A stretch of DNA of 32,000 nucleotides from Rivularia sp. MS3 (GTDB lineage: Bacteria > Cyanobacteriota > Cyanobacteriia > Cyanobacteriales > Nostocaceae), in the NCBI GenBank assembly GCA_019192545.1, contig JAHCMI010000078.1:10030-42029 (forward strand). Reading direction: 5' to 3'. The notes under the pieces were generated by a model. It saw nothing but the letters and a program-made list of their open reading frames with translations. It searched no databases and was not told where the DNA came from. Positions 1-32,000 of the stretch are shown here, piece after piece. How positions within the stretch are numbered: the stretch's first letter is position 1; every line of letters begins with the position of its first letter. A program made the position numbers and the translations under genes.

Positions 1-35
1 CTCACTGCTCACTGCTCACTGTTAACTGTTAACTG
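1..35. repeat. STRR-like heptamer tandem repeat (CTCACTG x3, TTAACTG x2)
   Basis: Read directly: ctcactg ctcactg ctcactg ttaactg ttaactg. The last two units overlap the final codons and stop of the minus-strand pntA ORF. Confidence 0.8.
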
Positions 36-1182
36 TCAAAGCTTGTAAAGCATCTTTGACTCGTTGATTGCGAATTTCGCCGCTATGGGTGATGCAAGCA
101 GCATTGACAATATCGTCTTCAAAATCTAAATTCAAAGCGTTGTCTTTTGTCAATAATTTCATCAAGGAAACAAGATTTTTAGAATACAGTTGACTGGCGT
201 GAACTGGCACTGAAGATGGTAAGTTAACTGGGCCAATAATTGTTACGCCGTTTTTAACTACGTTGCCACCAGGCTCTGTATAAGCGGCATTACCGCCTTG
301 ATCTGCCGCTAAATCGACGATTACCGCACCGGGCTTCATTTCGGCAATCATTTCTTCTGTAACCAATCGAGGCGCTTTTCTACCCGGAACTTGAGCGGTT
401 GTAATTACTACATCAGCATTTTTTACCCTGTCGTTAACGGCTTCTTGAGTTTTCCTTTTGCTTTCTTCAGAAATCTCTTTAGCGTAACCTCCGGCTGTAG
501 CTGTTTCTTCCTCTAATTTAACTTCAACGAATTTCGCCCCTAAACTTTGTACTTCTTCTTTCACGGCAGGGCGAATATCAAAAGCTTCTACCATTGCTCC
601 CAAACGTCTTGCAGTAGCGATCGCCTGCAAACCAGCTACCCCCGCACCCATAACAAATACTTTTGCAGGAGCAATTGTACCGGCTGCTGTTGTCAGCATG
701 GGGAAATATTTTGGTAGTGCCTCGGCGGCGATTAAAACCGATTTATAACCGGCAATGGAAGCTTGAGAAGATAAAGCATCCATACTTTGCGCCCTGGTGC
801 TGCGAGGAATCATTTCCATACTGAAAGCAGTTACTTTGCGTTGCGCTAGCTGCTCGGCAACCGATGGATTTCCTAAAGGATTTAGAAATCCGATGAATAC
901 GCTTCCTTCTTTTAATAAATCAACTTCCGTGCCGCCATCTTCTCGTTGTTTTGGGGGACTGACTTTGAGCAGAATATCTGCTTCACCCCATAATTTTGCA
1001 GTATCAGAAATAACTGTTGCTCCTGCCGTTTCATAATCAGAATCATTAAATAATGCTTTTTCTCCAGCACCCGATTCTATCCATACTTCAAAGCCTTGTT
1101 TTACCAACTTTGAAACAACATCTGGAATTAATGCTACACGACGCTCGCTAGCTTCTATTTCTTTCGCAACTGCGATTCTCAT
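22..1182 (-). CDS. pntA: NAD(P) transhydrogenase subunit alpha part 1 (PntAA; alanine dehydrogenase/PNT family)
   Basis: 386-aa ORF. The N-terminus MRIAVAKE..ERRVALIPDVVSKLVKQGFEVWIESGAGE and the Rossmann motif VFVMGAGVAGLQAIATARRLGA are typical of PntA dI. The length fits the split alpha-1 subunit. Confidence 0.92.
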   Translation of the reverse strand: MRIAVAKEIEASERRVALIPDVVSKLVKQGFEVWIESGAGEKALFNDSDYETAGATVISDTAKLWGEADILLKVSPPKQREDGGTEVDLLKEGSVFIGFLNPLGNPSVAEQLAQRKVTAFSMEMIPRSTRAQSMDALSSQASIAGYKSVLIAAEALPKYFPMLTTAAGTIAPAKVFVMGAGVAGLQAIATARRLGAMVEAFDIRPAVKEEVQSLGAKFVEVKLEEETATAGGYAKEISEESKRKTQEAVNDRVKNADVVITTAQVPGRKAPRLVTEEMIAEMKPGAVIVDLAADQGGNAAYTEPGGNVVKNGVTIIGPVNLPSSVPVHASQLYSKNLVSLMKLLTKDNALNLDFEDDIVNAACITHSGEIRNQRVKDALQALTVNS

Positions 1183-2225
1183 GAATTCTCCTAATCGTTA
1201 GTTTGTTGTAGAAACAGTGTAAATATCTTTAAGTAGAGCGATAAACCCAATAGTAGCTTATCCACTGCGATTGCTTATTGTTGGCAACTAAGAGTCTTGG
1301 CAGTTAGAACAAGTAGGATTACATTTAGCGACGAAAACCGATAAAGCCTTTCTGTTTTGACCTTAGAAGGCTGATAATCAGACCTAATTATTGTTCATCC
1401 TAAGTCGATTCCCAAATTTTGCAGTCCTATCTTTAACTTTTTTTCGGGATTGAACAATAACAATTTTACTTGTTTGCCGATGAAAATTTTTAGTTTCCTG
1501 CACTAACGTCTATGATTGCTAAAAACTTCGATTACTTAATAATATTTTAATAATAATTTAAATATATTCTGGCACGCTTTCAATTTTCATCGCAAAAACA
1601 AGCAAATAAGTAGCAATCATGTTGTTAAATTAGTCCCGTCTCACAAAACTTGTCTTTCTGAAGATAGCGTAATTTTGTTGATAATTGCGAAGTTTAATAT
1701 TTCAATTTTTTTTACGAAATACTTCATTATCGAAACAGTTATACATATTTAGAAACACTATTAAATTTTCATCACATATTGATTATTCTTAAACTTTAGT
1801 TAACTCCGTATAAAAGAAAATTGTTTTTATTTTTAACTAATTAGTAAAAGTTTGTTTGCGTTTAAGATGATTTGCACAGTTAATATGCAAAATGTACTGT
1901 AGGTATTCATGCCTTCATATGAAATGGGACTTGGTTGGTGCGTCACACCACAAGTCTTATTATCAAATTTAAAATTCGTTTAAGTGTTACAGCGCCCTAC
2001 AATCTGACACTTGTAAAGATTTTAACGTCACAGGAAAGCTGGTGTCATCGCGGACAAACTGAAGACTACGATTACATGGTTTTGCCGAAAATGGGTACAA
2101 CCACTTATAAGACACTTTTTGTAAGCGAGTTACGTCCAGTATTTAGGATTCAGTAGTAAAGTTTAGTTACGAGCGTTAACTTCGTACTGCCTTCATACAT
2201 TAATTTTGCCAGAGGAGTGATTACT

Positions 2226-2750
2226 ATGCGACGTTTACTTTCTGCTGTAGCCGTAAGTGGCTTTTTGCTGGCAGGAATGCCAGCTATTACCACCGCACAA
2301 GGTTTGCCGGGATTAACTTTGTTTAGCGGCGTGAAAAGCGAAAATCAGCTATCATACCGATTAGACTTTGGCGGACAAACCCGCGACTGGGATAGATACC
2401 GCTTGAGAATTTCTGGTAAAAAATTAAAGATGGCGGTTGAAAAGTTTGTTATCGCTTACCCAGATTACTACGACGGAGAATTCGATACAGACGAAGTTGA
2501 AATCAAAGTAGGACGTGGTAAAGGTAAAAAAGTAGCCGTATCGGAAGTTAAATGGGATAAGGAAGGGAAAGTAATTGAAATTATTCCCAAAGAACCCGTT
2601 CCCGCAGGAAAGAGCGTCGAATTAATTTTATCAAATGTAGAAAACCCAGATTTTCCGGGAACCTTCTACTTTAATTGTTTAATTCAATCCCCTGGCGATA
2701 AAACAGCGCTAACCCGCTATGTCGGGACTTGGATTATCGGTATTAATTAA
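2226..2750 (+). CDS. DUF2808 domain-containing secreted protein (cyanobacterial family)
   Basis: The ORF track opens at GTG 2217. ATG 2226 sits 9 nt after AGAGGAG (2211-2217) and gives the signal peptide MRRLLSAVAVSGFLLAGMPAITTAQG. The motif LTLFSGVKSENQLSYRLDFGG...YRLRISGK matches DUF2808 proteins as I remember them. Confidence 0.78.
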   Translation: MRRLLSAVAVSGFLLAGMPAITTAQGLPGLTLFSGVKSENQLSYRLDFGGQTRDWDRYRLRISGKKLKMAVEKFVIAYPDYYDGEFDTDEVEIKVGRGKGKKVAVSEVKWDKEGKVIEIIPKEPVPAGKSVELILSNVENPDFPGTFYFNCLIQSPGDKTALTRYVGTWIIGIN

Positions 2751-2768
2751 AATTTGGGAGAGTAAGGT

Positions 2769-2803
2769 GTAGTTAGCAAGTAGGGAGTAGCAAGTATGGA
2801 GTA
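2769..2803. repeat. STRR-like heptamer/14-mer tandem repeat (xxxAGTA; GCAAGTAGGGAGTA / GCAAGTATGGAGTA)
   Basis: Read directly in the spacer between the DUF2808 gene and rpmH. Partly complementary to CTACCCACTCTCCCTACTC at 2821-2840, so it can form a long imperfect hairpin. Confidence 0.6.
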
Positions 2804-2864
2804 GTCAAAAGTTAATTTTTCTACCCACTCTCCCTACTCTTCCCCCTCCGATGACCAAAAAATA

Positions 2865-2893
2865 TTTACCTTTAATAAATTCAATGGTATAAT
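2865..2893 (+). promoter_or_regulatory. Putative sigma70-type promoter of the rpmH-rnpA operon
   Basis: TTTACC (2865-2870), a 17-nt spacer, then TATAAT (2888-2893), about 44 nt upstream of the rpmH ATG. Motif match only. Confidence 0.45.
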
Positions 2894-2936
2894 AACGGAT
2901 TGTAATTTTTTATTAAGTCGCCAGGAAGGAAAATTT

Positions 2937-3071
2937 ATGAAAAGGACGTTAGGCGGCACTTGCCGTAAGAGAAAAAGAACATCTGGGTTTCGTGCGAGAA
3001 TGCGGACTCCGGATGGTAGAAACGTGATTCGAGCTAGAAGAAAGAAAGGTCGTCATCGTTTAAGTGTTTAA
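2937..3071 (+). CDS. rpmH: 50S ribosomal protein L34
   Basis: Absent from the ORF track because it is under 60 aa. My translation is [44 protein letters not shown], the canonical L34 sequence, and it lies immediately upstream of rnpA as in most bacteria. Confidence 0.95.
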
Positions 3072-3100
3072 GAGGCATATGCGTAGCGTGTAGCGAGTAT

Positions 3101-3529
3101 TTGACATTGGCCTTGCCGTCTGCAAATCGACTGAAGTCCCGACACGATTTTAGGGCAGTTTTCCGAGAAGGATTTCGCTGTCACGGTTCGTACATGACTC
3201 TTAGAGCATTAAAACCGCGTGATAGTAAGCAACCTTCTTCGGATAATGCCGGTGAAGGCGATCGAGAACAAAAGCCAACAAGTGTTACTCCGCCGCGAAT
3301 TGGTATATCTATTAGCACCAAAGTTAGCAAAAAAGCTGTAGTTCGCAATCGATTGAAACGGCAAATTGCAGCTGCTTTATATGAATTATTACCTAAAATA
3401 GCCCCAGAATGGCGATTAGTGGTAGTTGTAAAACCAACAGCCGCACAACAAGAGTGCGGAAGCAAGCAATTTCTGCAAGAATTAAAGCAGTTGTTGGTAA
3501 AAGCCGAGGTCATTAATGGGCATTCGTGA
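3101..3529 (+). CDS. rnpA: Ribonuclease P protein component
   Basis: TTG start. The RLKSRHDFRAVFREG motif and the later VVRNRLKRQI (RNR-box-like) motif fit RnpA, as does synteny directly after rpmH. It carries a charged insertion (KPRDSKQPSSDNAGEGDREQKP). Confidence 0.9.
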   Translation: MTLALPSANRLKSRHDFRAVFREGFRCHGSYMTLRALKPRDSKQPSSDNAGEGDREQKPTSVTPPRIGISISTKVSKKAVVRNRLKRQIAAALYELLPKIAPEWRLVVVVKPTAAQQECGSKQFLQELKQLLVKAEVINGHS

Positions 3530-3908
3530 AGAAGTTTACTATGAAGGTGGTCCTCATATTGGGGATTTGATTATCGGTATACTGATTGGTCTTACTATTG
3601 TTGGTTTACCTTTAGCCGTTGGTGCTTTTGTAAGGGCGCTGTGGCTGCGTTACCGTATCACCGATAGACGTATATCTGTAACTGGTGGTTGGATGGGACG
3701 CGATCGTTCGGACATAATTTACTCGGAGATAGTAAAGATAGCTAAGGTTCCCCGTGGTATTGGCTTATGGGGTGATATGGTATTAACCCTTAGAGATGGT
3801 AGTCGTTTAGAATTAAGAGCGGTTCCTAAGTTCCGGGAAACTTACAACTATATTTCTGAGCAGGTAGCTGCAAGAAATCCCAAATTTGCGGATGCTGCGA
3901 AACAGTAA
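3516..3908 (+). CDS. PH domain-containing membrane protein (bPH_2 / YdbS-like)
   Basis: 130 aa. Overlaps the rnpA 3' end by 14 nt. One hydrophobic hairpin (LIIGILIGLTIVGLPLAVGAFV) is followed by the RYRITDRRISV...I motif typical of bacterial PH domains. The position between rnpA and yidC is conserved in cyanobacteria. Confidence 0.78.
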   Translation: MGIREEVYYEGGPHIGDLIIGILIGLTIVGLPLAVGAFVRALWLRYRITDRRISVTGGWMGRDRSDIIYSEIVKIAKVPRGIGLWGDMVLTLRDGSRLELRAVPKFRETYNYISEQVAARNPKFADAAKQ

Positions 3909-4161
3909 GTTATCGCATGGTACTTGCTTTAATAGCAGATTTTTTATCAAAATGAATCAATTCAAAATACAAAATGCAAATTTCAAAATAATTTTTAATT
4001 TTTAGTTTTGAATTGGTGCTATCTCCATCTATTTCACCGATTCCACTATCGGTATTTGAAAAATGTGCGGCTATCCGTAGGATAGCTAGTCGCATTTTTA
4101 ATGGGGATTTCGATAAATTAGATTCAGTCAATTTAGTGTCTATAGGGTTGAATTCAAAATA

Positions 4162-5316
4162 ATGGACTTTGGTATTGGGTTCCTCTCGAACAATGTAATG
4201 CTGCCAATCATAGACTTGTTCTATAGCATTGTACCGAGCTATGGATTGGCGATAATTGCTCTAACATTGATCATCCGCTTCTCACTTTATCCTCTGAGTG
4301 CTGGCTCAATACGCAATATGCGGAAGATGAAGATTGTCCAGCCGGTGATGCAGAAGCGGATGGCGGAAGTCAAAGAAAAATATAAAGACGATCCGCAGAA
4401 GCAGCAAGAAGAAATGATGAACGTGCAAAAGGAATTCGGCAATCCGCTTGCTGGTTGCGCTCCTTTAATTTTGCAAATGCCGGTGTTGCTGGCACTTTTT
4501 GCGACATTACGGGGTTCGCCTTTTGCAACTGCGAACTACAACGTTAACCTACAAATTTTACCTAGCGAACAAATCGAACGAATTCAACCGGCTGCGTTTG
4601 CGACAAAACCTTCAAGCATTTATGTTGATGAAGGCGAACGCATTAAAGTCGCTGCGATTCTTCCCGGAGGAAACAAGTTAGCTGTAGGAGAACACACCAA
4701 GCTGCAATATCAAACGGTTGATGGTAAGCCGTTTGAAGAAATATTGCAGCAGCATCCAGATAATAAAGACAAGTTACTTCCGCAGTGGAAGGTAACTAAA
4801 GGAGCCGAAAGAGTCAGTATTGATTCCGAAGGAAATATAGAAGCGCTACAGCCGGGAGATGTTACTATCCAGGGGAATATTCCCGGATTGGCAGCAGACA
4901 CCGGATTTTTGTTTATTGACGCTTTGGGTAGAGTAGGCGCATTTGATGACGATGGTACAATCCATTGGGATATTGTCTCAATGATTGGATTATTCGGCGT
5001 TTCGCTTTATGTAAGCCAATTACTTAACACGCAGGGCAATGCAGGTGGAGGCAATTCACAGCAGGATACAGTAAATAAAATTACTCCTATTCTATTTTCC
5101 GGGATGTTTTTATTCTTCCCCTTACCTGCTGGGGTATTGATGTATATGGTAATTGGTAACATTTTCCAAACTCTGCAAACCTACATCCTTTCCAAGGAAC
5201 CTTTACCCGAAGAAGTGCAAAAGATTGTGGATGCACAGGAAAAAGAAGCTTTGAGCGCAGATGCAAAAGCGCTACCGTTTGAACCAAAAAGTACTAAAAA
5301 GAAAGCAACAAGCTGA
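4162..5316 (+). CDS. yidC: Membrane protein insertase YidC (Oxa1/Alb3 family)
   Basis: 384 aa. Family-typical motifs: [65 protein letters not shown], and the C-terminal [23 protein letters not shown]. Confidence 0.93.
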
Positions 5317-5831
5317 TGATGAGCGATACTCGGATGCAACGTGGCGAGCAGTGGTTAAAAGAACTGCTGCAATTATCTGGGTTCTCTGTGGAGATTAAAG
5401 GCGATAAAGAGGAAAGTACCTTGGGAGAGAGAGATCCACTTTCTCTTAACAGCTATTGGTTGACAATTGAGGAATCCAATTTAACCGAAAATCAAATCCA
5501 AGTTTTGATTGGACGCGATGGTAAAGCGCTAGATGCAATGCAGTATCTAGCAAATTCGATTCTTAATTTAAATCAAGAATCAAACGAGCAAGCCTCCTAT
5601 ACAGTAGAATTAAACGGCTATCGCGTTCGCAGGTTAGCCGAAATTCGCAACATGATAGAAGAAGTAGTTGATAGAGTCCGCAATACCGGACAACAAGTAG
5701 AGGTAAAATCCCTTAGTTCCGCCGAACGTCGTCAAGTCCACACTTTATTAAAGGGCTTTGAAGATTTAGAAAGCTTCAGCCAAGGAAAAGAACCACATCG
5801 CCATCTGGTTGTACGTCCTTTCTCATGGTAA
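5316..5831 (+). CDS. jag: Jag/KhpB-like RNA-binding protein (Jag_N + KH + R3H)
   Basis: TGATG overlap with the yidC stop. The C-terminal R3H-like segment LSSAERRQVHTLL fits, as does the classical yidC-jag synteny. Confidence 0.85.
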   Translation: MMSDTRMQRGEQWLKELLQLSGFSVEIKGDKEESTLGERDPLSLNSYWLTIEESNLTENQIQVLIGRDGKALDAMQYLANSILNLNQESNEQASYTVELNGYRVRRLAEIRNMIEEVVDRVRNTGQQVEVKSLSSAERRQVHTLLKGFEDLESFSQGKEPHRHLVVRPFSW

Positions 5832-5907
5832 GTAAGGTTTGAGGTTTGGGATATATATTCCCAAGCCTTCTTTCCAAAAGCATTATTTTAAATCAACGGT
5901 GAATAGT

Positions 5908-6411
5908 ATGGACGCAATTTATATTCCCCAACTTGCTCAAGCGTCAAAACCGATAGAAGAAATAGCAGTAAAAGAATTCTTACCCGGATTAGAAACTTTA
6001 ACACCAGTTCGCGGCAATCTTCGCGTGGAACATCGCGGTAATTTCTTAGAAGTAGCCGCACAAGCTGAAGCAATCATGACTTTAACCTGCAACCGTTGCT
6101 TGCAGCAGTACAATCATCGGGTTCTGCTTGATACTTCAGAAATCATTTGGTTGGAAGAAAATGCTCAGGAAGAAGAAGAATTTCTTGCTGAAAGAGAAGT
6201 AGCAATAGAAGATTTGGTAGAAACTTTATCCCCATATGGATACTTTCATCCCAGCACTTGGTTATACGAACAAATGTGTTTGGAAATTCCCCAACGTCAG
6301 TTATGCGACAAAGATTGTCCGGGAATTGAGCAGAATCGAGATGCTAAAGCAGAAGATAAGCCAATTGATAGCCGTTGGGCTTCTTTACAATCTTTAAGAA
6401 AGCAATTGTAA
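5908..6411 (+). CDS. YceD/DUF177 family protein
   Basis: Paired cysteine motifs LTCNRCL and LCDKDCPG are typical of DUF177. I prefer ATG 5908 (MDAIYIPQL) over the track's start at 5839, which lies only 8 nt after the jag stop. Confidence 0.82.
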   Translation: MDAIYIPQLAQASKPIEEIAVKEFLPGLETLTPVRGNLRVEHRGNFLEVAAQAEAIMTLTCNRCLQQYNHRVLLDTSEIIWLEENAQEEEEFLAEREVAIEDLVETLSPYGYFHPSTWLYEQMCLEIPQRQLCDKDCPGIEQNRDAKAEDKPIDSRWASLQSLRKQL

Positions 6412-6444
6412 TCAAGAATATGAATTCTAAATTGCTGCTTTTAG

Positions 6445-6478
6445 AAACCCGGTTTTTTGAACAAACCGGGTTTTTTAA
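6445..6478 (+). terminator. Rho-independent terminator after the DUF177 gene
   Basis: AAACCCGGTTT (6445-6455) pairs with AAACCGGGTTT (6463-6473) across a 7-nt loop and is followed by a T run. It lies 34 nt after the stop at 6411. Confidence 0.75.
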
Positions 6479-6669
6479 TGGATATGACGCTATGTGAAGG
6501 TTAAAGGTTAAAGGTGTATTTAATCTCAAATCTTGCAACAGTGGCTCTATTCCCGGTTTCTTTCTGATTTCACAACCACATACGGAATGTCACGACAAGA
6601 AACCGGGTTTCTTTTGGCTTAATAAGAATGGTGCAAGATGTCAGTTTAATTAAAATTCAATTCGCTATA

Positions 6670-7224
6670 TTAATTAATTTCGGTGGTTAATTCGTATGAA
6701 GCATTACCGCGAGTTCCGCCGACTACAATTTTATAATCTCCTTTTTGAGGAAGTTTTCCGCTCCAACTTTTTGCTTCTTGTTGCAATATTTTACCGTTGG
6801 GAGAAATCACGTCGAATACAGCGTTATCTTCTAAAGATGTTATATTCACATTCATTTGCTGCCCTTTGTTTGCATTCAGTAGATAAATATCCCGAGTTCC
6901 TCTAACAACGGAATCTTTAACAGTTTTAGAACTAGTACCTGTATCAAAGTTTATTCTTATTGTTCTGTTACCAGGATTATCTTCGTAGGTAGCAGAATCA
7001 TTTGCTCGATCTAAACCTGCTTTTGCTGTTTCTGGTGTAGATACAGGAACTTCCGGAGTTTCCGCAGTTGTGGAAGGTGGTTGAGCAACTTGAGTTTCCG
7101 GGGTTTTCTGGCTTGTAGTTTCTACTGGGGCTAGCGTTTCGGTATTAGCATTATCTTGTCCGCAACCTGTTAAGTTAAATAATGCAATTATTATTGCTCC
7201 AGAAAATAATAGTTGATTTTTCAT
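6670..7224 (-). CDS. Lipoprotein with a Pro/Thr/Glu-rich linker and a C-terminal beta-rich (PPC-like) domain
   Basis: Lipobox in MKNQLLFSGAIIIALFNLTG|C. Low-complexity linker TPETQVAQPPSTTAETPEVPVSTPE. The roughly 110-aa C-terminal domain (RDIYLLNANKGQQMNVNI...GDYKIVVGG) has no function I can assign. Confidence 0.6.
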   Translation of the reverse strand: MKNQLLFSGAIIIALFNLTGCGQDNANTETLAPVETTSQKTPETQVAQPPSTTAETPEVPVSTPETAKAGLDRANDSATYEDNPGNRTIRINFDTGTSSKTVKDSVVRGTRDIYLLNANKGQQMNVNITSLEDNAVFDVISPNGKILQQEAKSWSGKLPQKGDYKIVVGGTRGNASYELTTEIN

Positions 7225-7469
7225 TTTTGATAGTTTAACTTGAATTAATTAATAAATAATAAAACAAGCTGAATTTAGATATTCCGTACAATATTCAAGA
7301 TAATCGGGAAAATACATTTTATTAAAAATTACAAGCATACTAATAATTTAATGTAGCTGAATTTAATTAAATTTAATGTAGGATTATATATTGAATATAG
7401 GACTCCTCCGCAGATTTCTGTTAGCGAAGCGTGTCCGGAGGACATAAAAGTCTCAGTTTATTTTATGTA

Positions 7470-7495
7470 CCCTATTCCCTATTCCCTATTCCCTT
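7470..7495. repeat. STRR-like heptamer tandem repeat (CCCTATT x3 plus a partial unit)
   Basis: Read directly, upstream of the Ap4A phosphorylase gene. Confidence 0.8.
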
Positions 7496-7562
7496 GCTCA
7501 ACGAATTATTTCAATATTCAAACCGGATTCCTATATATTCATTTGATTAGATTAATAAAAAT

Positions 7563-8495
7563 ATGTCAAACACTCAATCAGCGAACCAAGAAATATTATT
7601 TAAACCCGGTACGCTATGGACGAGAATTCAAGAACAAACTCAACACGGACTTGAATGTGGTGCTTTACAGTCGATAGCTACCGATTATGAATTTGTAGAA
7701 CAGAATGGAGTGAATTTTTTAGTTAGAATTTTATCTAATCTTACTCGCAAAGACGAAGCAAAAAAGAAGCAGGATAAAGCTGCTAAAAAAGGTAAAGATT
7801 TCAATCCTTTTTTACCTTATGAAGAAGATTTATTTGTCAGCAATATTTCTCCAACGCATTTATGTTTGTTGAATAAATTTAATGTTGTCGATAATCATCT
7901 GTTAATTGTAACTCGCGAATTTGAAGCACAAGAAAATTTGCTCAACTATCAAGATTTTCAAGCAATGTGGGCTTGTATGGCTGAAATTGACGGTTTAGCA
8001 TTTTATAACGGTGGAAAAATTGCTGGTGCTTCTCAACGACACAAGCATTTACAGCTTGTTCCGACTCCGCTTGCACCGAATCAAACAGAATCCATTCCCA
8101 TTGCACCTTTGTTTGCATCTGCTGTATTTGAGGGTGATATAGGAATAATTCCAGATTTACCTTTTGTTCACGGTTTTTGTCGGTTTGATGCTAATTTAAT
8201 TGATTCAATTAATGATGCTGCTCAAACGACTTTAGAACTTTACTATAAAACACTTCAAGCTGTTGGTTTATTGAATCAAAATACAGAGAATAATGATTCT
8301 ATCGCTTACAACTTATTAGCTACTAGAGAATGGATGTTTATTGTACCGCGATCGCAAGAACATTTTGAGTCAATTTCTGTTAACTCTTTGGGGTTTGCTG
8401 GTGGTTTATTAGTGAGAAATCAAGAGCAAATGCAAATGTTGAAGGATTGTAATCCGATGGAGGTTTTGAAACGGGTTGGAGTTAGTAATGGTTGA
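7563..8495 (+). CDS. ATP adenylyltransferase / Ap4A phosphorylase II-like (GalT-branch HIT superfamily)
   Basis: 310 aa. The HKHLQLVP (HxHxQ) motif, LNKFNVVDNHLLIVTREFE and FNPFLPYEEDLFV match cyanobacterial Apa2-like proteins as I remember them. Confidence 0.82.
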   Translation: MSNTQSANQEILFKPGTLWTRIQEQTQHGLECGALQSIATDYEFVEQNGVNFLVRILSNLTRKDEAKKKQDKAAKKGKDFNPFLPYEEDLFVSNISPTHLCLLNKFNVVDNHLLIVTREFEAQENLLNYQDFQAMWACMAEIDGLAFYNGGKIAGASQRHKHLQLVPTPLAPNQTESIPIAPLFASAVFEGDIGIIPDLPFVHGFCRFDANLIDSINDAAQTTLELYYKTLQAVGLLNQNTENNDSIAYNLLATREWMFIVPRSQEHFESISVNSLGFAGGLLVRNQEQMQMLKDCNPMEVLKRVGVSNG

Positions 8496-8601
8496 GAATT
8501 CCCTCAGACTATAAGTCTGGGGCTAGATAAACAAAGCCCACCTGCGTGGGCTAATCATATGCATCTTTGGATAAAAAATGGTATGAAATAAGAACAAATT
8601 T

Positions 8602-9402
8602 ATGATAAAACCAGAAAATATAGAATTAGTTACTCAGTTAGAAGAAGCTATAACTGGTTTAAATAAACATGGATGGGATTTTCCTTTTGGAACATTACTG
8701 TGGGAAATAGATAAGCAAGGAGAGTTTAGTATTGAAAAATTATTTGATTTTGAAGTTATTCCAGAAAATAAAATAGGGTTTGGGCATCAACAATACCTTG
8801 AGCCATTATTAAATCTACTACATAGAAATTTAATCGAATTTACTATATATAATTTCAGCTTTAGCACTCCAGATGCATCTAAAGTAGGCTTCCAAGAGTC
8901 TTTGATTACTGAAACTAACCATCCACCAATTTTTACAATTGATTTTGAGGATTTAATTATTGGTAAAATACAAGATAATTGCTGGATAGGGATTATAAAA
9001 ACTCCTAACATTCCAATTGTATATGTATCAAAAAAACAGCCGTTTTATAATGTCAGAGGTTCTTTGCTTCAAGAAGATAAAATAGAATTATTAACTGAAT
9101 TAGAAAATATTTTTTCAGTAAGATATAGTAATTATTTGTTTGAAATTAGTGCTTCTAGTGAGGGTGTTTTAGAAATAATATTTGATAAGACACAAATTGT
9201 TTGTTCTCAAGGATTCGATGCTTTTGAACAACGGTTAAAACATGAAATTGAATTTAACAAAGAACCTACTCAAAATCTTTCTGAAGTGTTACACAACAAT
9301 TTAATTCAAGTTAGAGAATACAAGGTATGTAACTATTATGCTTATTTTATTGGACAAACACATTGGGGAGATTGGGCTGGTGTTTGGACACAAGAATTTT
9401 AA
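8602..9402 (+). CDS. Tandem NuiA-like (nuclease A inhibitor-like) two-domain protein; the functional call is tentative
   Basis: 266 aa. Both halves show the pattern I remember from Anabaena NuiA. The N-terminal helix plus PF..LWE appears as IELVTQLEEAITGL..DFPFGTLLWE. The C-terminal NL...Y......IG.....G..AG..T appears twice, as NLIEFTIYNF...LIIGKIQDNCWIGIIKT and NLIQVREYKVCNYYAYFIGQTHWGDWAGVWTQ. Confidence 0.5.
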   Translation: MIKPENIELVTQLEEAITGLNKHGWDFPFGTLLWEIDKQGEFSIEKLFDFEVIPENKIGFGHQQYLEPLLNLLHRNLIEFTIYNFSFSTPDASKVGFQESLITETNHPPIFTIDFEDLIIGKIQDNCWIGIIKTPNIPIVYVSKKQPFYNVRGSLLQEDKIELLTELENIFSVRYSNYLFEISASSEGVLEIIFDKTQIVCSQGFDAFEQRLKHEIEFNKEPTQNLSEVLHNNLIQVREYKVCNYYAYFIGQTHWGDWAGVWTQEF

Positions 9403-9480
9403 TAATTACCTAAAATTCAATTAATCATGAACTACATATGATGCTAATCTAATCTTACGAACGCTAAGTAATTTACATCA

Positions 9481-9948
9481 ATGGTTCAAACATCAGATAG
9501 TTCCCCTATATCAGATTCTGCGAAACAACAGCGGGCACCTTACAGTATTGACTATAAAATTAAGCTACTAGCACAATTGTTATCGCGCAGGTTTAACGAA
9601 CATCTCGAACATTTAAAGTTAACTCCTTTTCATTGGATTGTATTGTGCTGTTTGTGGGAAGAGGATGGTTTACCTACTTCTAGTATCGGAGAAAAGCTTA
9701 AACAAGTTGGCGGTACTTTGACTGGTGTTATTGATAGGATGGAAGAAAGAGGTTTGGTACGTCGGGAGCGAAATTTACAGGATAGACGAGTTTGGCGGAT
9801 ATGGTTGACGGATGATGGTAAAGAGCTTGAAAAGGTTTTGCCGCCGATTGTTGAAGAGATTCGACAAGAAGCAATGCAGGGTTTCTCCGATAGCGATCGC
9901 CAACTTTTTTCGCAGTTGTTAAATAGGGCAGTTGCGAATTTATCTTAG
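9481..9948 (+). CDS. MarR family transcriptional regulator
   Basis: 155 aa. The winged-helix core LTPFHWIVLCCLWEEDGLPTSSIGEKL...LTGVIDRMEERGLVRRERNLQDRRVWRIWLTDDG is classic MarR. Confidence 0.88.
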   Translation: MVQTSDSSPISDSAKQQRAPYSIDYKIKLLAQLLSRRFNEHLEHLKLTPFHWIVLCCLWEEDGLPTSSIGEKLKQVGGTLTGVIDRMEERGLVRRERNLQDRRVWRIWLTDDGKELEKVLPPIVEEIRQEAMQGFSDSDRQLFSQLLNRAVANLS

Positions 9949-10408
9949 TTTAATCGAATTAAATTCTATTTACTTTTCAATATTTTAAATTAAACAATAT
10001 TTTTCGAGTTTTATAAATTTCCCGCTGGGTAAAAGCCGCTTTTATCAAGTAATTTAGAAAAGCAATTTGAGTATATCTAGTATCTAAGTTAATTGCTTGT
10101 CGAGCAAGAGTTGTATCGGCATTATCCCATAGGATACTTTTAATCATTAAATGCATACTTTTCTTGATATCAAACTCTGCCGCAGATTCTGGAAAAACTG
10201 CATACATTTAAATAGTCGAAAGAAAGTCAGGATGTTTACGTGAATTTACGCTTTAAACGTAACATCTAATAATTTATAAAAAATAAATATAGTTATTAAC
10301 TATGTTATTGCATCTAAAGTTTGCGTAGTTTTATTTTTAAAGCTCGAAAATTCATATTGCTTTATTAAATTGATAGCAATCAAATTTAGCTACATAAATA
10401 ATATTTTT

Positions 10409-11491
10409 ATGAAAAAAAGAGATTATTCCTTAGATGTTATCAAAGGAATTGCCTGTATTTTAATGTTAATTGCCCATTCTCAAATTAATATTTCCAACAA
10501 ACTGATTTTTTTTGTCACACAAATGAGTGGGTTTGCCCCCATTTTGTTTTTCGCAGTGTCTGGTGTAACTACAACTTTTCAAATTGCTAAAAATAAAATT
10601 AGTAACATTTTCGTTTTCTATTTTTTGTTAGCGCTTCTAGGAATATCTTATAATGCTATTTGGCGACCTCAAAATATTTTTGATCGAGGAATAGAATGTA
10701 ATATTTTACAAATTATTGCCATCGGTGTAATTATAGTTAGTTTGATTGAATATTATTTTAAGCCTCCAAAAGTATATTATCTTTTGTTTACAGCAGTAAC
10801 TTTTGGAATTCATTATCTATTTACACAAATTCTACAGACACCGAATCTTATTTTTACCCATTTTCTATTTGTTGGAGATGCTGCTGGAAAAACATTTCCT
10901 ATATTTCCTTGGGTTTCCATATTTTTCATGGGTATATTTGCTTATTATATTAAGAATTATGGAAATTTATTCATAAGTTTATCTATCATATTTTATTCAC
11001 TAATATTATTATTTTTTCATCCTCAATATATTAGTTTGGTAGATAAAAAGTGGGATATGTCTTTGGTTTATTTTTTACGTTCTTCTAGCCTACTATTTTT
11101 ATCTTTTTATATTGCAAGAAAATATATTCGGTATTTTTCTGATAATAATATACTTGTTTGGTTAGGCAAAAATTCACTTTTATTCTTGTATATACATTTT
11201 ATTCCTGTAATGTTTTTGTTTCCAAGCATGAAAATTGATAATGCTTATTTGGTTTGGTTAAGTCGCTGTTTGATTTCTATTTTAATCATGCAAGCAGTAA
11301 AATACCTAAATAAATTTATTGCTAATTATTTTACAAATATTTATGTATGGATTTTAATGTTAGCTGTTATTCTTATAATTCCAATTATTTTGAATAATTT
11401 AACTACAATTAAATATCTAGAATTGGGAGTCGGAATTTTATTCGCCAGTAATTATCAAGTTCTACCAAAACTATTGAAACAAATAGAATAA
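10409..11491 (+). CDS. Polytopic membrane protein, DUF1624/HGSNAT-like or acyltransferase-3-like
   Basis: I prefer ATG 10409. The N-terminus MKKRDYSLDVIKGIACILMLIAHS has the R..SLD..KG......HS signature of these families, followed by about 10 predicted TM helices. By eye, GC content is far below the flanking genes. Confidence 0.62.
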   Translation: MKKRDYSLDVIKGIACILMLIAHSQINISNKLIFFVTQMSGFAPILFFAVSGVTTTFQIAKNKISNIFVFYFLLALLGISYNAIWRPQNIFDRGIECNILQIIAIGVIIVSLIEYYFKPPKVYYLLFTAVTFGIHYLFTQILQTPNLIFTHFLFVGDAAGKTFPIFPWVSIFFMGIFAYYIKNYGNLFISLSIIFYSLILLFFHPQYISLVDKKWDMSLVYFLRSSSLLFLSFYIARKYIRYFSDNNILVWLGKNSLLFLYIHFIPVMFLFPSMKIDNAYLVWLSRCLISILIMQAVKYLNKFIANYFTNIYVWILMLAVILIIPIILNNLTTIKYLELGVGILFASNYQVLPKLLKQIE

Positions 11492-11709
11492 TATCTTTTT
11501 TTGGGAGGTATGGGAATGATGTAAATTTCTTTCTCAACTTCAAATTCTGTACCTTTTGCCTTCTTTGCGGTTATTTTCATCCCAAACCGGTGTTAATAGA
11601 TTTGATGTAATACTCTGCCAGATTAATCTTGATATTGCTGAATTAAGTTATCAAACATATAGCGGTTTTCGGCTAATTGTAATTTCCAACTAAACCCTTC
11701 TTTAAGCAT

Positions 11710-11736
11710 TCTCTCCTCAACAAAGGAGAGATTTTT
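11710..11736 (+). terminator. Rho-independent terminator-like hairpin
   Basis: TCTCTCC (11710-11716) pairs with GGAGAGA (11725-11731) across an 8-nt loop, followed by TTTTT. It lies about 220 nt downstream of the DUF1624-like gene stop. Confidence 0.55.
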
Positions 11737-11838
11737 ACGATAACTAAAATTTTTAGTTTTGTATTCTACTAAGTGTCAAATCTGCTATAAGTTAACTCCA
11801 GTTAGCAATCAATTTAACGTCTCGTGAAGAATTTTCTC

Positions 11839-12327
11839 TTACTCATCCTCGCTTTCAACAAAGGTTGAATTGAATTTAATTTTTCTCGCTCTATACCAAA
11901 AATCATTTACTTCATTCCAAAGAGTTCCGCGATTCGGTTTATTGATAGGAAAATCTGTAGGAATGCTGGCAAAAGAACTCAAATCATTACCATTTGCAGA
12001 AACAATGTAGCCGGTTTCCTCTTTCTCATCAATTCCGACAATGTAAGTGGGTGCGGGATATGATGACAAACCAGTTACGGATTCTTGAGAAAATTTAACT
12101 TTTAAACGTTTATCTTTTTTTGTATATCCAGTTTTTGTACTTTTTAACTGTACGTAGCAAAAAGGAAGAAAATCTTTTTGTCCGATTAATTCTATTATGC
12201 AGTCAACGTGAGGTAATATATCATCATCTAAAAATCGGACGTTAAAAATAGCTCCATCATCAGAATGAGCTTCTGTCATTAAAGTCACAAAAATATCTTT
12301 TACTGATTGTTCTAATTCATTCGCCAT
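11839..12327 (-). CDS. DUF4365-like protein (restriction-endonuclease / PD-(D/E)xK-like fold), domain only
   Basis: 162 aa. GGGAGA lies 9 nt upstream of the ATG. The core HVDCIIELIG....FCYVQLKSTK resembles the D...(I/V)E ... vQvKs signature I remember for DUF4365. Confidence 0.55.
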   Translation of the reverse strand: MANELEQSVKDIFVTLMTEAHSDDGAIFNVRFLDDDILPHVDCIIELIGQKDFLPFCYVQLKSTKTGYTKKDKRLKVKFSQESVTGLSSYPAPTYIVGIDEKEETGYIVSANGNDLSSFASIPTDFPINKPNRGTLWNEVNDFWYRARKIKFNSTFVESEDE

Positions 12328-12474
12328 CTAACCAAATCTCCCGGTACAACAAGTAATATCGCTTTTAATTCCACAAATAATCTGTACAAAATTAAAAGAT
12401 TCGTCGATGCTTAGTTTTAGGGGAAGAGAATCTACACCCCAAACTTTCCGCTTGCGCGACTCTACGTTAAAGAA

Positions 12475-12753
12475 CTATTTAAATCTTTCTATGTCAAAAA
12501 TGTCAACACAAGCACTTCGGATATATTTAATATCTTCCAAACTATCAACATCAAGCTTTTTAATGGACAAAACAAAATAAGAGCCGATTATACGTAGATC
12601 AAATGGTATCACATCAGTAGGAATATCAAATATCCATCCCCTGCCTGCCCATGCTGTATTTTCTGAGCGTTGCCAAATTACTTGTGTATATCCATTATTT
12701 AAATGAAAAATTACTCTTACTATTTCCTTTTCAAGAATAAATTCCTCTTTCAT
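12475..12753 (-). CDS. Hypothetical 92-aa protein, no recognisable family
   Basis: Clean ORF with no competing frame, same strand as the DUF4365-like gene and 147 nt upstream of it. Coding status rests on ORF length alone. Confidence 0.45.
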   Translation of the reverse strand: MKEEFILEKEIVRVIFHLNNGYTQVIWQRSENTAWAGRGWIFDIPTDVIPFDLRIIGSYFVLSIKKLDVDSLEDIKYIRSACVDIFDIERFK

Positions 12754-12777
12754 TGAACTGTTTTGCTATTAAATAAG

Positions 12778-12874
12778 GGCAGGCAAGGATGCCTACCCCA
12801 CAATCAATTAATCCAAAATTTTGGAGAATAAAGGCAGGCAAGCATACCCACCCCACAATCAATTAATCCAAAAT
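12778..12874. repeat. Two 42-bp direct repeats (period 55 bp), each holding a minus-strand terminator-type hairpin after acs
   Basis: GGCAGGCAAGGATGCCTACCCCACAATCAATTAATCCAAAAT (12778-12819) and GGCAGGCAAGCATACCCACCCCACAATCAATTAATCCAAAAT (12833-12874) differ at 3 of 42 positions. On the minus strand each gives a GC-rich hairpin (GGGGTAGGCA-TCCT-TGCCTGCCC) followed by a T-rich run. Confidence 0.7.
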
Positions 12875-12897
12875 CCAAAATTCAAAATCTAAAATTG

Positions 12898-14868
12898 CTA
12901 CGCTTCTGTGCGTAATTTATCTAATACGCTGATATCTTCTAAAGTCGAAGTGTCACCAGATACCTCTTGCCCTGCCGCAAGATTTCTTAACAAGCGCCGC
13001 ATAATCTTACCGGAACGGGTTTTTGGTAAAGCGTCGGTAAAACGAATTTCACCAGGGCGGGCGATCGCGCCGATTTCGCTGACTACGTGCTTTTTCAGTT
13101 CTTTATTTAATTCTTCGCTGCCTTGATTGCCGCCTTCCAAGGTGACAAATGCAACAATTTCTTCACCTTTAACTTCATCGGGTTTTCCGACTACAGCGGC
13201 TTCAGCTACAGCAGGATGGGAAACAAGGGCAGATTCAACTTCCATCGTACCAAGGCGATGACCGGATATATTCAATACGTCGTCTACCCGTCCCATTACC
13301 CAGAAGTAACCGTCTTCATCTTTTCTTGCGCCATCGCCAGCGAAGTAAAGATATTTACCGTCTTTAGGAGCAATATGCTCCCAATAGGTGCGTCGGAAAC
13401 GGTCTGGATCGCCGTATACTGTTCTCATCATGCCTGGCCAGGGATGACGAACTACGAGATATCCACCTTCGTTATCTTTAACAGGATTGCCGTCTAAGTC
13501 TACGATATCTGCAAGAATGCCGGGAAAAGGACGAGTTGCCGAACCGGGTTTAGTAGGAATAGCACCTGGTAAAGGTGTAATCATCACGCCGCCGGTTTCA
13601 GTTTGCCACCATGTATCGACAATGGGACATTTTTCTCCACCAATTACTTGGTGATACCACATCCAAGCTTCCGGGTTAATTGGTTCGCCTACAGTCCCCA
13701 ATAACCGCAAAGATGATAAATCCCGCGCTTTCGGATGTTCGTCGCCCATTTTGATAAAAGCTCGAATTGCTGTAGGTGCAGTATAGAAAACTGTCACGCC
13801 GTACTTTTCTACAACATCCCAGAAACAGCCGGGATTTGATTTACGCGGCGCACCTTCATACATTACCGTCGTTGCGCCATTAGAAAGCGGCCCGTAAACA
13901 ATGTAGCTATGTCCGGTAATCCAACCTACGTCAGCAGTACACCAATATACATCTGTATCTTGTAGATCGAATATCCATTTGGTGGTCATGTGGCTGTAAA
14001 GGTTGTAGCCACCTGTGGTATGAACCACACCTTTGGGTTTGCCGGTGCTGCCAGAAGTGTATAAAACAAACAATACATCTTCAGCATCCATCGGCTCTGC
14101 GGGACAATCTGCGGAAACATCCTTTTGCAAATCGTGCCACCAATAATCCCTTCCTGACTGCATTTCAATATCTTGTTTAGTGCGCTGCACCACCAAGACA
14201 TTTTCTACAGAAGGAGCAGCGTTATTTTCTAAGGCTTTGTCAACTTGTGGTTTAAGAGCAACTATCGAATCCTTACGAAAACCACCATCAGCAGTAATTA
14301 CCACCTTGGCTTTTGCGTCGTTGAGTCTATCCCGTAAAGCTTCCGCACTGAAACCACCGAATACAACACTGTGAGGTGCGCCGATTCTGGCACAAGCTAA
14401 CATTGCCACAGCAGCCTCGGGAATCATCGGCATATAGATGCCTACAGTATCGCCTTTTTTTACCCCTAATTGTTTCAGGGCGTTAGCGAATTGACTAACT
14501 TCGCGGTGTAACTGTGCGTAAGTGATGGTGCGCGAGTCTCCTGGCTCACCTTCCCAGATAATCGCGGCTTTGTTTTTGTTAGCAGTAGTAAGATGTCTAT
14601 CAAGACAGTTGTGAGAAATGTTAATTTTACCGTTAACAAACCACTTGGCAAAAGGTGGCTGCCAATCTAATACAGTATCCCACTTTTGAAACCAGTCTAA
14701 CTCTTGTTCGGCAAGTTCAGCCCAGAAAGCCTCGGGATTAGCTTTGGCTTTATCGTAAAGACGCTGATAGTCTTCCGCGCTTTTGATATGGGCATTTTGC
14801 GAAAATTCCGCAGCAGGTGGAAATAAACGCTTCTCTTGGAGAATTGATTCTATATTTGCTGTACTCAT
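12898..14868 (-). CDS. acs: Acetyl-CoA synthetase (AMP-forming)
   Basis: 656 aa. Full-length Acs pattern including [35 protein letters not shown] and [11 protein letters not shown]. Confidence 0.97.
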
Positions 14869-15037
14869 AATTTGTAATCAAGTTCGTTATAGTTACAATC
14901 TATTGTTAACTAATATTTGTCAGAGAATCTTTAGATTTTCCTTAAGCATAAAAGTTATGAACTATACATCTGAGGCGCATGATAGCAAGGAGTTACGAAA
15001 AGACAAAGTTAACTGATACACATTGATACATTTAGAT

Positions 15038-15070
15038 CCCCCCAACTTCTGAAAGGGGGGCTTTTTGTTT
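15038..15070 (+). terminator. Orphan terminator-like hairpin on the plus strand
   Basis: CCCCCC (15038-15043) pairs with GGGGGG (15055-15060) across an 11-nt loop, followed by CTTTTTGTTTG. No convincing plus-strand gene lies upstream. Confidence 0.4.
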
Positions 15071-15274
15071 GTATTGAGGATAGTTGTAATCAGGCTTTAA
15101 ATTTCTCAGCTATGACATCAATAATTTCGGGTGTGTGACGCTGCAATATTTTTTTATGTAGTTATAAGTTAATCCAGCCTCATGCACCAAGCATAAGTTA
15201 GAGATAATTTTAATAAAGCTTTAGAAACATCGGATATTAGCTGTGACACTAACAGTAGAACCCAATGCTTTATT

Positions 15275-15869
15275 TTGAATGATGTTTATCGTCTGTTAAG
15301 ATTGCCAACACAGTCAAATGGTTTATTTAGCGATTCTTTGACTTGGAAGCCATTAACAGAATTTGAACAAGAAGATTTATCTTGTATTCGTAATGATTTT
15401 GAGCGTTATCTTGCAGCAGGTAAAATATTTTACGATTGCTTCTTTGATGCGGTTGGCGAGTTTTTATAACGTACCAATTCGTTTAACGATAGAAGATGTA
15501 GTGGGAATAGCCATCGAAAACGAAGATAAAGTTATCAAAGGACGGATGAATATTTTAGCAGTTAATCAAGCTGAAGCTACTACTGCATCGCCTGTTGGGG
15601 TTTTGTGAATTAAAACAAAAAATAGCGCGATCGATGTATTTAAAGGTTTACCGTAATTGTTAACTTACGCTTTTAAAAGTTTAGAACAACTGCTATCTGT
15701 TTGGGGTTTAGTTACTAACGGACTTCGCTATCAATTTGTATATTTAAGTTAATCCAATCCGCCAATTTATCAATTAATGCCATCACTAAATTTAAATAAA
15801 ATACAAAGTTCGATTTTATTGTTGCAGGTAATGAAAGCTGTTTGTCAATTACCAAGTTTTAGTTTATAG
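15275..15869 (+). pseudogene. Decayed HsdR_N-like / restriction-endonuclease-fold gene (family common in cyanobacteria)
   Basis: One protein-like sequence is spread over two frames, with a frameshift near 15425-15440. There are in-frame stops at 15606-15608 (TGA), 15654-15656 (TAA) and a TAA in the 15751-15760 sequence block, before the final TAG at 15867-15869. Pieces: LRLPTQSNG..LTEFEQEDLSCIRNDFERYL / IASLMRLASFYNVPIRLTIED..KVIKGRMNILAV / VL*IKTKNSAIDVFKGLP*LLTYA / WGLVTNGLRYQFVYL. They follow the order I remember for intact homologues (..GRIDxLVV...VVESK...PQ.LAYM...G..TNG..F.F.KL). Confidence 0.55.
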
Positions 15870-16012
15870 GGAATAATTATTGTCAACTGCCAATATATAA
15901 ATAGTGGTGCATTATTAAGATAATGCCAAACTCAGTTGATCGAAGTTCAGCTAGAAATTCTAACCATAATCATTACCAATAATGCACCACCACAGCTTAT
16001 TTTTAAATAAAC

Positions 16013-16537
16013 TTAACCAACGGGAACTAAATCAACTTCTTCTGTTCCGTCAGTTTCACCTTGTCCCGATGTTATTTGTTCTTTATTACCCTCAAGTTCA
16101 ACAGCTAAATTTGTGCCACCTAAATTAACGTTGTAGTCGGTAGCATCGGCAGTATATCCTACACTAGCTACCATTTTCCGACCTTCATCAGTATATTTAA
16201 AGCCCAATAACTGATTTTTTTCTTTTTCGTTATCGTAAGCCCAAATTACCATATACTGTTGACCTTGATATTCAAAGATTTTGGGTGGGCGAGTGGGAAC
16301 ATAACGCCCAGGAGAGCCAAAGCTAGCATCAAGGAAAGGCTGTACTGATTCAGCTTCTACACTGACATAAGCAACTTCTTCTGGTGATACCTCAACTTCT
16401 GTATCTTCAGCTTTTTCTGGATCTGGCTCTTCTTTATCGCGATTTTGAAAATAATCAACGGCTTTTTTTACACCATAGCCTGTAGCAGCTACACCAGCTA
16501 CACCAGCTGCAACTTTAGCAAGATTACGAAAGTTCAT
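16013..16537 (-). CDS. Hypothetical membrane-anchored protein (N-terminal TM helix, acidic linker, beta-rich C-terminal domain)
   Basis: 174 aa. N-terminus MNFRNLAKVAAGVAGVAATGYGV, acidic linker EEPDPEKAEDTEVEVSPEE, and no recognisable family. It sits isolated between long non-coding spacers. Confidence 0.5.
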   Translation of the reverse strand: MNFRNLAKVAAGVAGVAATGYGVKKAVDYFQNRDKEEPDPEKAEDTEVEVSPEEVAYVSVEAESVQPFLDASFGSPGRYVPTRPPKIFEYQGQQYMVIWAYDNEKEKNQLLGFKYTDEGRKMVASVGYTADATDYNVNLGGTNLAVELEGNKEQITSGQGETDGTEEVDLVPVG

Positions 16538-17113
16538 TTTTTCCCCTTATTGCGATTTTGGATTAATTAGAATTTTAGAGATATGTTACTAGCTCGACAA
16601 TGGAAGAACATTAATGAAACATTCACCCTTCGTAATAATTTGCTCGTAACTTAATCACTGCAATTGATACTATCCCCAAACAAGTAATTTTGGAATACAT
16701 GCTTAAATCTCGATTGCGAGGTTATCGCGAGTTGTATTTGACTTTTCAAGGGAAAATAATATAAAAATTAAGGAAAAATTAAAGTTTGATATTTTAGTAA
16801 GCCTGTAAGTATAGTCCGTAAAATTTTTTGGCAATGATTCTTTACTATCACCAGCGGTGAGATGATTAATTCTTAGTTATTAGGACATTACCATCTACTA
16901 TTGCATTACTGCATCCTCGCTTCAATAATCGTTAATCAACATCTCAAGTGAAGAATATCAAAATATACCCCGCTTGGGTACTGTCGGATGCACATCCAAA
17001 ATTTCATAATTGAATCAGCTTCGATAAACAACATATGGAACAGGAATAACAACCTCCTATGTATATCACAGAAGTAATATAGACCATTAATTATAAAACT
17101 AGAGGATTTCATT

Positions 17114-17443
17114 ATGACTATGACAACAGCTACAGCAACTGCAACAGCTAACTTACCTCTTCTAAAAAAGGGAGATAGTGGAGATTCCGTGCGATTTCTA
17201 GAACAGTTGCTGTCTTCAATTTATTGGTTCAGTCAAAAACCAAATGCGCCCATTCTTATTACTGAAAATGTCAAATTTGACGGCGTATATGACGAGCAAT
17301 GCCAACAAATAGTAAAAGAATTCCAAGTAAACTATAACTCTACCTTTCCCGCGCCAGCACCAAATATAGCTGTAGATGGAGAAGTTGGGGAGCAAACTTG
17401 GAAAGCTTTAGGTGACGCAATCTTCAGATATACCTACTTATAA
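17114..17443 (+). CDS. Peptidoglycan-binding (PG_binding_1-like) domain protein
   Basis: 109 aa. LKKGDSGDSVRFLEQLL ... VDGEVGEQTWKALG is the signature of the PG-binding-1 three-helix domain. AGAGGA lies upstream of the ATG. Confidence 0.72.
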   Translation: MTMTTATATATANLPLLKKGDSGDSVRFLEQLLSSIYWFSQKPNAPILITENVKFDGVYDEQCQQIVKEFQVNYNSTFPAPAPNIAVDGEVGEQTWKALGDAIFRYTYL

Positions 17444-17475
17444 AATAATCGTTGAAAAGAACATCGAAGATTGTT

Positions 17476-17510
17476 TATGGGGGCATACATGCCTCCATAA
17501 TTTTTATTTT
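17476..17510 (+). terminator. Rho-independent terminator after the PG-binding gene
   Basis: TATGGGGGCA-TACA-TGCCTCCATA forms a 10-bp stem with one G-U pair (17476-17499), followed by ATTTTTATTTT. Confidence 0.75.
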
Positions 17511-17608
17511 GGTTGATAAAGATTAATTTGTATTACGTAGCCATCTCATAAATATTTCAGAAGTAAAATTTAATAGCGCCAAAAAAACGCGATGGGAAAG
17601 GTACGCAA

Positions 17609-19045
17609 ATGCTGCAATCTATCGAACAACGCATTCAAAGTATCATTAATAATCTCTTACCAAAGACAGCCATCGAAGGAAAATTCGGTACGCCAAAAAC
17701 TCTCCACGAACAATTAGAGCGTTACCATACTCCAGGAATTAGTATTGCAGTTATAAATAATTTTGAAATTGAATGGGCGCGGGGATTCGGGTTATGCGAA
17801 GCAGGAACAAGCCGCGAAGTTACTACAGATACCTTGTTTCAAGCTGGCTCAATTAGTAAACCCGTTTTTGCTTTAGCACTAATGCGTCTCGTACAAGAAG
17901 GCATTCTTAATCTTGATGAAGATGTTAATTCTTATCTCACCTCATGGCGAGTACCTGCAAATGGTGAGTGGCAACCATGTGTTACTTTGCGACAGCTACT
18001 AAGTCATACAGCAGGAATGACTGCACAAGGCTTTTACGGCTATCACGTCTCGGCTCCCTTACCTACAACAATTCAAGTGCTTAATGGTGAATTACCTGCA
18101 AATAGCGAGAAAGTAGAAGTTAATGTGATACCTGGGTTGAATTACCGCTATTCAGGTGGTGGCATGGTTGTTGCACAGCAGGTATTAGTAGATGTGCTGA
18201 AGAAACCTTTTCCAGAAATTATGCACGAATTGGTTTTACAACCGCTCGGCATGAGCAATAGCACTTATCAACAGCCGCTTTCAACTGATTGGGCAATAAA
18301 AGCAGCAACCGCTCATCCAATAAACGGCACTCCTCTAGGAGGAAAGTATTTTATCTATCCCGAAATGGCAGCAGCAGGTTTATGGAGTACACCAACAGAT
18401 TTAGCCAAGCTCGGAATCGAAATAATGCAAGTGTTGCATGGTAAATCTACTGGTTTATTGAGTAAAGAAACGATTGAAGAAATGTTGCATCCTCAGACAG
18501 AACAATCACAAGGAGCAAATGGATTATTTTTTGCATTAGGCTTTGCAGGAAATGGAACTGGTGATGGTTCTTACTTCTTTCATGACGGTACTAACATCGG
18601 ATTTATAGCATCAACGCGCTTTTATTCGCGCATTGGAAAAGGGATTGTTATTATGCTCAACTCCAATGAAGGCGAACCTTTGCGCGAGGAAATTATGAAG
18701 GCGATCGCACTTGAATACGATTATCCCGATGCATTTCCCCAAGAAAGAAAAACCGTCACTTTGTCGCAGCTTGATAGCTATTCGGGAGTCTATTTAACTA
18801 AATCTGGATTGCAATTTAAAGTAATCAATCGGGATGATAATTTGTTCTTAGAATGTCAGCAGCAACCACTTTTACAATTATTTCCAACATCAGAGTTAGA
18901 ATTTTTTGCTAAAGCCGTAAATGCAAATATTTCTTTTGAAAAAGATAATACGGGGAATATTACTGTAATGATTTTAAACCAAGCAGGTGTCATGAGTTTA
19001 AGACCGCAAGCTGATAAATATATTAGAGCAGAGAAAATTAAATGA
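17609..19045 (+). CDS. Serine hydrolase, beta-lactamase (class C / DD-peptidase) fold, with an extra C-terminal domain
   Basis: 478 aa. Contains the SxxK motif (FQAGSISKPVFALAL), YSGGG (a YxN-like position) and a late HDGTNIGF (KTG-like) motif. About 100 extra C-terminal residues. Confidence 0.86.
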   Translation: MLQSIEQRIQSIINNLLPKTAIEGKFGTPKTLHEQLERYHTPGISIAVINNFEIEWARGFGLCEAGTSREVTTDTLFQAGSISKPVFALALMRLVQEGILNLDEDVNSYLTSWRVPANGEWQPCVTLRQLLSHTAGMTAQGFYGYHVSAPLPTTIQVLNGELPANSEKVEVNVIPGLNYRYSGGGMVVAQQVLVDVLKKPFPEIMHELVLQPLGMSNSTYQQPLSTDWAIKAATAHPINGTPLGGKYFIYPEMAAAGLWSTPTDLAKLGIEIMQVLHGKSTGLLSKETIEEMLHPQTEQSQGANGLFFALGFAGNGTGDGSYFFHDGTNIGFIASTRFYSRIGKGIVIMLNSNEGEPLREEIMKAIALEYDYPDAFPQERKTVTLSQLDSYSGVYLTKSGLQFKVINRDDNLFLECQQQPLLQLFPTSELEFFAKAVNANISFEKDNTGNITVMILNQAGVMSLRPQADKYIRAEKIK

Positions 19046-19353
19046 AAGCGCCCGCAAGTAGAAGTTACAGAAAATATCTAATTGATTCGTTGCAAAATCG
19101 GCTACGTGCTGCTGGTTACATTTCGGTAATGTTGGAATTAGATGAAGATGGTTACGACGCTAAAATTTTTCGTTCCGCTTTAGAAGAAGTTGTCGAAGCA
19201 AGAAAACGCAGCGATGATTTTTCTCAAACAGCACAACAAAATTACGAACAAGCTGATAAAATACTGGCTGAAACCGGTGGTGCGGAAATTCTGAAGTTAA
19301 TTGAATTTTTAGATGCTTTGGGTTATCGAATTAGTTTGGTTGGTAAAGATTGA
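19042..19353 (+). CDS. Orphan addiction-module antidote-like protein (TIGR02684-type), paralogue of 19781-20101
   Basis: The start overlaps the hydrolase stop (ATGA at 19042-19045). Residues from VMLELDEDGYDAKIFRSALEEVVEARKRSDDFSQTAQQNYEQ onward are almost identical to the antitoxin downstream. No toxin gene directly precedes it. Confidence 0.7.
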   Translation: MKAPASRSYRKYLIDSLQNRLRAAGYISVMLELDEDGYDAKIFRSALEEVVEARKRSDDFSQTAQQNYEQADKILAETGGAEILKLIEFLDALGYRISLVGKD

Positions 19354-19464
19354 TTTTGTTTAATTATTTGAGAGTATTAAATCTTACAAATCACCTTAAA
19401 TAAATGTCATTAACACCTTACTATAAGCACAGAATTAATCTATGACGAATGAAAAATTACTTTA

Positions 19465-19809
19465 ATGGAAGCACAGCCACGAGAAATTAGGAATTATCAA
19501 ACCGTTAATGGAAAAGAACCTTTTGATGAATGGCTTAATTCACTGCGAGATATTCAAGTACGAGTCAAAATAGAGAAAAGACTTAGCCGTGTTGCAGAGG
19601 GTAATTTAGGAAATGATCGTTCAGTAGGAAATGGTGTTTGCGAACTAAAAATTAATTATGGTGCAGGATATCGAGTGTATTTTGGACAAATAGGCTCGGA
19701 AATTATACTCCTTCTGTGTGGTGGAGATAAAAGCACTCAACAACAAGATATTCAAAAAGCAAAGGAATACTGGGAAGATTATGAAAGACGTGAAAGCAGC
19801 GACAAGTAA
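19465..19809 (+). CDS. Type II toxin, addiction-module killer protein (TIGR02683-type; RelE/ParE superfamily, HigB-like)
   Basis: 114 aa. FDEWLNSLRD...RVKIEKRLSRVAEGNLGNDRSVGNGVCELKINYGAGYRVYFGQIGSEIILLLCGGDKSTQQQDIQKAKEY matches the canonical killer-protein pattern (..GVsELRidyGpGYRvYF...g..iiLLlcGGdKssQ..DI..A). Confidence 0.88.
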   Translation: MEAQPREIRNYQTVNGKEPFDEWLNSLRDIQVRVKIEKRLSRVAEGNLGNDRSVGNGVCELKINYGAGYRVYFGQIGSEIILLLCGGDKSTQQQDIQKAKEYWEDYERRESSDK

Positions 19810-20101
19810 TAGTTATAGAGAATCTCTCATCAATTCTCTCAAAGATTCCGAACACGCTGCGGCGTACATCGCAGTAATGTTGGAATTAGATGAAGATGGT
19901 TACGACGCTAAAATTTTTCGTTCCGCTTTAGAAGAAGTTGTCGAAGCAAGAAAACGCAGCGATGATTTTTCTCAAACAGCGCAACAAAATTACGAACAAC
20001 TCGATAAAATACTGGCTGAAACTGGTGGTGCGGAAATTCTGAAGTTGATTGAATTTTTAGATGCTTTGGGTTATCGGATTGCTCTATTTGATAAAGATTG
20101 A
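19781..20101 (+). CDS. Cognate antitoxin, addiction-module antidote protein (TIGR02684-type, HigA-like)
   Basis: I prefer ATG 19781 (MKDVKAATSNSYRESL...), which overlaps the toxin 3' end by 29 nt. Pattern AAAYIAVMLELDEDGYDAKIFRSALEEV...LIEFLDALGYRIAL. Toxin-first gene order is typical of this family. Confidence 0.8.
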   Translation: MKDVKAATSNSYRESLINSLKDSEHAAAYIAVMLELDEDGYDAKIFRSALEEVVEARKRSDDFSQTAQQNYEQLDKILAETGGAEILKLIEFLDALGYRIALFDKD

Positions 20102-20220
20102 TTTATGGAAGTTATGGTAATTATTTGTTGGAGAATATCAGCAATTTAGTACGTCTTTCTCCGGAATAGCTGTTGTCGAGCTAGAATCTAACAGTATTAT
20201 TACTGTTGACTAAGTGATTT

Positions 20221-20640
20221 ATGGAACATTTAACCGCTGCTACTATCGCGACTCTCGCTTTTAGAAAAGCCTTTGAAAAGAGTATTGATAAGATTACAGA
20301 AGCTACTTGGAATAAGATTAACAATTTGCGTGAGAAGATTTGGCAGAAGTTACGGGGTAATTTGGAAGCTGAAAAAGCTTTAGCTGCTGCTGAAAAAGCT
20401 TCTAAACCAGATTTAGATTTGGTTGCTGGGTATTTAAAGCAAGAAATGGAATGGGATGATAATTTTACTCAAGAAGTGCAAACTCTAGCGCGTGAGATTC
20501 AGCAAGATATTGATATTAATACAATTCAAGGGCAGAACGTGCAGAATGTCTACGGTGGAGAAGCCGAACAAAATAATGCTAACAATACCAACGCTCCAGT
20601 AATTCAAGGTGGTAGCGGACACAATATTACGTTCAATTGA
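20221..20640 (+). CDS. 139-aa helical N-terminal module with a G/N/Q-rich tail; in frame with the downstream NB-ARC ORF and separated from it by one TGA
   Basis: MEHLTAATIATLAFRKAFEK... is a hydrophobic/amphipathic first helix, followed by helical heptad-like sequence. The tail is IQGQNVQNVYGGEAEQNNANNTNAPVIQGGSGHNITFN, then TGA at 20638-20640. Both 20221 and 20695 have coordinates of the form 3n+1, so they share a frame. Confidence 0.6.
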   Translation: MEHLTAATIATLAFRKAFEKSIDKITEATWNKINNLREKIWQKLRGNLEAEKALAAAEKASKPDLDLVAGYLKQEMEWDDNFTQEVQTLAREIQQDIDINTIQGQNVQNVYGGEAEQNNANNTNAPVIQGGSGHNITFN

Positions 20641-20694
20641 CTACAGCCGTCGGTACGGGAACCGACAAAGTTTAATCCCATCAAATCTATTCCT

Positions 20695-22017
20695 GTGCGT
20701 GGTGTCGCTCGTTTTGTGGGACGACAGCAGGAACTCATCATGCTGCACAAACACTTGCAAAACACCGCTACAGTGGCGATTTCGGCTGTAGCTGGAATGG
20801 GCGGTGTAGGTAAAACTGAGTTAGCGACGCAATACACAAACCAACATGAAGCAGATTATCCGGGGGGTATTTGCTGGTTAAATGCTAGGGAAACCAATTT
20901 AGCAGCAGAAATTATTCAAATTTTTCAGCTACATACAAATCTTCAAGTACCGCAAAAGGTAGCGGGAAAACCCCTAACTTTACAAAAACAAGTAGAGTGG
21001 TGTTGGCAGAATTGGCAACCAGCAGAAGGTTTGGTGTTGTTGGTATTTGATGATGTTACCGATTTAGATAATTTTCGCCAGGTATTATCAACCGCTAACC
21101 GCTTCCGGATATTGCTAACAACCCGATTGCGAAATCTTGACGCTAACATTCAGGAAATATCCCTGGATGCCTTATCACCAAATGACGCTTTGCTACTTTT
21201 GAAAGCTTTGGTAGGTGAAAGAGCTAATTGTGCATCAGAATTATGTGAATGGCTGGGTTATCTTCCTTTAGGTTTGGAATTAGTTGGACGCTATTTACGA
21301 GAAGATCCCGATTTATCGGTAGCGCAAATGTTGCAAAGACTAAAAGATAAGCGACTCGAAGACGAAGCGTTGCAACATTCAGCAAAATCTTTGAGTACCG
21401 CACAGCTAGGGGTACAAGCAGCATTTGAATTAACCTGGCAAAAATTAGATGCAAATACTCAAACTATCGCGCAGTTTTTAAGTTTGTTTGCACTTGATGT
21501 TATTCCTTGGGAATTTGTAGAAAGGGGAATTTTCTCTTTAGATGTTCTGGACAAGGAAGTAAATCAAGCCAAAAAACAACTTTATAAACGGAACTTAATT
21601 CAAAGGCTGGAACAGGGAGAAGCTTGCTACAAAATTCATCCTTTAATTCGGGAGTTTTTGCAATCGAAGTTAGGGAATAACTCCAATAAAAACGATTTTA
21701 AACAAGCCTTTGCAGCAATATTTCTAGAAATTGCCCAGCAAATACCACAATCTCTTACTCTTGAAGATATTGATTCAGTGCAACTCGCAATACCTCATTT
21801 AGCAGAAGTAGCAGAAAATCATCCCTCCACCGCTACGAGCTTGAACAACTTGGCAGGAATTTACGATTCCCAAGGACGTTACGATGAAGCCGAACGCCTA
21901 TATATCCAAGCTTTAGAAATATGCGAAAAAATATTAGGTGAAAATCACACTACAACTAAAATAGTTTGTAAAAATATAGAAATCATGCAGCGAGAAAGAA
22001 ACAAGAAAAAACCTTAG
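20695..22017 (+). CDS. STAND NTPase, NB-ARC (AP-ATPase) domain with a collapsed C-terminal TPR region; possibly the 3' part of a disrupted or readthrough gene 20221-22017
   Basis: Contains Walker A (GMGGVGKTELA), Walker B (LVLLVFDDV), RILLTTR, and the GxP/helical-domain motif WLGYLPLGLELVG. Only about 1.5 TPR units are present (ATSLNNLAGIYDSQGRYDEAERLYIQALEICEKILGENH). The 18 codons upstream (20641-20694) are open, and the conserved entry motif (NPIKSIPVRGVARFVGRQQEL) straddles the predicted GTG start. There is no SD. Confidence 0.85.
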   Translation: MRGVARFVGRQQELIMLHKHLQNTATVAISAVAGMGGVGKTELATQYTNQHEADYPGGICWLNARETNLAAEIIQIFQLHTNLQVPQKVAGKPLTLQKQVEWCWQNWQPAEGLVLLVFDDVTDLDNFRQVLSTANRFRILLTTRLRNLDANIQEISLDALSPNDALLLLKALVGERANCASELCEWLGYLPLGLELVGRYLREDPDLSVAQMLQRLKDKRLEDEALQHSAKSLSTAQLGVQAAFELTWQKLDANTQTIAQFLSLFALDVIPWEFVERGIFSLDVLDKEVNQAKKQLYKRNLIQRLEQGEACYKIHPLIREFLQSKLGNNSNKNDFKQAFAAIFLEIAQQIPQSLTLEDIDSVQLAIPHLAEVAENHPSTATSLNNLAGIYDSQGRYDEAERLYIQALEICEKILGENHTTTKIVCKNIEIMQRERNKKKP

Positions 22018-22044
22018 TGGAAGCGACTTTTTGGTTAATAAGAG

Positions 22045-22090
22045 CTCTCTCTTCTTCTCTTCCTCTGCGCTCTCTGCGTCTCTGCGGTTT
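22045..22090 (+). repeat. Dispersed CT-rich (CTCTGCG)n repeat element, copy 1
   Basis: CTCTCTCTTCTTCTCTTCCTCTGCGCTCTCTGCGTCTCTGCGGTTT. Related copies lie at 29469-29520 (same orientation) and 27747-27786 (inverted). Confidence 0.7.
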
Positions 22091-22119
22091 ATTATTCATT
22101 AGTTTAAAAATTAACAGAT

Positions 22120-22185
22120 GGTGCGTGACGGTATTTTCAAATGATTTCGTTAAAGTTGATAAATTATCGTCACCGTCACAGCACC
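22120..22185. repeat. Imperfect inverted repeat (13-bp arms with one bulge, 39-nt loop), hairpin or MITE-like module
   Basis: GGTGCGTGACGGT (22120-22132) pairs with ACCGTCACAGCACC (22172-22185). It lies between the convergent STAND and histidine kinase genes, so it may act as a bidirectional terminator. Confidence 0.55.
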
Positions 22186-22197
22186 CTACAAAAAACC

Positions 22198-22225
22198 AAT
22201 GCCCAATGCCCTATGCCCAATTCCC
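22198..22225. repeat. STRR-like heptamer tandem repeat (AATGCCC-type, 4 units)
   Basis: aatgccc aatgccc tatgccc aattccc, abutting the histidine kinase stop codon. Confidence 0.7.
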
Positions 22226-23616
22226 TAAACCGGCAAACAAACTGTAAAAATACTACCTTCACTCAATTTAGAACGCACGGAAACTTTACCACCCATTCCT
22301 TCAACTAATGTCTTAACTATCGATAATCCTAAACCAGTTCCACCAGCACGATTGCGGGCTTCATCTATTCGGTAAAAGCGCTCAAATATCCGCGATTGAT
22401 GTTGTAAGGGTATGCCATAACCTACGTCGCAAACTTGAACGCATCCCTCGTCTTCTTTACGAGTTAATTTTAAGGTAATTGGTGTTCCTGGTTCGGAATA
22501 TTTAACAGCATTGTCTATTAAGTTAAGCAATATTTGTTTGAGACGAGCATAGTCTGCTTTGACTTCAATTATTTCTGTTGAAGCTTCAATTTGAATATCT
22601 CTTTCGCTGCATTTATCAGCCATGTCTACAGCTTCGATAACTACATCATTTAAAACACAGTTTTCTATATTTAAATGTAAATTACCGTGGTCTGCTCTGG
22701 CTAACTCCAACAAATCTTGTAATAAACTGATGGTATTATCTGCTTCCGATGCGGCAGTTTCTAAAGCTTCTTTTTGGATTTCTGTTAAGTTCTGCTGTCT
22801 TCTTAATATACTTTGTAAGTAACCGTGGACTATTGTTAAAGGAGTGCGTAATTCGTGGGATACGTTACTGACAAATTGACGTTCTTTTTCCCAGGAATCG
22901 GAAAGACGAGCCAGCATCATATTACAGGTTTGGGCTAACTGTTTAACTTCACTTGGTGCTTTGTCTAAATACAGTTGTGCTTTTCCTAAATCGTCAGCAG
23001 AAATGACTTCTGTCATTTGACTTAGTTGACGTAAAGGTTTTAAAGAGCGCTGGATATAAACAGCAATTGCGCCCGCCATGATGACAATTACTAAAACGCT
23101 GGTAACACCTACACCTTGCATCATTGCGACAAACATTGTTTGGTCGCGGGTGATATCTTGGGCTACTAAAATCTTACCGATTACTTTTCCCTGGATGCTC
23201 AAATCATCGCTACATAATACATAATAACGATTATCAATTTGGATAACTTTTGGTTTGATTCGTACTTTTGTAAAAGCAATTAATCGATTTTTGTCCGAGT
23301 TAGATGAGGTCATCAATGTATTAGATTTAGCTAATACTTGATTATCTAAACCTTCGACCCATAACAATGCATTATTAATCTTGAAATTATTAATTGCTTC
23401 AGAAATTGCTTTTTCTTCCGAACCCATTTTACTTAACATTTCAACATCGCGAGGAATTGTTGTAGCGATTTCTTCAATATTTTTTTTATGATTTTCAATC
23501 AGTATTCGCTGCATTCTCCAACCAGTCCAAGAAGCAAGACTTCCCAAACCTAGAATTGAAAAGGCTGCGACACCAGCCGTTAAACGTAATCTTAATGAAT
23601 TAAAGTCGAATTTCAT
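22225..23616 (-). CDS. Sensor histidine kinase (2 TM + periplasmic loop + HAMP + HisKA + HATPase_c)
   Basis: 463 aa. H-box SHELRTPLT, N-box LLNLIDNAVKYS, G-boxes DVGYGIP and GTGLGLSIV. No response regulator gene is present anywhere in the window. Confidence 0.92.
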   Translation of the reverse strand: MKFDFNSLRLRLTAGVAAFSILGLGSLASWTGWRMQRILIENHKKNIEEIATTIPRDVEMLSKMGSEEKAISEAINNFKINNALLWVEGLDNQVLAKSNTLMTSSNSDKNRLIAFTKVRIKPKVIQIDNRYYVLCSDDLSIQGKVIGKILVAQDITRDQTMFVAMMQGVGVTSVLVIVIMAGAIAVYIQRSLKPLRQLSQMTEVISADDLGKAQLYLDKAPSEVKQLAQTCNMMLARLSDSWEKERQFVSNVSHELRTPLTIVHGYLQSILRRQQNLTEIQKEALETAASEADNTISLLQDLLELARADHGNLHLNIENCVLNDVVIEAVDMADKCSERDIQIEASTEIIEVKADYARLKQILLNLIDNAVKYSEPGTPITLKLTRKEDEGCVQVCDVGYGIPLQHQSRIFERFYRIDEARNRAGGTGLGLSIVKTLVEGMGGKVSVRSKLSEGSIFTVCLPV

Positions 23617-23623
23617 ATAAAAT

Positions 23624-23665
23624 TTAGTAGTTAGTAGTTAGTAGTTAGTGTTTAGTTATTAGTTT
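23624..23665. repeat. STRR-like heptamer tandem repeat (TTAGTAG, 3 perfect and 3 degenerate units)
   Basis: Read directly, starting 8 nt upstream of the histidine kinase start codon. Confidence 0.8.
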
Positions 23666-23820
23666 TTATAGAAATTAAAAAATTATATAATAAATAGTTA
23701 ATTATCAGCTATCAATAGTCATTGGTAATTATTCACTAATAGTTGATAACTGATAACTGTATGTCCCTCCGGGACAAGCTGAGCCACACGCTCCGCGTAA
23801 ACGCTAACACTGCTCGCTGT

Positions 23821-24531
23821 TCACTGTCCAGAGCAGGTTTTATTTACAAAGTCGCATTGAAAGACAAAAGGTTTCTGCCAACTTAAAGGAATTTCTAATA
23901 AATCTCTTACTCCTGTCATACCTTGTCCGATAAATAATAATAAAGCAAAAGTATTAACAACCGTGTGGATAATGCGCCATTTGTTGGACTTATCGCGATA
24001 AATTTCTGGTACGATTGCGAGGGAGAAAACCATCAGTAAAGATGCAGCTATTCCGTAATAATAATGCGACCAATACCATTCATTTGTACGTCGAAAAACT
24101 CCATCCTGGCAACCTAATATAACTATACCCATTCCTGTTAAGGTTGCAAAAATCGCTCTCCACTTTTTCTCTTTAGCTTTGTAGAGAAACACTAAAGAAG
24201 CGATGGTGGCAGCGAATAATAAAAAAATAAAAATCACTTGAAAAGGTGATTTACTCAACAATTCTTGTTTGATAATATTTTCTACAATTGGGTGTCCTAC
24301 ACCTAGTAAAGTTAATCCGACAACCGAACCCGTTAACCAATCTCCTAAACGTTTATGCTCTGCTCCAGAAACTGCGGGGATTTTGCTTTTAACTTTAGCT
24401 TTGGTTTGCAAACGACGCTGACGAGCAGCCCATGCGAAGTTTACTACATTACCGATGAGAGGAAATACAAAAATAACTGCGATCGCTGGATGTATGAGCG
24501 TAACAAAATCTGATGCGTTTAATAAGTTCAT
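23821..24531 (-). CDS. DUF4079 family integral membrane protein (possibly b-type cytochrome-like)
   Basis: 236 aa with at least 5 predicted TM helices. The N-terminus TLIHPAIAVIFVFPLIG resembles DUF4079 proteins as I remember them. Histidines lie at or near helix starts (H14, H59, H156, H189). Confidence 0.7.
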   Translation of the reverse strand: MNLLNASDFVTLIHPAIAVIFVFPLIGNVVNFAWAARQRRLQTKAKVKSKIPAVSGAEHKRLGDWLTGSVVGLTLLGVGHPIVENIIKQELLSKSPFQVIFIFLLFAATIASLVFLYKAKEKKWRAIFATLTGMGIVILGCQDGVFRRTNEWYWSHYYYGIAASLLMVFSLAIVPEIYRDKSNKWRIIHTVVNTFALLLFIGQGMTGVRDLLEIPLSWQKPFVFQCDFVNKTCSGQ

Positions 24532-24593
24532 CTTCTTGTCTAAGCCTTGTAGTTAATGATTGAGGAGGAGCGATTACAACAGTGTCTGTACTT

Positions 24594-25064
24594 TTATGCT
24601 TTTAAAACTGCATAACCGAATGTAGCGTTAAACTTACGACACCAAATTGCTACAGATTTGAAGTTTGACACGTCCACATTTTCCGGAATTTCGTATTTTT
24701 GAGCGCCGCTTGTACTTTTCAAAGGAGCAATAGCTGTATAATCAGCTTCTTTAATTCCGGTGATTGGTAATTTGTCATCTTTGTGCAAAATTACAAATAA
24801 ATCTGGCCCGTTATCGGATTTGAATTTTTGATCGAATTGAATATATTTCTTACCGTTTTCAGTAATAATACTGGCTGTTCCTTTGGTTGGATGCTCTGCG
24901 TCGATGAAAGCACCTGAAGACTGTACGTCACCAGCAGCAGGAGTTTCTGCAACCGTCTCTGCTTGGGGTTGAGTTTCTGACTGTTGCGATTGAGATTCTA
25001 CATTTCCACAACCTACACTTATTAGAGCAACAATACTTAGAACGGCTGCATATTTAAATTTCAT
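24594..25064 (-). CDS. DM13 domain-containing lipoprotein
   Basis: 156 aa. Lipobox LISVG|C. DM13-type core GTASIITENGKKYIQFDQKFKSDNGPDLFVILH...SVAIWCRKFNATFGYAVL, including the conserved cysteine. Confidence 0.78.
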   Translation of the reverse strand: MKFKYAAVLSIVALISVGCGNVESQSQQSETQPQAETVAETPAAGDVQSSGAFIDAEHPTKGTASIITENGKKYIQFDQKFKSDNGPDLFVILHKDDKLPITGIKEADYTAIAPLKSTSGAQKYEIPENVDVSNFKSVAIWCRKFNATFGYAVLKA

Positions 25065-25388
25065 TGCGGTGTCCTCTAATTCGTCTATGAGTACACTTTA
25101 GGGCTTAGTTCTCATAGATAAATTAATAGAAGCTGAGAAGTTGTTGAAAATTAGACTAAATTTACAACTTTATTTCTAATCTTGTTTTAATCCAAACTTA
25201 TGCAAATAAACCTATATTAAACCTTAACTGAAAACAATCTTAAGTTAGGTGATATTACTCACGCAAGCACATATTGTTTTTTTAAAATTATATTAAGTAA
25301 TGTAACGAGGAGAATTTTGATTTTAGACTAATTTGTCTAAAAAGCAAAATTCAAGATTGATTCATCTACCAATTATCGGAATATAACA

Positions 25389-27659
25389 ATGACTATTACA
25401 CAGTCTAATAGAAGTAAATATCAGCGCAACCCTCGTAAAAGTAGATTAAAAATTAGGACTGCAACTGTATTTTTATCAAGTATTGTTGTTATATCGGCAA
25501 TTATTGTTGCAGCTTGGTTTGCTGGAGAAAATCAGATAAATGCTATTTTTGCCGAGGTTGATTATTTACAGCGTAACCCACCGATGTGGTTGGAAGCACC
25601 AATGGTAACGGGTAAATATTTATTAGCCCCTACTGTAGCTTTATTATTAACAGTTTGGGGTGTAATTAAAGCTTCTCCTCAACCTCGTGTTTGGTCGCGA
25701 AGACTGGTTGTGGGAATATTATTATTATTAACCGTTAGATATGTGTTATGGCGCTCTTTATCAACGCTAAATTTAAATACTCCTTTGAATGGAGCATTTA
25801 GTTTAGGTTTATTTGGTTTAGAAATCTTGGTATTATTCAGCGCTACAATTCAGTTATTTTTGATGCTGAATGTTAAAGAACGCCGCAATGAAGCAAATCA
25901 AAAATCAATCGCCGTAATTGAAGGTGAATTTAATCCCAGCGTCGATGTTTTAATTCCTACTTATAACGAACCGACTTTTATTTTACGAAGAACAATTATC
26001 GGCTGTCAGGCTTTAGAATATAGAAATAAGACTATTTATCTATTAGACGATACTCGTCGTCCGGAAATGAAAGCTTTAGCGAAAGAATTAGGATGCGAGT
26101 ATATTACCAGACCGGATAATCGTCATGCAAAAGCCGGTAATTTAAATCATGCATTAACTAAAATAAATGGAGAATTAATTGTAGTATTCGATGCGGATTT
26201 TATTCCGACATCAAACTTTTTAACTCGTACAGTGGGTTTTTTTCAGGATGAACAATTAGCCTTAGTGCAAACACCGCAAAGCTTTTATAATGCAGACCCT
26301 ATAGCCTATAATTTAGGTTTAGAAAATGTAGTAACTCCAGAAGAAGAAGTTTTTTACAGACAAATCCAGCCGATAAAAGATAGCGCCGGAAGTGTAGTTT
26401 GTGCGGGGACTTCTTTTGTAGTCAGACGCAGTGCTTTGGAAAAAACCGGCGGTTTTATCACCGAATCCCTTAGCGAAGATTATTTTACAGGAATTAATTT
26501 ATCAGCTAAAGGTTACAAACTTATATATTTAGATGAAAAGCTGAGTGCTGGTTTAGCGGCTGAAAATATTGGCGCACATGCAACCCAACGCATTAGATGG
26601 GCGCAAGGCACTTTACAAGCGTTTTTTATTAAATCAAATCCTCTAACAATTCGCGGATTAAAACCATTACAAAGACTAGCTCATTTAGAAGGATTGCTCA
26701 ACTGGTTTGCTAGTATTTCCCGCGTTGGATTTTTATTAATGCCTTTAGCGTATTCTTTTTTAGGCATCATTCCCGTACAGGCAACTGTAGAAGAAGCACT
26801 TTATTTCCTTCTACCTTTCTACCTGACTCAGCTAATTGTGTTTTCCTGGTTAAATTCTCATTCTCGTTCTGCGATACTTTCAGAAATATACAGTATAGCT
26901 TTAGCTTTTCCTCTGGCATTAACGGTAGTTCAGGTAATGTTAAATCCATTTTCCAAAGGGTTTAAGGTTACCCCGAAAGGGAACGCTAGCAACAAGTTTA
27001 ATTTTAATTGGAATTTAGCTTTACCTTTAATTATCTTATTCATTGGTAATGCTGTGAGTTTGTGGCGCAATTTAGGAATGTGTTTGGCACTACTTTGGCA
27101 GCAGGCAACTACTCCTCAAATAGTAGAACATTTCCAAGGTTTGGATTTAGGCTGGATATGGAGTATTTATAATTTAGTATTAATTGGTATAGCTTTATTA
27201 ATATTAGTTGATGCACCCAAAGCCGACGCTTACGAATGGTTCGACTTGAGACGAGTAGTACGTTTAAATATTGGCGAAGAGACAGTTTGGGGAGTCACTA
27301 CAATGATTTCCGAAGTTGGTGCAGAAATTTCTCTTACCCAACAAGTATCGATGGAATTAATTCCCGGTCAACTGGTAAAATTGCAAATAGCCGAAGAAAA
27401 TTTACAGTTAAATGCAGAGATTATACGTACCGGCATCAAAGACGAATTTTTTACAACTAGAGTTAAGTTTCCTTTGGTAACTTTACCTCAACATCGTAGC
27501 TTAGTAAAAATGTTATTCTGTCGTCCCGGACAATGGAAGCGTAGATGTACTCCTGGCGAATTGCAATCATTTATACTACTGTTTAAAATCTTGCTCAAAC
27601 CAAGAATATTGTTTGATAGAAAAATTGACGTTAATGCTGTAGCGGTTTCTAAAGTTTAA
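25389..27659 (+). CDS. bcsA: Cellulose synthase catalytic subunit-like GT2 with a C-terminal PilZ domain (BcsA-like)
   Basis: 756 aa. GT2 motifs: DVLIPTYNEP, LLDDTRRP, VFDADF, QTPQSFYN, SEDYFTG (TED-like) and QRIRWAQG (QxxRW). PilZ motifs: RRVVRLN (RxxxR) and MISEVGAEISL (D/NxSxxG-like). Confidence 0.92.
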   Translation: MTITQSNRSKYQRNPRKSRLKIRTATVFLSSIVVISAIIVAAWFAGENQINAIFAEVDYLQRNPPMWLEAPMVTGKYLLAPTVALLLTVWGVIKASPQPRVWSRRLVVGILLLLTVRYVLWRSLSTLNLNTPLNGAFSLGLFGLEILVLFSATIQLFLMLNVKERRNEANQKSIAVIEGEFNPSVDVLIPTYNEPTFILRRTIIGCQALEYRNKTIYLLDDTRRPEMKALAKELGCEYITRPDNRHAKAGNLNHALTKINGELIVVFDADFIPTSNFLTRTVGFFQDEQLALVQTPQSFYNADPIAYNLGLENVVTPEEEVFYRQIQPIKDSAGSVVCAGTSFVVRRSALEKTGGFITESLSEDYFTGINLSAKGYKLIYLDEKLSAGLAAENIGAHATQRIRWAQGTLQAFFIKSNPLTIRGLKPLQRLAHLEGLLNWFASISRVGFLLMPLAYSFLGIIPVQATVEEALYFLLPFYLTQLIVFSWLNSHSRSAILSEIYSIALAFPLALTVVQVMLNPFSKGFKVTPKGNASNKFNFNWNLALPLIILFIGNAVSLWRNLGMCLALLWQQATTPQIVEHFQGLDLGWIWSIYNLVLIGIALLILVDAPKADAYEWFDLRRVVRLNIGEETVWGVTTMISEVGAEISLTQQVSMELIPGQLVKLQIAEENLQLNAEIIRTGIKDEFFTTRVKFPLVTLPQHRSLVKMLFCRPGQWKRRCTPGELQSFILLFKILLKPRILFDRKIDVNAVAVSKV

Positions 27660-27746
27660 AAAGGGAACAGGGAATAGGAAGTATTAACAGTTTGAATTCC
27701 AAAAGCATTAGAAACCTGGTTTCTGAATTGATATAAGTTATTTAAG

Positions 27747-27786
27747 AGAAAAAACCGCAGAGGCACGGAGGAAACAAAGAAAAGAG
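27747..27786 (-). repeat. Dispersed CT-rich (CTCTGCG)n repeat element, inverted and more degenerate copy
   Basis: The plus strand reads GAGAAAAAACCGCAGAGGCACGGAGGAAACAAAGAAAAGAG. Its reverse complement is ...TTTCCTCCGTGCCTCTGCGGTTTTTTCTC. Confidence 0.55.
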
Positions 27787-28151
27787 TTATAGAGGAATGC
27801 TAAAGAAAGATTAAAAGTAGGGTGTGTTGTCGCGTTAGCGGAGCGTGACGTTAGTCATAGCGCAACGCACAAATCATTATATTAGTATCTAAAACTTACA
27901 TTTATAGAACCATCCACAAAAAATAATTACAGTTTGAAATCATATAGACTACAATTGTAATACTGTTTGAAAGATCGGGAGGTCGAATATGGGTGAATTT
28001 GTATTTAGAGAGATTGTTACGCAATACAACCGACGCAAAGCGCAAATTTTCCTGTATTCGGTTTTCTGGTTTCAAAATCTTCTAAAATAAAACCGAATTC
28101 CGGCGTTGCTGCGCTTTGTAAAAAAACAAAAAGCACCAATTAAGGAAAACA

Positions 28152-29222
28152 ATGAATTTAGAATATTTAGGTTGGAACGACTTTTTTGCTTCCAGCTTTG
28201 AATCGTTACGTCAGCAAGAATTGACTGTAGCTAGAGTTGCAATAGAACATCGCAATACTTATATTCTGCATAGCGATATTGGGGAAGTGCCTGGGGAAGT
28301 AAGCGGAAGATTTCGCCACAATGCAATGCAAGCGCAAGATTTTCCAGCAGTAGGGGATTGGGTTGTTATTAGTCTCAGACAATCAGAGAAAAGCGCCGTA
28401 ATCCACAGTGTTTTACCAAGAAAAAGTAAGTTTTCTCGTCAAACTGTAGGTGGTATAACAACAGAACAAATAGTGGCAGCCAATGTTGATACGGTATTTC
28501 TAGTTTCCGGTTTAGATGGCGATTTTAATCCTAGAAGAATCGAACGCTATTTAATATTGGCTTGGGAAAGCGGTGCAAATCCAGTTATTTTGTTGAATAA
28601 AGCAGACTTGTGTCAAAACATAGAAGACTGCTTAAATCAAGTTGAAAATATTGCTTTGGGTGTATCGATAATAACAATTAGTGCAGCCAATTTTCAGGGA
28701 TTATCAGCACTGCAACCCTTTTTACAACCGGGGAAAACAGTTGCTTTGTTGGGTTCATCGGGTGTAGGAAAATCAACAATTACCAATCAACTTAAAGGTG
28801 AAGCAATACAAAAAGTAAAAACAGTACGTCAAGGTGATGATAGAGGCAGACATACTACAACCCATCGCGAATTGATTTTACTTCCAAACGGTAGCTTAAT
28901 TATAGATACTCCAGGAATGCGAGAACTTCAAATTTGGGCAAGCGAAGATAGTTTGAGTTCAACTTTTGAAGACATTGAAAATTTAGCTCAAGAATGTCGT
29001 TTTCGTAATTGTCAACATAGCAAAGAGCCGGGTTGCGCTGTACAGCAAGCATTACAAGAAGGAAAGCTGAGTAGTTCGAGATTTTTCAGCTATCAGAAAT
29101 TACAGAAAGAGCTTGATTATCTCAGTCAAAAACAAGACCAAAAAGTTTATCTGGATACTAAAAAGCGATGGAAAAAAATTAGTAAATCGATGAAAAATCA
29201 TTACAAACGCTACCAATCTTAA
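28152..29222 (+). CDS. rsgA: Ribosome small-subunit-dependent GTPase A
   Basis: 356 aa with circularly permuted GTPase motifs: [14 protein letters not shown] and DTPGMRE. The C-terminal zinc knuckle is [16 protein letters not shown]. Confidence 0.95.
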
Positions 29223-29322
29223 TCACTTGCCCATTCATCGTTTGTAATCTTTTACATAACCGGAAAGATAAGAAAAACTTGGTTCTTCAGCACTTGGTAT
29301 GCTATTTAAGTAGTCGTTTTTA

Positions 29323-29350
29323 GGCAGTCGGCAGTCGGCAGTCGGCAGTA
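29323..29350. repeat. STRR-like heptamer tandem repeat (GGCAGTC x3 plus one degenerate unit)
   Basis: Read directly in the rsgA / M50 protease convergent spacer. Confidence 0.8.
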
Positions 29351-29468
29351 GGGGAAAAAGAGTAAAGTTATCAAAAATTAAGCATATAAAATGTCAAATC
29401 CCTACGCAGTAAATATTTCGGTAATTTTTATTCATAATTTAGCATACTAACAACTGATGAGCCAAAAA

Positions 29469-29520
29469 CTTCTTCTCTCTTCCTCTTTCTGTGCGCTCTG
29501 TGCGCTCTCTGCGGTTTTTT
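29469..29520 (+). repeat. Dispersed CT-rich (CTCTGCG)n repeat element, copy 2
   Basis: CTTCTTCTCTCTTCCTCTTTCTGTGCGCTCTGTGCGCTCTCTGCGGTTTTTT, followed by the hairpin AGACGTAGC-ATC-GCTACGTCT in the 29521-29560 block. Confidence 0.7.
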
Positions 29521-29565
29521 CATTTTCGCTAGACGTAGCATCGCTACGTCTCTACAAAATTGTAT

Positions 29566-31287
29566 TTATTCCCCTGGCATTTCTCGATGAATACGAACAT
29601 AATCCGGTGATGTCTGAGCAAACTTAGGAATAAAATTAACCGAATTAGGCACAATCGCTTGCCAACTACCTAAAATTCCGACTAACAAACTTACACAATA
29701 AACGCTTGCTAAAATTACTTTAGTTATCCGCTTGCTATAAAAACAGTGATATCGTTCAATTAAATTTTTTACTAGTAAATATCTGCTGTTGAAGGGTAAA
29801 TGATGATAATCAAACTGCTGCAAATTTTTAAACAGGCAGTATAAAATATTTTCTTGATTTGATGGTGGATTAGCTCGGAAGGATTTGTGCAATTTGGAGT
29901 TTATTTTAGCAGCACGATAACTATATATAATATTCACAGCTAAGGGAATTGTGAGTAAATATAATGCCGGATGAGCAATTCCTAACAAACTAATGATAAT
30001 TGCTCCAAATGCTTTAAAAAATACATCACTATAGGGAAAACGAGAAAAGAGTAAAATATCTACTATTTGTCCGCCATCGAGAGGGTAAATCGGTAGTAAA
30101 TTAAATAGATTCAAGCAAATTAATATCCAGCTTGCTTGTTTTATCCAACTTGAATAGCTGACATCTTTAAAGAAAATCGCTAACAAGATACCTAATATTA
30201 ATCCCGGTAAAGGTCCAGCCAAAGATACACAAAACTTTTGAGTAATTGTAGCATCATCTTTACGAGCAGTAGCCACAGCACCGAGAAAAGGTAGAAAGAG
30301 CAAAGAACCATCTCGATAGCCGCAAAGTTTCATTGCTAATAAATGTCCGCCTTCATGAATGATTAATGCTGCAACGAAGATAATTAAAGTTTGAGTACCA
30401 AAATACTTTGTGGAAGTAACTACGAATAAAATAAAACTACCTAATATCATCCAAGGACGCATTTTTTTATCAATAAGCCCTCGCTGTAATTTTTCCATTC
30501 GCCGGAATCCTTCGACTTCTAATTCGATTGGAATTTCTACAGCTAGTTTAGTTTCATTTTTAGCTTGTTCTCGACGTTGTTTGATAATATTTGCGCTTTG
30601 ATGATTTCCTTGAATGATTTTATGAGTTAGTTTCAAAGCTAAATTACCATTTAAGCGAAATATTTTTTGATTTGTCCCTGGGGATATATATCTTAATTTA
30701 ATTAACGAATTCAGATAATTTTGAAGATACACGCCGAGTGCTTGTGTAAAAGCTTCCGGTGATAAAAGTTTCGGAATTTTATGTGTTTTTAACTGCCTTA
30801 ATCTACCTTGGTGATACTGCCATTGTAAGGATGTTTGGGCAGTATAAAAATCTTGCATGATAAAAAACGGAATTTTACCGATTACCGTATTTCCCTTACC
30901 ATTTGTTGTCACCAAACAAGTTTTATCCTTAAAAAAAGTATAAAATTCAATGTCAAATAAATTTACAGGTTCAATAGGGTGACGTATGCCAACTTTGGCA
31001 TAGCAGTTAAAAGGTTCGTTATAAAGTAACATTTCCCAAGCAGTATTCGGATAAACCTTGAGCATCGGTTTAACTTGCAAAAAACAGCACGGCTCAAAAC
31101 CAAACTCTTGAAGCTCCTGAATGGGAACTAAAAACAACTTCTGTAGATAAGAGGGAATATTTTCAACTGCCCGCACTTGATAGCTGGGGTATTGCATCGT
31201 CACCTTACAAAGCTGTAAAAAGGTAACAACATAAGAAACACCCACCAACAGCGCATAAATTACAACAGGGTAAAGCAAATACTGCAT
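29566..31287 (-). CDS. M50 family (site-2 protease-like) membrane metalloprotease with a long N-terminal extension
   Basis: HEGGHLLAM (HExxH) lies in a TM helix, with NLLPIYPLDGGQIV (NxxPxxxLDG) further on. I prefer ATG 31287 over the TTG at 31305. About 290 aa precede the protease core and match no family I recognise. Confidence 0.8.
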   Translation of the reverse strand: MQYLLYPVVIYALLVGVSYVVTFLQLCKVTMQYPSYQVRAVENIPSYLQKLFLVPIQELQEFGFEPCCFLQVKPMLKVYPNTAWEMLLYNEPFNCYAKVGIRHPIEPVNLFDIEFYTFFKDKTCLVTTNGKGNTVIGKIPFFIMQDFYTAQTSLQWQYHQGRLRQLKTHKIPKLLSPEAFTQALGVYLQNYLNSLIKLRYISPGTNQKIFRLNGNLALKLTHKIIQGNHQSANIIKQRREQAKNETKLAVEIPIELEVEGFRRMEKLQRGLIDKKMRPWMILGSFILFVVTSTKYFGTQTLIIFVAALIIHEGGHLLAMKLCGYRDGSLLFLPFLGAVATARKDDATITQKFCVSLAGPLPGLILGILLAIFFKDVSYSSWIKQASWILICLNLFNLLPIYPLDGGQIVDILLFSRFPYSDVFFKAFGAIIISLLGIAHPALYLLTIPLAVNIIYSYRAAKINSKLHKSFRANPPSNQENILYCLFKNLQQFDYHHLPFNSRYLLVKNLIERYHCFYSKRITKVILASVYCVSLLVGILGSWQAIVPNSVNFIPKFAQTSPDYVRIHREMPGE

Positions 31288-31466
31288 ACTATGTAACAAA
31301 TACAACCATGCTTATCATTCCCAATATCGAACTCCGATTATCATTTTGCTTAGATAGTTTGTTTTACCTAAATCCTTCTATCTCCACAGGAATCAAACAA
31401 AAAGACATAACTAACTTAAAATGTTTTCTTGATAAAGAAACTTGCGTTCCTACCATCAAAAGCCAC

Positions 31467-32000
31467 ATGACCAAGCAAACACTGGGATTAGAAAATCACA
31501 TATATCAATATTTACTATCAGTATCTATACGGGAACCGGACATTTTAAAAAAATTACGTGAAGAAACCGCAAATCATCCCAGAAATATCATGCAAATTTC
31601 ACCAGAGCAAGGACAATTTATGGCTTTGCTAGTGCAACTAATGGGAGCGAAGAAAGCTTTAGATATCGGTGTTTTTACAGGTTATAGTTCTTTGGTAGTT
31701 GCCCTAGCATTACCACCAGCAGGTAAAATGGTTGCCTGCGATGTTAGCGAAGAGTATACATCTATAGCCCGTCGTTACTGGGAACAAGCAGGAATCGCCG
31801 ATAAAATCGATTTACACATAGCACCGGCGATCGCTACTCTCGATAAATTAATTACAGAAGGTGAAACGGATAGCTTCGACTTTGCTTTTATAGACGCAGA
31901 TAAAAGCAGCTACGATGATTATTACGAACGAGCTTTAAAATTAATTCGTCCCGGTGGATTAATCGCCATTGATAACGTATTATGGTCCGGAAGAGTCGCA
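31467..32000 (+). CDS. Class I SAM-dependent O-methyltransferase (caffeoyl-CoA OMT-like, Methyltransf_3); 3' end lies outside the window
   Basis: Absent from the ORF track because there is no stop in the window. My translation from ATG 31467 is MTKQTLGLENHIYQYLLSVSIREPDILKKLREET...ALDIGVFTGYSSL...FDFAFIDADKSSYDDYYE...LIRPGGLIAIDNVLWSGRVA. These are typical SAM-binding and metal-binding (DADK) motifs. Confidence 0.9.
   Translation, partial: MTKQTLGLENHIYQYLLSVSIREPDILKKLREETANHPRNIMQISPEQGQFMALLVQLMGAKKALDIGVFTGYSSLVVALALPPAGKMVACDVSEEYTSIARRYWEQAGIADKIDLHIAPAIATLDKLITEGETDSFDFAFIDADKSSYDDYYERALKLIRPGGLIAIDNVLWSGRVA

Follow-up and report, generated by a model that had tools for sequence, protein, structure and literature searches.

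The closest described counterparts of the locus studied here are the Bell/BASS-NLR pairs of multicellular cyanobacteria, in which the gene directly 5' of an NB-ARC-TPR NLR codes for the effector, a small helical protein whose C-terminus carries a G/N/Q-rich motif of 25-40 residues (Dyrka et al. 2020, bioRxiv 10.1101/2020.01.06.895854). In the fungal HET-S/NWD2 pair and in the 'all-in-one' HeLo-NLRs, the NLR seeds the amyloid fold of an effector that forms pores, and two-gene as well as fused versions occur in both fungi and bacteria. The BASS literature that we consulted mentions neither readthrough nor stop codons nor an in-frame arrangement, and part of it is silent on frameshifts and pseudogenes too; our search of the literature on BASS, NLR or Nostocales systems yielded no relevant report of it.

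Few cases of programmed stop-codon readthrough are on record for the cellular genes of bacteria; a recent review lists only SacB of B. subtilis beside phage Qbeta (PMC7026636). In Qbeta, readthrough of the coat UGA at ∼5% adds to the abundant short protein a rare form with a C-terminal extension, A1, which co-assembles with it (PMC7026636). A C at position +4 after UGA and the sequence UGA-CUA are established leaky contexts (PMC7026636).

The locus presented here lies in a window of 32,000 nt from Rivularia sp. MS3 (the window being the whole stretch of DNA that was analysed). As in the Bell/BASS-NLR pairs, an NB-ARC-TPR gene lies directly downstream of a small effector that has a G/N/Q-rich motif at its C-terminus. 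The two ORFs, 20221-20640 (ATG, 139 aa) and 20695-22017 (GTG, 440 aa), lie in one frame. Across the 599 codons that lead up to the terminal TAG, TGA 20638-20640 is the single internal stop; the 18 codons that follow it (LQPSVREPTKFNPIKSIP) are all open, and the base right after it (20641) is a C. A sequence-only reading of this stretch had reported the shared frame, the sole stop, the open codons, the C and a 6-bp hairpin just 3' of the TGA, and when the ORFs were re-read and the RNA folded, these observations turned out to be right in every detail. Annotation pipelines make two entries of such a locus, a 'hypothetical protein' and a 'tetratricopeptide repeat protein' that lacks its N-terminus. 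The coordinates of all features are collected in Table 1.

Table 1. Features of the effector-NLR locus, with positions counted from the first nucleotide of the window.
Feature	Position	Strand	Basis
Promoter-like site (TTGTCG, 16-nt spacer, TATTAT)	20173..20200	+	∼20 nt 5' of module ATG; consensus match only
Helical domain of effector module, aa 1-102, opening with hydrophobic helix MEHLTAATIATLAF	20221..20526	+	AF2
G/N/Q-rich C-terminal tail (INTIQGQNVQNVYGGEAEQNNANNTNAPVIQGGSGHNITFN), candidate amyloid-signalling motif	20527..20637	+	family conservation, AF2
In-frame TGA, proposed recoding site	20638..20640	+	TGA in 59/59 distinct junction sequences
8-nt spacer CTACAGCC, including +4 C and CTA CAG context	20641..20648	+	family alignment
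Linker LQPSVREPTKFNPIKSIPVRGVAR, TGA to FVGR, open in frame 0	20641..20712	+	ORF and family data
RNA hairpin GUCGGU-ACGGGA-ACCGAC	20649..20666	+	outer five pairs are the family-wide stem; loop holds conserved GGGAA
TCCC, possible pseudoknot partner of loop GGGA (20657-20660)	20676..20679	+	weakly supported
GTG, sole candidate independent start within linker	20695..20697	+	inside conserved lead-in, no Shine-Dalgarno sequence
NB-ARC NTPase domain	20737..21393	+	Pfam PF00931, E 4.4e-15; Walker A GMGGVGKT 20794-20817
Winged-helix/DUF7779-like region after NB-ARC	21433..21678	+	weak Pfam PF25000, E 0.001; conserved with L001, L002
Remnant TPR sensor	21814..21966	+	Pfam: one TPR_10/TPR_12 unit, 21829-21966
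Terminal TAG of long frame	22015..22017	+	ORF list
Terminator-like hairpin with T tract	22074-22087		3' of terminal TAG; sole such site, after NLR

The promoter-like site is kept in the two closest relatives, the syntenic locus L001 and the locus L002, and no second one was found in 19800-22400. With a promoter-like site before the module and a terminator-like site after the NLR, the two appear to form one transcription unit. We propose that 20221-22017 is, with good probability, also a single translational unit, in which a programmed leaky UGA gives an effector and an effector-sensor fusion that would together act as a BASS-like switch.

Scanning for loci related to the 139-aa module brought up 57 further ones from many Nostocales genera. 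These loci (L004-L060), the window and the two close relatives provided 60 junctions with 59 distinct sequences. The module ended in TGA-C at 60/60 junctions examined, and TGA-C was likewise found when the window, L001, L002 and L003 were inspected. No homologue carried a sense codon at the position of the TGA. A Walker A motif followed within 900 nt at 50 of the 60 junctions (47 scanned loci, the window, L001 and L002), and at all 50 it lay in frame 0 and no second stop came before it. Of 218 ordinary long ORFs in these loci, 62 ended in TGA; TGA-C was the rarest stop tetranucleotide (4/218) and TGA-CTR did not occur (0/218); among the distinct junction sequences, the +4 C was present in 59/59, CTR in ∼54/59 and CAG in ∼49/59. 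A junction-spanning query against 5.8 billion proteins returned no fused or sense-codon variant, and turned up two apparent in-frame deletion derivatives. Every one of the module homologues found among proteins (n = 113) was a stand-alone protein of at most 155 aa. That there is neither a long module homologue nor a junction-spanning protein suggests that the TGA is selected for, and not merely tolerated.

The hairpin begins past the 8-nt spacer, a spacing that is typical of MuLV and alphavirus-type readthrough signals. Its arms in the window are GTCGGT (20649-20654) and ACCGAC (20661-20666) around the loop ACGGGA, and this is the minimum-free-energy fold. Across the family, 97.8% of the alignment cells in the stem are paired (24-59% in slid controls), three of the five pairs show compensatory double changes, and RNAalifold predicts the identical stem. 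In addition, synonymous codons are frozen over the 13 codons (∼40 nt) 3' of the TGA: TCG is used in 40/40 cases (background 0.07), CGG in 35/36 (0.17) and AAG in 48/50 (0.38), as against three to four synonymous codons for the invariant FVGR and Walker A residues of the same genes. Judged by codon freezing and covariation, the ∼40 nt 3' of the TGA are under constraint at the RNA level. The case for an RNA element is built on these two observations because the junction RNA folds with unexceptional energy, no better than that of shuffled sequences (z -0.8 to +0.4). What follows the module is a TGA-C, then CTR CAG, a run of frozen codons and a hairpin with covariation, as is to be looked for in a readthrough signal.

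A pseudoknot between the loop GGGA and the downstream UCCC is a possibility. Its pairs are formed in 92% of the cells and are mostly invariant, with a single compensatory event (CGGA/TCCG, in L019 and L039), and the partner is missing in five loci (L013, L027, L031, L038 and L058). An Rfam scan of the junction region gave no family match, and a regular-expression search of the family loci and the window found no copies of the element beyond the known junctions.

When the RNA element alone was used as the query, 20 more loci were found, again all in frame, which brings the total to ∼80 loci in filamentous cyanobacteria. Same-frame ORFs split by one conserved stop are thus a property of the 60 junctions and of these 20 loci alike. 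At least three other effector or tail families are joined to NLRs in the element-retrieved loci, and another NTPase type occurs there as well; the element also joins the 139-aa-type module to partners other than NB-ARC. The check that the sequence-only reading had called for, namely whether relatives keep the TGA and the hairpin or carry a sense codon, therefore came out in favour of conservation, with TGA-C at all 60 junctions, a sense codon at none and a hairpin kept with compensatory changes. Since TGA-C and the hairpin are conserved across the family, the TGA is no fresh lesion.

For the effector module, AF2 predicted helices over residues 6-102 (block-mean pLDDT 67-87). The G/N/Q-rich tail (20527-20637) is the most conserved stretch of the module family and is predicted to be disordered (pLDDT <50). 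Pfam searches with the module and 51 homologues gave only sub-threshold and inconsistent matches (DUF7436, E 0.006; ApoLp-III), a Foldseek search of the AF2 model against the PDB gave nothing better than E = 3, and hmmscan did not reproduce the UniRef label 'NACHT-NTPase and P-loop NTPases N-terminal domain' of the protein P0137. The module is described here as a predicted helical bundle with an N-terminal hydrophobic helix and with no significant Pfam or PDB match. Because neither Pfam nor Foldseek gave a match, its putative assignment to a Bell (HeLo-like) domain rests on architecture and on homology to relatives with paired motifs.

Four distant homologues (L061, L064, L066 and L074) are such relatives. 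They are two-gene pairs in which the module tail ..GGTVYQGDINIHH recurs at the N-terminus of the NLR as ..GGTVYQGDIRINN, and in which the NLR has its own ATG and a frame different from that of the module. Sequence comparison thereby shows the module family to be homologous to the classical effector/NLR motif pairs (BASS). At the readthrough-type loci, the window included, no motif was found between the TGA and FVGR. The NLR has no motif of its own there, so that it could obtain one only by readthrough. A screen for BASS paired motifs would miss loci of this type.

The linkers of the family comprise 23, 24, 25, 28 or 40 codons and are always in frame; in the linker of L007, a +1 and a -1 frameshift compensate each other. 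In 27 of 52 linkers there is no in-frame ATG, GTG or TTG before FVGR. The clade of the window has a GTG, which is conserved at its linker position in the window, L001 and L002. This GTG sits inside ..IP.RGV..FVGR..EL..LH, the conserved N-terminus of cyanobacterial NB-ARC paralogues, and the sequence 5' of it holds no GGAG-like motif, which agrees with the earlier observation that the NB-ARC lead-in straddles a GTG without a Shine-Dalgarno sequence. The accompanying claim that independent initiation is unlikely stands for the family, where about half of the linkers have no start codon; it is weakened in the clade of the window by the retained GTG. The public annotation (P0001, MLHKHLQ) places the start of the NB-ARC protein at ATG 20740-20742, and elsewhere in the family annotators have chosen arbitrary internal Met or Val codons, sometimes the Met of Walker A.

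These data bear directly on the plainest alternative, an ordinary two-gene operon in which the NB-ARC protein starts at GTG 20695 or at a later ATG and the common frame is incidental or the relic of a fusion. The conserved GTG of the window, L001 and L002 and the public annotation of two separate genes speak for such an operon, and the missing Shine-Dalgarno sequence would be no obstacle to it, as many cyanobacterial genes are without one. However, an operon would account neither for the start-less linkers (27/52) nor for a frame that is held at 50/50 Walker A junctions despite indels and the compensated frameshift. The GTG moreover falls within the conserved lead-in, the 40 nt past the stop are constrained as RNA, and the NLR, unlike those of the true two-gene relatives, would be left without a motif for signalling to the effector. 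We therefore regard a two-gene operon as unlikely.

The conserved RNA element could serve equally well in another form of coupling, in which termination is followed by reinitiation or sliding at a non-standard codon while the hairpin tethers or pauses the ribosome, or in which a suppressor tRNA(UCA) decodes the UGA. Termination-reinitiation has been described as common in prokaryotes (PMC6728339). Reinitiation, however, can do without a preserved frame but needs a start codon near the stop, and neither fits these loci; for a dedicated suppressor tRNA, there is no tRNA gene within the window, and such a tRNA would be a variant of readthrough and not a true rival. Coupling of this kind is, in our judgement, quite improbable.

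A UGA closely trailed by a conserved hairpin with a G-rich loop also calls to mind selenocysteine, with the UGA read as Sec and with SelB binding the hairpin as a bacterial SECIS; Sec insertion likewise yields terminated and extended products (PMC7026636). The cyanobacteria analysed for this trait have selD and lack Sec decoding (PMC1273633). Neither a Cys nor any other sense codon was found in a homologue at the site, which lies in a variable linker and not in a redox centre, at an offset from the tail that varies by 0-8 residues. The stem has just 5 bp, and the junction region has no Rfam match. This explanation has very little probability.

Downstream of the linker, the long frame encodes an NLR-like STAND NTPase, whose NB-ARC domain contains Walker A and precedes a repeat sensor of which one TPR unit is left. 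The NB-ARC region has run for 376 codons without a frameshift in three lineages. Purifying selection 3' of the stop was evident in 13 pairwise comparisons (dN/dS 0.20-0.46), with values of 0.21-0.28 for the window versus L001 and L002 and of 0.20-0.46 for ten other pairs, at dS up to 0.9. Comparison of relatives shows both halves, module and NTPase, to be under purifying selection.

Intact members of the family have 740-1054 codons after the TGA; where the window has one TPR unit, L001 has about six, preceded by a degenerate one. Intact loci occur, for instance, in Scytonema sp. HK-05 (L020), Tolypothrix tenuis PCC 7101 (L033), Nostoc carneum NIES-2107 (L037) and Rivularia sp. PCC 7116. The collapse of the TPR region to ∼1.5 repeats, pointed out in the sequence-only reading, is real and can be ascribed to a lineage-specific, repeat-mediated, in-frame deletion: its junction, ENH|PSTATS at ∼21822/21823, lies between GAAAATCAYCC direct repeats. 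The two closest relatives carry lesions too, L001 a nonsense codon (TGA-T) and L002 a frameshift as well as a TAG, and five loci (L006, L036, L039, L045 and L059) are truncated after the TGA. Because its TPR region has collapsed and L001 and L002 each have ordinary lesions of their own, the window copy may be losing function, and within the family it may thus be one that no longer senses or that is in decay.

It is scarcely credible that the entire locus is dead, a once-fused gene inactivated by the TGA, as the TPR collapse in the window, the extra stops and the frameshift in L001 and L002 and the truncated family members might suggest, given TGA-C in 60/60 junctions and 20 element loci from genera with saturated synonymous sites, a downstream dN/dS of 0.2-0.46, database searches that returned no ancestral sense-codon form, and real lesions that look different (TGA-T, TAG) and are each confined to one lineage. 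A lineage-specific stop with relaxed constraint, the mark of a pseudogene, was looked for and rejected, the stop being family-wide and dN/dS ∼0.25. Of the two readings offered beforehand, fresh inactivation by the TGA is refuted by the family-wide TGA-C and the selection on the NTPase, and readthrough that yields a free module and a module-bearing sensor is supported by the retained TGA-C and hairpin, by purifying selection and by linkers of which roughly half are start-less.

We therefore return to the leaky UGA. In the mechanism that we infer, which comprises the readthrough itself, its rate, the inserted amino acid, amyloid formation and a cell-death output, most ribosomes would stop at TGA 20638 and release the 139-aa protein, consisting of the helical domain, which is probably membrane-targeting, and the G/N/Q-rich amyloid-type tail. 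A few ribosomes would decode the UGA and go on to translate the start-less NB-ARC-TPR sensor. The decoder would most likely be a near-cognate tRNA, with Trp being inserted by analogy with other bacteria, and the C at +4, the context CUA CAG and the hairpin, perhaps a pseudoknot, 8 nt on would aid decoding. The rare long product would be an NLR-like sensor that bears the same effector and tail at its N-terminus. On the analogy of Bell/BASS and HET-S/NWD2, ligand-induced oligomerisation of the long form would bring its tails together, the gathered tails would act as a template for the amyloid fold and the abundant short form would be recruited, and the helical domain of the recruited short form would then kill the cell. 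The rate of readthrough would set a low ratio of sensor to effector.

The recurrence of the element with different partners raises a broader idea, to which we lean with less assurance: UGA-CUR-CAG, the 8-nt spacer and the GC hairpin or pseudoknot may be a dedicated, portable cassette of filamentous cyanobacteria that makes one ORF supply both parts of an amyloid-templated immune or cell-death switch, the polymerising effector and the sensor that nucleates it, and that has been shuffled among several effector families and several NTPase types. As both products would come from one ORF, translation itself would fix the ratio of sensor to effector, and the amyloid motif could not diverge between its two copies.

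If the proposed readthrough is true, these ∼80 loci would offer a natural bacterial model, conserved, structured and reusable, of readthrough stimulated by a 3' element in competition with RF2. They would represent a third architecture for NLR/amyloid signalling, intermediate between two-gene and all-in-one forms, and would account for dozens of seemingly start-less or mis-annotated NLR genes in Nostocales. They would also hint at how cells keep a dangerous sensor scarcer than its effector.

Among the known recoding systems, bacterial SECIS elements share with these loci an in-frame UGA followed by a conserved hairpin inside the coding sequence. Unlike selenoproteins, however, the readthrough-type loci have no Cys homologues, a site that lies in a linker and a short stem, and the Sec-decoding trait is unreported in cyanobacteria. 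The resemblance to viral and eukaryotic readthrough signals (UGA-CUA or UGA-CGG, 3' stem-loops, the MuLV gag-pol pseudoknot) is closer and extends to the UGA, the +4 C, the CUA and a structure ∼8 nt on. In contrast to those signals, which act against eRF1, the stem here has 5-6 bp, the possible pseudoknot is weakly supported and the release factor would be RF2, and the rules for UGA-CUA and 3' structures come from eukaryotic and viral systems. With the coat protein and A1 of Qbeta, the proposed mechanism shares UGA readthrough on bacterial ribosomes and a short and an extended product; unlike the RNA genome of the phage, it would concern a chromosomal cassette present at many paralogous cellular loci with various partners.

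The Bell/BASS-NLR pairs match in gene order and in the form of the effector, the module being a candidate for the Bell domain. They differ in that the NLR described here has neither a motif nor a start codon of its own, and is instead joined in frame through a conserved TGA-C and hairpin. As in HET-S/NWD2 and the HeLo-NLRs, an NLR would nucleate the amyloid fold of its effector. Unlike in the fungal forms, the predicted fused product would keep the amyloid tail and would come from the same ORF as the free effector. The readthrough loci are thus predicted to be a hybrid of the two-gene and the fused architectures, set by translation and not by gene structure.

Re-examination of the window sequence bore out the facts of the sequence-only reading: the 139-aa module (a candidate amyloid-signalling effector) and the NB-ARC-TPR sensor NTPase (NLR) share one frame, a lone TGA separates them, C is the base directly 3' of this stop, 18 open codons and a 6-bp hairpin follow, and no Shine-Dalgarno-like sequence precedes the GTG that is the earliest listed start of the second part. 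Translation of the whole span (20221-22017) yields 139 codons, the TGA, 458 open codons and a TAG. Minimum-free-energy folding of the junction region gives this hairpin. In Pfam, the second part matched NB-ARC (E 4e-15) and one TPR_10/TPR_12 unit, while the module gave no significant match. Since only one promoter-like and one terminator-like site were found at the locus, module and NLR appear to form one transcript. The 80 nt 5' of the module ATG, which contain a TCTCCGGAAT motif besides the promoter-like site (TTGTCG/TATTAT), are conserved nearly like coding sequence among the window and its close relatives L001 and L002. Two overlapping small ORFs just 5' of the module may be a toxin-antitoxin pair; on the syntenic contig L001, their place is taken by two other small ORFs (109 and 106 aa).

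Coordinates of features at the window locus and in related loci
Feature	Sequence	Position	Remark
Beta-lactamase-like gene	window	17609-19045	absent from L001
Small ORF	window	19465-19809	weak Gp49/HigB-like match (E 5e-4)
Small ORF	window	19718-20101	no match found
Conserved stretch	window	20140-20220	
Promoter-like site	window	20173-20200	sole such site found at locus
Module	window	20221-20640	publicly annotated as 139-aa hypothetical protein
TGA	window	20638-20640	
Hairpin	window	20649-20654 / 20661-20666	GTCGGT / ACCGAC, loop ACGGGA, 8-nt spacer after TGA
Stem 1	window	20649-20653 / 20662-20666	alignment columns 18-22 / 35-39
GTG	window	20695	18 codons past TGA
ATG (internal Met)	window	20740	public start of second part, 425-aa 'tetratricopeptide repeat protein'
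TAG	window	22015	end of second part
Terminator-like site	window	22074-22087	sole such site found at locus
Nonsense codon CGA>TGA	L001	6353-6355	Arg codon of TPR1, TGA-T context
TAG in module	L002	559-561	
Frameshift at TPR start	L002	about 1960	
Compensated frame change	L007	4418-4480	Fischerella muscicola SAG 1427-1

A search with the module returned 113 homologues, all stand-alone and at most 155 aa long, with none of the 113 fused to an NTPase; the C-terminal tail IQGQNVQNVYGGEAEQNNANNTNAPVIQGGSGHNITFN is the best-conserved portion of the family. Scanning genomes with the family alignment located 80 loci, and in 57 of these (L004-L060; Rivularia, Calothrix, Scytonema, Brasilonema, Tolypothrix, Nostoc, Fischerella, Hassallia, Iningainema, Coleofasciculus, Floridaenema and others) a TGA with C as its next base closes the module ORF. 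For these loci together with the window, L001 and L002, we looked for a Walker A motif within 900 nt of the junction. It was found at 50 of the 60 junctions (47 scanned loci plus the latter three), in all 50 in frame 0 and with no intervening stop. The sense codon that the sequence-only reading had proposed to look for at this site in relatives was not found: all 60 junctions examined carry TGA-C, and a query of tail, junction and NB-ARC lead-in retrieved no protein spanning both sides, so that no sense-codon variant is on record. The position of the stop relative to the tail varies (after ITFN, ITFNN, ITINYNTPPS or YNNHPPD), as does the linker from TGA to FVGR (23, 24, 25, 28 or 40 codons), with the frame always kept. 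Past the TGA, the ORF often runs for 740-1054 codons, and ten more pairwise comparisons gave dN/dS values of 0.20-0.46 after the TGA (dS up to 0.9). Among 218 ordinary ORFs (200 aa or longer) from the same loci, TGA was a normal stop (62/218), TGA-C was the rarest tetranucleotide (4/218) and TGA-CTR did not occur (0/218).

The NLR might start independently of the module, which is possible for the window copy, where a GTG is present in the linker. However, this explanation breaks down in half of the family, as 27 of 52 linkers are devoid of ATG, GTG and TTG, and it leaves the conservation of frame unexplained. Public records place the starts of several such NLRs at the Walker A Met (MGGVGKT..) or at other internal codons (P0036, P0051, P0053, P0059, P0071, P0076, P0105), a systematic annotation error that arises from the lack of a start codon. 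The junction-spanning query also returned two NLR fragments, P0234 (Logan/ENA) and P0235 (Scytonema sp. NUACC21), which begin MEPPERERVKLNPP and MEPLTAGAIAVGTIVGVKLNPP, respectively, and continue to FVGR. Here the MEP... start and first residues of the module are fused straight to the linker, as if module and TGA had been deleted in frame, as expected within a single translational unit; these proteins could be natural 'sensor-only' derivatives.

A pseudogene was the second possibility. The nearest NTPase homologues, L001 (a JGI contig) and the Logan contigs L002 and L003, all read ..GHNITFN and then TGA-CTACAG, with an identical frame on both sides. The hairpin arms are kept in all three, the L001 loop having an in-frame 3-nt deletion. 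Pairwise Nei-Gojobori comparisons among window, L001 and L002 gave dN/dS values of 0.23-0.38 for the module and 0.21-0.28 for 376 NB-ARC/winged-helix codons 3' of the TGA (dS 0.24-0.30), with zero frameshifts. Fresh inactivation by the TGA is therefore excluded, because the stop is older than the lineage split and the region after it stayed under purifying selection. For the sensor part of the window copy a pseudogene is possible: the TPR collapse was confirmed, an in-frame deletion, which lies between direct repeats (GAAAATCAYCC), having removed the degenerate first TPR and every further repeat except about 1.5. Ordinary lesions of their own are also present in L001 (the nonsense codon) and L002 (the TAG and the frameshift, identical in two separate sequencing runs); seen with the TPR collapse, they suggest an orthologous lineage in decay or under diversifying turnover. 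As to termination at the TGA and subsequent reinitiation, this does not require the frame that is conserved, and it does require a start codon. Decoding of UGA as selenocysteine is unlikely, given the absence of Cys homologues, the location of the site in a linker and the fact that the Sec-decoding trait is unreported in cyanobacteria (PMC1273633).

While the nucleotide sequence 5' of the TGA is variable, its 3' side follows the consensus TGA CTR CAG TCG YCC GAA NGG GAA CGG RYA AAG TTA AAT CCC. Synonymous choice in this RNA element is frozen toward codons that are rare elsewhere: TCG (40/40; background fraction 0.07), CGG (35/36; 0.17), CAG (40/40; 0.31), AAG (48/50; 0.38), TTA (31/32; 0.27) and CCC (40/44; 0.26). 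In contrast, three or four synonymous codons are in use for each of the invariant FVGR and GMGGVGKT residues in these genes. Hairpin conservation among relatives was likewise upheld: 97.8% of stem 1 cells are paired, with compensatory double changes at 3 of 5 pairs (in place of C-G, 21 sequences have U-A and 11 have G-C). RNAalifold independently predicts this stem, and pairing falls to 24-59% when the 3' partners are slid. The loop GGGA may also pair with UCCC further 3' to form a second helix, which is largely invariant and shows one compensatory event. The folding energy of the junction RNA is unremarkable, and no Rfam family matches the element. In L007, one extra G in the loop is compensated by a 1-nt deletion 27 nt later, so that the frame differs for about nine codons of the linker (LQSPDRGTGKVKSPRY instead of LQSPERERAKLNPPNN), with RNA sequence and overall frame preserved. 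This natural experiment shows that the constraint is on RNA and frame, not on the peptide.

Scanning metagenomes with the RNA element alone yielded 20 loci, and in 20/20 the element lies at the 3' end of a 140-180-aa MEPLT... helical ORF and shares its frame with an NLR. Other families account for several of the modules 5' of the element, whose tails end in GTTNIGGSHTHNYNT, QTIDQRGSTFNL or TNQTNNFTV before the stop, and at one locus the downstream partner is a different NTPase. The element is portable. In the module-based set, the cassette also lies 5' of further STAND NTPases and of short ORFs that encode no NTPase. At L013, L027, L029, L031, L034, L038, L042, L058 and L102, TGA-C is followed by an in-frame partner other than the usual NB-ARC, among them other STAND or NACHT-like NTPases (1042 to >1329 codons), a 243-aa ORF containing a hydrophobic stretch and a 137-aa ORF; the canonical hairpin is absent in L031, L038 and L058.

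AlphaFold2 modelled the module as a helical bundle (residues 6-102; block-mean pLDDT 67-87) with a disordered tail (102-139), and no relative was found in Pfam or PDB. Distant family members (L061-L079; ~50% identity) are classical two-gene pairs, in which the module ends MSQINQDNAKGWQNKIDGGTVYQGDINIHHAPPNS at a TGA-A or TAA stop with no hairpin after it, and the NLR starts 11 nt later in another frame (MNQSNQDNARGWETEVKGGTVYQGDIRINN..). The linker of these NLRs reads ..QLQSSPPNNIPYRGVANFVGR, that of L004-L060, directly after the stop, LQSS-ERERTKLN-PPNNIPYRG. The hairpin-coding segment looks like an insertion into the shared LQSS..PPNNIPYRG linker, which hints at how one architecture gave rise to the other. 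Bacterial amyloid signalling sequences (BASS) are defined operationally by a motif that effector C-terminus and NLR N-terminus have in common (Dyrka et al. 2020). Many paralogous NB-ARC-TPR proteins have their own N-terminal motif, MTNENWQGINIKGG.N.I.NPTFNF. NLRs of the readthrough type have neither such a motif nor a start codon, and would obtain the motif only via translation through the TGA.

We infer readthrough, its rate and the residue inserted, probably Trp, as which bacteria usually read UGA by near-cognate decoding. Termination at UGA would yield abundant effector, and occasional decoding an effector-tail-NB-ARC-TPR fusion, which +4 C, the CUA context and the 3' structure would promote; +4 C and CUA after UGA are established leaky contexts (PMC7026636), the rules on CUA and 3' structure coming from eukaryotic and viral systems. 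Oligomerisation of the long form would then nucleate amyloid folding of the tails and draw in free effector, with cell death as the putative output. Readthrough and amyloid-signalling NLR pairs are each already known separately. The BASS papers searched do not mention readthrough, a stop codon or an in-frame arrangement, and no literature on readthrough in connection with NLRs, BASS or Nostocales came up in searches. A conserved, portable bacterial readthrough cassette fusing effector and NLR, as predicted from these sequences and represented in the window by a copy with a collapsed sensor, appears to be undescribed. Its nucleation and recruitment step, including amyloid formation, is modelled on Bell/BASS (Bell being a BASS effector domain) and HET-S/NWD2. 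Whereas the NLR of BASS two-gene pairs carries its own copy of the motif, that of the readthrough-type loci has none.

What the first reader, a model, noticed from the sequence alone, without database searches (positions are those of the whole stretch)
20221..20640. The N-terminal module resembles a membrane-targeting death-fold/Bell-like effector ending in an amyloid-signalling-like G/N/Q motif
The 139-aa product begins with a hydrophobic/amphipathic helix (LTAATIATLAFRKAF) followed by about 90 aa of predicted helices. It ends in two pseudo-repeats rich in G, N, Q and alternating hydrophobics (IQGQNVQNVYGG ... PVIQGGSGHNITFN). This layout recalls the Bell-domain plus short amyloid motif (BASS-type) proteins described next to NLR-like STAND genes in filamentous cyanobacteria and actinomycetes, where the NLR templates the effector's motif. 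Here the motif sits exactly at the junction with the NB-ARC module rather than being duplicated on two separate genes. Combined with the leaky-looking stop, one locus could make both templating and effector forms. That single-gene arrangement is my speculation.
Basis: inference. Interest (0 to 1): 0.65.

Follow-up and report, generated by a model that had tools for sequence, protein, structure and literature searches.

The report
Leaky stop codon joins effector and sensor
A small cyanobacterial cell-death-type protein with a sticky, amyloid-like tail ends at a stop codon that appears built to be read through now and then, so that one gene would make both the free effector and an immune-sensor fusion that carries it.

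Summary
ORF 20221-20640 encodes a 139-aa protein: about 100 helical residues, then a conserved G/N/Q tail. One TGA separates it, in frame, from an intact NB-ARC/TPR gene. This is not a pseudogene. All 59 genomic homologues and the window have TGA followed by C, an 8-nt spacer, and a 5-bp hairpin with strong covariation and a probable pseudoknot. The frame stays open in all of them. The downstream gene has no conserved start codon. In some loci the first one is the Met inside the P-loop. Yet the codons before any start are under protein-level purifying selection. Some relatives use TAG-C with the same element and none uses TAA, which excludes selenocysteine. Close relatives of the helical domain form classical two-gene Bell/BASS pairs. 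Those end in TAA, the next gene has its own ATG, and the tail motif is repeated on the NLR. Here the motif is single, and readthrough would supply the NLR-borne copy. The same junction also follows TIR and hydrolase effectors. "Death-fold" is not. Nothing has been tested experimentally. I found no paper describing this.

The parts
20173..20200 (+). Promoter-like site upstream of the small ORF (weak evidence)
   Evidence: This is the only sigma-70-like match in 19950-22300. None lies between the small ORF and the NB-ARC part.
20221..20523 (+). Bell-like helical domain, residues 1-101. The N-terminal hydrophobic helix MEHLTAATIATLAF is the MEPIS-type motif.
   Evidence: AF2 helices and pLDDT. 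Family alignment. hhalign to a second MEP... family, probability 95.6%. Relatives in classical Bell/BASS pairs.
20524..20637 (+). G/N/Q-rich tail, residues 102-139. Pseudo-repeat 1 is IQGQNVQNVYGG (20524-20559). Pseudo-repeat 2 is PVIQGGSGHNITFN (20596-20637).
   Evidence: Most conserved segment of the family. Aligns with the Bell-side motif of the L065 pair. Single copy in the window.
20638..20641 (+). Recoded stop: TGA plus C at +4
   Evidence: TGA-C in 60/60 distinct loci. TAG-C in L055b, L121, L122 and L123. Never TAA.
20641..20648 (+). 8-nt spacer CTACAGCC (consensus C-U-R-N-A-G-Y-C)
   Evidence: No indels in any locus. +4 C 60/60, +8 A 59/60, +9 G 59/60, +11 C 60/60. Codon +2 is NAG in 58 of 60 (never CAA, GAA or AAA; the two others are AAC and ACG).
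20649..20666 (+). Hairpin: stem GTCGGT (20649-20654) with ACCGAC (20661-20666), loop ACGGGA (20655-20660)
   Evidence: Stem 98.6% paired over 59 loci, with CG/UA/UG and CG/GC/UG/UA alternation; 0 of 500 shuffles reach it. 49/49 paired at free pattern positions in metagenome loci. MFE -9.1 kcal/mol.
20657..20679 (+). Probable pseudoknot stem 2: loop GGGA (20657-20660) with TCCC (20676-20679)
   Evidence: 93.6% paired. Compensatory variants CAGG/CCTG, GGGC/GCCC and CGGA/TCCG, and GGAC/GTCC and GGAG/CTCC. Pro codon 13 is CCC 76, CCT 8, whereas the neighbouring Pro codon is CCA 25, CCT 20, CCC 5. Absent in L010, L022 and L056.
20641..22017 (+). In-frame continuation: linker, NB-ARC (about 20737-21393; P-loop GMGGVGKT 20794-20817), helical region, and a single TPR_10 repeat (21829-21948). 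Stop at 22015-22017.
   Evidence: Pfam NB-ARC 4.4e-15 and TPR_10 1.4e-15. Full-length alignment to relatives at 51-55% identity, with the TPR array reduced from about 8 repeats to 1.
22074..22097 (+). Terminator-like hairpin and T-run after the long ORF (weak evidence)

Best explanation
One transcription unit (about 20200-22100) makes two proteins from one reading frame.

Most ribosomes stop at UGA 20638. They release a 139-aa protein made of a Bell-like helical domain, with a hydrophobic MEPIS-type first helix, and a C-terminal amyloid-signalling-type motif.

A minority of ribosomes read the stop as a sense codon, probably through near-cognate tRNA-Trp. The cause would be the weak stop context (UGA followed by C-U-A) and an RNA hairpin or H-type pseudoknot that starts exactly 8 nt after the stop, at +12. 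These ribosomes make a 598-aa fusion: Bell-like domain, motif, linker, NB-ARC, TPR.

The fusion is the NLR-like sensor and carries the only receptor-side copy of the motif. When the sensor oligomerises, the clustered motifs would nucleate the amyloid fold. That fold would be templated onto the excess free short protein, whose helical domain then acts on the membrane as a cell-suicide effector.

Shown by comparative sequence analysis: the conserved stop and its context, the RNA structure, the open frame, the lack of a start codon, coding selection across the junction, and the contrast with classical two-gene relatives.

Inferred: that readthrough occurs and how efficient it is, which amino acid is inserted, amyloid templating, and membrane attack.
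For: (1) 113 homologues are nearly all stand-alone proteins of 136-150 aa. In 59/59 genome loci plus the window the ORF ends in TGA-C and the same frame stays open for 61-1432 codons into STAND modules.

(2) A 5-bp stem lies 8 nt after the stop. The structure as a whole is 96.4% paired, 7 of 9 pairs show double changes, and 0 of 500 shuffles reach it; slid controls pair at 23-59%. The many G-U pairs on the sense strand indicate RNA. In 49 metagenome elements the free positions pair 49/49.

(3) In the first 48 nt after the stop, third codon positions are no freer than first and second positions. Amino acids there co-vary with the stem, and the synonymous fraction is 0.19.

(4) There is no conserved start. 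The first in-frame ATG/GTG/TTG lies anywhere from codon 4 to codon 71. In L004, L006-L009 and L013 it is the Met inside the P-loop. Gene callers start the 'gene' inside the P-loop.

(5) Codons 14-37 lie upstream of any start in five of the six loci compared. Their synonymous fraction is 0.63, against 0.24 expected if unconstrained. The NB-ARC proper gives 0.66.

(6) The same junction is fused in frame to at least six different downstream modules: two NB-ARC types, NACHT+HEAT, another STAND, CHAT, and a TM/Pro-rich module. Linker indels are all multiples of three.

(7) TAG-C variants keep the element, with compensatory stems GGAGG/CCTCC and GCCTC/GAGGT.

(8) Classical relatives L064 and L065 end in TAA. 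Their next gene has its own ATG in another frame and repeats the motif (scores 91 and 128, against shuffles of 21-25). The window's downstream part has no motif (score 19).

(9) The signal geometry matches known readthrough signals: C at +4, UGA-CUA, UAA the least leaky stop (PMC7026636), and an 8-nt spacer with the structure starting at +12, as in MoMLV, VEEV and CTFV (PMC13517186).

(10) A true sense-codon fusion exists in a distant relative (P0209/L061, GGC at the site). The fused protein is therefore viable.
Against: There is no experimental evidence of readthrough, of the long product or of its abundance.

I know of no bacterial precedent for structure-stimulated readthrough. A review lists only one bacterial cellular example of readthrough at all.

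The window's hairpin alone is not unusually stable: z = -0.51 against shuffles.

Pseudoknot stem 2 is missing in L010, L022 and L056. It also overlaps a conserved Asn-Pro dipeptide that occurs in classical NLR linkers too.

The helical domain has no significant match in Pfam, NCBIfam, PADLOC or the PDB, by sequence or by fold. 'Bell-like' therefore rests on family links and the N-terminal motif.

This motif type has not been shown to form amyloid.

The window's own TPR sensor is reduced to one repeat, so this copy may be a weakened sensor.
Confidence: 0.7

Rival explanations
1. Readthrough is real, but the short protein is not an amyloid-templated pore former. It might instead be a decoy or inhibitor that caps the N-terminal module of the long form. 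It might be a homotypic adaptor of the 'effector-associated domain' type. Or the stop may simply keep the level of a self-contained, all-in-one NLR very low.
For: The same helical domain plus tail is fused directly, with no stop, to TIR, CHAT+TIR, GUN4-like and other domains (P0117, P0176, P0122). That pattern fits an adaptor as well as an executioner. There is no structural match to pore-forming domains. All-in-one fusions exist (P0247, P0209).
Against: The MEPIS-type N-terminus is the region shown to be needed for the Abi activity of Bab and Avs2. Relatives sit in classical effector/NLR motif pairs. The junction also follows enzymes that are clearly effectors: TIR in L086 and a hydrolase in L097.
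Confidence: 0.2
2. These are two ordinary adjacent genes. The NB-ARC protein starts by its own initiation, possibly non-canonical or coupled to termination. The hairpin controls coupling, mRNA stability or processing.
For: Bell and NLR genes are normally separate and closely spaced. The window itself has a GTG at codon 18 after the stop (20695). Hairpins between cistrons are common.
Against: This does not explain frame conservation in more than 100 loci and across at least six downstream module types. It does not explain TGA/TAG only and always followed by C. It does not explain the lack of any start before the P-loop in several loci, or coding selection upstream of any start. The 5-bp stem is too short for RNase III, and no T-run follows it.
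Confidence: 0.07
3. The UGA encodes selenocysteine and the hairpin is a bacterial SECIS element.
For: An in-frame UGA is followed by a conserved hairpin with a conserved G-rich loop at a SECIS-like distance.
Against: Four independent relatives use UAG with the same element. There is no Rfam SECIS hit. No Cys-containing homologue has the site. The site lies in a variable, non-catalytic linker. [quoted passage not shown] No tRNA gene lies in the window.
Confidence: 0.02
4. This is a pseudogene: a nonsense mutation or sequencing error in an all-in-one NLR.
For: A single in-frame stop in an otherwise continuous ORF. The window's TPR array is shortened.
Against: The stop is at the same site in every one of more than 100 loci, from many genera and from independent assemblies. 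Walker A, Walker B and the GLPL motif are intact. There is purifying selection on both sides of the stop.
Confidence: 0.01

Closest known systems
Bell-domain / BASS amyloid signalling gene pairs next to NLRs (Dyrka et al. 2020, bioRxiv 10.1101/2020.01.06.895854; Bab/Agp, bioRxiv 10.1101/2024.11.07.622273)
   Same: A helical domain of about 100 aa with a hydrophobic MEP... first helix. A short G/N/Q-rich C-terminal motif. A collinear NB-ARC/TPR gene immediately downstream. Occurrence in filamentous cyanobacteria. Family relatives carry the published BASS9 motif and an 'unassigned' motif pair from the paper's Table S2.
   Different: The defining second copy of the motif, on a separately initiated NLR, is absent. 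Instead effector and NLR share one frame, interrupted by UGA/UAG-C plus an RNA structure. The NLR can carry the motif, and the whole effector, only through readthrough.
Viral programmed stop-codon readthrough signals: alphavirus UGA-CUA with a 3' stem-loop, and MoMLV gag-pol with an 8-nt spacer and an H-type pseudoknot
   Same: A leaky stop, C at +4, CUA as the next codon, exactly 8 nt of conserved spacer, a structure starting at +12, a probable H-type pseudoknot, and two products in a set ratio.
   Different: This is a bacterial chromosomal gene on 70S ribosomes with RF1/RF2. The stem is much smaller (5-6 bp). No function has been shown.
Coliphage Q-beta A1 readthrough and B. subtilis levansucrase readthrough
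   Same: Near-cognate decoding of a stop on bacterial ribosomes gives a C-terminally extended minor product.
   Different: As far as I know, those cases have no conserved downstream RNA structure and are single genes. Here it is a family-wide junction shared by many paralogues and several effector types.
Fungal all-in-one NLRs (HeLo/HeLo-like or SesA N-terminal domain fused to NACHT) versus two-gene HET-S/NWD2-type systems
   Same: The long form equals the all-in-one architecture. The short form equals the free effector with an amyloid motif. There are weak hints to HetE-N and to the SesA-type N-terminal domain of NACHT and P-loop NTPases (UniRef name).
   Different: Both architectures would be produced from one ORF. 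There is no significant sequence or fold match to HeLo.

Membership tests
Bell-domain + BASS amyloid-signalling pair | N-terminal alpha-helical domain of about 100 aa with a hydrophobic first helix (MEPIS-type motif) cupped by four helices | tested here: met
   AF2 gives helix 1 (residues 6-20) plus four helices up to residue 101, pLDDT 72-92. Family consensus MEPLTAGAIATLAFTKAF. The packing geometry itself was not inspected.
Bell-domain + BASS amyloid-signalling pair | Sequence relationship to recognised Bell-domain proteins | tested here: met
   The family profile hits P0222 (E 6.5e-18, BASS9-type tail MTQNNSDNAKGWQTKVEGGTAYI) and P0124 (E 4.5e-31, tail like the ADN17024/ADN17025 pair of Table S2). 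Both sit in classical pairs. No Pfam model exists for Bell.
Bell-domain + BASS amyloid-signalling pair | Short conserved C-terminal motif rich in G/N/Q with alternating hydrophobic residues | tested here: met
   Residues 102-139 are the most conserved block. They align to the L065 Bell-side motif with score 59, against 26 +/- 5 for shuffles.
Bell-domain + BASS amyloid-signalling pair | The same motif repeated at the N-terminus of the adjacent, separately translated NLR | tested here: not met
   Window tail against its own downstream 70 aa scores 19 (shuffles 21 +/- 4). The motif occurs once in the window. Classical relatives score 91 and 128.
Bell-domain + BASS amyloid-signalling pair | Collinear NB-ARC or NACHT gene with repeats immediately downstream | tested here: met
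   NB-ARC plus TPR_10. NB-ARC, NACHT or CHAT in the homologous loci.
Bell-domain + BASS amyloid-signalling pair | The motif forms amyloid or prion-like aggregates, and the receptor copy templates the effector copy | not testable with these tools
   Needs ThT/EM, foci assays and cross-seeding.
Programmed stop-codon readthrough | Leaky stop codon in a leaky context, conserved against synonymous stops | tested here: met
   TGA-C in 60/60 loci. TAG-C in four further junctions. No TAA.
Programmed stop-codon readthrough | The downstream ORF is in frame, lacks its own initiation site and is under coding selection from the stop onward | tested here: met
   first start inside the P-loop in six loci; synonymous fraction 0.63 against 0.24 expected in codons 14-37.
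Programmed stop-codon readthrough | Conserved 3' RNA structure at a fixed short distance, supported by covariation | tested here: met
   8-nt spacer without indels. Stem 98.6% paired with compensatory changes. Pseudoknot stem 2 is supported less strongly.
Programmed stop-codon readthrough | An extended protein is actually made | not testable with these tools
   Needs a western blot, mass spectrometry or ribosome profiling.
Bacterial selenoprotein with SECIS | A UGA-specific site, Cys-containing homologues, and Sec machinery in the host | tested here: not met
   UAG variants. No Cys homologues. No Rfam SECIS match. Literature: the Sec trait was not detected in Cyanobacteria. The genomes themselves were not scanned for selABC.
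Death-fold (DD/CARD/PYD/DED) | Six-helix Greek-key bundle detectable by fold or profile comparison | tested here: not met
   Best Foldseek hit in the PDB has E 2.9 and TM no higher than 0.36, and no death-fold entries appear. No Pfam hit.

The most novel reading that the evidence does not exclude
Filamentous cyanobacteria use a viral-type recoding signal as a standard junction between cell-death effectors and NLR-like sensors. The signal is UGA or UAG, then C, an 8-nt spacer and a small pseudoknot. The effectors include Bell-like domains, TIR and a hydrolase, mostly ending in an amyloid-type motif. One ORF thus yields a large pool of free effector and a small pool of effector-motif-sensor fusion that nucleates it. 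The stoichiometry, and hence the trigger threshold, would be set by termination efficiency. That could itself make the system respond to infection-induced disturbance of translation.
Probability: 0.55. Interest if true: 0.95.

Novelty: new variant of a known kind. Interest (0 to 1): 0.88.

Why it matters
If readthrough is confirmed, this would be the first widespread, structure-stimulated programmed stop-codon readthrough in bacterial chromosomal genes. Its signal has the same geometry as retroviral and alphaviral signals.

It would also show a third way to wire amyloid-based immune signalling, besides the two-gene and the all-in-one architectures. The receptor and effector forms would come from a single ORF in a ratio fixed by translation.

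There is a practical consequence. Genome annotation currently splits these loci into a 'hypothetical protein' and an NLR that is N-terminally truncated or wrongly started. Surveys that require a duplicated motif would therefore miss this class.

The element is a compact RNA of about 45 nt. It could be tested directly in reporters and could be useful for setting protein ratios.

Tried and rejected
- Pfam, NCBIfam and PADLOC on the 139-aa protein gave nothing significant.
- A PDB sequence-profile search and Foldseek of the AF2 model against the PDB gave nothing (best E 0.13 and 2.9). A HeLo, MLKL, four-helix-bundle or death-fold claim therefore cannot be made from structure.
- Rfam on 20000-21200 at E up to 10 gave no SECIS or other family.
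- Single-sequence folding of the window's element gave a z-score that is not significant. The support for the structure comes from covariation only.
- A tRNA scan of the window found none.
- An apparent Trp at the stop site in P0125 looked like a natural sense-codon variant. It turned out to be a gene-caller artefact from a UGA=Trp code: the DNA (L060) has TGA plus the element.
- P0143, which also shows 'W' at the site, was not resolved.
- Literature searches for readthrough in bacterial NLR/BASS systems or in Nostocales found nothing relevant.
- I did not use the second structure job, for example on the fusion protein, because a single-sequence model would be uninformative.

Full report
THE OBSERVATION

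ORF 20221..20640 (+) encodes 139 aa and ends in TGA at 20638-20640. The next 458 codons (20641-22014) are in the same frame with no further stop. They encode an NB-ARC domain (Pfam 4.4e-15) with intact P-loop, Walker B and GLPL motifs, plus a single TPR_10 repeat.

AlphaFold2 with a 108-sequence alignment predicts a short first helix (residues 6-14 and 17-20) and four longer helices up to residue 101. pLDDT is 72-92 over that range. The tail, residues 102-139, is low-confidence and unstructured. So the description is accurate.

THE SMALL ORF IS A REAL, CONSERVED GENE AND ITS STOP IS CONSERVED

A search of 5.8 billion proteins gave 113 homologues. Nearly all are stand-alone proteins of 136-150 aa from Nostocales: Tolypothrix, Calothrix, Rivularia, Scytonema, Nostoc, Brasilonema and Gloeotrichia. 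The tail (INIGKIQGQNVQNVYGGEA..NAPVIQGGSGH.ITFN) is the best-conserved part.

I fetched 59 genomic loci, chosen by protein similarity only. In every one, and in the window, the following holds:
- the ORF ends in TGA;
- the next base is C;
- the same frame stays open for 61-1432 codons;
- the peptide after the stop begins LQSPERER.KLNP.

No locus has TAA, TAG or a sense codon at this site, although third codon positions around it are close to saturated. This rules out a pseudogene or a sequencing error.

A CONSERVED RNA STRUCTURE FOLLOWS THE STOP

After an 8-nt spacer that never has an indel comes a 5-bp stem with an 8-nt loop containing GGGA(A).
- Spacer consensus is C-U-R-N-A-G-Y-C: +4 C in 60/60, +8 A in 59/60, +9 G in 59/60, +11 C in 60/60.
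- Codon +2 is NAG in 58 of 60 loci and never CAA, GAA or AAA (the other two are AAC and ACG).

Window coordinates:
- spacer 20641-20648;
- stem GTCGGT 20649-20654 with ACCGAC 20661-20666;
- loop 20655-20660.

On the 59-locus alignment the stem is 98.6% paired, with CG/UA/UG and CG/GC/UG/UA alternation. For the structure as a whole 96.4% of cells pair, 7 of 9 pairs show double changes, 0 of 500 shuffles reach the observed values, and slid controls pair at only 23-59%. The many G-U pairs on the sense strand point to RNA rather than DNA.

The encoded amino acids change in step with the stem (SS..EPT, SP..ERV, SS..ERT, SP..EQV). In these 48 nt the third codon positions are no freer than the others.

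The loop GGGA can pair with TCCC about 10 nt 3' of the stem (window 20657-20660 with 20676-20679). That would make an H-type pseudoknot. The evidence for it:
- 93.6% of cells are paired.
- Compensatory variants exist: CAGG/CCTG, GGGC/GCCC, CGGA/TCCG, GGAC/GTCC and GGAG/CTCC.
- The Pro codon involved is CCC 76, CCT 8, CCG 2, CCA 2. The two CCG cases in the genome loci (L015, L032) pair with a CGGA loop. The neighbouring Pro codon is CCA 25, CCT 20, CCC 5.

Stem 2 is absent in L010, L022 and L056, so I call it probable, not proven. Rfam has no match. The window's hairpin alone is not unusually stable.

THE REGION AFTER THE STOP IS TRANSLATED, AND ONLY READTHROUGH CAN EXPLAIN THAT

- The first in-frame ATG/GTG/TTG after the stop lies anywhere from codon 4 to codon 71. 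In L004, L006-L009 and L013 it is the Met inside the P-loop GMGGVGK, which cannot be a functional start. Automatic gene callers do begin the downstream 'gene' there.
- In a clade of six loci, codons 14-37 after the stop lie upstream of any start in five of the six. Their synonymous fraction is 0.63, against 0.24 expected without constraint. That matches the NB-ARC proper (0.66). Codons 1-13, which form the RNA element, give 0.19.
- Linker indels are all multiples of three.
- The same junction is joined in frame to at least six different downstream modules: two NB-ARC types, NACHT+HEAT, another STAND NTPase, CHAT, and a TM/Pro-rich module.

Independent initiation or reinitiation does not explain frame conservation.

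SELENOCYSTEINE IS EXCLUDED

- Relatives found by protein look-up (L121, L122, L123/L124) and a second copy in L055 use TAG-C followed by the same element. Their stems carry compensatory changes: GGAGG/CCTCC and GCCTC/GAGGT.
- No Cys-containing homologue has the site.
- The site lies in a variable linker.
- An apparent Trp at the site (P0125) was a gene-caller artefact. The DNA has TGA plus the element.

UAA, the least leaky stop, never occurs at these junctions.

RELATION TO BELL/BASS

An exhaustive profile search found 580 cluster representatives at E <= 1e-3, of which 241 are at E <= 1e-10. Most are proteins of 130-155 aa that begin M(E/D)P(L/I/V)(T/S) and end in diverse G/N/Q motifs.

Two of them, looked up in their contigs, are classical pairs:
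- P0222 (L064) ends in TAA. The next gene has its own ATG in another frame, and its N-terminus repeats the motif (NSDNAKGWQTKVEGGTAYIGEIH against NRDNARGYQTLVEGGVAYVGDHYH; score 91, shuffles 21 +/- 4).
- P0124 (L065) does the same (score 128, shuffles 25 +/- 5).

The first motif is the published BASS9. The second matches an 'unassigned' pair (ADN17024/ADN17025) in Table S2 of Dyrka et al..

The window's tail aligns with the L065 Bell-side motif (score 59; shuffles 26 +/- 5, maximum 45). It has no counterpart in its own downstream protein (score 19). The N-terminal MEP... helix is the 'MEPIS' region shared by Hell, Bell, Babybell, Avs2 and bNACHTs. Bell-type domains are described as four helices cupping helix 1.

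So the helical domain belongs to the Bell family in the published sense. The defining duplicated motif is missing, and the recoded stop takes its place. P0110 (L062) carries a BASS9-type tail with TGA-C plus the element. The junction is therefore not tied to one motif type.

THE JUNCTION IS GENERAL

A metagenome scan for the RNA pattern gave 54 further loci. The upstream ORFs are of several kinds:
- this family;
- a second MEP... helical family that is homologous to it (hhalign probability 95.6%) and has BASS5-like tails (KLAE.I.NV.QGN...);
- a TIR domain followed by a GWQV..GG motif (L086);
- an alpha/beta hydrolase (L097).

All end at the same TGA-C element, in frame with STAND modules. At the pattern positions left free, the stem pairs in 49/49 elements.

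MECHANISM PROPOSED

Termination gives the free effector, made of the Bell-like domain and the motif. Occasional near-cognate decoding of UGA or UAG gives an effector-motif-NLR fusion.

The decoding would be favoured by C at +4 and by the CUA/CUG codon that follows. It would also be favoured by a structure that meets the ribosome's entry channel when the stop is in the A site. The geometry is that of known signals: UGA-CUA in alphaviruses, and an 8-nt spacer with the structure starting at +12 in MoMLV, VEEV and CTFV.

Oligomerisation of the fusion on ligand sensing would cluster the motifs. The clustered motifs would nucleate the amyloid fold and template it onto the free pool. Readthrough, the inserted residue, amyloid formation and membrane attack are all inferences.

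THE WINDOW'S COPY

A promoter-like site at 20173-20200 and a terminator-like hairpin at 22074-22087 bracket the unit, and none lies between (weak evidence). The NB-ARC part aligns end to end with relatives at 51-55% identity. Its TPR array, however, is reduced to one repeat, against about eight in L009. This copy may be a weak sensor.

NOVELTY

Bell/BASS systems and programmed readthrough are each known. I found no paper that connects them or reports such an element in cyanobacteria. A review lists a single bacterial cellular readthrough case. I rate it a new variant of known kinds, of high interest, resting wholly on comparative evidence.

Noticed in passing
L055:4770-4944 (second element at 4893-4944): About 4 kb downstream of a full locus lies a paralogue whose upstream ORF is only 37 aa (MSNPQNEQNVFGGESNQVNNPTAPVILGQDNTVNISY). 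It has the motif but no helical domain. It ends in TAG-C, followed by the hairpin and an in-frame NB-ARC. It could be a 5'-truncated duplicate, or a form in which readthrough makes a classical motif-NLR.
   Followed up: partly
L086 (TGA at 870) and L097 (TGA at 1610): The same TGA-C and hairpin junction follows a TIR-domain protein with a GWQV..GG tail, and a 301-aa alpha/beta-hydrolase (DUF676/PGAP1-like) with no obvious amyloid motif. The junction is therefore not restricted to Bell-like effectors.
   Followed up: partly
L060 / protein P0125; also P0143: A public metagenome protein record shows Trp at the stop site because the contig was translated with a UGA=Trp code. Such records make these loci look like ordinary fusions. 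P0143 also has 'W' at the site, followed by out-of-frame-looking sequence. I did not resolve it.
   Followed up: partly
window 19042-20101: Two ORFs (19042-19353 and about 19775-20101) have nearly identical C-terminal halves (…MLELDEDGYDAKIFRSALEEVVEARKRSDDFSQTAQQNYEQ.DKILAETGGAEILKLIEFLDALGYRI…). They flank a 114-aa ORF (19465-19809) with a weak Gp49/HigB-like hit (E 4.7e-4, below Pfam's cut-off). This looks like a toxin-antitoxin-type module with a duplicated partner gene, directly upstream of the NLR locus.
   Followed up: partly
window 21800-22017: The TPR sensor array of the window's NB-ARC protein is reduced to a single TPR_10 repeat, and about 48 residues of the preceding helical region are deleted. 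Relatives have about eight repeats. L001 and L055 have similarly short forms.
   Followed up: partly
L010, L022, L056: In these loci the downstream module is joined right after the stem (after AAAG), and the TCCC partner of the proposed pseudoknot is missing. Either stem 2 is dispensable or these junctions read through less.
   Followed up: no
proteins P0117, P0176, P0122, P0247, P0209 (L061): More distant relatives of the helical domain plus tail are true fusions without any stop. The partners are TIR, CHAT+TIR, a GUN4-like domain and NB-ARC. In P0209 the module is internal, with GGC at the position of the stop.
   Followed up: partly
several genomes: Many genomes carry two or three loci of this one motif type: Calothrix CCY 0018, Nostoc LPT, Brasilonema CT11, Iningainema tapete, Scytonema hyalinum and Tolypothrix campylonemoides. 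This looks like a paralogous repertoire, as is typical of NLR-like genes.
   Followed up: no
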